Origin: Trichoplax adhaerens
Lineage: Eukaryota > Animalia > Placozoa
DNA length: 64,000 nucleotides
Direction of reading: 5' to 3'
Assembly: GCF_000150275.1 (NCBI RefSeq)
Contig: NW_002060943.1
Span: 2,076,987-2,140,986, forward strand
Below are positions 1 through 64,000 of the stretch, in pieces. The position numbers were made by a program, and so were the translations under genes. Under the pieces are notes generated by a model that worked only from the letters and a program-made list of their open reading frames with translations, did not search any database and was not told the origin of the DNA. How positions within the stretch are numbered: the stretch's first letter is position 1; every line of letters begins with the position of its first letter.

Positions 1-366
1 TAATGACCCATCGACTGATATCGACTTAAGTATGTTGTAGCTTGTAAATAAAGCCCCAATGTTTTGAATTTATCATATCTACCAACGCACTTTAAGATTC
101 ATGATTTAATTTTAGAATAAACCATAAATGTGCAAATAGGTACATTAACCTACAGAATCGCTTAGACAATTTGTGCTTTTAAATATAGAAAATTTTTTAA
201 TTATAAGATTCAAATATTTTAGGGTCATATAATATCGTCTTAACTTGAGCTACTTAGATTACAATCAAGCCATCAACGATAGCCTGTTTACATGAATTTA
301 TCCAACGTTTAACGTATTTTGCAAATGATAACATTATCTAGGATTAATTATTACTAGATGTTTAAT

Positions 367-1383
367 TTAAACACAGCCTAGCAATGCTTTCCGCGATTTT
401 ATCGCCATTGATTTTAGAAGAGATGATGGAATACCATGTACAGCAATAACTTTATTGTATTCACATAATTCATTCGGTATTGGTCCAAAGGGTCTAAAAC
501 CCGGATCATCGCGAGGCTTTAGTTTAATTTCTTTAGCCAACATTCCGACATAAGCATCATCAATCGGTATTTTTCGAACCTTTGGTACTACTGTAACCAT
601 AGAACGTACTACATCCATAGAAATGACATAGGAGAAACCGGAACAGTAATCAGGATAGGTTGATATAGGTAGATCTTTTTCACTGACGTAATATCGATTA
701 TATTCTTGCCGGTTAACAAGACAACTTGACATAACATGACCTATAAATAATTTTTTACTTTCTTTTGAAGCCAATTTTCGAAATAAGGTTGACGGATTTA
801 ACATCACATCATCGTCTCCTTTATAATAGTACTTGGCCGTATTGCAATGTAGGTTCGCCCATTCCATGCCAAAAACAGTTTTGTAGGTTAAATTACGAAA
901 ACTATCACCGAAATCAGCTAAAACGATATCACCATATTTTAATGCCTCTGTATCGACAATATTGTTAAGTGTTTTACTATAACTATCACCGATAATGAAT
1001 ATAGTTCGCCATGCATGATTGCCGAACGCATTACGGATAAAATCGGGTTTACCCCAAGTCTCACGTATGGAAGATCTGCGTTCATAATTTTTGGGAGCAC
1101 TATTGATCATCAATAAGATGATGTTATTACTTTGACAAGGCTTAGCAGATGGTCTGTTACTGAAGAAACGTAATTTGATAGGTGCTACACTGGCATTTGG
1201 GGAGATTCGAGTATCAATAGCGACTGGTTCAGTATTAGAGTCGATTATCGTAAAGCTATTAAGAAATTCTCTGCGAAGAAATAGCTGACGGCTAGCAGAT
1301 TTGAATAACGTGTAGTAAATTATGAAAGCGAAGACAAGGTTAGCAATTAAAGATAAGTAGAGCATTAAAGTTCTCCTCTCCAT
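367..1383 (-). CDS. GT31 family beta-1,3-glycosyltransferase (B3GNT/B3GALT-like), copy 1, single coding exon
   Basis: 338-aa ORF with an N-terminal TM anchor and GT31 motifs: INSAP..ERRSSIRETWG, E...YGDIV..DF.DSF.NLTYKT, KGDDDV (DxD), YPDYCSG..Y and PIDDAYVG. KGDDDV and DD.Y.G resemble B3GNT-type more than the ED.Y of B3GALT-type enzymes. Confidence 0.93.
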   Translation of the reverse strand: MERRTLMLYLSLIANLVFAFIIYYTLFKSASRQLFLRREFLNSFTIIDSNTEPVAIDTRISPNASVAPIKLRFFSNRPSAKPCQSNNIILLMINSAPKNYERRSSIRETWGKPDFIRNAFGNHAWRTIFIIGDSYSKTLNNIVDTEALKYGDIVLADFGDSFRNLTYKTVFGMEWANLHCNTAKYYYKGDDDVMLNPSTLFRKLASKESKKLFIGHVMSSCLVNRQEYNRYYVSEKDLPISTYPDYCSGFSYVISMDVVRSMVTVVPKVRKIPIDDAYVGMLAKEIKLKPRDDPGFRPFGPIPNELCEYNKVIAVHGIPSSLLKSMAIKSRKALLGCV

Positions 1384-4313
1384 CTATAATCCATTTATTT
1401 GACAAGGTATAAACCTGCAAGAGATGAGAAATTCAGCATCTCGATTGGCACGCTAATGTTTACTGTAATTTCATTCACTAACACCATCGTACGCATACCA
1501 TCAATAAATTATATCATAATATATCTTGAATTTACACTTGCCATTTTAATTATAGATTCAAAAATACCTGTTATCCATACGTTATATTGAAGAGCTGGAG
1601 TATGCGTAAGCAAGACAATGATCCACCATGATATGATTTAAAAATACCATTGCTAACAAAATCAGTATTGATCATTCAGAAGAGAGTTGAAGAGTAATTC
1701 TACCTCCTAATACAAGCTTAGCATATTACAATAGTGTACAGTAGCTAGGTGGATTGTTTACTGTTGTCCAAATTTACAGGCTAAATAGCGCTGCACTGTA
1801 ATAAGTTGTTATCGATTCATTTGTAGGAATGCAAAGATTTTAAACTCTATTCTATCAACCTCTTACAGTAATAGGAATTATACTCATATGATAGTTCAAT
1901 GAGTTGAAAAAACGTCCATTAGCCCAATAACTGACGGTGAGTCTACTGTATACTGTATGCATTGTGCAGTAAGGTATTTTGCAATACATCCTATCCGAAT
2001 TGTAATGGTGCTACAATTTTAATCAACACTTCCTTACCCGGAGATCAGTATTTCAAATTGCCATCACTTGCAATCAACCTCAAGTACAGCATTTGCAGCC
2101 AGCATTCATTAATGAAATGGTAATTTTGGTGGGTAGTGAATTAGGCTGGGAAAAGGAATTGGCATCCAAGTGGGGAAATGGAGGACAATCTGGGAGACTA
2201 CAGTACTGTACTCAGTGTACTGTACCTTCAGGCAAATGTACTGTACTGTATTGTACTGTACAGTGTACAGTATATTCACACAAAGGATTTCTCTTCTCAC
2301 TGTTCTCAGTACAGTCACCAGACCAGACCATGAGGATCTCTACTGTATCAGTACTGCAGAGTAAGGTAGCCAGAGTACTATAGAGTATAGAGGTAGTGAT
2401 CGTGATTGAGCTACATTGTATCAGGAGTGAAATCAGCAATCGCTCTTTGAACTCATTTGCTAAAGGACCATTTCTAGATAGTTAGTGGATGCAGAAAGAC
2501 GTTAGCAGTGTACTTTTGATAATTAATTAAATAGTATTAGCACTTTGATTGCTCAGTGTAGGAAGCAAAACTCCAAGATCTTATCAGCTTTCCCAGATGA
2601 TATCAAGGATGAGGTACGTACGCGTATTTGTGCTTTCTCAAGTGATGATGCTGTGAAGAATACGAGCCCTTATAAACGTATTAACACTCTGTATGTATGA
2701 ACAAACAAGTACTTTACTCGACAGAAGAAATGGATTACCTTACTTTCCAATTCATCATCTAGGTTTTAAGTTTTGTTTCCTTACCTTGACAGGCTTCATG
2801 CGATCACTCGATAGTTTGCATGATAGATATGCACTTTAATCTTATGTATTTTCTTTGTCAAGTCATGACAGAATGAATTCACTCACTGTTTCCTGTAGTC
2901 TATACGTTTGCTGTACTATTCTACTCTGCTACGGACACCAAATTGTGGATGGCAAACTAGAGCTATCATTAGCTCGAGCAAACGTGATAGGAGTTAGCAA
3001 GCATACTTCCTATTTGCTGCGGGCGATTAAAATTAAATTGATACACTTTAACTTAAATTACGTTATTAGAGTATGCACTAGTTTATTGACATACGGTATA
3101 GCACACTGTACTGTACTGTATAGTATAATATAATGTATATCTGAGATCATATGACTAGAAGCTTGTATAAAATGAACTAGAAAAACCTACCTTCTCTTTC
3201 TATGTGATACAGCATACTCAACCAAACAGTTTGCACGTAATAATATTATTTATTACATACTATTGGATACATTTACATGAAGCCTGCTACACAATTCGTT
3301 ATCAAGCCAGTAAGAGATTTTACTACCCAATTAAGATGGAATTTCGTTTTGTAGACGTACAAGATAGAATAGAATAGTAGACAATTCGTGGATAGAGAGT
3401 TGGCTGAGATCCATCAGGATATTGCAAGCCATTTCATGTACACTACTTCATTTAGAGAATACTCCAATAATCCCTGATGTACTTTACTTATTTTTCTCGC
3501 GCTATAATTTTTTTAAGTAAAGTACTGTTCTGTTAATTTATCAGCTAAAATCTTAAAAGTATTTTCTATCTCAGGCTGCATCAATGACCGAATTTTCATA
3601 ATATAGTCGCATTTTTATACTTGCAATCTCGAGATCCAGTAAATCCATTAATTATAGTTCCGGTATAGAAATATCATTTATTACACGTTCTAATACTGTA
3701 CAATTATGATTAAAGGAATTAGCTAGCAAAAAATTAAAAAGTGTATGTCAACCGTAGCAGTAGTAGAGCTGTCTTTTAGCGATGTCTATAAAGTTAGTGG
3801 CTTAGTTCTAGACATTCGATGGGTTGGAAATGAACTTTTATCATAGTTATGCTTATAGTAGCCTGCTTGTATGCGTTCGATGTGATATTGTGCAGTAGCA
3901 ACCGACAATCTACTGTAAGTCTAGTACTTTAAGGCACTATAGGTTATTAATTTGAGGATAACGTGATCTTTTATTAGAATTACACTCGAGTTGTCAACGC
4001 ATTGATATCATGGATGATTCGAAAAGTTAATTTACCAGATAAGCTTATCCTATTTAATCAATTATTCCTGTTTTCTATTTTTCTTCTCTAGCTTTCTGAA
4101 ATCTAAATGGCTTACCAAATAATAATTTGATGAAGGACTTTTCACTATCTGCTAATCCAGAATAGCGGATATTACGGCGATATTTTAATACTGTGCAACA
4201 GTGCGTATTAGTACTACTTAAACGGACCTTGCAGTGAGCTACCTACTCGCTGCGGCTGCAAGTTTCTATACAAATAATTTTACACGACCAGTTAGAATTA
4301 AATAGCGAATTAA

Positions 4314-5330
4314 ATGGATAGAAGAACTGCAACTCTCTATTTTTCTTTACTAGCCAATTTGATCTTTGCATTTGTCGTTTACTTCACCCTATTTCAGACC
4401 GTAAGTCGTCAAATCATAATCGACAGAGAAACGGTTGGTATCTATTCGACTTTGGATTCAGATGATAAGATAGATAGTACTACTTTGACGCAGGATGATG
4501 GATACGATAACATAACTGATATAAAATTACGCTTTATGAGTGGCAGACCTTCCACTAAACCTTGCAAAGGCAATATATTCATGTTATTGATGATAAATAG
4601 CGCTCCTAGAAATTACGAACGTAGATCTTCTATTCGAGAGACATGGGGTAAAGCTGATATTATACGAAGTGCCCTTGGAAATTATGTTTGGCGAACTATA
4701 TTCGTCATTGGTGATGGCCATAGTAAACAAATAAATAATCAAGTGAATCAAGAAGCATTAAAATATGGCGATATGATTTTAGCTGATTTTGGCGATGATT
4801 TTCGTAATTTAACTTATAAGACCGTGTTGGGTATGGAATGGGCGAATGCTTATTGTAATGAAGCTAAATACTTTTATAAAGGAGACGACGATGTAATGCT
4901 AAATCCATTTACTCTATTTCCTAAATTGGTATTTATGGGAGGTAAAAAATTATTCATGGGTAATATCATGTCTGGTTCTGTTGTCATCCGGCAACAAAAT
5001 AGTCGATACTATGTCAGTCTAAAAGATCTAGCTTTATCGGTTTATCCTGATTATTGTTCGGGTTTTGCGTATGTTATTTCGATGGATGTATTACAAGCTA
5101 TGGTAGCAGTCGTACCAAAAATTCGAAAGATACCTATTGATGATGCATATGTTGGCATGTTAGCGAAGAAAGTCAATATCAAAGTTCATTGGGATCGAGG
5201 TTTTAAGCCATTCGGACCAATACCCGGTAGAAAATGTGAATATAATACTGTTATTGCTGTTCACGGTATTTTACCGTCTAGGCAAAAACTGATGATGAAA
5301 GAAGCGCGTAACGCCTTTTTGACTTGTTAA
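4314..5330 (+). CDS. GT31 family beta-1,3-glycosyltransferase, copy 2
   Basis: 338-aa ORF with the same type II membrane layout and GT31 motifs; oriented divergently from copy 1. Confidence 0.93.
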   Translation: MDRRTATLYFSLLANLIFAFVVYFTLFQTVSRQIIIDRETVGIYSTLDSDDKIDSTTLTQDDGYDNITDIKLRFMSGRPSTKPCKGNIFMLLMINSAPRNYERRSSIRETWGKADIIRSALGNYVWRTIFVIGDGHSKQINNQVNQEALKYGDMILADFGDDFRNLTYKTVLGMEWANAYCNEAKYFYKGDDDVMLNPFTLFPKLVFMGGKKLFMGNIMSGSVVIRQQNSRYYVSLKDLALSVYPDYCSGFAYVISMDVLQAMVAVVPKIRKIPIDDAYVGMLAKKVNIKVHWDRGFKPFGPIPGRKCEYNTVIAVHGILPSRQKLMMKEARNAFLTC

Positions 5331-8300
5331 ATACTTTTATATAGTTTATCGAATCAATTACTGCTGTAATAAGAGTGTGCAATTCAGAATTATCATATAT
5401 CAACCATCAAATCATTACCTTTGCAACTAAGTGTTTATCATATATTATAGAGTCATGTAGAATAAAAGTAAAAATTAAAGATTTGAGTGGATTCTGTCAA
5501 CATGATGTAAATATACGCTTATATCATTTTAGTTTGATGTTCTAAGTTCTTATTCACTTTATGCGCATAACTGCTTAATTATCACTTTTTATAAAATCTC
5601 ATTATAAAGCACCGCATGTGACTACTGTTTGGGTTTAAATCTCTTGTAATATAAACCATAATTCTTTTTTTAACTTACATAGATCTATTTATAGGCAGTA
5701 AGTGGTGGCAAATTCGTTATGATGTGCACATATCACTAAGTACAGTATATACAACAGTATACTCTAAGAAAGTCCATCGTAATATTTTATATCAATTACT
5801 ATCAGAAATGGTCAGTTAAGCTTGACGTTTTCTAATTTCCTAAAGAAGTTACTGTACAGGCGTATCTATCTAAGAAGAGATACTGAATGAGTAAAAGCAA
5901 TTCGTTGAATTGCGAAATCTTTCCAATGTCTTTATAGTGGAGATGTTGCAAGAATCTTGTATCAAGTGATGGAATATTGGATAGAATGACATCGTAACAA
6001 AAAGAATATTACTGCATTGATTAAATTGTTGCCGATGCTAGTACGTGTATGACTGAAATCACAAGGTAGAATAATGCTGCATTAAATTAGATACGCTAGC
6101 ATTCATTATGATCAATGTCATTGGATGGCATTGTAATCTGTAAGGTACTCAATTAAAGTGTTTAAAGTGATGAAAATTGTATGCAATAACAGCTACAAGA
6201 AATGTGTTGAGAAATCAAGTTAGTAAAGTAATCACTTACGAATTGACAAGGAGAACATGAATTACGTACCAAAACTAAAAGTTTTTTACCTTTCTGTCGT
6301 GCGTAACTATCCGTGAGGAGTGCATAGGATATCTGTTGCACAAACAATGTAGATACAGAATGGCAACGTCGAGTCCGTTATCATAATTATTGCAGTATGT
6401 AATCAAGAAAAGTTCGTAATAATCAGCCGCGAAAGTTCAAATGCATTCATACGTAAATAATTAATAGATGAGACTTTCTCAATAATTGCTTTTAACATTT
6501 ATCTCATATTTACAGCCAAGCCAAACAGTCGTTTGAGTCTGCTACTTAAGCGTCATATGACAAATTCCCCTATAATTTTCAGTATTTTTTAGAGTGGATA
6601 TCACAGTGATCTACTCGAACTATTTCAATAAAGTAATAGACAAATAGCTAACTTGGAGTAGTACGATTGGATCGTATCTCCACTATTATTCATCGATCGG
6701 TACTCATCAATAGCAATTATATTTTCAGCAGTAGAAATTGCGACATCTGGCATGAATACGATAATATTGTTCCCCAGTTGCTATAATAACAATTGTTATC
6801 GTGTCATCAATATTGCTTAAATGAATTGTTTCGGGTTCGCTCATTGGTAAATATCGATAATACAGCGTCTGACTAAAATAAGCTAAAGATTACATATAAC
6901 TCACAAAATCTAACTTTCCACGGAGATTTTAGCTTGAATATACTATTAAAGCTAAGAATACGTCGTACTCGTACACTGTATTCGGGATGAAAGCCTTGTA
7001 ACGGATTGAAATTACATTAAAATCACATAAGTACAGTATTAAAGTAATAGATTACTTAAGACAGACGGAGTACAAGTATCGTGTATCACCTAATATACAG
7101 TATATCTCGAATAGTTTACACCAGTTCCACTACCGTTGCCGACTTTTGTATACTAACGGATAAAATCAACATTACAGAGGTGAATTCCTTTATTAATGAC
7201 ATTATATATATATTTATATATTGTCATATATAACAATATATTTAATTAATCAGTACCACATTGTGCGATTCCGAGCGTCTGTCTTGGATCAAATTTAGAA
7301 GGCACTCAACTGGCTATGATATAGCGATAATCTTTGGTGATAAATCTATTCAATTTTGTCCTATGACCCACTGTACTGTATGTCTACTCATACATGCTCG
7401 TTCAATAAATCTTATCTAACTCAGTAACGTATCAAGATATCAAGCGATTGTACGTTTATAGATGTAACTGGCGCAGTTGTTGCGTCTCTACGTTGGCTCC
7501 ATACTAAAGCTCATCTCTGCTCGCTAGGTATATCTGCTTCTTTAATAGAGATCCTTTCTTTATCTCGATAATCCTTGTCCATCTATCCGAGTTATTATTA
7601 CAAACTTGACAGTGGGTCAAGTAATTGACTGTAATGTCTAGTAAGAACAATAAACTAGAGCTATTCTTTAATACAGTATAGTATATAGTAAAGAAAAGAA
7701 ATTTTGTACATGTTGCATCAAGCCCATTTTACGTTGCAGGTTGTTTCCCGTATAAAAGGACTAATCATGGCTATTTGATTAATAGCCAGAAACAATGTGA
7801 AATAGATTTAGCAGAGTATAAAGCAGTAATTTCAATCCTATTCATTGAAACACTACATAATCAAAATAGCGTAACACGTCACAAAAGCAACTGTTGTCAA
7901 GCATTCAAATCTATATATACACAAGACCGATGTGTGCGAATAAGATTTTTACAACTCTTCTAATTCGAAAACTATTATCCATTGTACTAGTGGAATAATG
8001 ATAATTCGGTAATACATGGCACCGATATTGGATCGATAATATTAATTAGAAGTGTGTCTGTTGGTTATGATATTTTTATGATAGGAACATATGCGGTATT
8101 ACGCACAATGTACATGATGTGGATTTTGTTATAATAAAGTAATTTGCATATTCAGTTAGAATGATAATTATATCATATTTGAGTTCAACGTATTGCTGGT
8201 AATGGCGTTATACTATGAAGAAGTTGAAAATCTTAGGAAAGAGAATTATAGCTAGAACTTTTAATATTAAGAATCTAATAGACTTTGCCATGTGATTTTC

Positions 8301-8331
8301 TCTTTATCTAAAACTATCAAGAAGCCTAACC

Positions 8332-9363
8332 ATGGATAGAAGAAATGCTACACTCTATTTTTCTTTACTAGCTAATATCATTTTCGCTTTTACCATTTAC
8401 TTCACTTTATTTCAGGCTGTAAATAAAAGGATGACCATGATGCAAGAACCATTTCTTGGTAATACATCAACTTTTATTCCATCAGTGAAGGGTCACAGTT
8501 TGAATGTATCTACAAATCTTCCACCCACTACCAAGTCCATAAATTTTACACCGGTTAAACTACGCTTTATGAAAGACAGCCCTGCCGCTAAACCTTGCAA
8601 AGGCAATATATTCATGTTATTGATGATAAATAGCGCTCCTAGAAATTACGAACGTAGATCTTCTATTCGAGAGACATGGGGTAAAGCTGATATTATACGA
8701 AGTGCCCTTGGAAATTATGTTTGGCGAACTATATTCATCATTGGTGATGGCCATAGTAAAAAAGTGAATGATGAAATGAATCAAGAAGCATTAAAATATG
8801 GCGATATGATTTTAGCTGATTTTGGCGATGATTTTCGTAATTTAACTTATAAGACCGTGTTGGGTATGGAATGGGCGAATGCTTATTGTAATGTAGCTAA
8901 ATACTTTTATAAAGGAGACGACGATGTAATGCTAAATCCATTTACTCTATTTCCTAAATTGGTATTTATGGAAGGTAAAAAATTATTCATGGGTAATATC
9001 ATGTCTGGTTCTGAAGTGGTTCGAGTAAAAAATAGTCGATACTACGTTAGTAAGGAAGATGTAGCTTCGTCGGTTTATTCTGATTATTGTTCGGGTTTTG
9101 CGTATGTTATTTCGATGGATGTATTACAAGCTATGGTAGCAGTCGTACCAAAAATTCGAAAGATACCTATTGATGATGCATATGTTGGTATGTTAGCAAA
9201 GGAAGTCAAGATTCCAGTTCATTGGGATCGAGGTTTTAAGCCATTTGGGCCGATTCCATCCAAAAAATGTGAATATAATACTGTTATTGCTGTTCACGGT
9301 ATTTTGCCTACTAAGCAAAAATCAATGATGATTGAAGCACGTAAAGCATTTTTAACTTGTTAG
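8332..9363 (+). CDS. GT31 family beta-1,3-glycosyltransferase, copy 3
   Basis: 343-aa ORF whose catalytic domain is nearly identical to copy 2; the stem region differs. Confidence 0.93.
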   Translation: MDRRNATLYFSLLANIIFAFTIYFTLFQAVNKRMTMMQEPFLGNTSTFIPSVKGHSLNVSTNLPPTTKSINFTPVKLRFMKDSPAAKPCKGNIFMLLMINSAPRNYERRSSIRETWGKADIIRSALGNYVWRTIFIIGDGHSKKVNDEMNQEALKYGDMILADFGDDFRNLTYKTVLGMEWANAYCNVAKYFYKGDDDVMLNPFTLFPKLVFMEGKKLFMGNIMSGSEVVRVKNSRYYVSKEDVASSVYSDYCSGFAYVISMDVLQAMVAVVPKIRKIPIDDAYVGMLAKEVKIPVHWDRGFKPFGPIPSKKCEYNTVIAVHGILPTKQKSMMIEARKAFLTC

Positions 9364-12155
9364 CTCTTTCAAATAGTACTTGTATCGAACATTTCGAAGA
9401 TCTTTACGTTCGTATATGGCGAATGGACATTGTTAAATACCCTATAACTAAAGGTTGATTTTGTCGATATATTTCTGTTTAATAATTTGAATTGATAGAC
9501 AATGTAAGATTGTGATGACATCAGTACAGGTGAAATACTGATAGTTGGTCTAGAATTATATTGAAATAATGTAGTAACGGTTATTATGTGCGTCCAGTAT
9601 TTGATTGACGATGATACTACTATTTCATTTCAATTGTACTCGTATATCTGGATATGATTTACAATATAAAATACTCTGCTCTCCATTTATGTCTTTCAAA
9701 TGCTCAATGATTTATCTTTCGGAATGCTATGATGCATATCACCGATAAAATTGTTACTTCAGATTGACTAAATTATTACCTTCGGAATCAACATAGCTTT
9801 ATAAATACACATGCAGTATTAGTGTTGTTAATCAATAGTAATTTGTAATATCTTAAAACACTCATCTTTTACGATATCCATTGCCAATATTTACAAAATG
9901 ATTTTTGCAATCTTAGCGTATACATAACTCGCAGTAGCGCCGTACATCTAGTTACTTTTAAATCTTTTAGCTGCCCTATTAATACATAAAGTGGTAATTT
10001 GCATTTTTAACAAAAAAGTTCAATCTCAATTACAGTAAAGTCAAAACAATTATTACTTTAGACCTTGCTGCAATTAAGTTCGTTCTAGAATTATGTGCAA
10101 GATAATACATCTTGGCTATATCATTCCTTCTTCCAATTAATTCATTACGATAAAATTGAACGTTATAGTTACATTTGTGGCGTCAGATCGCATGAAGAGT
10201 GTGTTCCATTTAGTGCAATACTAGCTTATGAAATTATTTTGTAATTGCACTTTCGTAACACGTCCAAAAATGAGTAGTTAGTATCTCTAGTATTTTTAGC
10301 AGCAGTTAAAGCGCTCTATGCTGCCAAAGGTTCGCAAGAAAAATGCGAATGTTTTGGCGATTAATTAAATCAATGGATAAGACAACTGTACCGTTGGTAA
10401 TGTGATTAAAATTTAGAAAGAGAATTTAGTTCGGCTCTGTAAAATAAAGTTTATTTAGGTGTATAGCTCAGATAACTCAACATAGAACTTGGATCTGGCG
10501 CTGTCGATTTAGCACAGAAATATCGCATGCTTTACTCTTACATTAGGGGTCACAATGTTAATAGACTATTTATATTAATTTTTTCTTGTTATTATTATAG
10601 TCTTTGTATATCTCCGAAGTGCTTTCAATACTAGTTTTTCCTGCTCTACAAGACTTATCTCAGAAAGGTGGATAAGTTTATGGTTTACGTGAGAAGTGCG
10701 AAAGGAGTTTCTCATCTGTCTGTTCACTGGCAACATCTGGTCATTATTTTACTGTACTGTATGCTTGCACACTGCAATTTGAATGGCAGGTCATCCGTCT
10801 ATCTGTATATCTGCAAGAGTCGCCTTGCCTGAACTACTTCACCAGGTGGTAGTCCATGGGTGTTGCCTGTATAAAATTTCTCGTGATCGAGAAATAGAAA
10901 ATTACAAATGTACACTGTACGTACAGTCGTGGACGCTCTATTACTAGATGATATGAATATCATATGATACTGTATATGTTGTAGTCCATGGTAAGGTAGT
11001 CAAATTTTTGAACAACAAAACTATTGGAACTGATTAAGTCGATAACGCGGCCCAAATAAAGTAAAATCATTGAATCTGTAGTAGAGAGCGTTAAAGGGCT
11101 TTAAAATTCTTATAATAGTTATACAGTACAGTACGCTATGGTCCATTAGCTACATCTTTTAGTATCTCTAAGTACGTTTGACCTTCGTTGGTTAGCAAGA
11201 GCTCACGAGCTTAGCTAGTTGCCAACTAAACCCTGACTTTTCAATGGCAGTGTTCATACGTTAATACCTCGTGGCCAGATGCCAGTCGAACTATTTTTTA
11301 CGATCGATTTCGCTCTACGGTAATACTGTACACAGTACAGTACAGTACTGCAGCAACAATTTAGACCGTACATGTATTAGAGAATCAGCTCACAAAGACT
11401 TCTATTCTAGATTTCCCTACAGCAAATCATTGAATCAAAATTCATGCCCACTGCCATGTACTGACTGACTGTACTGTATTACCTTTTAACGCGGTACAGT
11501 CCATAATAATAGACTCTGGCTGCTCGTCAATCTGACGAATCACGTAGAAGCGATAGCTGATAACTCGGCGATAAGATTACCGGTGTGATATCTGATAACT
11601 GGACCTTTGTAAAAACTGTCTTTAACTGTTCATACTAGGTGGCGAATCATTAGCTTACAGTACTATAATTTTTAGAAAAGAATATAAAAACAAATGGTAT
11701 CAAAATTACCTCGTTATGCAACACCCGCAATAGCTGCAAAGTAGAAATAATCACAACACTAAATACACCAGCTATGCGGTATAGTAACAAGTTTTAACAG
11801 TAGCACAATTCTGTGCTACAAAAATGGCAAACGCATTTTCAAAGGCCATTACTTGCACTTGTTAACTCAACCGGGCCAATCCAAAATTTCTAGTTGATAT
11901 TGTATAAATAGTATTTCTTTCGTGTCAAATCCAGGATATTTGCATATTGGTTATTCTTTCACTAAGGCTGAAGCAATAATAGAAGTCTACAAGTATTCCA
12001 TGTCCGCCACATTCTTGCTTGTCTTCCGAGTAAAGCTCTTCAAGCGCTAAACTTTCCAGAGCACTATCAAAGTCCACGCGCACACAGAAATTGTGAGTTT
12101 CACTGAAATTTCTTTAGTCCATACATGTTACATACACTTTTCCGATTGACTCTAC

Positions 12156-12371
12156 TGACGTCAGCGGATAAATTTCTAAAAATTCTATTATACTATACAC
12201 TCCATAGTGCATTGTAGTATGTACGAGTATAGTACAGTGATGGAAGATCGTTCGTCATTACATCGACAGAATCAATGACAAATATCTCATTCATTACATT
12301 GGGCAGTCGAGCTTATCTCTCGACGTCAAGTCATCTATAAATACGGGATGATCCATGCTAGGCTTCACTCC
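12156..12371 (+). promoter_or_regulatory. Putative core promoter of the HLH-HMG gene (CRE, TATA box, Inr)
   Basis: TGACGTCA at 12156-12163, TATAAATA at 12336-12343 and an Inr-like TCACTCC at 12365-12371 (A is 31 nt after the TATA start). The ATG is at 12499. Confidence 0.45.
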
Positions 12372-12498
12372 ATTAGCTTCAGTTTCACATACGGATCAAT
12401 TGTAGGTCATTTTTTCTTCGTGGTTCTCCAAAACGATTCAGTTTTCGCAATTTGTTGCAAATTTTGTATATGCAATCCTTTCAAACTATTTGCTAATC

Positions 12499-15400
12499 AT
12501 GGATAATCACCAACTTTCCAATTTAAACTTCGAGCCAGTGAGCTACTTTATAGGAAATGGATCGGAAAATACCGTGTTAAACGATTGGGATCCATTTGTT
12601 TGCTCTGTTGAAACTACATTTCAACTACCTTTAGCGAGCGAAGTAAACGATTTAGGTAAGTTTTTGGCAATATCAAGATTGAAAAATTCTCAGATTAAAC
12701 GTAGTGGCTAAGTTAGGAGATAAATGCTAGTATATTCCTGCCATTATAATTATTAAAGATGATCTGTCGCAAGCAGCCTCATAGTAAATATACTCTTTTT
12801 CAGTCAATTCTGCTGCATAGATAGATTTCATTTATACGCGCATTTCTATCGCATCATAGAAATTAAAATTCTTTCTAAGATTGATGCAAATACCATTATT
12901 GCAACAGCTGAATTTCCATTACCTTATTCAGTCAATAATAAGAAGGAAAAACTACTATTTGCACTAAGTTATAACCAAGAATAGAGTATCATAAAATTAT
13001 GTAACTTGGTTGATTTAGCTCTACTGCAGATTGTGTTGCATAAATCACTAGAGAATTTCAGTGTTTATGTCATGAAAGCTTTTTCTCTATTTCCAACATT
13101 TTTCTATGTCATAGTTGACCTTACTAATAACACGTGTTGACTGGACCAGTGAAGTCCGTAAATCATACGTGCTACAGAATGCGTCGAATATTTACGCTAT
13201 TGTTTATACGAAATATCAACATCAGTCTTGTAAGAAACTGTATGGAGTTTATATATACGATACCCTATACTATACTGTATTGTAGTCAACCACATGGAAA
13301 ACAATAGACAGTATCAGTGATAAGGGATCCTATTCAGTTGTCGTCACGTGGCGTTGATGTAGCGTTTGATATATGGAGACTAGACCTTTATGGTAAATTG
13401 CGATCCATTCTGCAACAATCGTTAATATGAAATTTTAACCGATCCAGATAGTGCAAATCTGAATGATCATGGAATTGGATATCCTAGTAGTGAGAAAGAG
13501 GAATATGCAATAAATGATGCTAAAAACGTGGAAAATACTACAAATCATAATTTACCTACCGCGGTAATGTCATCGTGTCCAAGTAGAATATTTCGTGCAA
13601 TTCCTTTTCCAGATTTCGATACATCCGTCTATAACGATCTGTCTGAGGATGAGTTGTTTAACCAGCTGAGGTATTTGGTAATGACAGGTGACAGACCAAA
13701 TGCTTCTGGAGTGTCGAAGGTAAGATCTGATATCCATAATATAAGAGAATGCTGTTAATCGAGTTTAGAGTGGATTTTTACATTCATACTAGACGTTAAT
13801 TGTACTGCCGCATATCACACATTGCTGAATCAGTTATTTTCCTTTACGAGAGAGCTCAGAAAAGATTATTACATTCATACTAGAGGTTAATTCTAGTTCT
13901 ATTTATTGCATATCACACATACAGTTAAATCAGCTATTTTTCTTTACGAGTAAGGAGAAGCTCTTAGCAGGGACTTCTCGATAAAAAATGATTTCTCAAA
14001 AATGAAAGAAAGAGAACAGCAGGAAACGAGTTCACAGTACAATGTCCTCACTTTTTTTCCATTTTTGAGGAATCATTTTTATCGAGAAGTCCCCTAACCT
14101 TAGTTTTTACTAGACGATAATTCTACCTCAATACATATCACAGAGTTGAATCGGTTATTTTCCCCTACGAGAGCTAGGAGGGGATTTTTATATTCATACT
14201 AGAGGTTAGTTTTAGTTTATATTGATAGGTAAATAATATTTTACAGCAATGCTGTTACCTGTATGATAATCATATATACACTACATATATAAGTTAATTC
14301 TGCAACAAATTAATCTATCAGAACAGTTGCTGAAATGATTGTAAATCATTTGCTAGATGTTTCATCAAATGCAATTTATACGTATATATGTATTAGGTCG
14401 CAATACTACAAGCTGCTATTCAATACATTTCGCAAGTATCTTACGGTAAGAAACCTATACACCTCATTTACACAATTCAACTAGTATGAGCAATCTACTT
14501 TAAGGCCCATTTTTCTATATCACTGAGCGGTTAAAGATAACTAGCTTGGAATAAAAAGGCTCAATTTATATTCATAGAAAAAGATCAAACTGCTGAAGAA
14601 AGTAATTTCAAACCTGCCATAAAAGCGTAAGATATTTTTTAAAAATTACTGTCCTAAAATAATGCTATAAAAATGAGAGACTATCTAAAATGAGAAAAAT
14701 GACTTATGATTTGGATGAATAAATTATAAAGTTAGATGTAAGGAGAAAATTGAATGTCATTACAATGCAAATGCATTAAAAATTTTCCAATTAATGTTTT
14801 AGTGATATCCAAAGTATTCTAGATGAAAGTCTACAGTACCCATATTGTGCTCAAGCTCAGGAATCAGGTTATGGTAGTCTAACTCCATCTATAAATAGCA
14901 ATCCATCTTCGGCTAGGGAAACTCCTGTTGACATAGAGGATACTGCAAATTTAGAAACTTTGAAGGAGCTGAATTCGATCAATTTTCCTGATGTAACTAG
15001 TATATTTAAGCATGACAGCAACGTTAAAAGCAAGATCGTTAAACCAAAAAGAAAATATCGTAAAAGGCAAGTAGTTGATAAAAAAGGTAATAGCTGTATT
15101 CGCACCGCACTTGATGATGAAACTGCAGGAGATGGGTGCAAACGAAAACATCGCACATATCAGAACCATAAGAAGAATACTCTACACCCTAAGAATTCAC
15201 TTGCTAGAATAAAGTATTTAAGGAATCAAGGAAGGAAAAAGATGAATGGGTGAACACAATAAGGATAATAATCATTCATAGTGAAATAGCAAAATAGCAA
15301 AAGATAATTGAAAATAGGGATGAGTCAATCTTAAGAATTTTTTCTTAAATTCTTTATCTTGGGCAGATATATGCTGTTTAGCAGAGTCATGCGGCCAAAA

Positions 15401-16226
15401 ATTAGGTCTTATCTACCTGAAATCCGTATGCCTGATTGCGTTTGTATGATGGCTAGACTGTGGAATGATTTACCAGAGCGCTATAAAGCACCTTTTAATG
15501 ATGCAGCCCTAAGAATTCGTTTAGATACTAAAATGAAAGTGCAGAAAGGGGTACGTGAAGGCGTCTCTACAACTTTGAAATTTAATTACATGGGTTATCC
15601 TCTAGCTTAATAATGAAAGATAACCAATTGAACACCGCCAATTACTTATTTTTATACGCTTTCATTCACAGATTGGGGAATTCCGCGCTAATAATAATAG
15701 AATTAATGAAATATTAAAACCCTATCTCGCCGATTCAGATCTTGTAAAAATGCTAGACAGACTTGCTAGTTGTTGCAAGCAGGATTGCGGTAAGTAGAGA
15801 AATGATTGCGTTTTTCTCTTACGTTTTAATAAAAAGAATTATAGATTATAAATTATACATTAATTTTTATTTGGTGTAAGTGCATTACTGAATACATTAT
15901 GTAAACATATCTTGTACGCATACAAGTAAAACTAAGGTTATTAGCCTATTTTCTCAAATATACTCTCATATCTTTATTATCGTCGTTGGAGCAGAGCATT
16001 TAAATTCTAGCATTATTGACGGATTACGCAACAAATCCGCTTAATAATTTAGCTTATAACAATTAAATTCTAATTACAATATTGCAAATTAGGTTACTAC
16101 GTATTAGCAGGAACAGAAATTGTGACTAGCTAGATTGATGCCATGACGTAGCAGAATTTATCATAGCTGCAGTATTTTTTTTTAGGAATGTTAATTTGTC
16201 ATGAATCTTTACTTGATTCTGAATAA
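12499..16226 (+). CDS. HLH + HMG-box protein (MEIOSIN/BHMG1- or STRA8-like architecture), 8 exons, 438 aa
   Basis: Exons 12499-12655, 13448-13719, 14397-14445, 14578-14626, 14803-15249, 15367-15550, 15672-15789 and 16186-16226 are all GT-AG with compatible phases and total 1317 nt. HLH: ELFNQLRYLV-loop-SK|VAILQAAIQYISQV. HMG box: RKKMNG|YMLFSRVMRPKIRSYLPEIRMPDCVCMMARLWNDLPERYKAPF. NLS-like KPKRKYRKR lies between them. Confidence 0.8.
13772..14210. repeat. Degenerate ~90-bp tandem repeat in intron 2 of the HLH-HMG gene
   Basis: Recurring unit ggatttttacattcatactaga(c/g)gttaatt...catatcaca...gaatc(a/g)gttatttt...tacgag starting near 13772, 13863, 14108 and 14182. Confidence 0.75.
13970..14093. 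mobile_element. MITE-like element (~124 bp) with ~40-45-bp imperfect terminal inverted repeats
   Basis: Left end gggacttctcgataaaaaatgatttctcaaaaatg matches the reverse complement of right end catttttgaggaatcatttttatcgagaagtccc; the element interrupts the tandem repeat. Confidence 0.65.
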
Positions 16227-17044
16227 CAAGTTTGCGGCAAGACTTTTAATTTCTGGTCGGCAGAAAATAAGTACCCTTGATGATCTCGTTTTGGTTATCA
16301 CAAGAAAACTATTTAAAAAGATAAATTTTTCCATATTTCTGGATGGTACAGTGAAGAATTTATAAAGCGTTATAACTTTAAGACTACCAAAGGCCACTTT
16401 ACACTTTTTGTTAGCAAATTTTAAAATTATAGAAACGGTTTACTTTCTAAAAGATACGCCTTGTTAGCAGTCTAGGTTACATATAGGTAGAATTGAAACA
16501 AGCTGACTTTCTGATATTGAAAAGCTCTCAGCGATATAATTTTTGTATTTTATGCATTTCGTAAATAATTTCAAGGTATCAGTATGACAGATGGAAGCAG
16601 TTCAATATATCTTTTGAAATATAATATTTTTTCTTTGCTACGAAATAAATAAAGTTATCTGGTGAATATAAAAGCGATATAAAAATTTCATTTGATCTTC
16701 TACTCATTTTCTTTTCTTAAAAGATTTCATAAAATATAGCATACAAGTATACGTATATTATACATTTGTACGCGAAATACTTGGAAAGTTACGAGCATTT
16801 ATACAATAATTAACGATTGTTTAACTGCCAGCTCTGTCGAAAACATAATCAGTATTATAGATGCTCCATATTACACGCGTAATGATTTGACTTTAATTAA
16901 GAACATTAACAATATTTGTATTTGATTAGTGCAATATACAGACTTTAGTAATATTTTAAGCCACGGCAGTCAAGCATTTTCGACATAGTACGTTATTCCA
17001 CTTTAGCTTAGTGTAACTTGGAAGAGGAGATTCCAGCTCAATCA

Positions 17045-20000
17045 TTACGTTCTCTTCAAAACTCGATCAAGCTGGTTTACAAAATTCGAAAGTTAGTGCG
17101 AAATAATTTTACATGCGATTAATTAGAAAAGCTTATTATTCATACCTCTTTAGGACTGAATTGTAGAATAGTTGCAATAGCTTTAACTATTTGCAGTTTG
17201 CTTATAGGATTATCGGCCTCCATATAATGAAGGACGATATTTTTAAGATATTCTAAATTGGCCGTCTCACGAGATCTGTATCGCAGCAATGAAATACCAA
17301 AATTGTCATCATAGCATCTAATTACAATAACTGCCAATTATGCTATACTATTATATCACTAACTTATCTCGTTCCAGTTTTCTAATTTCCTCCTTTAAGG
17401 CTTTACATAAATCTAAGTGAGTTTGTTCTCTGAATAACAGAATGGCATTTCCAAATGAGGAAATAAGACAGTATTTATCTCTTTAGGAAGATATAAATTC
17501 TTACCTTTTTGCTAAATCTCGCATTTCCTCCTCTAGTTCAAATTTTGACTTCCTCAAAGAAGTCAATTCGATTTCTACCTTAGCCTGTTCTTGTTGATAA
17601 TGTAACAAGATTCCATCTCGACTTGATACCTAATTTAACGCACCGATGATAGTAGAAGTTGTTATCTACAAGCTCTAAACAGAGCCCACTTTAAAAATAA
17701 AGATATAACTTAAAAGATTCTTACTGTAGCGGTAGCAGGCATAGACAGCAGTCTATTTACCGCATCCTCCGTGACCTCGCCGCTGAACTAATAAATAGAA
17801 TATTTGTACATTTATTCTCAATGAAAGCAACCAAAAGTCCTATAATGTAACCAAAACCATCTACAATGCTTATCTACGTACAAGATGACTCCCTTCAAAT
17901 GATACCGTTCTATTCATACTTTCTGTAAAAGATTGTAGATTTTGTATCAAATTTGGCTCTTAACATTTAACGACGTTAAAGTATCAAGAATTCCGAGATT
18001 GGCAGAATACCTTTAGAATCAGCTAATATGTCACGTGAATATCGGCGAGATATTCTGCTTGGTATTGGCAATAAATAGTCGGTGCTGCCAGTTAAAAATA
18101 TATTGTACATGATATTTTAATGATTTTGCTACTAAAGTGGCTGTGCCTATCAGACGGCGGTATATAATAAAAAAGGTAAATAATCATCGAAACCTATAAC
18201 TGGTTTGAAGGGCGCTGTTGCCGAGGCTACCATTAGTATTTGTATTGGTCTTTAACTGATCGACCTCTGCTTCCTTATCCGCTAACAATTCAATAGTTCG
18301 TTCACGTTGTCTTTGCATTTGCTTTCTTGCTTCGTCAAGTTTCGCCTGAATACGTAAGCCAGTAAAGTGAATTATGGCATTAAAAATTTTTAGAGCTATA
18401 CTACCCAAAAGAGAACTCCTACCAATGATTCGCTTTTTATCTTGTTAATATCATTATCAAACTTTCCCTGCATATCTTTGATTTCAACTTTAAAATAATT
18501 TATCTGCAGTATGTAAGTTAATTAGTAATTCAATTATATAGAAGGCAAAATCGTACTTCCGTAAATATTGCTATACCGATTCTTTATATTCCTTTTCTTT
18601 TCCTTCAAACCAGCTTCTCTCCGAAATAAGCTTGTTGTTTAGTTCTACAACCTGACGCTGCAAGCTACGATATTCCTTAATATTGAGATCCTGTGAAGGA
18701 AAGATATTTACTGTTTAATACAGAGGATGTTCTATTAACTTATGTACGTATACGAGGGTAAAATTTTACCTGGCTTCTGCTTTTCGCATGTAATTGAGTT
18801 TGAGACTTAAATTTCTCAAAATCTTCCTTAACCTGAGCTAGTTCTCGCTTACACAACTATTTTGAGAATTAATATTATACTGTATCAGATTTTACGGGAA
18901 ATACGCTCGTATATATAATTACTGTATTAATACCTGATAAGCTAATTGTGGATCTTCTACTTCCTCATCTACGCATAGCAAATTCCCCAATAGATTGTCA
19001 AGGTTTATAATTAGACCGATTGATGGCAAAATACTAGTAATGGCGCTCTAGCATACAGAAACAGTAGTAGAATATTATGTCTTACGTGATGAGGCTTGAT
19101 TACGTTGGTTTGCTTCAAGGCTTTCGTCCTGTAGTATGAAGATTTTATTATTATTTATAATTATAATTATTGACAGTTACTTTGTTAAAACGATTCAACA
19201 AAATAAGCTCACAGGTTGTTGATATGGAGTATTCGATTCCTTTTGTGATAATTTTTGATACCTAATTTTAGAAATAGAAAATGTGATGTTACGAAAACTT
19301 ACATGTTTCCTAGACTATTTTAGAATGGGATAAACTTACTCCAGTTGTTGGCTGACTTTGGTGGATGTCTCTGTTAAGGATGTATTCTCAACATTTAACT
19401 GCAATACCTTTTCCTTCAAGCGTCTAAAAGTTAATTTGATCTAAAATATAATTAAGCTGCCAACTACCGTAATTATAATCATTTCTAGTGATTTACAGTA
19501 CTGTAGTACAATATAGCATCACGTTATGCGCATATTACTATTTTCTACCTAATTGTAATTTGATCTCGTTCTTTTTCGCGCTCAGATACTCCAATTAAAT
19601 CTGATAATTCTGAAACTTTTCTTTCTAAATCTGCTACTCTGTACTCGTCTCTGTGTGCCATATCACGAATTCGATTCTTAGAGTCTTGCAAACGCTGTTG
19701 TTCATTGGCTAACTCTTCCATATGCTGAGCCTTAGAATATACATATATTGATATATGACAGTCATTAAAGTTGCTTTCTAGATCATTATCGAGTGCATCA
19801 ATGAAAACAAATAAACAACAAATTTACCCTAAGTTCATCAAGGTCCTGTTGTAATTTCGTTTCTGCAGCAGTCGGTTGGTTTTTATATTTTTCGAGCTCA
19901 TTAATCTTAGTCTCCGCATTCTTGGTACATATGAATGTATTAGGTAATCATTCAGTTAGTCATCCAACATATTAAAACGCGATAACAACCTAATATGTAT

Positions 20001-22685
20001 CTCTTTAAATATATTTAGTGATATTTTGGAATGGATAGTATAATACAATACCTATAGCACATAGTCTTTAATTAGCAAAATCGATATTTTAACTTATCAA
20101 TATACCTTAAGATCACTACCCAGTGTAGTTACAGATTGCTCTAATTTTGTGATACTACAAAATTGTTAACAAGAACTTCCGTTGTCATTCACGAATAGAT
20201 AGTATTAAACGACATAAACAATTTTTGATTACGTTTCATCTTTTGAATCTTTCATTACAGTTAGTTGATTCTCTAGGTGTTCAATCTATAAGTAAAATTT
20301 TAGAACAGCACTATTAAAATGGCATTTGAAATTTCATGGTAGAGTAATAATATGGAAGAGATAGTTTAGTTATCACATTTAGCTGTGCTTAGTACTGAAT
20401 TACGTTTCGAAAACTGTCTATCAGGCAATTTATATAAGGGCTTATATGACGTCCAAGAGAAGTCTTTTACCTGTTTTTTCTGTTCATCTTTTATCTGGCG
20501 TTCATTTTCAAGTATTTGCTGTAGTTCCTTTATTACTTCTGTATGCGTAATCATTTCTTCATCCCGTTCTTGAAGTGTTTGCTTTAAGCGTTGTCGTACC
20601 TACACGCAGTAAGAGTATAGGTTGTAGCAACATTTTATCCAAGTAAGATAATCTAAAAAGTCTAGTTGAAACTTTATTTAGGGATTATAATACTATATAG
20701 ATACAACATAGAGAATCATTGGCATTGGCATTGCGAAATAACCACGTACTTCGTGTAATTGATCTTCTACATGACTAATATGCTTATCCTTTTCTTCTAC
20801 GACTCTATTGCATTCTTCAGTTTTTTGTTCCATTTCACGCTGCGTAAGCAATATAAAATAATTTGGCTAAGTAAACTCGATTGTGCTACAGTTAGAATTA
20901 AATCTATAAACTGCAATTTATCTGTAATAATATACCAATAGCAGCTTTTTATCAGCTTGAAAACGAGCAGATATTTTCGCTTTCTCTTCAGAAACAGTTA
21001 CTAATGATGAACTTAATGTTGCTAACTGTTCAGATAGCTTTGTAACCTCAGATTTTGGAACTACATCACCGTCCACCTTGATGAATATAATAATATTTTA
21101 GATCAAAGCTGTTGTAGTAAGCTCTAGACAATTTAATATAATGCTGTACATTGAAAGGTATTGAGTAATCGATGTTGTGCAATATCTCACTTGTAGGCGA
21201 TATAGATTATTATTAGGAATAGTTCAATACATACTGAATTGAACGTGATGCAATAATATCTAACTCCTATATTATACACTTGGATAATGTCTATTGAGCT
21301 TGCCTTATTTCCTCTTGGAGTTATGCTTTCTTCACTGTCGTTAAGGATACCATCGATTTCGTCTTCATTACCTTTTGCTATTTCTTGATCGCTAGCTTCC
21401 TCCGAAGTCGGAGTCATTTGCTGTCTCTCATTATGTCGATGACTGAGGACTTTAACTGAACGTTCGAGAGCCTCTTTTTCCTTGGCTAAACTTTTGTATG
21501 CCCGAATTACATCTAGAAAATGGAACAGACCAGAAATGATCATTACATAAAGTAAGAATATTTTCGTGTTCCGGTCATAATTTATTTATTTAAAATACGT
21601 CTATTGTAGATGACTTTGCTAGTAATAATATCGACCATAAGCAATGTTTGGATAAGCCATTGAAAACAGTACAATACACGTATACCTTTTAATTTGATGT
21701 TAGTAAGGTGGATTGATTTAATTTAATAGCGAGCTATACAGTACTGATACAGTAGTTATTGAAGTCAAAGAGCTGTGTCCATTTCTTTACTTTACATTGA
21801 ATCGAGTATTAGATTATGGTAACAAATTTATCCTACTAGCAGTAGATATATAAATAAAGTTTTAAACGATTGGCTTTGTATTTTCATTGAAATAAGTGAC
21901 TTATGTTGATCTTTAATGACAGTAAACTGTCAAGATGAGCAAAGACGAGTAAAATTCATGATGTAGTGTACTGTATATCACCCATAACTTTATATCTGGA
22001 TGCGTTGTACTATAGTTATGGAATACAGTACATTCAATAGGTTATGTAGCGACGACAGTCTACTAAACAGTTTAGCAGTTTGTAAAACTGTCTTGAGCAT
22101 TAAAAGATGGAACCTATAGGTAACATATGAATGGATTTAATGAAATTATGATATGATTATAATGGTTGTTAGATACTGTAAACGACTTCGTAGTGATTGA
22201 ATTTAGTCAGGTTGCTGAATCGTCAACCTGATTGGTGCTAAAGAGGCTCTCTATCGGTAACACTTATGCAATTGTTAGGTGATCCAAATTCATAAAAAAC
22301 ATAACTGCATCCACAGTATCGAATACACCTCTACTAGTTGACTATGGTTGGAGCTTATTACTATAGTATAGCAATAAGCCATACGATTAGATTGCAATAA
22401 GCCCCCCTAAAAAATATGTTCAATACTGTCAATACTATCCAGTATACGCGTCGAAATGGAGTATTCCCGTACTAACAAATCATAACAATCCTTAATGATA
22501 TCCTAGATAAGAATCACAGCTATCAAAATTGATATAGAATTTAATGTTGATTATCGATCGATATTGTTATTATAGTTGATACCTCGAAGTCTAGATTCAT
22601 AACGAGATATTTGCTCCTTTTGCTCATCGATGTAATCCAACAGCTTGTCTGTAGAATTGCTATTATTCATAAAACCTTGGAACAT
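17045..22685 (-). CDS. GCC1: GRIP and coiled-coil domain-containing protein 1 (golgin GCC88), multi-exon
   Basis: N-terminus DKLLDYIDEQKEQISRYESRLR|DVIRAYKSLAKEKEALERSVKVLS matches the GCC1 N-terminal motif. Many coiled-coil exons follow, ending in the GRIP domain SRETANLEYLKNIVLHYM...KAIATILQFSPKE|LDRVLKRT*. Internal exons were not all resolved. Confidence 0.88.
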
Positions 22686-23777
22686 AATGCCAGGCTTTGA
22701 ATGATTCACGTCTATACTTGTGATCGAGTGTAAAGAAGAAATAGAAGCATGGATAAACACTACTACACTACATAAAGCAGTGCCTATTACAAATCATGAA
22801 GGAGAACGATTGAAGATTAGGCCAGTAGCAGCGATATCAAGTAGAAATTTCAATTCATGCCTGTTGCCAGTTGGCCATTTTGATTCGAAAATGGATTATA
22901 GACCAATATCAACAAGGCCCATATTGCGTGTATTGTACAGTACGGTGGACAAGCACTGTATTACAGTACTGCCCAGTACCGTGTTTTGCGCACTAACTCA
23001 GTCCACCGTCGTGTCCAGGAATTTCATAGTGAACCTTAGGCTACAGTGCAAGGTACTGTCATTTACAGTACAGTACTCCTGGACTACAAAAGTACTGTAA
23101 GCTTAACTGGGTTGAACACGGGAGGCAGACAATTTCTGCACCATGATTATTTCAAGCCTTGCAAAAATGAGCAAAATGGCTGTCACCCTTAGCCTTCATT
23201 TCAGGTTGTGCATGCAGAAGTGGCATCCATGGACTGCGAGATGCACCGCTAGTCCATGCTACTAATATCTTAATGACTTACTGTAATACCCTGTGGAAAA
23301 TGTCATTTTAATGTATTCCGAGGTCAACCTGATGTGCAATAGCCACAGGCAATTCTACCGTTGCAGTGATTCATGATTAGCAGAAATCTTGTGACTGCAT
23401 CAGATCTCCGACAGTCATGACATGACTTTTGCCGGCTTTTCGTACCAGTTGAATTTGGACTGTATCACCAGAGTGTCAATAACTATACTGTATTTCTTTC
23501 TTTTACCTTACCTTGCTTGTATCAACGTCATTCATACAGTAAGAGTATAGCAGCCTTCACCAGGTGAAAAGTGCTCATTTAAATGGCAAAGATCGCTATA
23601 GGATTGAGTGCTCGCCATTATTAACTACTGCAAAGGCATCCATATCATAAAGTAGAGATAGACTACCATCTAAGAGAAGGGTTGATTCTTATTTATAAGT
23701 GGTATGATTGCAATTATTACAAAACTCAGTACCATAGTCTATTACTGTATACGAGAGTCGACTAGCATAATATCAAT

Positions 23778-24530
23778 ATGTCTGAGCAATTGAAGGAAAC
23801 TAAATTACCCATCGATCAAAGTAGCGATCAAAATATCATCTTTCAACCTGTAACACTGTCTGGTAATTACCTAAAAGACACGACTTCAACCCTGGAATAT
23901 GTCTATTTTGCAATAAGCTGGCTGTTATACAATTATCGCAGCGATTGCATCAATAAGCTCTCTTTTAATTCAGTCAATTTATTTACCAAAGATGGCCTGC
24001 CAAAGGGTAGTTTTGACACCACCAAGATCGAAAATTGGAATTCTTGTCATTTACACAGGCAATGGAAGGAGCATCATCAGTCGTTTGCTTGTACTGGTGT
24101 ATTCGTTTTTGCAATCTTAACTGCTGATGTTCAAATTCTACCTGTAAATAAACCTGATTCAACGAGTCACAATGGTCCTAATTGTGTTGACCATCGCATT
24201 TATACTTCTTCTATCCTTTTATCCGTATTTAATCACTTCATGCTGGAAGGCCGTAATTCCACCGCTATCCAGGTCGAAATGGAAAATTCCCTCCTAACTT
24301 TAGCCAAAGGAGATGCAATATGTATTTATTTCTCCTTTGGATGCTCGTCACAGTTGATAGAGGTGATAGCTATTGATGCGTTGTTCATTAGAATGAATTC
24401 ATTATTATTAAATGGTAGCCTTTTTAGCGAATACCACAATAACGTCACTACTACGGTACGAATAATAATATTCGTATATTGTACGTTATATGCAAACCTT
24501 ATAGAATACACTACCGAAGTTAATAACTGA
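23778..24530 (+). CDS. Orphan 250-aa ORF, possibly the intact part of a decayed longer gene
   Basis: Long ATG-initiated ORF in AT-rich DNA with no recognisable motif; protein-like fragments in shifting frames continue to about 25500. Confidence 0.3.
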   Translation: MSEQLKETKLPIDQSSDQNIIFQPVTLSGNYLKDTTSTLEYVYFAISWLLYNYRSDCINKLSFNSVNLFTKDGLPKGSFDTTKIENWNSCHLHRQWKEHHQSFACTGVFVFAILTADVQILPVNKPDSTSHNGPNCVDHRIYTSSILLSVFNHFMLEGRNSTAIQVEMENSLLTLAKGDAICIYFSFGCSSQLIEVIAIDALFIRMNSLLLNGSLFSEYHNNVTTTVRIIIFVYCTLYANLIEYTTEVNN

Positions 24531-25928
24531 ATACAGCAATGAAGTTCCCAAACCGAAAAACATTTCTGCTTTAACCAATTTAGAATCCAACTTGGTTTGA
24601 TGATAGCAACTTCGTAATTCATGATTATCGAATATCGAATCGCTTCATACTTGATTATTATTATTGTAATCCTTTCTCAAAGCCTTGCTTCATATCATTC
24701 TATTGAACTTATTATGGTATAGGCACGCTTCATATTTAAGGATCAAATTCAAATGCAAGTTCGAAACCTGGCTAACGAGATAGTTAATTACAGATCGAGT
24801 CAAAGTGAGGTAAAGATCAATGTTGCATTTTACTTACAGATTAACAAACTCTAGATTTAGCCCAGCTAGAGGAGCTAATGAACAATAGACTGTTATCTAC
24901 GTAAACTTAATAGACGACGTATTACGGTATTTTCCATTCAATCCGTTGTTCACAATCATAGCAATAATACAAGTTCTACTCTTAGGCGGATTTAAATCAA
25001 ATGCATAATGAAGACGAAGTAGAAAAAAGGATCAATAGTTTTGCCAAGAAAATGGTAGCATTGTATAGATCATTAATTGATAGCTACGTTTAGCCGTGCC
25101 AGAATATTAAGTCATACATTTATTGAAGGGCTTTCATTGCTTTATTGCTTTTTGAAGGGTGGTTTACCAAATGGAGTCACGAAACCCATAGCTTCATTTG
25201 TTAAGAATAAAGAATATAAAAGCGTTCTGACAAGTATTGTAAGTTTTGTTACCAACTTGGTGTTGGCTAAAGTTTTACTCAAGTTAAACAATGCCTTTTC
25301 TTCATGTAGGTAGACACTGCATCGCCACCGATATTGGTTAAACCACTACTAAAGTATTTAATTAGTAAACTGTAAAGGAATCTCACTAATAAGTAATTCA
25401 ATTAATTGCTACCGTCGTCGTGATAGAATCAACTCTTTTTACTGCAATCGAGCGAGATAAAATCATGTCATTTGCAATGAAGAAATAATTTAGAACTACT
25501 AATCTAACACCTTAAATAATGCCTTTACTGGCTACTTTATGAACCGCTGAAAAAGATCAACATAAAATAGATTTCGTGTTATCTCAGGCAATAAAGTAAC
25601 ACCTTTTGCCAATGACATGAACTTTTATAGTTCATTAATCATTTCGTGATTGTTGTGTAAATAACTATAATACTGCACGTTGCAGTAGTACCATCGATGA
25701 AGCACTAGATTGATAGTTGGATAAACAAATTTTTATTCAGCATAATTTTAAACAGTCTTAACACAACGTCCTGTTAGTAGGTTTCGGGAATGCTAACGTT
25801 ACAAGGAACAGGTGTACATTACATTTGAAAGCGATAATTTGATAGTTAGCTAAAGCAGCTTATGTTATTACAAGTGCTCAATCTAAAGGTATACTATACT
25901 CGCAAAATACTAAATTTGGGAGGATCTT

Positions 25929-28900
25929 TTAACTGTCATTGGCTTCCTAATAGAAAATGCAAAAATACGTTAGCTTTCTTTATAATAGTCGCATTTTAAA
26001 TTACAGTCACATGACGATAGTAAAATCCGGTATATATGTTACGTATATACGGGTAAACACACTGCACTCACAACCGCTTCAGCTTCTATGGATACGCTTT
26101 CTTTCTATGATGAGTTCTGTAATGTTTTAAATATCAAGAATCGTCGTTAATTAGATTTAATCTTTTATAACAAACTTTTTATCCCCAAAGTAAGCTATTA
26201 ATACACTCACAGTGCCCATTAGATATAAAATTCGAGTCAATTTGAAAAAAGTGCTATGTAAATACAGTAATGTGAAATTCATGATAGGTAATTCACTCAC
26301 AGTGTTGCCATCATCTGTAACATTTTCTGCTGGCGTTGGTTGATCTTGCGGTTGTTTACGGGTATCTTCTTCAGCAAATTTTTGAAACATTTTATTATAT
26401 CGTTTTTTCTCCATTGCTCTTTCTGCATTATGAAGATGCAGTGCTCTTGCCGATAACTGCTTGGCAGCTTTATTTTCAGGCTCAAGTTTCAATAATTCTT
26501 GCAAGCCTTTGTATGCAATGAGATAATCTTTCATGCCAATTTGAGCCTGAAATAGACTATTGATTAGTAAGTTTTACACACGAGAAGTATCAAAATTTTC
26601 GTTAGTGTTAATTTACCTGCGCTTTACGATACATCGCTTTAATATTATTATTATCAAGTTCAAGAGCCTATACAAGTAGGTAATACCGGTATTAAATCAG
26701 AATGAGATGGCATTGAAAAGTTCTCCTACTGTACGCTTTTTAAATACCTTATCACATGCAGAGCAAGCAGCGTCAAAGTCGTCAATTTTCAAATTACATG
26801 CCGCTTCATTTAAACGACCGGCCAATTTCAATTCAGATGCTGAACTTTTCTGTTCATCACTAAAGTCATCGGTATCCGCCAAAATACTAGCAATATCAGC
26901 GTAACTCTTCAAGGCAAGTTTCATTTTCATTGCCTAGCAGCACCGTATGCAAAAAATATTTAAACATTATTTCCATCTTTAACAATCCCCATATATCAGA
27001 AACAAGGAGTTTAAACAAATTGAAATTCTTTACTTTAAAGAATTCCGTTCCACGGCTCTTGCGACTCCGTGCACATTCCAATTTTTTATCTTGATCCATA
27101 TTCCAAGGAGTTAATTGCTATTTTATAGAGAAAGGGAAAATAAATATTTGCTAACTTTTAAATGTCTTTAGCGATAGGAACATTGGTGAATGAATGAGAC
27201 ACCTCTTCCAACCACTTTAGTTCGATTTCATACTCAAGAGATGCATTAGGGGGAATCGATAGCTCAGTATTGCCCTTTTCACCGAATCCATAAGCAGGTG
27301 AAACGGAAACAGCAGCTATTTCGCCTTGTTTTAACTTGAGGATAGCAGTTTCAATGATTGGCAATATGCCAGCACTATTGCCTATAACATATAGACATGA
27401 AAATTATTGCAATTTAACTAAGAAATAGAGATTGGGAATTTAAAAACATCATGCAGCACTTTACAAATTCTAAGGAAATTTGGGATTGTTATCTACTGTA
27501 TACGACCACATACAACTCCTTACTCTATGCCGTATGCAATATATTACGGGTATACCGTATTTCATAAAACAACAGAGACAGCTATTCACTACATGCTACG
27601 TAAGAAAGTTATTAATAACAATCATGTATTAGTCGGGTTCGATATTACTATTAACTAACCGTCGCCAATAAAGAATCGCACATCCTTATCTTCAAAGACA
27701 TTGCTTTCGTTGGAACCCTTGATATGTACTAACAAGATATCATAGGAAGCAAAATGTTATATAATTTTGAAAATGAATACTTTGCCAATTTTACACACAG
27801 CAATACTTTATCGCGTTGGTAATACAGTAGTAAAAAATAGATAGGCTATCATTTCATTTCTTACTATACAAAGTGGTAGGCTAGCTACGTTACTGTAAGA
27901 ATGAAAATATATTGTAGCTATAATGTACGTCGATCAAAGCTTTAGTTTACTGTATCGAACCTTCCACTTCCATCCCTTCCTCAGGTGTATCGAATTCACT
28001 GTCACATCGTTTGATCATCGCCATAGAAGCACCACCATCATTTGATAGCTCTATTATATTCCAATTAAATAATTCAACTTCGAACACCAAGGTGGCGTTG
28101 GGTGGAATTGTGGGAGGAGAACCCGATTCCCCATAGGCATAGTCAGCACGGCAAGTTAGCTGACAAATCTCTCCTTTCTTCATTGTAGCCACACCGAGAT
28201 CCCATGCTTTGATTACTCTTCCTGTAAAAGCAGATATTAGCCGTTCATTAGCTTTTTTGAGATCAAATCTTTTACATGCTCTATACATTACTATACTACT
28301 ACGATAAAAATGATAAACCTAGACTTAAGGCTATATGAGTCAAAGTAAGTATATGCATAATAGACGTAGGGTACTCGAGTAGGTTTGAATTAAGTACGTA
28401 CATGGTAAATTATATTCTGCAAACGATTGCATTAGCAACCGGTGATAATTTCAAAAAGGAGTATAGAAAAACTATGATTATTGATTTAGTGCAAGACCGA
28501 AAATGATAGCAATCCATTGACTTTCATGGCAGCATTTATAAGCTATATTGTATTGTTGTTTTGCATCTACGGCGGTAGAGTATTCTAAGTTTTGCTTCTA
28601 AAGCATTGTCGTATGTATTTACAGACTACATCAAGGGTCTATAAGGCATAGAACTGCAGCTACAAAGGAAGTCCTAAACATTGTAATCTATTAGTGTAAG
28701 GAGGTCATCAATCGATTGAACGAGCTCTACCTGTGCGATATGTGTATTGCCCTAGGATTGTTTCAAATTTTGAGATTGACTTGTAAAGCTTTCAAGGACT
28801 AGCGAATGGTAAAGTTTGGTTTGTTTTAGTTTGAATAAAAAAAGTACAAGTCAAGACAGTGCTAGGATTGGCCATAACACATACTGTCTATATTTGTACG

Positions 28901-29532
28901 GCTCCATTGCTGTAGCTGCTATGCTTCACCTCGGATCTCGGTATAGTATTGATGCACTGCACATACACTGTTTGGATCGCCGTGCAAAGATTTGCAACTC
29001 ATTACTGCATCCATTACAACAATAATCCGTGGTAGTTACTTTGAACTCTTTTACGTTATTGAACGCCAAGATCAAGTCCGATATTGCATCATTAATACAT
29101 AATTAAGACTACGACTAGATACGCGTAAAGTTAAGGCGATAAGAGGACATTGATCGCTTTCTTTATGAGATAAGCGACTTCATTGGCTGGTCGATGGCTT
29201 ATGATATTGACTATTTTGTATTTACAGTATGTTGGCTTAATCCTACTTCAGTAAAATATGTATTACGGCTATTATAAAGGAAAATGGAATACTGTTGTAC
29301 CTTTTCCAAGTTCGAATTTGAAAAAGCTATCCCGATCACGGCTTGAGTCAAATTTAGTTCCATCAAGCAGAGTACCAACATAGTGAACAACCACTTCATC
29401 TCCACTTTGTGGCGTACTATCTCCATTACCCTGCCTTTTAATCAACTTCAACACTCCACCATCTTTATCGGGAGTAATATCTTCACCTTCTCCTGGTGCA
29501 TTTGCATTCACTTGTGGTTGTTCATCAGCCAT
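25929..29532 (-). CDS. FKBP4: FK506-binding protein FKBP4/5 (FKBP52-like PPIase and TPR co-chaperone), about 10 exons
   Basis: FK1 domain ([25 protein letters not shown]|[18 protein letters not shown]...[13 protein letters not shown]), FK2 domain (YGFGEKG...[13 protein letters not shown]), TPRs ([47 protein letters not shown]) and EKKRYNKMF. Short terminal exons [11 protein letters not shown] and EANDS* end at the stop 25929-25931. Confidence 0.92.
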
Positions 29533-29748
29533 GTTGAGGATATTGTCACGATAAGATTTCGCCTGCTATTAAAATGATGCAGATCGAAACTGATTGCAAT
29601 CTTCAATCCTGGAGATTTTTCTAAGGTAGGTATTGGAAAAGCAGCAAGCACAGCTAGAGCGTTGAGCTAACCACTGAGCTTTTGTAACATACTAACACGT
29701 GTTACCGTTGGTACTGACAGAGTTCCCTCTTGCCACTGAGCTCAGCTT

Positions 29749-29763
29749 GGAAGCTTCCAGAAT
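29749..29763. promoter_or_regulatory. Heat-shock element (three alternating nGAAn units)
   Basis: gGAAgcTTCcaGAAt, about 220 bp upstream of the FKBP4 ATG. Confidence 0.7.
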
Positions 29764-32700
29764 TCCAGCAACGTGCACTGTAGAGTAACAGTGTACAGTA
29801 CTGTAAGTATCGTCCCGTGGTCAGTCCGACTGTATATTAATTAGCTGGTTAATTTATAGAGGATTCGACGTCGTCATGGCGGCCAATAACTCAAATTATT
29901 CTGTACTACGTTTGACAGTTATTTACAGTTCAGTTATCGCTCGATGTTCCTTCAAAATACGAGTAGAGGAATTTTCATCATTTGTCAATCAATCATAAAT
30001 AAATATACCGGTAATATTAAAACAAAAATAACAAAAGAGAAATATTCAGAAGGCGCATACATTAATCGGATTATAGTCTACATGCTGTAAATAGCCTTGA
30101 CAGTTGTGAATGATTGATAGCTGTGATCGCAGTCAAGGAAGGCCTGCAACATTGTATTCAAGTTATTCGCTGAAAATACTCGGCTTGCATACGCATAGAC
30201 AACGAATGAGCCACAAACAACAAATTGATGATCTGCGTATACTGTAGTATAGAATATCAATGGATAATTAATCATTCATTACTCTTACTAATATTATTAT
30301 TATTATTAATAGTCTTGGATATATTGTACGATGCATCAGTATACGTACTGCACTGTACTTTACTAATAACACTGTACTACTAATATAACTTTTACTTTTA
30401 CTGAACTAAGTTATTCGGTTTGCATAGACAACTAGAGACCAATGAATTCCTAATTGGTTATACCCTATCAACGGATATAGTCAGTACAGTATACGAGTAT
30501 CTCATACTGTACTTTATAGAAAACTATGGGCATTTTTTATGCTCTCGGTCGGTTTTCTTTTGAATGAAATCACACAAAATTGCAGTTCAACATTCTCCAG
30601 AGAACAACTACAAAGTAATAACAAAATCACAAATGGATTGAATACTGTAGAGTATCATGGATATACTGTACACTGAGTGTACAGTAGGCGTCCATTAGAA
30701 ACTGCAGGCATCTCTCATGCTGCAGGCTCGGTTTCTTTGCAATGAAAGCGCACCATTGAGTGCAAATAGTCTAATTACTGGAGAACTAGGGCTGCCGAAC
30801 AATGAATGATATTATTCATTGTGCTTAAGTTATCCACCCCAATTTTGTTTTCTAACTTATCTATTTTGATAGACTGCTGCTGTACTGGGTAAGTCCATAT
30901 GGACTGTGTTGTCTGTCTCGTGTCTACCCTATCATTTACTGTCATGGTGTAACTTACTACCGTACACTAGATAGTAACTATCTATCCAGGAAAGCAGGAA
31001 AGAGTGCCAAAGGTTTTACCTTTCATCTCTATGGTTACTAGAGACTATAGTCCAGGCTTGTCATGGTGATGGTGACATCATTAGGCTACCCGATTGATTT
31101 TCTACCATCTACTGTACGCTTGCAAAGGTAGCATGCAGTACAAAAACAAGGAGAAAATTGGCCTTTCTCGTCTCGCGATGATCAGCTCAATGACTGGAAA
31201 AAACTTGAGCCATTTGTGCCCATGTCCGCGTCTCCTCTTGTCCCATCCCTCTCCCTCTCCATTTCTAGTACCCAGTACAATTTGGCGTGACTTTTTCTCA
31301 GCCAATGAACTATCACTATGGGTAGGCTTGGCACCACCCACATGGCGGTTCGTGGAAAGCACAACAACAGATCAGCATTAGACATTTAGACTAGAGTTTG
31401 ACCTTCGTCGAGTTCAAGCATGGTTCAAGCATGATGACAGAGGTTATACACTATACAAGCGGCTAAATTGGAGGTAGTACGTAAGTAGACACGCAGTCGT
31501 TCATCCACTATCAAATCACGTAGCTAAAGGTTTGATCTCGGATCCATTTTGCAGTTGTAAATCATTTGGCGTTTAGGTGTTATTGCATCACCAGATTATA
31601 TCGCAAGTATTTAACTGATCCAGACAGTCCATTTCATTTTATTGCATCAAGATGGCCATGGAGTTTCTCCCAACATTTGCCAAAAATTGGTACTATTCGT
31701 ACTGCGAATACCTGCAACAAAGCGGTAAGACGAGATGGCAGTTGTGATAGCAAGCATGTCATGGTAATGTGTGCTAAAATGATCCAGTCTAGGATCGTAG
31801 TAGGCGGTAGTACCATAATATTGAAAGGCTTTTCCTCCTTTAATATCACTGTATCGTCGTACATAGGCAATGAATTGATTCCACAGCATGCTTGATCGGC
31901 TTATCGTTCAACGAAAGTATTGTACTTCCCAAAGCAACTATAGGATAGCAGGCCGGCTACTGATGACACATTAATCGTGCTGTAGTACTGTACACTACTT
32001 GCGCTAGATCTAGCCTAGCCTGGCATAAATTACTTGTATATCAAGAGCGAAATGATGGAATGACTGTCCTACCAAGCTTTACTTTTAATTGAATCAATAC
32101 TGACTCTGTCTATACGAATTCTATACAATCAATCAATTTTATTACATCGATAAACCAAAGGATTCTTGATTTAAAAAAGATTCGCGATACAATACAACCG
32201 GCTATGCCACTATGGATAATATTATTGAAAAAAGCATGTCAGTCAAACTAGTAGTATTTGCTTCCATTTCTCACATGATATGTATTAGTTGCGTCTCAAT
32301 GTCATTCACACGGTACCGGTGATGCATTTGTACAGTTGTAGCGATAATTGCCTATTTTGGGGATAGTTCGTTGAGAGCTTATAGATGGATTGCAATCATT
32401 TACTCATCGATAATGCATACGACAAATCGTTGGGATTTCCAATCCACACCGACCATACCTGTTGATGAACGTTTGAACGAGCGAGAAACGTTTTGAGGGT
32501 AGTTCAACTTCAGGGTTACTACAGGATAGCGGAATCGAAGCTGCACTACATGATCCTGTTGTAGTTGCTTCAGAATTACATGTGATATGGAGATGAACTG
32601 TGTTAATCCATCGTCGATGAGACGCTAATTCCTACTACTTTACTTATTGAGTATCAACTCCTATTACCGTATATCAACACCAGTACGTAACCATAACAGT

Positions 32701-33211
32701 AGTAGTAAAACTGTGTACAATTTTCCTTCCTGAAGAGTTAAGAGTTGATTGAAACTGTACTGGACCCATGAATGAATTGATTGATGATATAATATTGGCA
32801 AGGAAAAGTCATGAGGTTATCGTACTGCACAGTTATTCGATAGATAAACAATGAAATTGTACTTTGATCTTGAAATTGCTTTCATAATGAATACGGGTGT
32901 GCCTTTGCTGGTCTTTAAATCACTATACAGAACACGTGCAAAACAATCATTTCGTATAATACGATATAACCAACCATAGGCACTGTTTGATTTATAGCCT
33001 CAATAGAAATCGATCGATTCTAATGAATTAATATGGTAACGAGTCGAAAATCCCTAATAACAAGAATACAAGATATTCTTATTAATTTATTTTTCCATCA
33101 ATACTCAGTATATTACAGTTTACGGAAGTACGTATGATTGTGTTCCTTCAGTAGTTTATATAATGTATTATATTATTATTTTTATTATTAACACTAGCGT
33201 ACAGTAGATAG

Positions 33212-33527
33212 CATGTAACGGCGGCTTTTCCTACTAGATAATTAATAAGAATTTGACTGTTCATTCGTTATACTATAATAGTATTAATTTACATTTCATA
33301 GTCTAGTAATCCGCTGCATAGTGAGGGCAAATAAAGGCCAGATTATCCCTGATCAACAGACTATAGTCATGTAACGGCGGCTTTTCGTACTAGATAATTA
33401 ATAAGAATTTGACTGTTCATTCGTTATACTATAATAGTATTAATTTACATTTCATAGTCTAGTAATCCGCTGCATATTGAGGGCAAATAAAGGTCAGATT
33501 ATCCCTGATCAACAGACTATAGTCATG
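33212..33527. repeat. Recent 156-bp direct tandem duplication
   Basis: Two units begin catgtaacggcggc at 33212 and 33368, with 3 substitutions seen; CATG recurs at 33524. Confidence 0.9.
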
Positions 33528-35174
33528 CACAATTGCCTATACACTACTCATATGTTACGTTTCGACATTTTATGACTGAAATCTCCACGAGAACTGTACT
33601 GTTAAGTACTGTACGGTATAAACAGCGGTGGTGCTGTGGACTGTACTTATTTTTTTACACTTTCTTTATTATTACCGCCAAGTACTCCAATACTTAGCTA
33701 TCAAAATATCTATATTTAGTCTACAGTTGAGATCATGAAGATGTCAGTGCGGGTAAAAAAACAGTATGGGTACAGACAGCATTGACTATTCTACTGAGGA
33801 ACCTTTTAAAATTAATGCTTGCAACGTATGCATTGGCAAGCGCAATGACAGCAATTGAGATTTTTAGTTGAATCTAGGCGTGATAGTCAATCAACACGGA
33901 CTGAACACTTTGAGCACAGTTACCTTTATGTACATACAGTACGAGTATAGTACAACACGCTAGCATTCGACTAATAAAGGACTTTAAAAAATGAATGCCA
34001 ATTCAAATCGTATTCGTTATCCGTATACAAAGTTGCGATCAATAATGTTATACACATTTAATGCTCAATGAGCATTGTTTATATCATAACTCCTTTAAAG
34101 TTGAGTTAAATACGCGCAGATGTCCGAGCTGCTCATTAAGGAGCAATCACTGTAATCGTTATGGATGTATCCCAGGCGAATTTTATACCCAATTTTTACA
34201 GTGCAATTTCTTGTAATAGACATTCTATAGAAAAGATCTCTATTCCATACTGTTGTACCCTATATAATGGAGCATAAGGTGGTGTGCAATATCAATAGGA
34301 TCCGCTGTAGCTCTAGAATTATAGTAATTTATGACAATATACAAATTCCAAAAGCAAGTGCTGATGGTTTGGATGTTTTATTTGTCTACAATATATTGTA
34401 ATCTGCGATGATGTCTACCGTATAGGAGTATTAAGCGAAAATACTTGCTGGACCCTAACCACTGTAATAATGATATTAAAGCATACCGTTATAGAACTGT
34501 ATACCATGCACATCACGTGGATGTCAGATTCATTAAAGTAAATTAATATATAGGTATAAATGACTAAACGCCGTACTATCAAAATAATGAATAACTAGGT
34601 TGTAACCATGACCTCATTATTAATGATTTTACAAATGGCCGTGATGCGCATTCTTTACCATGAAATATACCGTTGCGCGTCCAATGGGCATATATTCATG
34701 TGCATGTAATACTGTAGTACTCACAGCTAATTATTGTATAATTCACTCTTATAAGTACCCCGGCCTATTCGGCAAAGCTAGGAGGTCATGTAAATACGTA
34801 CATACGGATAAAATGTTACATTCCTTGCTATGTACTGTACATCATACATTAATCCAGTATAGTATAATATTAAAACAAGTAATATTGCTTACTGGCACCA
34901 ATTAACCCCTGACTATAGTACATAACCGATACTATCGATAAAACTACTTTTATAAGCAGCTGCCATTAATTCATTTCTTACCTTTATAATTAATAGTTTA
35001 GTTTAAATACATGTATTTGGAAATTTTTGGAGTGTTTCTACTTCAACGGTAGATTTATTATCAGTAAAGAGCTTAGAATTATTAAATGTATATTAAAGCG
35101 CTTCAACCTCTTTGCTTTATAACTATTAATTTGATGGTACACGTATATTGAATAATTGCGACTTTATTTTCTAG

Positions 35175-37244
35175 ATCCTAGGGTTAAGAACTGGCCTTTG
35201 ATGGAATCGCTTACTCCCACTTTGATTATAAGTTGCTTGTATTTATTGGTCGTCTATGTTGGTCCGAAGATAATGAGATCCAGAGAGGCCCTGAATCTGA
35301 ATAGAATTATGATTATATACAATTTTTGCATTGTATTACTATCTTTCCATATGTTTAGAAAGGTATCTTTATTACTGCAGTATACTGCTTGCAATTCAGT
35401 GAAAAAAATTTATGTATATCAATGATTCCTAATTTCCATTTGTCAAGCGTACCTACCTTTTTCATGCTATTTTCCTATTTTTGAGAGAAGCTATGATATT
35501 TTGAGACGTTATTCGTAATAAATTTTAAATTCTATCATTAAACTCTTACTATAGGTGCTGATGTGTGCGATATTGGCCAACTACTCCTGGACAAAATGCC
35601 AAAGTGTGGTATTTTCCAAAGATCCAAATGAATTTAAGGTAATATTCTTCTTAAAAATATTAATTCCGGGTTGTTGGCATTGTTTCTACCTGTACTAACC
35701 TTACTTTCATATTTTACCAAGATGGCAGAAATACTTTGGTTGTATTATTTTTCGAAAATAATTGAACTGTTAGATACGGTAAAGGCTTTTTAAGATTCAT
35801 CAAAATTGCACATTTTATTATAACTATTGTAATGCACTTGAATACGTATTAACCGTTACGTATTATGCCTATAGTAGGTCATTTTATTATTTTTTGAAAT
35901 TTCATTTCATTTAATAATTACCAGCGCTATAATTCCTCAACAGATATTCTTCATATTAAGAAAAAAGGAAAGCCAAATCACCTTTCTACACGTTTATCAT
36001 CATGCTAGCATGATGATTTTGTGGTGGCTAAATGTTAAATGGGGTGCTGGTAAGTATAATTTTATCGTACAGAGTAGCTCATTCGGTTATTATTTAGTTA
36101 ACATCACTTTTTATTATCGATTACAGGGGGACAAGGTAAAACTGAGCTCGTCCATGAAATTTGTCTGTATGAATACTTTCGGTCATGCTTATAAACTAAC
36201 CTTACTTTTCAAACGGTTTCAGCTTTTTTTGGCCCATTGTGCAATTCTTTAATCCATGTATTTATGTATCTATATTACGGACTATCTGCACTTGGTCCAA
36301 AATATAGAAAGTATACATGGTGGAAGAAATACATGACTACTATGCAATTGGTAAGCTATAAGGATTATTTATAGAGATGAAATTGTAAATTATCAAGATA
36401 TGCTGTTATTTTAGAACTCATCGCTAATATTCGTACTGTACTCCTATTTACATAATTCGTAAGTTGCAACCAACGATAATTAGAGCTAAATTAGAGTTCA
36501 ATGACTAAATAGTGGTATGGTACCCTTACTGAGATATTATGGAAATTAAGTTAATTGTGGAGGAGTGATCTTAATTCCTAGATATAGCAGATTGTGACGG
36601 ACTAATGACGCGTCATTGATGCTCATTGTACAAGTATATTATCGTTCAGCATCTTATAGAACGTTTTAAGTTCTTAAAAATCGCTTTGCTTCTAGTTATT
36701 CCGACGCAACATAAATGCATAAAGCAATATTTCAGTACCATAACATTCCTGTTGCTCATCTAGATTATTGCATAGAATGCTATATTTCTTTTCCTAACTG
36801 CTATAGTTTAATTACCTAAAGTGTTGCATTGGGCTTCTATCGAAAGCTAGCAATTTAACGTGCTAATTTTACAACAATAGAAGCCTGTCAGTAATTGATT
36901 AGGAGTATGACCAATAGTTTTTTAGAAGGATATCTTATGACTATCTTATTATTACCTATATAGTTCACTATTTGATCATTATGATATTATACATATTAAA
37001 TATTAGAATAGGAGTTTTCTCTCTGTTTCATGCAAACATTATTTAAAATTTGCTATATTTATTGATTTCGCAGACCCAGTTCGTCATTGTGATCATCCAT
37101 ACAATACTTGGATTAGTATATGTTGGTGATTGTAGTTACCCAACGTGGATGAAGTGGCTATTATTTTTTTACATGAATTCCTTGCTTGTTCTCTTCATGA
37201 ATTTTTATAGGAAAGCTTATCAGAAAAAGCCTAAGCAACAATAG
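35175..37244 (+). CDS. Very-long-chain fatty acid elongase (ELOVL4-like); 5' end not resolved
   Basis: Exons 35175-35362, 35555-35638, 35722-35778, 35944-36049, 36127-36135, 36223-36350 and 37074-37244 give [54 protein letters not shown] and a Lys-rich C-terminus. A probable upstream exon ends at 35048 (WKFLECFYFN). Confidence 0.92.
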
Positions 37245-38475
37245 TATAATGTAAAGCGATTTTTTCATTCTTAGCAATATTAAAATTCTCTGCATAAGTA
37301 GATATTGACAACGGTGATGAATTTACCCATAAATTCTATATCATGATTTGATTACTCTTGGGAGTGTTTGCACAAAATTATGAATTCTCTTTCATATTCG
37401 ATGTAAATAGTTACATCGTATTCATTATGTAGTATTTTTCGTCTCATTTATGGCCTAAAGTTACATTTTGTGATAGTATCATCATATTGTATACCATTTA
37501 ACCCCCAAGTCTCCTAGATGAAAGTAATTGGAATGATAATAATGTTAATATAATAATAATAAATAATAACGCAGTTAACCATATTGAGCTATACGTGTAC
37601 TACCCATCCAGATACACATTTTTGCCAATCTTTAAGATATTTTTATCTTAATAAATATCATCACAAACTTAGATCAATATTCGAGTGTGGTCTTTAGGTG
37701 CATTGGCGCACTCCAATGCTGTATACAATATAGCCATAACGCAATACAACCATGCGAGATCGATTGGTAATAATTATTGAAAATTTAATATTTAAAATAT
37801 AAGGAAAGTAATTGCGGTAAGGCTCGTAGAATAACTGCCATAAAAATTCATACATATGTCACTACGCCAGCAATCTTAAGAGATTTTATTCGTAATCATT
37901 TATAAGTAACATCCGTATTCAACGTGCTAAACGAAAATACTTTAACAAGCAAATTTAAGCGGACGTAGAGAGCGCACACAAGGTTGTGTACTCTCTAACC
38001 TTAGAATACTTTTTTTGGTAATTCTTGTAGTCGTGGTTATGTATCACTGTACATATCGCATACCTAGCTTAACAAGTTCATACATATAATTATTCATAAT
38101 TAAAAAGGGTTAAAAAAGCTTTCATTTCCATGATCTATGTTACAAAACCATATGTTTCGGTTCAAAATTTGCAGGTATGAAGCAATGAATCATATTTTTA
38201 CAAGGATAGCACAGTACGTCGTACTGCAATACTGTGCTGGTATCTAGTTGTAGTCGATATTTAGATTTAATTTACCTAAATTCAGGACATTATCAATTGT
38301 TATGAAAATGAAAATTATAATAGCATACAAGTATCGATAGCAATGTAGATTAAATAACGACTGCGTGGTAGTAATTAGTTAATGCAAGTATCATTACCCG
38401 CATTATATTATGAATTAGGTTTTTAAGATATCTTGGTCAGCTTATTTACAAATCGCCTATGTGCATAAAAATAAC

Positions 38476-40830
38476 TTAATTGCCTGAGGCTTTCCTACTT
38501 AAGAAATATCCGATAATAACAGCCACAATAACCAATATCAAAGATATCATTACACCAAACGGCATTTGGGCAATAAAACCTACAGCATAAAAAAAGTTTG
38601 TATTAGATAAGTGATACGGACGATCGATACAGCCAAACAGGTAAATATATTTCAAAAGAGATTTTCGCCTGTAAATCGCAATCATTTAATTTTGTATTAT
38701 AATTATTACTTTTACGGTGTTCAGACTCTTCGTTTTCTGACGTATTAGATACTGGATTGGCCTATAAAGATACTGATATCAGTGCAATGCTTTTTATATG
38801 ATGTAGAATTGATCAAGTATGATGGTTATCATAGATGGTCCTATAGCACTGTACTGTACCGATTTCGTTAGTGGCCTAAGAATATCTATAACATCCCGAT
38901 GACTTCCTTTGATTGCTAAATCTAATGGGTAGTAGCAGTGCTGTAAAGGAAATGGTTTATAATTAGAACTCGGCTATAGATTTAATGTCATAAAGGGATC
39001 TTTATGTAGGTTCCAACTATTGATTTGTAGTATAAGAAATTTTAAACGTACATCGTTAAAGCAATCAACTGTGGCTCCATATTTGATCAGTAGGCGCACG
39101 CACTCAGTATCTCCACAAGCAGCTGCATCATGTAATGGCGTATTGCCATCCTAAGTTTAAAGAATGGGGAATCATACAACTAAAGTTAATGTTTACAGTT
39201 GATAAAAAATTAAAATCAATAAAGTGTACAGAAACAGTATTATTCATTCCATTTGCGATAGAAACGATTATCATGCTATCTTTCAATAGCGTATGCCTAC
39301 CCATGTATCCTTGATATTCACTTTGACGTTCTGCTTTAAAAGCCAAGATAAGTTAGCACTTTTACCGTAAGTTGCAGCCCAATGTAGAGGTGTACTAAAA
39401 TCCTAAAGTATAATTTTATATTGCAAAAAGGTTACTCTTTTAAGAATACTATTCATGTTTGTAATTTTACTTTGCATTTTAGCATAATGTACTAACAAAT
39501 AAAAAGTTAAGATATAAAATAGAATTGAGACTGCCATTTATTAAAATCGACTGTACTACAATGAGGAACTGCGTAATACGAACAACAGGAGCGTAACATA
39601 TTCATAAGCATCAGGAAATCCTAATCTAAGATCATGCTGTATCCATAATTGTTCATACAACAAAGTTACTATACGCAACACTTCAATTAAATAACGTAGA
39701 AACATATGATCATTAAACGGCACACGTGTTGTAAATACATAGCTGCTTACCGCATCCAAGCATTGAAAGTCAGCTTTGTACTCCTTTAAGAGTTCTAATA
39801 TTTCAACATTGCTATATTTAGCAGCGTAATGAGCAGGTGTCCACTTCCATGCCTAATAAGAAAATTTATATTGTCTACCATTAATTACTTAACTTTAAAG
39901 CATAAGTTGCGGCTATACTTTTTTAACAGGCATCAATAATTTTCACTTCGGCAGTAAAGAAAATAAGTCAGTTTGTATTCTGTATTTATAACAGATATGC
40001 CTAGCAGACCGTACAATTTTGTGGATAAGTATAGGTAAGAATGTATTCACTTGCTATAGATTTCTTCTTAAAGTTACTAGGACGTTAAAGTGAATATAGA
40101 GTATGTAGAATAGATGAAAACGTATAAATTTTGATTAGCTAATTAAGTAGTTCCTAAATATAAATATTAGACTACAATAACAAGTCATCAACGTCTTAAC
40201 GTGATCAGCGCTAATGAACTGCTCAGCTATGTAATTATGCTACTATTCCTAGAATTGGATAAAATTTATTCTGAGGCAACCTTCTGTCGAAACTGTGCCA
40301 ATACTAGTTATATTTAATTTATGCGTATGTGTTTACTTTTAATTTGATCTTGAATTATCAATTTACGCTATTCACCGTAGGAGAAAGTAGTTGTAGCGGA
40401 GAAATAACAATGAGCAGTGCTTCTGCTCATAGGTATGCGATTACATACGTTTTGATACTTTGGATCAGCTCCATATTTCAGTAATAATTTCACAGCCGAT
40501 ACACTATTGGCTTCACATGCCAAAAGCAAGGCAGTATCACCTGGATGCTTATAACGTCAAAGAATAGTTTACATCAAAAAAGTGTAAATACATATATATA
40601 TACATCGTTTAATGTTCCATTTTTTACAGTTTATTAATATCTTTTCATCTGTTTAATAAAGAGATGTAAACGATTCATCTTCTAGATATTTTAGGTATAT
40701 CTTTGAAGGATTATTACAAAGCAACGAGTCAAAAACAGTCGCAGATGAAATATTTTACCTCACTATGTACGTCGATCTGGTTTTGTTTTTGTAGATCGGC
40801 TAATATCTTTTCATTTGCATTCCTTGCCAT
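38476..40830 (-). CDS. Ankyrin-repeat protein with C-terminal transmembrane (tail) anchor
   Basis: Phase-0 exons 40759-40830, 40449-40547, 39751-39852, 39301-39402, 39052-39150 and 38860-38940 encode GDTALLLAC, WTPAHYAA, STPLHWAA, GNTPLHDAA and YPLDLA. The last exon encodes FGVMISLILVIVAVIIGYFLSRKASGN*. The start codon and penultimate exons are less certain. Confidence 0.8.
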
Positions 40831-41017
40831 TTTATATACAAATACGGCTGTTGTCTAATGGAATTAATAAAATAATATAGTGAAGTTGATTTATAGTAGC
40901 AACATTATGTTATATAAAAATGACCAATACGACCGAAAGAAACGTTTAATGCAACTTCCCTAGCAGGTCTATCGCGTCTGTATTGAATGTATTCCATTGC
41001 TATACAATGTACCCTAG

Positions 41018-41055
41018 CATGGACTACTCAAAAATGTTTTTTTGAGTAGTCCATG
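41018..41055. other. Perfect 17-bp inverted repeat (hairpin/cruciform) with 4-nt loop
   Basis: catggactactcaaaaa-tgtt-tttttgagtagtccatg. Confidence 0.85.
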
Positions 41056-42714
41056 ACTTTACTGTACAGTACATACAGATAATTTTCAATTACTGAAAAT
41101 TCTACACAGCATTTTGTAACTCGATCTAGACGCTGCCTGCTGTGTCTGTATTATCGATCGGTCAATAGTGTACTGTAGGATACTACGGTACTGCAGATTA
41201 GTTGCTAAATGCTAGACGAGAAGGTTTAGTCATTCATTATCGATTAATGAATTATCGATTCGATATAAAATGAATCCGTTTTTACATTGCACAGTAGGAT
41301 ATGTAGTGGTGAGTCAAATCTTGTGAGTTGCAGAAAATGGAGGAAAATAGAATCCATAGTCTAGCATATGCATGGATTATACAACGATCTGATGTATATT
41401 TTACAAATAATAAATTGATGGATAATTGTTGATCATATTGTCACATGAAGCTAGACGATTTTATTTGTTACGCAAGCAATTTAAAATTTCCATCACAAGT
41501 CTTGTAATCTTGCATGAATGCAAATGGTCATGCAAAATGATGATTGTATAAGTTTGATCAGGCCTTTGTAGAGATAAGTCCATCTCATGGTCTACGCCAT
41601 ATTGAATTTTGCAAGGAAAAGACGGTGAGTCGATGTACTGTCCTAATGATGCATGTGTGGAAGAGCTTGCATTCAACATATTGTACAACTGGTATCTCAT
41701 TGATTATCGACCTACCAAATGCTGGCCCATGGCTAAGATACTTCAAGTGCTAACCAGTGATGAATCCTATCGAATGGCACAATGTAAGATGATTAAGGGC
41801 AATTGCCATCCACTGCAAATTGAGTTTAAGTTATATAATTATATTTTCTGCGTCAGGATTTCTATCGGCATGGCAATCATTAATTATTCTGCAGGAGTAT
41901 TTCTCTTCAAAGTTGCCAGACTGCAGAATATTGTATTTTGTATGGCAGTAGTGGACAAGGCAAGTGTCGCTCGAGTACATGATTGCACTATAGGCTACAC
42001 TATTGCTGTACGAGTCATGTACTGTACAGTGTACTGTCCATGCACTTGTGCGCATCTTTCATAGTGGTACAGTACATTCAGTACAGTAGTGCCACTACAG
42101 TACAATGAGCTACCGTACTGTGTACTGTGCACTGTGTACAGTGAAGTTGTACTACTGTCATGAACAATGTGGTGATTCATTGGTACAGTACTGTACTGTA
42201 TGTAGCAAGTGGTAACTTACCTTACTTAACTATCACTTAAAAGTGTAGCGACAGACTTGGGAAAATGACCAAATTCAAGGTTGCATTATTCAAGCATAAT
42301 AAATAATAATTATGATACAGTAATTGATGAGAGAAAGCGAAGAATGAAATTTTGCTTCAGGCAATAGCAACTCTATTTGTTTTAAGCTACAAAAGAAATA
42401 TCACCTCTATCACTGTATGATTTTAGTGTTAGCCCTGCTTTCGTATTAATGACCATTACTAGCGGTTTATCCTAGCGTTACTCACAGTTAACACTGTGAC
42501 AGTGTTGTGACTACGGATCACTCTGGAGTAAAGTAGAATGAAAGATTTCTTTCTTTCTCTCTTGATTCAACTGGGTTGGTTTCCCAATCTTGGCGTCTAC
42601 GTATATTATTATAAGCGCAGGTATAGTGGTTGTCTTTGAATATGGATCATTTCAGGGCAGATTCATTATGAATGAAAGGGTTCCAATCCTACCTTTTACT
42701 GCCTTTTATAGCAA

Positions 42715-43296
42715 CTACTGTACAGTACGTACTATCGATCTCTCACGACTGTACACTGTACACTGTACTGTATCGGTCTACAGTACTGTAAATTGAGGCT
42801 CTACAGTACAGTACAGTACAGTACTGTAGCTCTCGATCTCTCACGACTGTACACTGTACACTGTACAATACAGTACTGTATCGGTCGAAATTGAGGCTCT
42901 ACAGTACAGTACTGTACTGTATGTACAGTACACTAGCTCTTCACTAGAGTCCACCGTACTGTACTGTAGTCCAGTCGTGAATGTTGACTGTCAGTGATCA
43001 ATATGACGTCAAGACATCACTGCGTGTCCTGATCACGAGTGACCCAACGGTCACTCTCCTCGAGTCATTTCAATTTTCCTGGGTCAACTGACGCAGGTGA
43101 AGCTCAAGATAGCCTACGCTATGTCTGACTGTACTGTACACTGTACACTGTACACATAGTCATACTGTAGTAGCAGTCAGTAGTACTGTACTGTAGCTAC
43201 AGTCTGTCGCTACTACTGACGACAGTATGTACTGTACACTGTAGACTCCGTCTCACTGGATGTGCAGCCCTGTAAGAGTACAGTACTGTACTGTAC
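42715..43296. repeat. ACAGT/ACTGT low-complexity array, including a ~98-bp tandem duplication, upstream of SBF
   Basis: Dense tacagtac/actgtac runs. The unit tcgatctctcacgactgtacactgtacactgtac...aaattgaggctctacagtacagtac starts at 42735 and 42833. A CRE (TGACGTCA) lies at 43004-43011. Confidence 0.8.
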
Positions 43297-43429
43297 ATAC
43301 AAACGTCAAAGCGTTGGCCAAATTTTCTGTAGATGGAAGAATTGTAAAGCTGAAATATTGGTCTAAGAAAATAATCCCAACAGCTGATTATTCCTGCATT
43401 AAAAGTCCTTCATATCATCAGCTAAGGCA

Positions 43430-46400
43430 ATGGCCTGCTTTGCTGAGTATTTTGCTATCGTTGGCGTCGACGACATCGACTTAAAATGTAATATTATGAA
43501 CTAAATTCAATCACTTCTAATCTAGCGTCAGTGACAACTGTTGTGATATTACCTTCTATGAACTGTCAAAGCAACTTTTATACTAGTTTGTACTAAAATT
43601 GAGACTTATACCCCCCCCCCCCTCACATAAGACACCCAATTTGTCTGAATCCGAGTGCTGCAGAAAAAAGATCTACAGCTTTATGCTGCTTATTTCGATA
43701 CAGCTCTTACTCATTTTATTTTTACCATTTCTATCCTAGCTAGGCAAGTAGAGGTAGCTTTTCTGTTCTATCATTTCTAAAAAAATTTCATCATGGATCA
43801 TCCAATGAATTTCGTCCTCTTCTTTGCTTCACTCTTAACGAAAATAGACGATCGACTGTATGAAAAGTAGCCTAGGCTTTTCTGGCAGTTCTATTCAAGG
43901 AATACTATTCTCACTAGTGATAGGATTAACCATCATCAAAGTTTTGTTGATAAAGTAATTGTTGCATACCATCATTGACCCGATTCAAAATGCCTAGATA
44001 TATTACGTATTCGTAGATACCCGTGCGATAACTACAGCTGTATGCCTTGATTGTAATATGTATTATAATTCATTAAATGTATTTCCTCTTCTTGGCATCG
44101 ATCGAATCTTCCGACTAGGTATTATACTTTACTTACAAGAATAGTTAGGTACAAACGCTCAGTTGTTCATACTAACTGTACTAGTCATCTTTCACAATCT
44201 CTTATTCAAAAAAAAGTATACAAGACGTAATGGAGTAAACTTGTAGTTTAACAGTGGCTAGGTTTATTAAACATCATCGTTATCTTGAGTTAAAAGACCG
44301 CAATATTGACTATATAAATTAGTCGTCATGATATTTTGCCAAACTAATGAATGATACGACGTTATCTTCCTTACTGCCTTTTTGAATTAACTCGGTGATA
44401 AATTATTTTTTCCATCTTACAACATAAACGTTTGATTACAATGCTCGCAAACCATATTGGTAATGATCACATCTATTGACATAAAAAAATTTTTTGAATT
44501 GACTGCTAGACAAAAGGTGATACTGTACTGTACGTAATTAGATTTCAGATATCAGCTTGGAAAATTATACATCTAAATTCAACAACTATAACTTAGAAGC
44601 ACCTCTACGTTGTCATAATATCAGAAATTACCAATTTTCTCTAGCTGCTCGGAACGTATGTCTTACCACTTGTAGTAAGGTATGCTAGATATTAATGTGT
44701 CAACAGAGAGGTTACGCCATCACAGTAGTACAAATTACAAATTATATTAATCCTATCTGTAATTGATACCTCGACAAGAACAAATCATGCGTCCACCAAG
44801 GTATTACACTATTTTTAGCTAATCTGACTAATAGCGTATACAAATTTTCTACCATCTTACTCTCAATTGTATGCCTGATCATACTGTATTATATGGGCTA
44901 GGATTACTTTGAAATATGCACTTATGCAAATGCATTAAAATAATATAGATTCACATCGAAGAAGAATTGTATTCTTGTTACAATCATCACCTTTAGTTCT
45001 TGTTATTATTCCTGATCCATTGACTTATAATCAAATATTCTTAGTATTCTAGATAATATGTCTGCTGCACTTACAATATTTCCTATTGTACAGTAGTTAC
45101 ATGTTCACAATCATATTATCATTTAAAGTAAAGTCAAAAATAACTTGCAATCATCATAATGATACTAGAACAGTCTATTCTTAACCTGCTCGAGTATTTA
45201 CTCGCTATTTATCAAATATGGCTATAATTATGTTGTTAACGTTGCATCGATGTCTTCTATCTACGTATAATTGTGATTGCGATAGATTAAGTCACTAAGG
45301 TATAGATGCCATTGTTAGGTAGAGTCTTATCGTGAAAGCGGAATGATTTACTAATTTTAATGCAAATAGGTAATTACAATTATAAATACTTGTTATCTTG
45401 CTTTCTTTAGCTGCACTTGAGGGTAAAACACAACTTATTGGTAAGGTCTTGCAGCGATTTCCTGAACAAGATAGAAGAGATGCTGCTTTTCCATCAGGAA
45501 TTGAAATGGTATGAATTTTACCATTGTTTAAGATATTAAAATGCAAATCGCTGCGGTAAAATGAATATGCATATTATAGACTGCAGCATAAATTTTCTTA
45601 CGTTGAAAATTTGCGGGCATAATACCAGCTATATTTAATTTCTAAATTGTATCTACCTGCGCAATATTTCACTGTAGACAAAACAAATTGACGTTATAAG
45701 ATATCAGCGTGTACATGCATGTAACTATATCTCAATTATTAATGCTAAGACATGTTATACAGTACATTAACTACCTTTAACATTGAAATACCAACGGCAA
45801 AATTTATCTTGATATAGTTGCCATATTATTAATCGAATAGTGGCTGCCAGTGACTCATTTCATTAACTTATACGTTATTCTAATTGATTATTGGTAATTT
45901 CTTCTTTCATACCCTTGTCAATTAGTTGTACACAGATCTGTCTATTCTCCACTGAAACACTTATATATAACCTCGCGAATAATCTACTTACTGACTCACA
46001 TGATATTACAGTTTTGCCTTCCGACCGGCTGGAAGTGTATTAATGATGCCGTCCCACCGGACCCAACATTCTATGTTGTTACCTTAACCAATATGGAAGG
46101 CGATCGATTTTATTGTGCTAGCCTCGCTTTCTATGAATTACGCGACACAATCACAACAAAAACTCATGAACATCATCCTAGTATTAGCGAAGGAGTTGAA
46201 CGACAATCAGTTAGTTCTCAGCCATCATCCACTGACTTATCAAAACCATCATCGTCAGAAATGGACATCAGAGGCAGTATAATTCTGGATACAGCCTCGT
46301 TATCAGAAACGATTGGTAATATCTATTTACCAAAAGCAATTTGTATTGTGTCTCGATTGGCACTATTTGAATCGTTTAGGGTAAGTTCACTAAATGTTCG

Positions 46401-49400
46401 ACTGAATACATTCCACAACATTGAATTGCATTGCAATGATATCATTTAAACTTAAAAAATCGAAAAGACCATGTCCTAGGCCGCATATCACTGACTATCC
46501 TATTGACCATTTAGCATTGCCTTTGCACCCTGTATTATGCTGTATACAATGGTCAAACCTATCTATTGGAAGAGCTGGTTCCGCGTATCCTTTCCGATAT
46601 GTATCTGCCTCCGGCTGGCTATGATAAGGTTGCTTTTAAACTAGATGAAGGCAATGTTATAACCTTGCAGGCAGCCCGTGAAGAGTCTCTTCCAATAACT
46701 GGGTCGGCAATTTCATCATTTTTCAAGCATTTTGGTTAGTAGACCTACAATTAAGACATTAATATTATGCCTTCAATTAAATCGTGTAAAATCCTAATGA
46801 TTTATTTACTTAATTCTTGCATTCTGATAGGTATTCAGAATTCTTTAACACTTTTTTGCGCGATCTTAACCGAGTCGCGCATTCTTTTTACGTCGAGTAG
46901 TTTTTCTACCCTATCCTTAATTTGTCACGGATTACTCGCTTTAATATTCCCTGTTCAATTTAGGTGAGAAATTAATTTTTAATATTACTTATAAGTTACT
47001 CAGTTGTTCAATTATTTTTATCTCTAAATCTTTTAATAAATCCGCTATATATAGCCACGTTTTTATTCCAATCCTTCCTACCAACTTACTGGATATTCTG
47101 GATTCTCCGACGCCATTTGTGATTGGTGTAAGTTCTTCATGTCGAGAAAAACTAGATCGCATGAATGAATCAAGTGAAGTACTTGTAAGTAGCTGTTGCT
47201 TTATGATATGTATTCATACACTAAAAATATATCTAATTAAATTATCAGCAAAGCTTTTCTTACCCTAACATAAAACATTATCCATATACTTAGGAAGAAA
47301 TTGTTTTAGCAAATATTGATGGTGGTAACGTTATAGTACCGGAAAGAATCCAGTTACCACCTTTACCGAGAATATTCCATGATAAAGTTTCTAGAGCTCT
47401 AAATGCTGTAAGAAATTACTTCAAATCTACGAAAAAGCATCACTATGATCTCGTGTAATATCTTTGTTATCATCCTGGAAAAAATATTTTAGGTTGTTAA
47501 TACACACTTAGTAACAGCGGATTTAGCATTTCAACCAGTCGATGTTAAACCGTCACCGCCCACTGTTCAAGTAAGAATGCATTTTTGAATCGTTAAATGA
47601 GGCAGAAATTATTAAAAACTTCTCTATCTATACCTTTCTCCCATTGCAATCAAATGCTAAATTTTCTTGCAATAATGGTTTGCATATTCATCTATGTGTA
47701 GGACAAAGAACTTCGAGCCATATTTTTAAGATTATTTGCTGAAATTTTCTCTGGTTACAGAACTTGCTTAACTCTTACTCGAATTTTATCTAAGCCTATA
47801 ATTTTCTTTGATCAGGTAGGAAATGATCTAATTTAATTGCAGTTAGCGAACAAACAATACCTTCTATACCTTCCCAGTTTAAATAATGATCTATATCTAC
47901 CGAATTTGTAGGAAAAATTCTTACAGCAGCGTGGACTTAAAGGAGAACCATTCATGGAAAAGGTACATGAAATATTAATTTTAAGCAAGAAATACAACAT
48001 ATTAAAAAGTACATTGAATTCACTTCTTTATGCTGTGGCAATAGTTTCTAGATTCAATGGCCTTCCATAACTTCGTTAGCTCAAATGGTATCCCATACAG
48101 AGAATGCAACTTATTTGATGAGGTACATCAAATAAATGATAAAAAATAAAATTAGGTTCATTATATTATAACATTAATCTTTAATTTTTAATAAATATCA
48201 GCTTTTAGCAAATATTGACACTATAATCGAAAATGAAGGAGATGATCACGTCAAATTTATGGAAAATGTTCACAATCTCGCTGCTAAATTACAAGATAAT
48301 GTAATAATAAAGTCTCTTTCCATAAATATTTATGATATTACAAATTTGTTTACACTGCTTATTTTATAACACGATAATAAATTTAAGGAACCGGTTATAT
48401 CACATACTCCTAAATTTACTGACCAAAGCTTACAACAATGTAATGGTGGCATTGAAAATAATAATCTCGGCAACTTTAATGGGACAATGCAGACTTTCCC
48501 TCTTTTGACAAGTGAAACAGTTGAATCAGCAATAGCTATCTCAAAGGTAGTTTACCTTAATGATGCATTTTTGAAGCTTTGGTGATTTTATACAGTTATA
48601 TTGATTAATTGATCATTACAACCATATAATAACTTCAAAATTTAAATGTACGTAATATGATTTACTATTAAGACCGTGATACCTCAGCGACCGAATAAAG
48701 CTACAATTGTTCCTGGGAGTATGGGTGTTCATACTGGTCGCAAGGGAATGAAATTAACTGGGGCGCTAATGCTCAAGAGATTAGAAGTTTTACGAAAATG
48801 TGTTTCAAATATATTCAATAATAGAATAATTGAAGCAAAAAAGGTTACACACGACATGAATCAATAAATTATAATGCAATTCCTTTTGTGCTCCTCTTTA
48901 AATTTCAAGATAATACATTATTTAAATTTTTCTAAATCGCGAAAATTTTCATTTTTTTTAGATGTTCTCGGCTGTTCTTAGCCTCTTAACATCGGTCCAA
49001 TATAGGATAGCTCTTGTAGAAGAATTCGAATCATATTGCTTGCATAGTCGTGTTGTCTTAACTTTTGATCAGTTTGATATGGTTGTCCGTCTAATTAATC
49101 AGGCTCTTCAGGTAATGTGGCAAAAGTTTAAAAATTAATAGAAACATTTTAGTTAGTATAATTAAATTGCAATTTACTCCAACTTTTTACAGGAAGATGA
49201 CGCGAATGATAGGAATGGAGTCGCTGCTATGATTTTACCATTTTCAGCATCATTCTGTCGCGTAAGTAATGTTTATATATAGTTAAATTATCCCTATTGT
49301 ATTATACGTGCATTTATATTTTATAAACCGTTGGCAGATTGATGATTTATCCCGTCAATAATCTGTATGTAAAATTTAAAGCTCCATGATATCATTTTTT

Positions 49401-52400
49401 TCATACAGAAATTATCTGACAACGTTCATCAATTCGCCTACACATGTGTTTGGGATCATCCTGTATGGGATAACCCCCGCTTTTGGGAACGTACCTTCTA
49501 CTTAACATGTCAAAAACATGTAATGAATTTATATGAAAATTCTCTGATAAAAAAGGCGAATAAAAATGCCATTGAAGCTAAAAATGATAATAAAGTTGAA
49601 GACGTTACAGCTGTAGAAACGGTAGAGACAGCTATTAATACTGACACAGAGAATGGCAAACCAAAAGCCGAAACTACATTTGGTACTACATTAGTTCCTT
49701 CAACTAGTACTTCGTCGATAAATGGTGCTGATTCAAGAACTGATATTTCGTCTCCAAAATTAACGAACAGCAATACTAATCTCCTAAATGCTCCTAACAC
49801 GCCTAGTGTTACCTCTTTAATATCATCAACTACTGGATCTAGTAATGATGAATATCATCCCGAAATTGAGGATCTAGATCCTAATGTGCCAGTAATAATA
49901 GGAGAAACAATGGCTGGAAAGATGCCAATGGATATTGCAGCAGAGCAGGTACTATACAGGAAATCATCATCTATATTTTTCATATTATTGTATTCTGTAA
50001 AGCAAACCGGAAAAAATTGTTTCAACGATACTACTTAAATCTCATGTGCTTGATGGTAGTACAGTACATTTTTTACAAACATCGACTATCGTAAATCTAT
50101 CATCATTGTATTCATAACTTTATTCAATGCCTATCTTTTTCCTAACGTAAACTATAGTTAAAAAAATGGGAAGTTTATGACAATACGGAAAAAGAGAAAT
50201 TAACTGGACAGGAGCAAAGTACCATATATACACAAGCCATTAACTATGTTTATCGTCTCATATTTTTACGCTTGACGATGGATTTGGTATCTGTGCCAAC
50301 TACAAATAGTCGTTCCGCTCGTAATCTTAAAGCTGACGCTGCTCAAGCTAGTCTTTACAGCTTTACAGCTAATGAAGGTCAAGATGATGATGGACTAGTT
50401 GGAACTGCTAAACTACTGCTTAAAGATTTATCCCACTTCATCGATCGTGTTTGCGTCGAATCCGGACTCAGCAGCGACCATATCAGAACTGTACAAACCC
50501 TTATACCAAGTGAGCGAATAATTGAAGATCCTGTTTTTGCAAAATGGGAAAACAAACTTTTAAACGTAACTAACAATAGCAAACATTTCCTTGACTTAGG
50601 TACAATAAAAAATCACTTAGAAGAATTAAGGTTAGTAAAAGCAGAAACAGAAAAACTCCCACAAAGAAGGAAAGTGAAAATTGTTGAACCACCTCTCCTT
50701 CCGAATGAAAGCATTATCACACCAGCCAGCGAGGGAACTACCTATTTGCGGGCATATTTATTACCTGATGGACGTGAACCTGGTCTTGGGGGTTTACCTG
50801 GTACTTTTGGTCCAAATCTATTTCCAGCAGAGGGAGCAGTTTTCTTAACATCCTATCGAATAGTCTTTAAAGGATTTCCTTTAGATCCAACAGGTGTGTA
50901 AAAAGCTTTTATATTGTATATATATATAACAATTTCTTCTGAACTTCTACATTGACAACCTGTTACTAACAGAAACTGTTCTGATATGTTCGAAGACAGA
51001 GTAAGTAGATCATAAACTTATTTAATGTATATTCCCTTTCCATGACCAGTCTCGGAAATGCACGTCTGCCGTAGTTTCCCCATTGGTAGTCTCACAAAGG
51101 AAAAGAAGTTACCGGCAACTTTTCTAGAAGTAATTAATGCACATTTAACTGAGTGCCTACAGTTACGTTCATCTACTTTTGAGGTATGCAATAAGCGAAA
51201 ATATTTTTGCTCATACGAGTAATTTCTATGATATTTAGTTCCTCTTTCATTACTTTATGAAAGACTTCTGCTAAAATTTATGGTATTGAGATAAAGATAA
51301 TGTTACATAGTACTAGTATATATGGTATTAGTTCACTTTCCAATTTAAACTCTCTTCAGTTGATGAAATTGGCATTTGATGATGAAGTTGGCTCCGAAAG
51401 AGTTGAAGCTTTTAAGAAACAGTTACTTAAGTTACGAAGCCCCCATTCGGTGCTCAGTACTTTTGCTTATGAGGGTGCTCCAATTATTGAAGAGAAAGTC
51501 ATTTATATGCCTTCGAATGAAGCAACTGCTCCTCATGTTAGCCAGAAGTAAGGAAAAATAATTGTTTTGAAACTATAGTATATAGCACATAAAAGCATGC
51601 TTTTAAATACTTTCATTGATTTGTTATATCTCTTCTCTAGACTCAAGGATAAAACATCGGCGTTTAAGGATATAACTACAAATCGAATGAGGCATGCTCT
51701 TCATCATGGTGTTAAATTTCTTGGACGTCGATCCGGTAATACTGGCTCAATAAATAATGATAGCGAAGGTTCTAGTATCGGAAAAAAGGTAGCAGTAGTT
51801 AGTACAGCCGCAATGGCAATGGTAGGTGGAGAAGAAAGAAGCTCATCCGCTCATTCAATGATTGAGGATGCAACAGATAACCTACCTGCTCATACTTATA
51901 AAAGGCCAATTGAAGAACTAGTTAAGTTGCCTTACGTTAGTGACTACGAAAGATTACACTTAGGTAGCCTAGTCAAATTTAATCTTAAATCTCCTGGGCA
52001 CTGGAGAATGACTACGATCAATGAAGACTATAGCATTTGTAAAAGGTATGTAATATTTTAGAATTGAATCCGTTATTTGTTTGCTATTATTCTACTAACA
52101 AAATGCTTGTAAAATAAACAATTTATACATTTTAAATAGTTATCCTGCAGTTGTTGTGGTACCTCACGGATTTAAAGATGAATCAATTGCATTATTGGCT
52201 AAAAATCATAAGCAAAACCGGTTTCCTGTTGTGACCTGGATACATCCTCAAACTAAAGCTGTCCTTTTACGTAGTGGAACGATTAACAGGGCATCTCTTT
52301 CATCGCTGTTCAAGTTAACAACATCGGGTGGTTCTGAAGGTAACGCTGGTGTATCTAGTGGAACAACTGCTGATAATGAAGCTGAGGAAGAAAAATATCT

Positions 52401-55400
52401 TACCGCTATCATAACAGGCACACCGAGAATACCCAAATTAAAGAGTCAGTATTAAAAAATGTTTTACGGAAAGCTGTTAAAAAAATCATAACTATTTACT
52501 TTATATTATCTATATAGCTGGCAAATCACCAAATCCAGCCAAAAGACGTAATTCTTCATCTAGTCCTCGTAATTCTCGTAATGCCCGTATCGGAAGAACT
52601 GCAAGCCGAAAAGTAACACAAATTCAATCTCAAACAATCAAGTAATTATTTTCGAATCAGACAACATTACTCGTATATAACTATATTTAATTTGTATGTG
52701 ATTTGTATTTCTTTACAATAGAAGACTTACGACACCAAATTCGAGTCCGCATAGAGATCCTGTTAGTGAGAATAATGATGGATATTTAAACAATACAATG
52801 TATGCTGATAGTCTTATCGACAAACGTCTAGCCGGTAAAGATTGGGAGGCAGCACATTTATACGTTTTAGGTGATAAATCCGCAATAAAGGTAAATAGTT
52901 CAACTGTATTGAAATATTAAAAGGTATGTGTGAAATTTTAAATCATTAAGCTCAATTTATAATTTCTTTACTAACTAGCAAGTTAAAAACGAACAAAATA
53001 GCAAATGCGAATTTATCCCCGTTGAGGTACTGAGTAATCAAGACTTTGAGTTTTCAAGATATAACACAATATGCCGTATAATTATGTTTTGATGCAATCA
53101 GTCACGTTAGCGATACTTTAATATCATGAATCAATTTAACTCTTTTAGTATCCTGAATCTCGGTCAGTCAGAAGCAGCTTCAAAAAACTACTTCGTTGTT
53201 GCTGTCCTAGCAACGCTGAGAATGGACAATCATTCTATAAAGCTGTAGAAGAGTCGGAATGGTTAAATCAAGTAAATGATTCCAAATACTTTATATTCCA
53301 ACAATTATTGTAATCCTAACATCCCTTTATCTTTGTTAGGTGCAATGTTTAATGCAAGTATCAGGTGCAATAGTAGACCTGATAGATATCCAGGGATCAT
53401 CAGTATTACTTGCCCTTGAAGATGGTTGGGACGCCACCAGCCAGGTGCAATCATAGCATTATAGAGTAAATTGCTTTATATCACTGAGTAATTTTTATTC
53501 ATCGTTGAATTAGATAATATCGCTTAGCCAATTATGCATGGACCCCACGTATCGTACTTTGGACGGCTTTCGTACATTGATTGAAAAGGATTGGCTGGCA
53601 TTTGGCCATCAGTTCAGCACTCGTAATTGTATGCTTGGGAGTACGCAATCAACTAACTTCACTCCGGTTTTTTTACAGTTCCTGGATGCAGTTCATCAGG
53701 TACTGTTAGTAACTAATGGCTTTATAAGCCGTTTTAATTATAGAATTGTTACATTTAAAATTTTTTGGTCTTTCCTGTCTTAACAGATTATGCTGCAATA
53801 TCCACAATCATTTGAGTTTAACTTGTTCTTTCTGGAAACAATCGCTTACCATTGCTGTTCTTCACGTTTTGTGACGTTCATGTTCGACTGCGAAAGAGAC
53901 AGACACTACCTAGAAAAATCTGTACTTGCAAACGAAAGTGAATCATTCGAGAAATGTTTGTCTCCTCTAAAGAATACCATATGGAATTATATAGATGACG
54001 TTCATCGCAATTCAACCCAGTTTTATAATTTTAACTATAGTGTTCATAAAATGACGGTAATGTTATAAATGGAATATCGTACTTTGAGAAGATTCTTTAT
54101 TATTAAAATGTTCTTTGTATTGTAAATAGCAAATATTAAGGCCAGTCGCATCGCTAACAAATCTGAAGGTCTGGGATTACTACATTAAAAGAAATCTGTA
54201 CATAGGCTCTCCATACGATATTGAACTTTTAATAGTAGCAAAGCAACTAGAAGATGATCAGGTATGCCAATGTGTAGTGCTCGTGTATGCGACCTCATTC
54301 TCATAATAAAATTCAATTAAAGATTTCGGATCATTTTAATCCTTAGATCGCTTCTGAAAGAAGTAATTTAAGTAAAAGATCAGCTGATAGTTGTAGGGTA
54401 ATAAGTGGATGCTTTGGCAGTTTAACCCATCTTATGCGAAGCCGACGTGCGTTATTGTTCGATGATTATCTAAAATTACGTTCCGTAAGCAATACAAGTA
54501 TAGACCCTTGGGGAAAAGTTTGGACGACTATACTTCATAGTATACCCAAAGAATCCGAGGTTTGCGAATCTATAGAATAATTCTACCTAAACAAATATAG
54601 TTTTAAAATTTAAGCGCTTTACATTATTATTACTATACTGTACGCTATAACTACTGTAGCGAAATAGCAATAGACTTAACTAATCTCATCAATTAATAGT
54701 ATGTGAAGTACCGCGCAATTCAAGAAGCAAAAGCCTACTCATTTTTGTTGCATAAAAGAACATCCGGAGAAATTATTTTAAAGGTAACAGTTGCATTCGT
54801 ATAGTATTCGCTTATCAGGACTGGGAGTTAAAAAAATTGCAATAATTTAGGGTAAAATGATTGGTTCAGCAGCAACTTCCTTTACACATCCACACAACTT
54901 TGAAGTACATAATTTTCTAGCTCCATTATACTGCGATTATTGTATGCAGATTCTTTGGGGTTTAGTTAAGCAAGGTACAGTATATGCCTTAAAATTTGTT
55001 TTCAATTTCTGTATTACTGATAAGCAGTTAACGATTTAAGCAAAATAATAACAATGCAAACATGATTAACTATTGGTGAATTATTTTAATGCAGCATTTT
55101 TAGATTATAATATTTATAATAAATCTCATAGGTATGAAATGTTCCGACTGTGGCTATAATTGCCATGAGAAATGTGCACCTTTGGTGCCTTGGCAGTGCA
55201 GTAAAATCAAGGGATTGAAGCTAGAAGGTCCATCTCCAATGGATAATACAATAGCTGATTCAAAAACAGATGGCAAATGGCTGGAAAATACGTTACATAA
55301 GAGAGGAACTGGTAACTTATTTAAAGNNNNNNNNNNNNNNNNNNNNNNNNNNNNNNNNNNNNNNNNNNNNNNNNNNNNNNNNNNNNNNNNNNNNNNNNNN

Positions 55401-55966
55401 NNNNNNNNNNNNNNNNNNNNNNNNNNNNNNNNNNNNNNNNNNNNNNNNNNNNNNNNNNNNNNNNNNNNNNNNNNNNNNNNNNNNNNNNNNNNNNNNNNNN
55501 NNNNGAAATCTAATAATATGCAAGGTATAAATATGTTATTAAGTATTAATGTTGCACCTATCAAAATGCTACCCAGTTTTTATGTAATAACACCGTACAA
55601 TAAACATTATGGTAGATTTTGTGGTTTCGTATTACGTATTACACTTTACTGTCATTGTATTGTAAAAATTTCAATTTTGCGATACTATATTAGTCTATAC
55701 AATAATACCTATATTTTTTAATCACATTTTAGGTGCCCCTAAAAAGCAAGATGAAGATTGCTTCTTTGAGGTGATATATACTAAATACAATCCAAATCTC
55801 GATTTTTTGAACCTGTCTTCTGTCTAACTTCTTGCTTACAGATTATATTGTATGATCTCTAATGTAGATAATCACTGAGAGAAGAGTCTTTCATTTGATG
55901 GCTGATGATCGAGAAATTGCAAAGAAATGGCTAGATGGTATACAAGAATGCATCGATAATCAGTAA
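43430..55966 (+). CDS. SBF2: SET-binding factor / myotubularin-related pseudophosphatase (MTMR5/MTMR13): DENN-GRAM-MTM-C1-PH, more than 30 exons
   Basis: [12 protein letters not shown] and [21 protein letters not shown]|FCLPTGW (uDENN), [19 protein letters not shown] (GRAM), [42 protein letters not shown] and [12 protein letters not shown] (myotubularin), a C1 domain, and a PH end [24 protein letters not shown]. Likely co-orthologue of SBF1 and SBF2. Confidence 0.93.
55327..55504. other. Assembly gap (N run) within the SBF PH-domain region
   Basis: Run of n characters. Confidence 0.99.
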
Positions 55967-56497
55967 TTTAAAAATATATATAGCACGTTTTAATTCCATG
56001 TCTATACTGTACGTGAACTGATATTGTTCACCTTTTTGTTACAATTTTGTCACAATAAACTCTAATTGGTTTGTTTTTATCTGTCGAAGTTCGACCTCAT
56101 TAAACGCAGTCGATATAAATGCACTATTATAAAGTTTAATGTTTACGCAAGGCGTGATATAAATTGAATGGTGTGGAATAATTATATACCATGGTCATTA
56201 ATCAATTTTTATACTGTATATTGAAAGAGTACGCTGTATTCACGTATCAGTTATAAATCGGTTTTATTTGTGATGTTATATTTTTATGATCGAAAGTTAT
56301 CTTCCGAATTACATTAATACAGTCTCTAATGAACATTTCCATCTAAATTTGATAAAAAGTTCTTGTGTTATTTTCTGTCATATCTTGGCAAGACTAAGGA
56401 ATCCCTTAGTCATAATTGTATCAATATAAACATTTGCTCTATATTATGATATGCATTATCAGTAATATTGCTGTATTACCGATGTACGTATGATGGA

Positions 56498-56670
56498 GTT
56501 ATTATTAATGATATCATTACTACTAATATTATTGTTATTATTATTAATATTATTATTATCACTATTAATATTATCATTATTACTAATATTAATTAATATT
56601 ATTGTTATTATTGTTGTTACTATCAATATTATTATTAATAATAATGTTATTATCCTTACTAATATTGTAT
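56498..56670. repeat. Degenerate (ATT)n / AT-rich microsatellite
   Basis: ttattattaat...attattatcactattaatattatcattattact runs. Confidence 0.8.
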
Positions 56671-57105
56671 GCAGGGATTTCTCAACATGGCATAGTACTG
56701 ATAAGAATCTTATAGTAATCGGTGCTGTAGCTCTTTGTACTATAAAAATAATTTAATTATTGCCGTATTATTGCTTGCTTCGCTTTAGTACTTTACATGG
56801 TAACACGTTAATATTCATGGTAATTAATCATTTTTCAAGGTAAAAAAAGTAACTGCTTCGCAACATATCATTCCGTATTTTATTGATTGCTCATGAAAGA
56901 CTGAACATTGCTACATCAAATCATTACATAATAATATATCTTTGAATTTACTAAATAGAGCTATCCTTTAAATACAGCAAATTTAAAATGGAGATATTGG
57001 TTAATAAAAATCCAATTACAATTCATGGAGAGTAATATCTAGCTGGTTTTAATTGCAAGTTTTTGATAATTTTAAAATAAGCGTTCATACAGTTTCTAAA
57101 GCTTG

Positions 57106-58140
57106 TTAGATCAAAGTATGATTATCATCAGAAGGTAAATTGATGACTGTACTAAATGAAGTCTGCTTATTCAATTCTTCTGCTGGATCGTTCTCGCTAC
57201 AGGACGTGTGATCTTGCATACGCGTACACACTGTAATGCAGGCTTTCAGAACCTTGTCGTATAAATGAATCGCAAGCAAATATTTAGCCTCAAGAAAATT
57301 AACAGTTTCCTGATCCTGTACAAAACCACCTTAAATGATTAATATCTAAATAAATGCATTATGAATAATTAGCAATAGCATTACTGAACAGAAATCCTGA
57401 AATCTTCTCTAAAAACTGAAACTATCTAATCAAAGCTAAGATTTAAAAAATTTAATTATACAGCCACATTTTTTCGAGTTTGTAATTTTTTGAATTTTCT
57501 ACATAATAGAATCTAGAGCAGGAAATACACCAATGATTGACCTACTTTTATAATTCTAGTAGTTGCACAAGCTACTCATATAATAATTTATATTCAGTGG
57601 AAAATCGTTTTAAGTAGCAGATTAGCCACATTAATAAGCTTTTTATACTCTGATATTAGGTGAAAAAGAAATGAAAAAGTTTAAAATTTTGATCAAGACT
57701 CAAATAACCTGTTTTGTATTGGATTTATGTATAAAATGGATAATAAGAGATTAAGAAGTCCTATTAAAGTTTTTAATCTCTTAGAATAATAAGGTCTATT
57801 TCTAATATCTATAATAAGTAATAATAAATAAATAAAATAGCTCTCGTGTGTATAATCGCGGCAGACACCGCACACATATTCGAGTCGGAAAATAATAACT
57901 TTGCCGCTAAAAAGAGCAAAATAATCGAATCATACGAGTATACCATTATATAACTCCACAAACAGATACTCTCGCTTATGTTTTCATTTTTAATAAGGGG
58001 TAACCAAATAAACATAACATTGATTTAACTTATAAATGATGCTACATAATCTGTGCATGAAATCGTGCAACGATTTTTGAAAATTAACAATGCTAATAAA
58101 AAAATTTCTCCTATAAATGATGCCAAGAAAGGAGCTATGA
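57106..58140 (-). pseudogene. Possible decayed or multi-exon 7TM (adhesion/secretin-like GPCR) remnant
   Basis: Hydrophobic segments IAPFLASFIGEIFLLALLIFK, IILLFLAAKLLFS and MCAVSAAIIH (resembles family-2 TM3 C..VAALLH) are interrupted by stops. A clean 70-codon terminal exon lies at 57106-57315 after a ttttgtacag acceptor. Confidence 0.3.
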
Positions 58141-58263
58141 TATTCAAGGCAAGTAAATTAATCAATTCCAATGTATTTATAGAACATAAAAGTCATAAAC
58201 TCTAACTATATAGATCTTCTATGATTTTGTTTTACTTGTATATTTCGAATTTAAAAACAGTAG

Positions 58264-61200
58264 TTACAGATTATAATCATTCCTATCCCAATATATTGGA
58301 TCTTTTTTTGTAGTAGTTATATCTAGTAATAATAATAAAGACAGAATAGTCCATGATTAAACATACAGTATGTCTAACGTTAAAAATTAACAGAAATTTT
58401 AAAGAAACAATTGAATGCTATATTCACCATTGACAATATCATAGAGTTTTAGTTGAACGTATGTTAGTTGGGCACTTAGCATTGGCTCTTCATCTGTGTC
58501 AAGTCTATTTAGTTAATTAATTATTAGACGAATAAAATATCTCCTACATTAATAAACCTAATTATTTAATTAGTACTACTATAAATAACCAGAAGACCTT
58601 ATATTCCGAAGCAAATTTTGAGCTAAAAAGAGAAGCATGGTCCGTGAGTTGGTCATGATTTTAATTTTACTATTGCTATCTTAAATTGCTTTAACCTATC
58701 TCCAATAAATATTCATTACCTTTCATTTTAAGTTTTTGAATTTCTTTGGATGGAGAAATACGTTTCCAATTTATAGCAGTATTATGGCTATAGCGGTTGA
58801 AAATAATTTAAATAGTACATTATTCTCATTTCTTTACAGCATTTAATAAAGACGATTATGAGATTTGATATAAGATACAAGTGCTAAAGCTATTTTAATT
58901 AATTAATTGCTTTAGAATCCATAACTATAATTAGCTTTAATATTAACGTCTTACTCCGTATTTTGATTCGGTGAATGACCTACTGGATCAATGTCAGCTT
59001 TTGCTACTAAAAAGATATAGAAATAGTTGATTCAGAGTAGCAGCATAAATATCCTTTTATGATAATATCCAAGAGTACACGAAGTATAGCTCAAAACATA
59101 GTTACAGTGTCTATGTGTAAGAATTTTGAAAAATTCTCTCAGGTACTAAGTTTTATTAATGTACTAGAAAAGATATTGAGCTTAATTCATTTCCGTTTGA
59201 TTATAATTAGTTCTAGGTTGTAAGGAGAAATCTTAAAACTGGACAACTAATTAGATAGTATCGTTAGAATATTTTTATTCCAAAATACCTTCTGTGTTGC
59301 CGTCTTCGTATGCTCGACGTAGAGCAACTTCTCCACGTCCTCGTCCATCAGGTCCATTTAAGCCAGCAAATCGTACAAAACTGTCTCTTCCATCATACCT
59401 TACCCGTTCCAGCATACGATACAGCATGCCAGTACCACCAGTCTCAGATTGCTAGTAAGCCAATCATGATTGGATTACCGTAAATTATGCTGACATTTAA
59501 CAATTTTACTATATTCAAAGTATATAGGTTTACTTTTTTAACGAAATGTTCCCATGCAACTTGAAACCGAACTGATCCCTGAAAAATTACACGACATTCT
59601 GCTGGCTCCGCCTAATGAGTGAATAAACGGACCTGTAAAGTATTGTAAAGGCGTTGAATACTGTATGGAGTGTAATAACATTTAGTACCTTACTGACGGC
59701 TACAAGTTCGATAGCTAAGTGTTGATTATGACCAAAAGTAAAGTCTTTAAAGACCTTTTAATATCGGATATGATGAATTAGGACAAATTTTGGAGGGTTA
59801 AATATTACGATACTTTAGATAATTTACTTTGAGAGCAAATTTTTAGTACTGCTATTTCGTCGCATCATAAACGTAATTGTACCTCTTCAAATTCATCGAT
59901 ATAAAAGTATATATTAGGATAGTCAATATTTTCGCTAGTATCACCTTTTGAATCCATTCTATGCAAGAAAAAGTATAAATATAGCGTTTCACTACTTGCC
60001 CATTATTAGCAACAAATAATTGTTTTGTTTATTTTATGACGAGAATTTAATCTACTATTTTGCTTCTGATATTATTTGACTACTCTTTTCGTTCATCTTG
60101 TCGCTGCAGTAGACTGTGTTTGTAACAAACATTAATTTAATTTTATCACAGTCTAAAAGTGCAAATATCGTCTATAGCCAACCGATATTACCTGCGCTTG
60201 TTTGGAGATGCAAATACTGTCTGAAATACAAAAATTCCAGTATATTTAAATAGTTATGGTCTAAAATATGTCTTAAGAAGTTAGACGTATATTCTATGAT
60301 ACCAAGTTAATCATAATTAGCTACCATAGTTTAAAATTAATACTTTTCGCTAATTATTTTTATACGAATATCATTAATTAGCAACTTACATGGCTCCAAC
60401 GTTTGATAATATCCGTAGCATTATCGTTATTAGATGCAGCCATTGTAATGATGTAATTAAACTAGTCGATTAGGTTATAGGAAAATTAAAAGTGAGATTT
60501 TAATTGGATCTGCTGAAATATTTTAATAATTACTAAAACAACCATTTACTCTATCATATAATCGTAATTGAGTAGAGTATATAATATATATAAATTATAA
60601 ACTTTTAATACTGTACTAACATTTTGCAAGATCATATTTAAACAAACGGTTTCATCCCACAGCACCATTTCATCTGCAGCACTATACATATCGTCAATAA
60701 CAGTAGCCAAAGCAAAAATTAATGAATCAGAACTTATACATAAAGCAATAAAACAGAATCAAAGGTGATATTATCTACTATAGCGTATATCGCTTAGTAC
60801 CACGTAGAAAGCGCATATACGAATCTTATGGTAGTCGCTAAATAAAGTGTATTACAGTATGTACTTAAGCAGAACCAATTCTGTCTGATATCTCAGTAAA
60901 GCACTGTAGAGCTTAAATACTAATCATGATTATGTATGCACTCTGTTCTGCTTTATAGTTATCAAATAGTATTTTAAAAATGAGCAAGCTGAACCTAATT
61001 TTATCATGGGAGACTATATAGCATAACTTTTACGTATGTGCAGGATCGTATCGATCTCATCAAGCAGGAAATATCATAATAATATATTGCAAATTGATAA
61101 TTATACTTATCCATTGAATCCATACTTTACCAATTGGTCAATGAAGTATTGTACCTGGGTAAATTTTTGGTCGTTCTCCGATAAACTTGAACTTTGCGAG

Positions 61201-63040
61201 ACTATTTATGAATCGATTTTTAAATGAGGTAAATGAGTTATTTATTTTTATGCCACGATTGAATTGATTTCAAATTGCTGTACACTGCATAGGTACAAGT
61301 ATAAGATATTTCTACGGACACGAGCAAAAGATCAATAGTTACTGTTAATGATGAATCGATTCATTTTCCAGCTAGCGTGTGTCCATGAATGTTATATGAG
61401 ACTGATATTGAAGTAGATAGATTAACTATGATGTTCACTAAGCTGGAAAGTGCACGTTCGATATTAGCGAAGATATTTATGTGCTACTGATTGGGATTTA
61501 CTTACCTCAGTTACAATCACCTCTTCATCGACCATGCAACGTTTAACGAAAAATAGTAAATCGTCTTGATCACCAGTTGGACTTTTGACATCTAGAACAT
61601 TATCCTTAAAATGTTGATGATATTGACGATCGTCTGTAGGTATAATAATACGAATAATTATAATCTGTGAGTAAGAGGAGTATCATCATTTTCCTAGGGA
61701 TAAAATACTTTACGACTCAAGCCTGTTTGACTACGATTATGGCTTACATTGACTTATACCAAAGATCTATCTATATGTCTCAATTTACGAGTATTGATCA
61801 AGATGAAAAAAATTAATAGGGAGAAATTTCTACTCGAGAAATAGTATCGTAATTATGTATAATTTATTTTAGCGATCACTCGACGCCTGAAGCCTGTTTG
61901 GCTACGACTATGGCCAACATTGGCTTATATTGAAGACCTATTTACGCGTCTAAACTGACAAGTATTGATCAAGATGAAAAATTAATAATAAGAAAATTTC
62001 TATTTCTACTCGAAAAATGATTGGCATCAATATATACAGTATATCTATTTTAGTTATCACGTCCAATGCCATTGTTGTGTATTTATCTAAACCGTACTCG
62101 TGTAAGCATTCACAGATAACCCTACTTTATTAACTGATATCAAGATGTCAGATCGATCGGAAGGTTCTCTACTAAAGATACGGGCATCATTTTTAGTGCC
62201 ACATTATTTAGTTACATTATGAATTGCACTTGAAATCGAATATTACTGTACTATTCTACATTGATTCAATTATTTTAAAATTGTAAGAGGATAGGATTTG
62301 ATCTTCTCTTATTTTCTTAACATTATTACTCTTGTCCGTCAATTTGGAAGTCACCCCTTCTTCTCGATACTGTACTATAACATTATACCAGATGATCGCA
62401 CCTGATGTATCGATAAGATGTGAACAGCTTACAATTATCTCCTATGATGGATGAAAGTATCGCTCATTCTACTACAATTCTCATGTCACTAGGATGCATT
62501 GGTTGATTGTACAATGATTTTAACAACTGCTATGGAAGCTGATCAGATATTGCTTCTCCATTTTCTTCCTCTTCATACATGTTCTTACTTATGTCCATGG
62601 ATTTACAAGTCAATTCTTTCTCTTTGATACCGTTATTAAGTCATTACTGTATAAGATAATTGTACGCGATTGCTACATAAGATGGTGATTATCGCCTGTC
62701 ATCGCAGAATACTAATATAGCTATTGATCTCAATGAGTACAAGAGTGCATGATGGTACCAACGGTATTCAGATAGAGTAACTTTGACGAATGATGGATCA
62801 AGATAGAAATAAACAAAAGACAAAATCGGATAAATGTACAGTATTTCATTCCCTTCAATTCTCTACATGTTAAGAATTCATACTGGCAAACGATGACGAT
62901 ATCCAATAATATCATTCAAGTAGTAAAGTAGCTAACTAGTTACCGTCGACTTGTCGACCTTTCTTATATTTATCTTGATGGCGTTGATTTAATAATTGTA
63001 GTAAAGAAAAACTTTCATCTCTCGCTTGATCACCAGCCAT
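58264..63040 (-). CDS. KIAA0930: KIAA0930-like / DUF2045 protein, multi-exon
   Basis: Manually spliced: QDDLLFFVKR, VQVYRRTTKNLP, WDETVCLNMILQ, VFASPNKRRMDSKG...YPNIYFYIDEFEEVFKD, VIFQGSVRF, GPDGRGRGEVAL and LSAQLTYVQL, all matching the KIAA0930 family as I recall it. First exon 62944-63040; stop at 58264-58266. The ORF track misses the gene because its exons are short. Confidence 0.85.
61715..62060. repeat. Diverged ~171-bp tandem duplication in KIAA0930 intron 1
   Basis: aagcctgtttg(a/g)ctacga(t/c)tatggc...agtattgatcaagatgaaaaa...tttctactcga at 61719 and 61890. Confidence 0.8.
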
Positions 63041-63387
63041 TAATCCATGCAAATTGCGCTCTAGAACAGCTGCAACTTTCAAAAATAGAAAGAAATCTTA
63101 ATGGATAGTATCACTAGATGGCATTTCACTTAGATGGAAGCCTAGGCGCTTGCAAATTCGGAGCTCTGATTTTGTTTATATTGACGATGAGTAATGAATC
63201 CATGGGCTAACTGTACGTGTACTACTGTATCATACAGTAGTAAGTAAATACAGTCTTATTATACAGAGTCGACTGAGGTTTTTAGGACTAATGAAAATAT
63301 TTTGGGGGATTTTATTGCCCGATCAAAAATAATGTCACCTGTAACGATGGCTTCGCCATACAGACAGTTTTATAAAGCGATCCTTAC

Positions 63388-63955
63388 CCTGACATACCTT
63401 TTGCCTTGTGTGAATAGTGTGCGATATCATGGCACTTAAAGTTCGGGTTTTGAGTATAATCTATATATTACAGTATAGTACTATCATCTGATATAGTGAC
63501 ATCATTTTTGCCTTACGCTTACACTGTGCGATACTATGACACTAATACGAGTGTGTACAATATAGTACTTGTATCACCTACAGTGACATTATTTCTGCCT
63601 TACGCGAATACTGTGCGATACTGTGACACTAACATGGGTGTATACAGTATGGCACTTTTATTCCCAATGATGACATCATTTTTGCAATGGGCCAATATTG
63701 TAGTCCTCATAGTGACATTATTTTTGCCTTACACGAATGCTGTGCGACACTGTGACACTGGTATGAGTTTGTATCGCATACCACTTTAATCACTACTAGT
63801 GACATTACTTTTGCCTTACACTAACCCTGTGCGATACTGTGACACTAGTATTAAGTACAAATACGTAAATTATGACACTTGAATTACTAGCCTGTATACT
63901 GTACTGTATAGGGACATCAGTCTTGCCTAGCGTTGATACTGAGTGATACTGTAAT
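63388..63955. repeat. 87-bp minisatellite (about 7 diverged units)
   Basis: Core agtgacat(t/c)atttttgccttac.cg.at.ctgtgcgatactgtgacact at about 63389, 63495, 63582, 63669 (42-bp short unit), 63711, 63798 and 63909. Confidence 0.85.
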
Positions 63956-64000
63956 ATAATACGACCAGTTAGAGTTATAGAGGTAAAAAAAACTGTGGTT

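Follow-up and report, generated by a model that had tools for sequence, protein, structure and literature searches.

A spliced Trichoplax adhaerens gene with an HMG box and a probable helix-loop-helix, in the domain order of MEIOSIN

We describe a gene of the placozoan Trichoplax adhaerens whose most likely product is a nuclear transcription factor made of a helix-loop-helix (HLH), an HMG box, and a conserved tail. It lies at positions 12499-16226, on the forward strand, of a 64,000-nucleotide stretch of contig NW_002060943.1, which is the whole stretch of DNA that was analyzed and is called the window below. We put the probability that the locus is a single genuine placozoan gene, spliced and expressed at a low level, with such a product at about 0.65. 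In the protein proposed here, a divergent HLH at about residues 117-157, with acidic residues in the place of a basic region, would serve only for dimerization, either as a homodimer or with a different HLH protein; because the basic region is replaced in this way, contact with E-boxes is not expected. A single divergent HMG box at about residues 319-386 would bind and bend the DNA. Basic clusters resembling nuclear localization signals (NLS-like) precede the HMG box, the predicted location is nuclear, and a conserved C-terminal tail of 52 residues would form a third module. The arrangement of an HLH and an HMG box on one protein would be new outside vertebrates and is otherwise reported, in the literature that we searched, essentially only for MEIOSIN, an initiator of meiosis in vertebrates. 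The initial annotation of this DNA had proposed a hidden HLH and HMG-box gene, and this part of its proposal is supported: the HMG match is significant, the HLH is probable, the key splice is found in RNA, and the order of the domains in the model is that described for mouse MEIOSIN.

Exon structure and the HMG box

The eight exons (Table 1) join in frame to give 438 codons and a stop, 1317 nt in all. The frame and the split codons of the 438-residue model were checked exon by exon; all introns have GT..AG ends, and internal stops are absent from all eight exons. Each exon lies where the initial annotation had placed it, and the peptides quoted there were recovered as well, i.e., helix 1 and the loop at the end of exon 2, VAILQAAIQYISQV in exon 3, and RKKMNG/YMLFSR across exons 5 and 6 (here and below, the slash marks the splice junction). 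The intron that follows SK in the HLH is in phase 0, and the intron within the Gly codon of MNG/Y in the HMG box is in phase 2. Exons 2 and 6 are both single copy in the Trichoplax genome, where exon 2 matched only itself and no paralogue.

Table 1. Features of the gene, in window coordinates
Feature	Position	Strand	Remarks
Exon 1	12499..12655	+	ATG at 12499; residues 1-52 plus one base; exon 1-exon 2 joint in X7 and X9 contigs
Exon 2	13448..13719	+	Residues 53-143; N-terminal region, single-copy in genome
Putative HLH helix 1 and loop	13639..13719	+	Helix 1 at 13639-13683, core F..LR..V; loop at 13684-13719, ending SK
Exon 3 (49 nt)	14397..14445	+	Putative HLH helix 2 at 14397-14438; exon 2-exon 3 joint in X9 RNA contig
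Exon 4 (49-nt linker exon restoring the frame)	14578..14626	+	Frame arithmetic; counterpart of the same length at L002:35-83
Exon 5	14803..15249	+	Conserved blocks DIQSILD and NSNPSSARETPVD; NLS-like basic cluster; start of HMG box
Basic NLS-like cluster in exon 5	about 15041-15067	+	Sequence
First HMG-box residues (RKKMNG) in exon 5	15233-15249	+	Sequence
Exon 6, main part of HMG box	15367..15550	+	Pfam HMG_box; flanking joints both in RNA
Exon 7, conserved C-terminal tail behind HMG box	15672..15789	+	68% identity in the other placozoan; joints in X9 and X12
Exon 8, final 12 residues and TAA stop	16186..16226	+	11/12 residues identical in the other placozoan; exon 7-exon 8 joint in X9

Taken alone, exon 6 matches the Pfam family HMG_box (PF00505) with 35.6 bits (cut-off, 25.4; E, 1.3e-8) over profile positions 8-59 of 69, and the corresponding piece from another placozoan, P0001, reaches 28.9 bits with the same family. 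The presence of a single HMG box and its membership of the HMG box superfamily are clear. Exon 7, which encodes the tail, matches no Pfam family.

The box has an Asn at position 6, within the motif M-N-x-aromatic-M, and this residue is kept in both placozoans (RKKMNG/YMLF in Trichoplax and RKRMNG/YMLF in the other). Asn at that position, as seen in the SRY and LEF-1 complexes, marks the sequence-specific boxes of the SOX/TCF/MATA type, and HMGB/UBF-type boxes have Ser there; by this residue, the placozoan box would be assigned to the sequence-specific class. The SOX/TCF/MATA proteins, Ste11 included, also share with the placozoan protein a single HMG box that opens with M-N-x-(F/Y)-M-x-(F/W). 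In overall similarity, however, exon 6 alone is nearer to the boxes of UBF1 and HMGB3 (E, 6e-5 to 3e-4) than to those of SOX9 or SOX30 (E, 0.015-0.018), and its closest similarity is thus not to the SOX/TCF/MATA boxes, which speaks against membership of the sequence-specific class. The nearest representatives of exon 6 are multi-box HMGB-like proteins of protists, and its best paralogue in the Trichoplax genome is only 29% identical. Since UBF1 and HMGB3 outrank SOX9 and SOX30 and the best paralogue is this distant, the box stands outside a firm grouping with any family. The initial annotation had held that a firm place among the SOX, TCF, HMGB, or CIC boxes, together with an HLH of an unrelated class, would speak against its proposal; the box shows no such firm grouping. 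An assignment from the names of the nearest HMG proteins (from Colponema, Capsaspora, and a diatom) was attempted but gave no family, and the ESM Atlas returned only generic HMG clusters for exon 6.

The helix-loop-helix region

Intron 2 splits the HLH domain, and the Pfam scores given here come from its separate pieces. HLH (PF00010) is the only Pfam family matched by the helix-2 piece, with 11.7 bits (E, 0.24) over profile positions 39-52 of 53, a score that falls below the family cut-off of 20.7 bits. The same helix scores 11.6 bits against an HMM of Trichoplax bHLH boxes (E, 1e-5 for one sequence), and with a matrix built from 19 such boxes, its 11-mer is the only one to reach its score among the 59,342 stop-free 11-mers in the six frames of the window. 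It agrees with the helix-2 consensus of the HLH superfamily, and it starts at the first codon of an exon confirmed by RNA. The residues that precede helix 1, DFDTSVYNDLSEDE, include neither Arg nor Lys, and an acidic DLSEDE stretch is present there; the basic region that in bHLH proteins is N-terminal to helix 1 is therefore missing. We consider it probable, from the sequence, that the HLH is real but divergent and has no basic region.

A different reading, that the HLH is a chance look-alike and that the gene is an orphan, placozoan-specific factor with a single HMG box and a disordered N-terminal half, seems to us conceivable but unlikely. It would explain why the signal is carried by the 14 residues of helix 2 alone and why the Pfam E-value of that piece is so high. 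It would also fit helix 1, which has a matrix score of 1.3 bits (compared to 20-43 bits for real boxes) and a negative local HMM score, and exon 2, which by itself gave no family signal in any tool, i.e., in Pfam, the PDB, or the ESM Atlas (in the PDB sequence search, exon 2 had one chance match with an E of 1.5, and the helix-2 piece had none). A genome-wide six-frame search with Pfam HLH did not pick up the locus, but as only the best candidates were scored in it, this carries no weight either way. Chance would nonetheless have to produce a helix-2 match that is unique among about 59,000 11-mers of the window, that belongs to HLH and no other Pfam family, and that begins precisely with an RNA-confirmed exon. 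It would further have to place the helix-1 core F..LR..V, in a segment that scores in the top 0.1% of random 16-mers, and the terminal SK upstream, at the right distance and in the right register before helix 2; with the helix-2 match taken as given, the joint chance of this is on the order of 1e-4.

Returning to the HLH as probably real, we compared the position of its intron with those in several split bHLH genes of Trichoplax (Max-like, USF-like, SREBP-like, and Hes/Hey-like). None of the genes examined has a stop-free piece that begins directly after SK, and the nearest such pieces are 2-3 residues off the position of exon 3. The position of the intron gives no usable signal of origin.

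Proteins of the Id/Emc type likewise have an HLH without a basic region and are expected to dimerize without touching DNA, and the helix-2 pattern SK-V.ILQ..I.YI of the placozoan protein resembles that of Id proteins. Id proteins, however, are short chains that lack any further DNA-binding domain, whereas the placozoan chain runs about 280 residues further and includes the HMG box; it is not a small protein made up essentially of a basic-less HLH. With an HMG box further along its chain, it would be more than a pure dominant-negative factor.

Relatives and the resemblance to MEIOSIN

Exons 4-8 have the same lengths, phases, and splice sites in another placozoan (contig L002), with 48-92% amino acid identity. 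Exon 5 shares 48% identity with P0099, from another placozoan, in which the DIQSILD and NSNPSSARETPVD blocks are kept, and exon 6 is 78% identical to P0001. L002 ends 34 nt upstream of exon 4. Contig L001 was considered as a source of the upstream exons and was set aside, as its first ~340 nt are GC-rich, unlike L002, and probably represent a chimeric end. For exons 1-3, no orthologue sequence was found in the word-indexed protein searches or in a scan of JGI metagenomes. The word-indexed searches, which use a length window that leaves full-length proteins outside their view, gave no match for exon 2, no candidate for exon 1, and only P0099 for exon 5.

A HMMER search of exon 6 against 1.84 billion representatives (E <= 1e-3) found no single-box relatives outside placozoans: the one single-box match was a placozoan fragment, and all others were multi-box proteins. 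Recognizable MEIOSIN-type orthologues in the intervening animal phyla did not appear in this search, nor did relatives of exon 6 in the JGI metagenome contigs scanned. By sequence similarity, the gene can be traced within placozoans and not beyond them. A full-length product was found in none of the protein collections searched, from which records of this genome may have been left out, and the gene may therefore be missing from catalogues of Trichoplax transcription factors.

As modeled, the protein would share with MEIOSIN (BHMG1; Gm4969 in the mouse) an N-terminal HLH-type domain, a C-terminal single HMG box, and between the two a long stretch in which no domain is recognized. This HLH-then-HMG layout had been noted in the initial annotation, and the order fits by frame arithmetic, with the HLH itself probable. 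The differences are also considerable. MEIOSIN is described as a bHLH protein, whereas the placozoan protein is acidic where the basic region would be expected; mouse MEIOSIN has its bHLH at residues 10-70 and its HMG at residues 484-534 of 589 (PMC13637641), compared to 117-157 and 319-386 of 438 in the placozoan protein; and MEIOSIN has been described only in vertebrates. In the working model for MEIOSIN, the HLH binds a partner and the HMG binds DNA, and STRA8, an HLH protein with a reported HMG-like region, pairs with MEIOSIN via its HLH (PMC13637641). The same paper cites fission-yeast Ste11 as an HMG-based factor that regulates entry into meiosis (PMC13637641).

What is observed is a likeness in architecture, from which common descent and a meiotic role do not follow; we regard orthology as improbable. 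The proposition would be that the gene truly belongs, though deeply diverged, to the MEIOSIN/STRA8 lineage, that HLH plus HMG meiotic-entry factors are older than the vertebrates, and that placozoan germ cells are switched from mitosis to meiosis via HLH pairing and HMG binding to promoters. It can draw on the presence of both domains in the same order as in mouse MEIOSIN (PMC13637641) and on the literature searched, which discusses an HLH and an HMG on one protein essentially only for MEIOSIN. The latest comparative study of MEIOSIN covered vertebrates and no species outside them, as its authors state (PMC13637641). The placozoan gene is present in a single copy and is conserved among placozoans. 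Several observations argue the other way. The placozoan HLH has no basic region; the exon 6 search found 0 relatives in other phyla with either an HLH plus an HMG or a single box; and HLH is absent from the Pfam families given for the 97 closest HMG proteins. The search of exon 2 against the genome turned up no further HLH paralogue to act as STRA8 in a MEIOSIN/STRA8-like pair. Helix 1 of STRA8, which the initial annotation gives as containing LFNNLR, would resemble LFNQLR of the placozoan protein, but F..LR recurs generally in helix 1 of the aligned Trichoplax bHLH boxes and so carries no specific signal. The transcripts come from RNA contigs for which neither culture state nor tissue is on record, and therefore nothing ties the gene to meiosis. 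Finally, the shuffling of an HLH and an HMG domain into one gene would be a sufficient alternative.

Splice joints in RNA and significance

Of the seven exon junctions, five are seen spliced in RNA-derived contigs, which come from three studies. The initial annotation depended on the joint from 13719 to 14397, which brings in the 49-nt exon with helix 2, and this joint is indeed present in an RNA contig (run X9, with 31 nt on the shorter side). Exons 1 and 2 are spliced in runs X7 and X9, as are exons 5 and 6; exons 6 and 7 are spliced in X9 and X12, and exons 7 and 8 in X9, whose contig has a synonymous C>T change at position 15788. An X7 contig begins at 12479, and an X9 contig begins exactly at 14803, the first base of exon 5. 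These contigs cannot rank expression. Run X4 was rejected as splice evidence: it covers introns and shows no joints, and is therefore treated as DNA or pre-mRNA. Around exon 8, transcript contigs overlap the exon and run on into a convergent GRIP-domain gene, and contigs with a minus-strand intron (CT..AC, 17072-17145) extend down to 15860-15966.

At contig depths of about 2-12, no contig crosses the exon 3-exon 4 or exon 4-exon 5 joint, and none links exon 3 to exon 5; the HLH and HMG exons have for this reason not yet been seen on one RNA molecule. These two joints rest on the frame, which requires an exon of 3n + 1 nucleotides at this place, and the counterpart of exon 4 in the other placozoan is again 49 nt long and is flanked by AG and GTAAGT. 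Two separate genes, a short, Id-like, HLH-only gene of exons 1-3 and an HMG-box gene of exons 5-8, would suit this unbridged interval and the read-through from the exon 3 donor, which reaches a stop after 14 codons, but they are very hard to credit given that exon 4 has no in-frame ATG and restores the frame exactly, with its length and splice sites kept in L002, and that exon 5 is conserved coding sequence from its first base, with no in-frame ATG before the one for the Met in the HMG-box motif, close to the end of the exon.

For one gene with both domains, the meaning depends on its origin. If the arrangement arose independently, a dimerizing HMG-box factor would have been invented anew, a useful case of convergent architecture. 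If the gene did belong to the MEIOSIN lineage, improbable as we consider this, it would be a relic of an ancient regulator of meiotic entry and the first non-vertebrate representative of MEIOSIN/STRA8, and the regulator would predate the split between the placozoan and vertebrate lines. It would then provide both a molecular marker and a switch of meiotic entry for the placozoans, animals whose sexual cycle is barely known.

The probable HLH-HMG gene and its splicing

The region is AT-rich eukaryotic DNA. The frame was computed exon by exon, with only one or two boundary bases carried over, and there are no internal stops in any of the eight exons; the introns are GT..AG throughout, with acceptors rich in pyrimidine, and the exons sum to 1317 nt, i.e., 438 codons plus TAA. 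On this check the eight-exon model of the initial annotation is exact to the base, and every peptide quoted there was recovered by reading 12300-16500 and translating the pieces. The gene model is solid.

Exons of the HLH-HMG gene and their amino-acid identity to counterparts on contig L002
Exon	Window position	Strand	Length (nt)	Identity to L002
E1	12499-12655	+	157	
E2	13448-13719	+	272	
E3	14397-14445	+	49	
E4	14578-14626	+	49	
E5	14803-15249	+	447	48%
E6	15367-15550	+	184	79%
E7	15672-15789	+	118	68%
E8	16186-16226	+	41	92%

Logan contigs from four sequencing runs were placed on 11700-17200, and spliced joints were found in three of them (X7, X9 and X12), each from a different study. Contigs of both X7 and X9 carry the E1-E2 and E5-E6 joints, and the E6-E7 joint is present in X9 and X12. 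The E2-E3 joint, from 13719 to 14397, whose absence had been named beforehand as refuting, is present in an X9 RNA contig, where the short side consists of 31 nt of exon 3. An X9 contig also spans E7-E8, where a synonymous C>T at 15788 led the aligner to place the joint two bases off. The remaining run, X4, was set aside as splicing evidence; we took it as DNA, since its contigs cover the introns and lack the joints.

No X7, X9 or X12 contig (depth ~2-12) crosses the E3-E4 or E4-E5 joints. We strongly infer that one transcript carries both the HLH and the HMG half, on four indirect grounds. The frame is lost if exon 4 is skipped. There is no in-frame ATG in exon 4, and the first in exon 5 is the Met of the terminal RKKMNG, although conserved coding starts at the first base of that exon. 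One X9 contig begins exactly at 14803. In the other placozoan discussed below, exon 4 corresponds to a stretch of the same length, 49 nt, flanked by AG and GTAAGT.

Several features lie in or near the gene. Within intron 2 (13720-14396) a unit of ~100 nt occurs three times, seen as repeat families of 35-66 nt with 76-82% similarity, and there is an inverted repeat of 28 nt (13984-14011/14053-14080); the intron looks like it carries a small repeat or MITE-like insert. A convergent minus-strand gene at 15860-18408 encodes a GRIP domain (ORF 17143-17337; PF01465, E 2e-16) and has an intron at 17072-17145; contigs running on into it extend down to 15860-15966 and so run across exon 8 into intron 7 of the HLH-HMG gene. 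Over 1.3 kb, the segment 16538-17797 shows 66% similarity to the other placozoan; much of it lacks long ORFs. Upstream, a single-exon plus-strand ORF of 343 aa (8332-9360) has a Galactosyl_T domain (PF01762, E 7.6e-44).

The probable HLH and the HMG box

Since intron 2 splits the HLH, its exon 2 and exon 3 pieces were tested separately. For helix 2, a 30-residue stop-free piece from the start of exon 3 matched a single Pfam family, HLH, with 11.7 bits (E 0.24) over positions 39-52 of the 53 in the profile. Against a profile of 19 bHLH boxes from the Trichoplax genome, exon 3 scored 11.6 bits, on helix 2 (E 1e-5 for one sequence), and the corresponding position matrix gave the helix-2 11-mer 17.5 bits, compared with 15.9-18.8 for divergent real boxes; none of the other stop-free 11-mers in the window's six frames (59,342 in total) reached that score. 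The E2-E3 joint seen in RNA connects it to helix 1, which is weak: the core F..LR..V and the SK ahead of intron 2 lie in register, yet the score of the 16-mer is 1.3 bits, in the top 0.1% of random sequences, versus 20-43 in real boxes. An HLH fold is thus predicted as probable and, with DLSEDE in the place of the basic region before helix 1, it would, if real, be a dimerisation-only HLH.

The identity of the HMG box is solid. Searched by itself, exon 6 reaches 35.6 bits on the Pfam HMG_box profile, above its cut-off of 25.4 (E 1.3e-8); the match spans positions 8-59 of 69, and the first seven are supplied by the end of exon 5 (RKKMNG). SOX/TCF/MATA boxes have Asn at a position where HMGB/UBF boxes carry Ser; RKKMNG has Asn there, a residue that both placozoans share. 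The best solved relatives of exon 6 alone are a UBF1 box (E 6e-5) and HMGB3 (E 3e-4), with SOX9 and SOX30 ranking lower (E 0.015-0.018), and the best paralogue in the Trichoplax genome is 29% identical. The box does not group firmly in any family.

Relatives and conservation

When 1.84 billion representatives were searched exhaustively by HMMER with exon 6, there was one single-box match, the 66-aa protein piece P0001 (78% identical); all other matches were proteins whose score was summed over several boxes. Named examples were protist HMG proteins. These 97 proteins contain 42 Pfam families, and HLH is not among the 25 commonest. P0001 and P0099, a counterpart of exon 5 (48% identical), sit on Logan contigs L001 and L002, whose source we take for another placozoan because its exon DNA is ~70% identical to that of Trichoplax. 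On L002, exons 4-8 all have counterparts that agree in splice sites and in length or phase. Its first ~340 nt apart, L001 is 99.5% identical to L002; positions 1-340 are GC-rich, unlike L002, and are probably a chimeric assembly end. Neither contig covers any part of exons 1-3. Sequence searches with exons 1 and 2 gave no relatives, nor did a metagenome scan.

The 52 residues C-terminal to the HMG box, encoded by exons 7 and 8, match no Pfam family and are conserved between the two placozoans, and so constitute a conserved module without a known family. In exon 5, the short blocks DIQSILD, ESGY, NSNPSSARETPVD and KRKYRKRQ are strongly conserved and the rest poorly so; the blocks may represent short linear motifs plus a nuclear localisation signal.

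Comparison with MEIOSIN and STRA8

The gene had been proposed to encode a MEIOSIN/STRA8-type meiosis-initiation factor. In mouse MEIOSIN (589 aa) the bHLH occupies residues 10-70 and the HMG domain residues 484-534, STRA8 combines an HLH (17-84) with an HMG-like region, and the two interact via their bHLH domains; orthologues are described in vertebrates only, more distant species not having been analysed by those authors (PMC13637641). In the literature searched, bHLH and HMG on one protein is essentially MEIOSIN alone, and the placozoan protein would have the same domain pair in the same order, although it lacks a basic region. No second HLH paralogue was found in the Trichoplax genome, and the F..LR of helix 1 is general to bHLH sequences in the 19-box Trichoplax alignment. 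A true MEIOSIN/STRA8 relationship, for which the argument is domain architecture, is unlikely. The best reading is a transcription factor that is placozoan-restricted by detectable sequence and that would dimerise through its probable basic-less HLH and bind DNA through its single HMG box.
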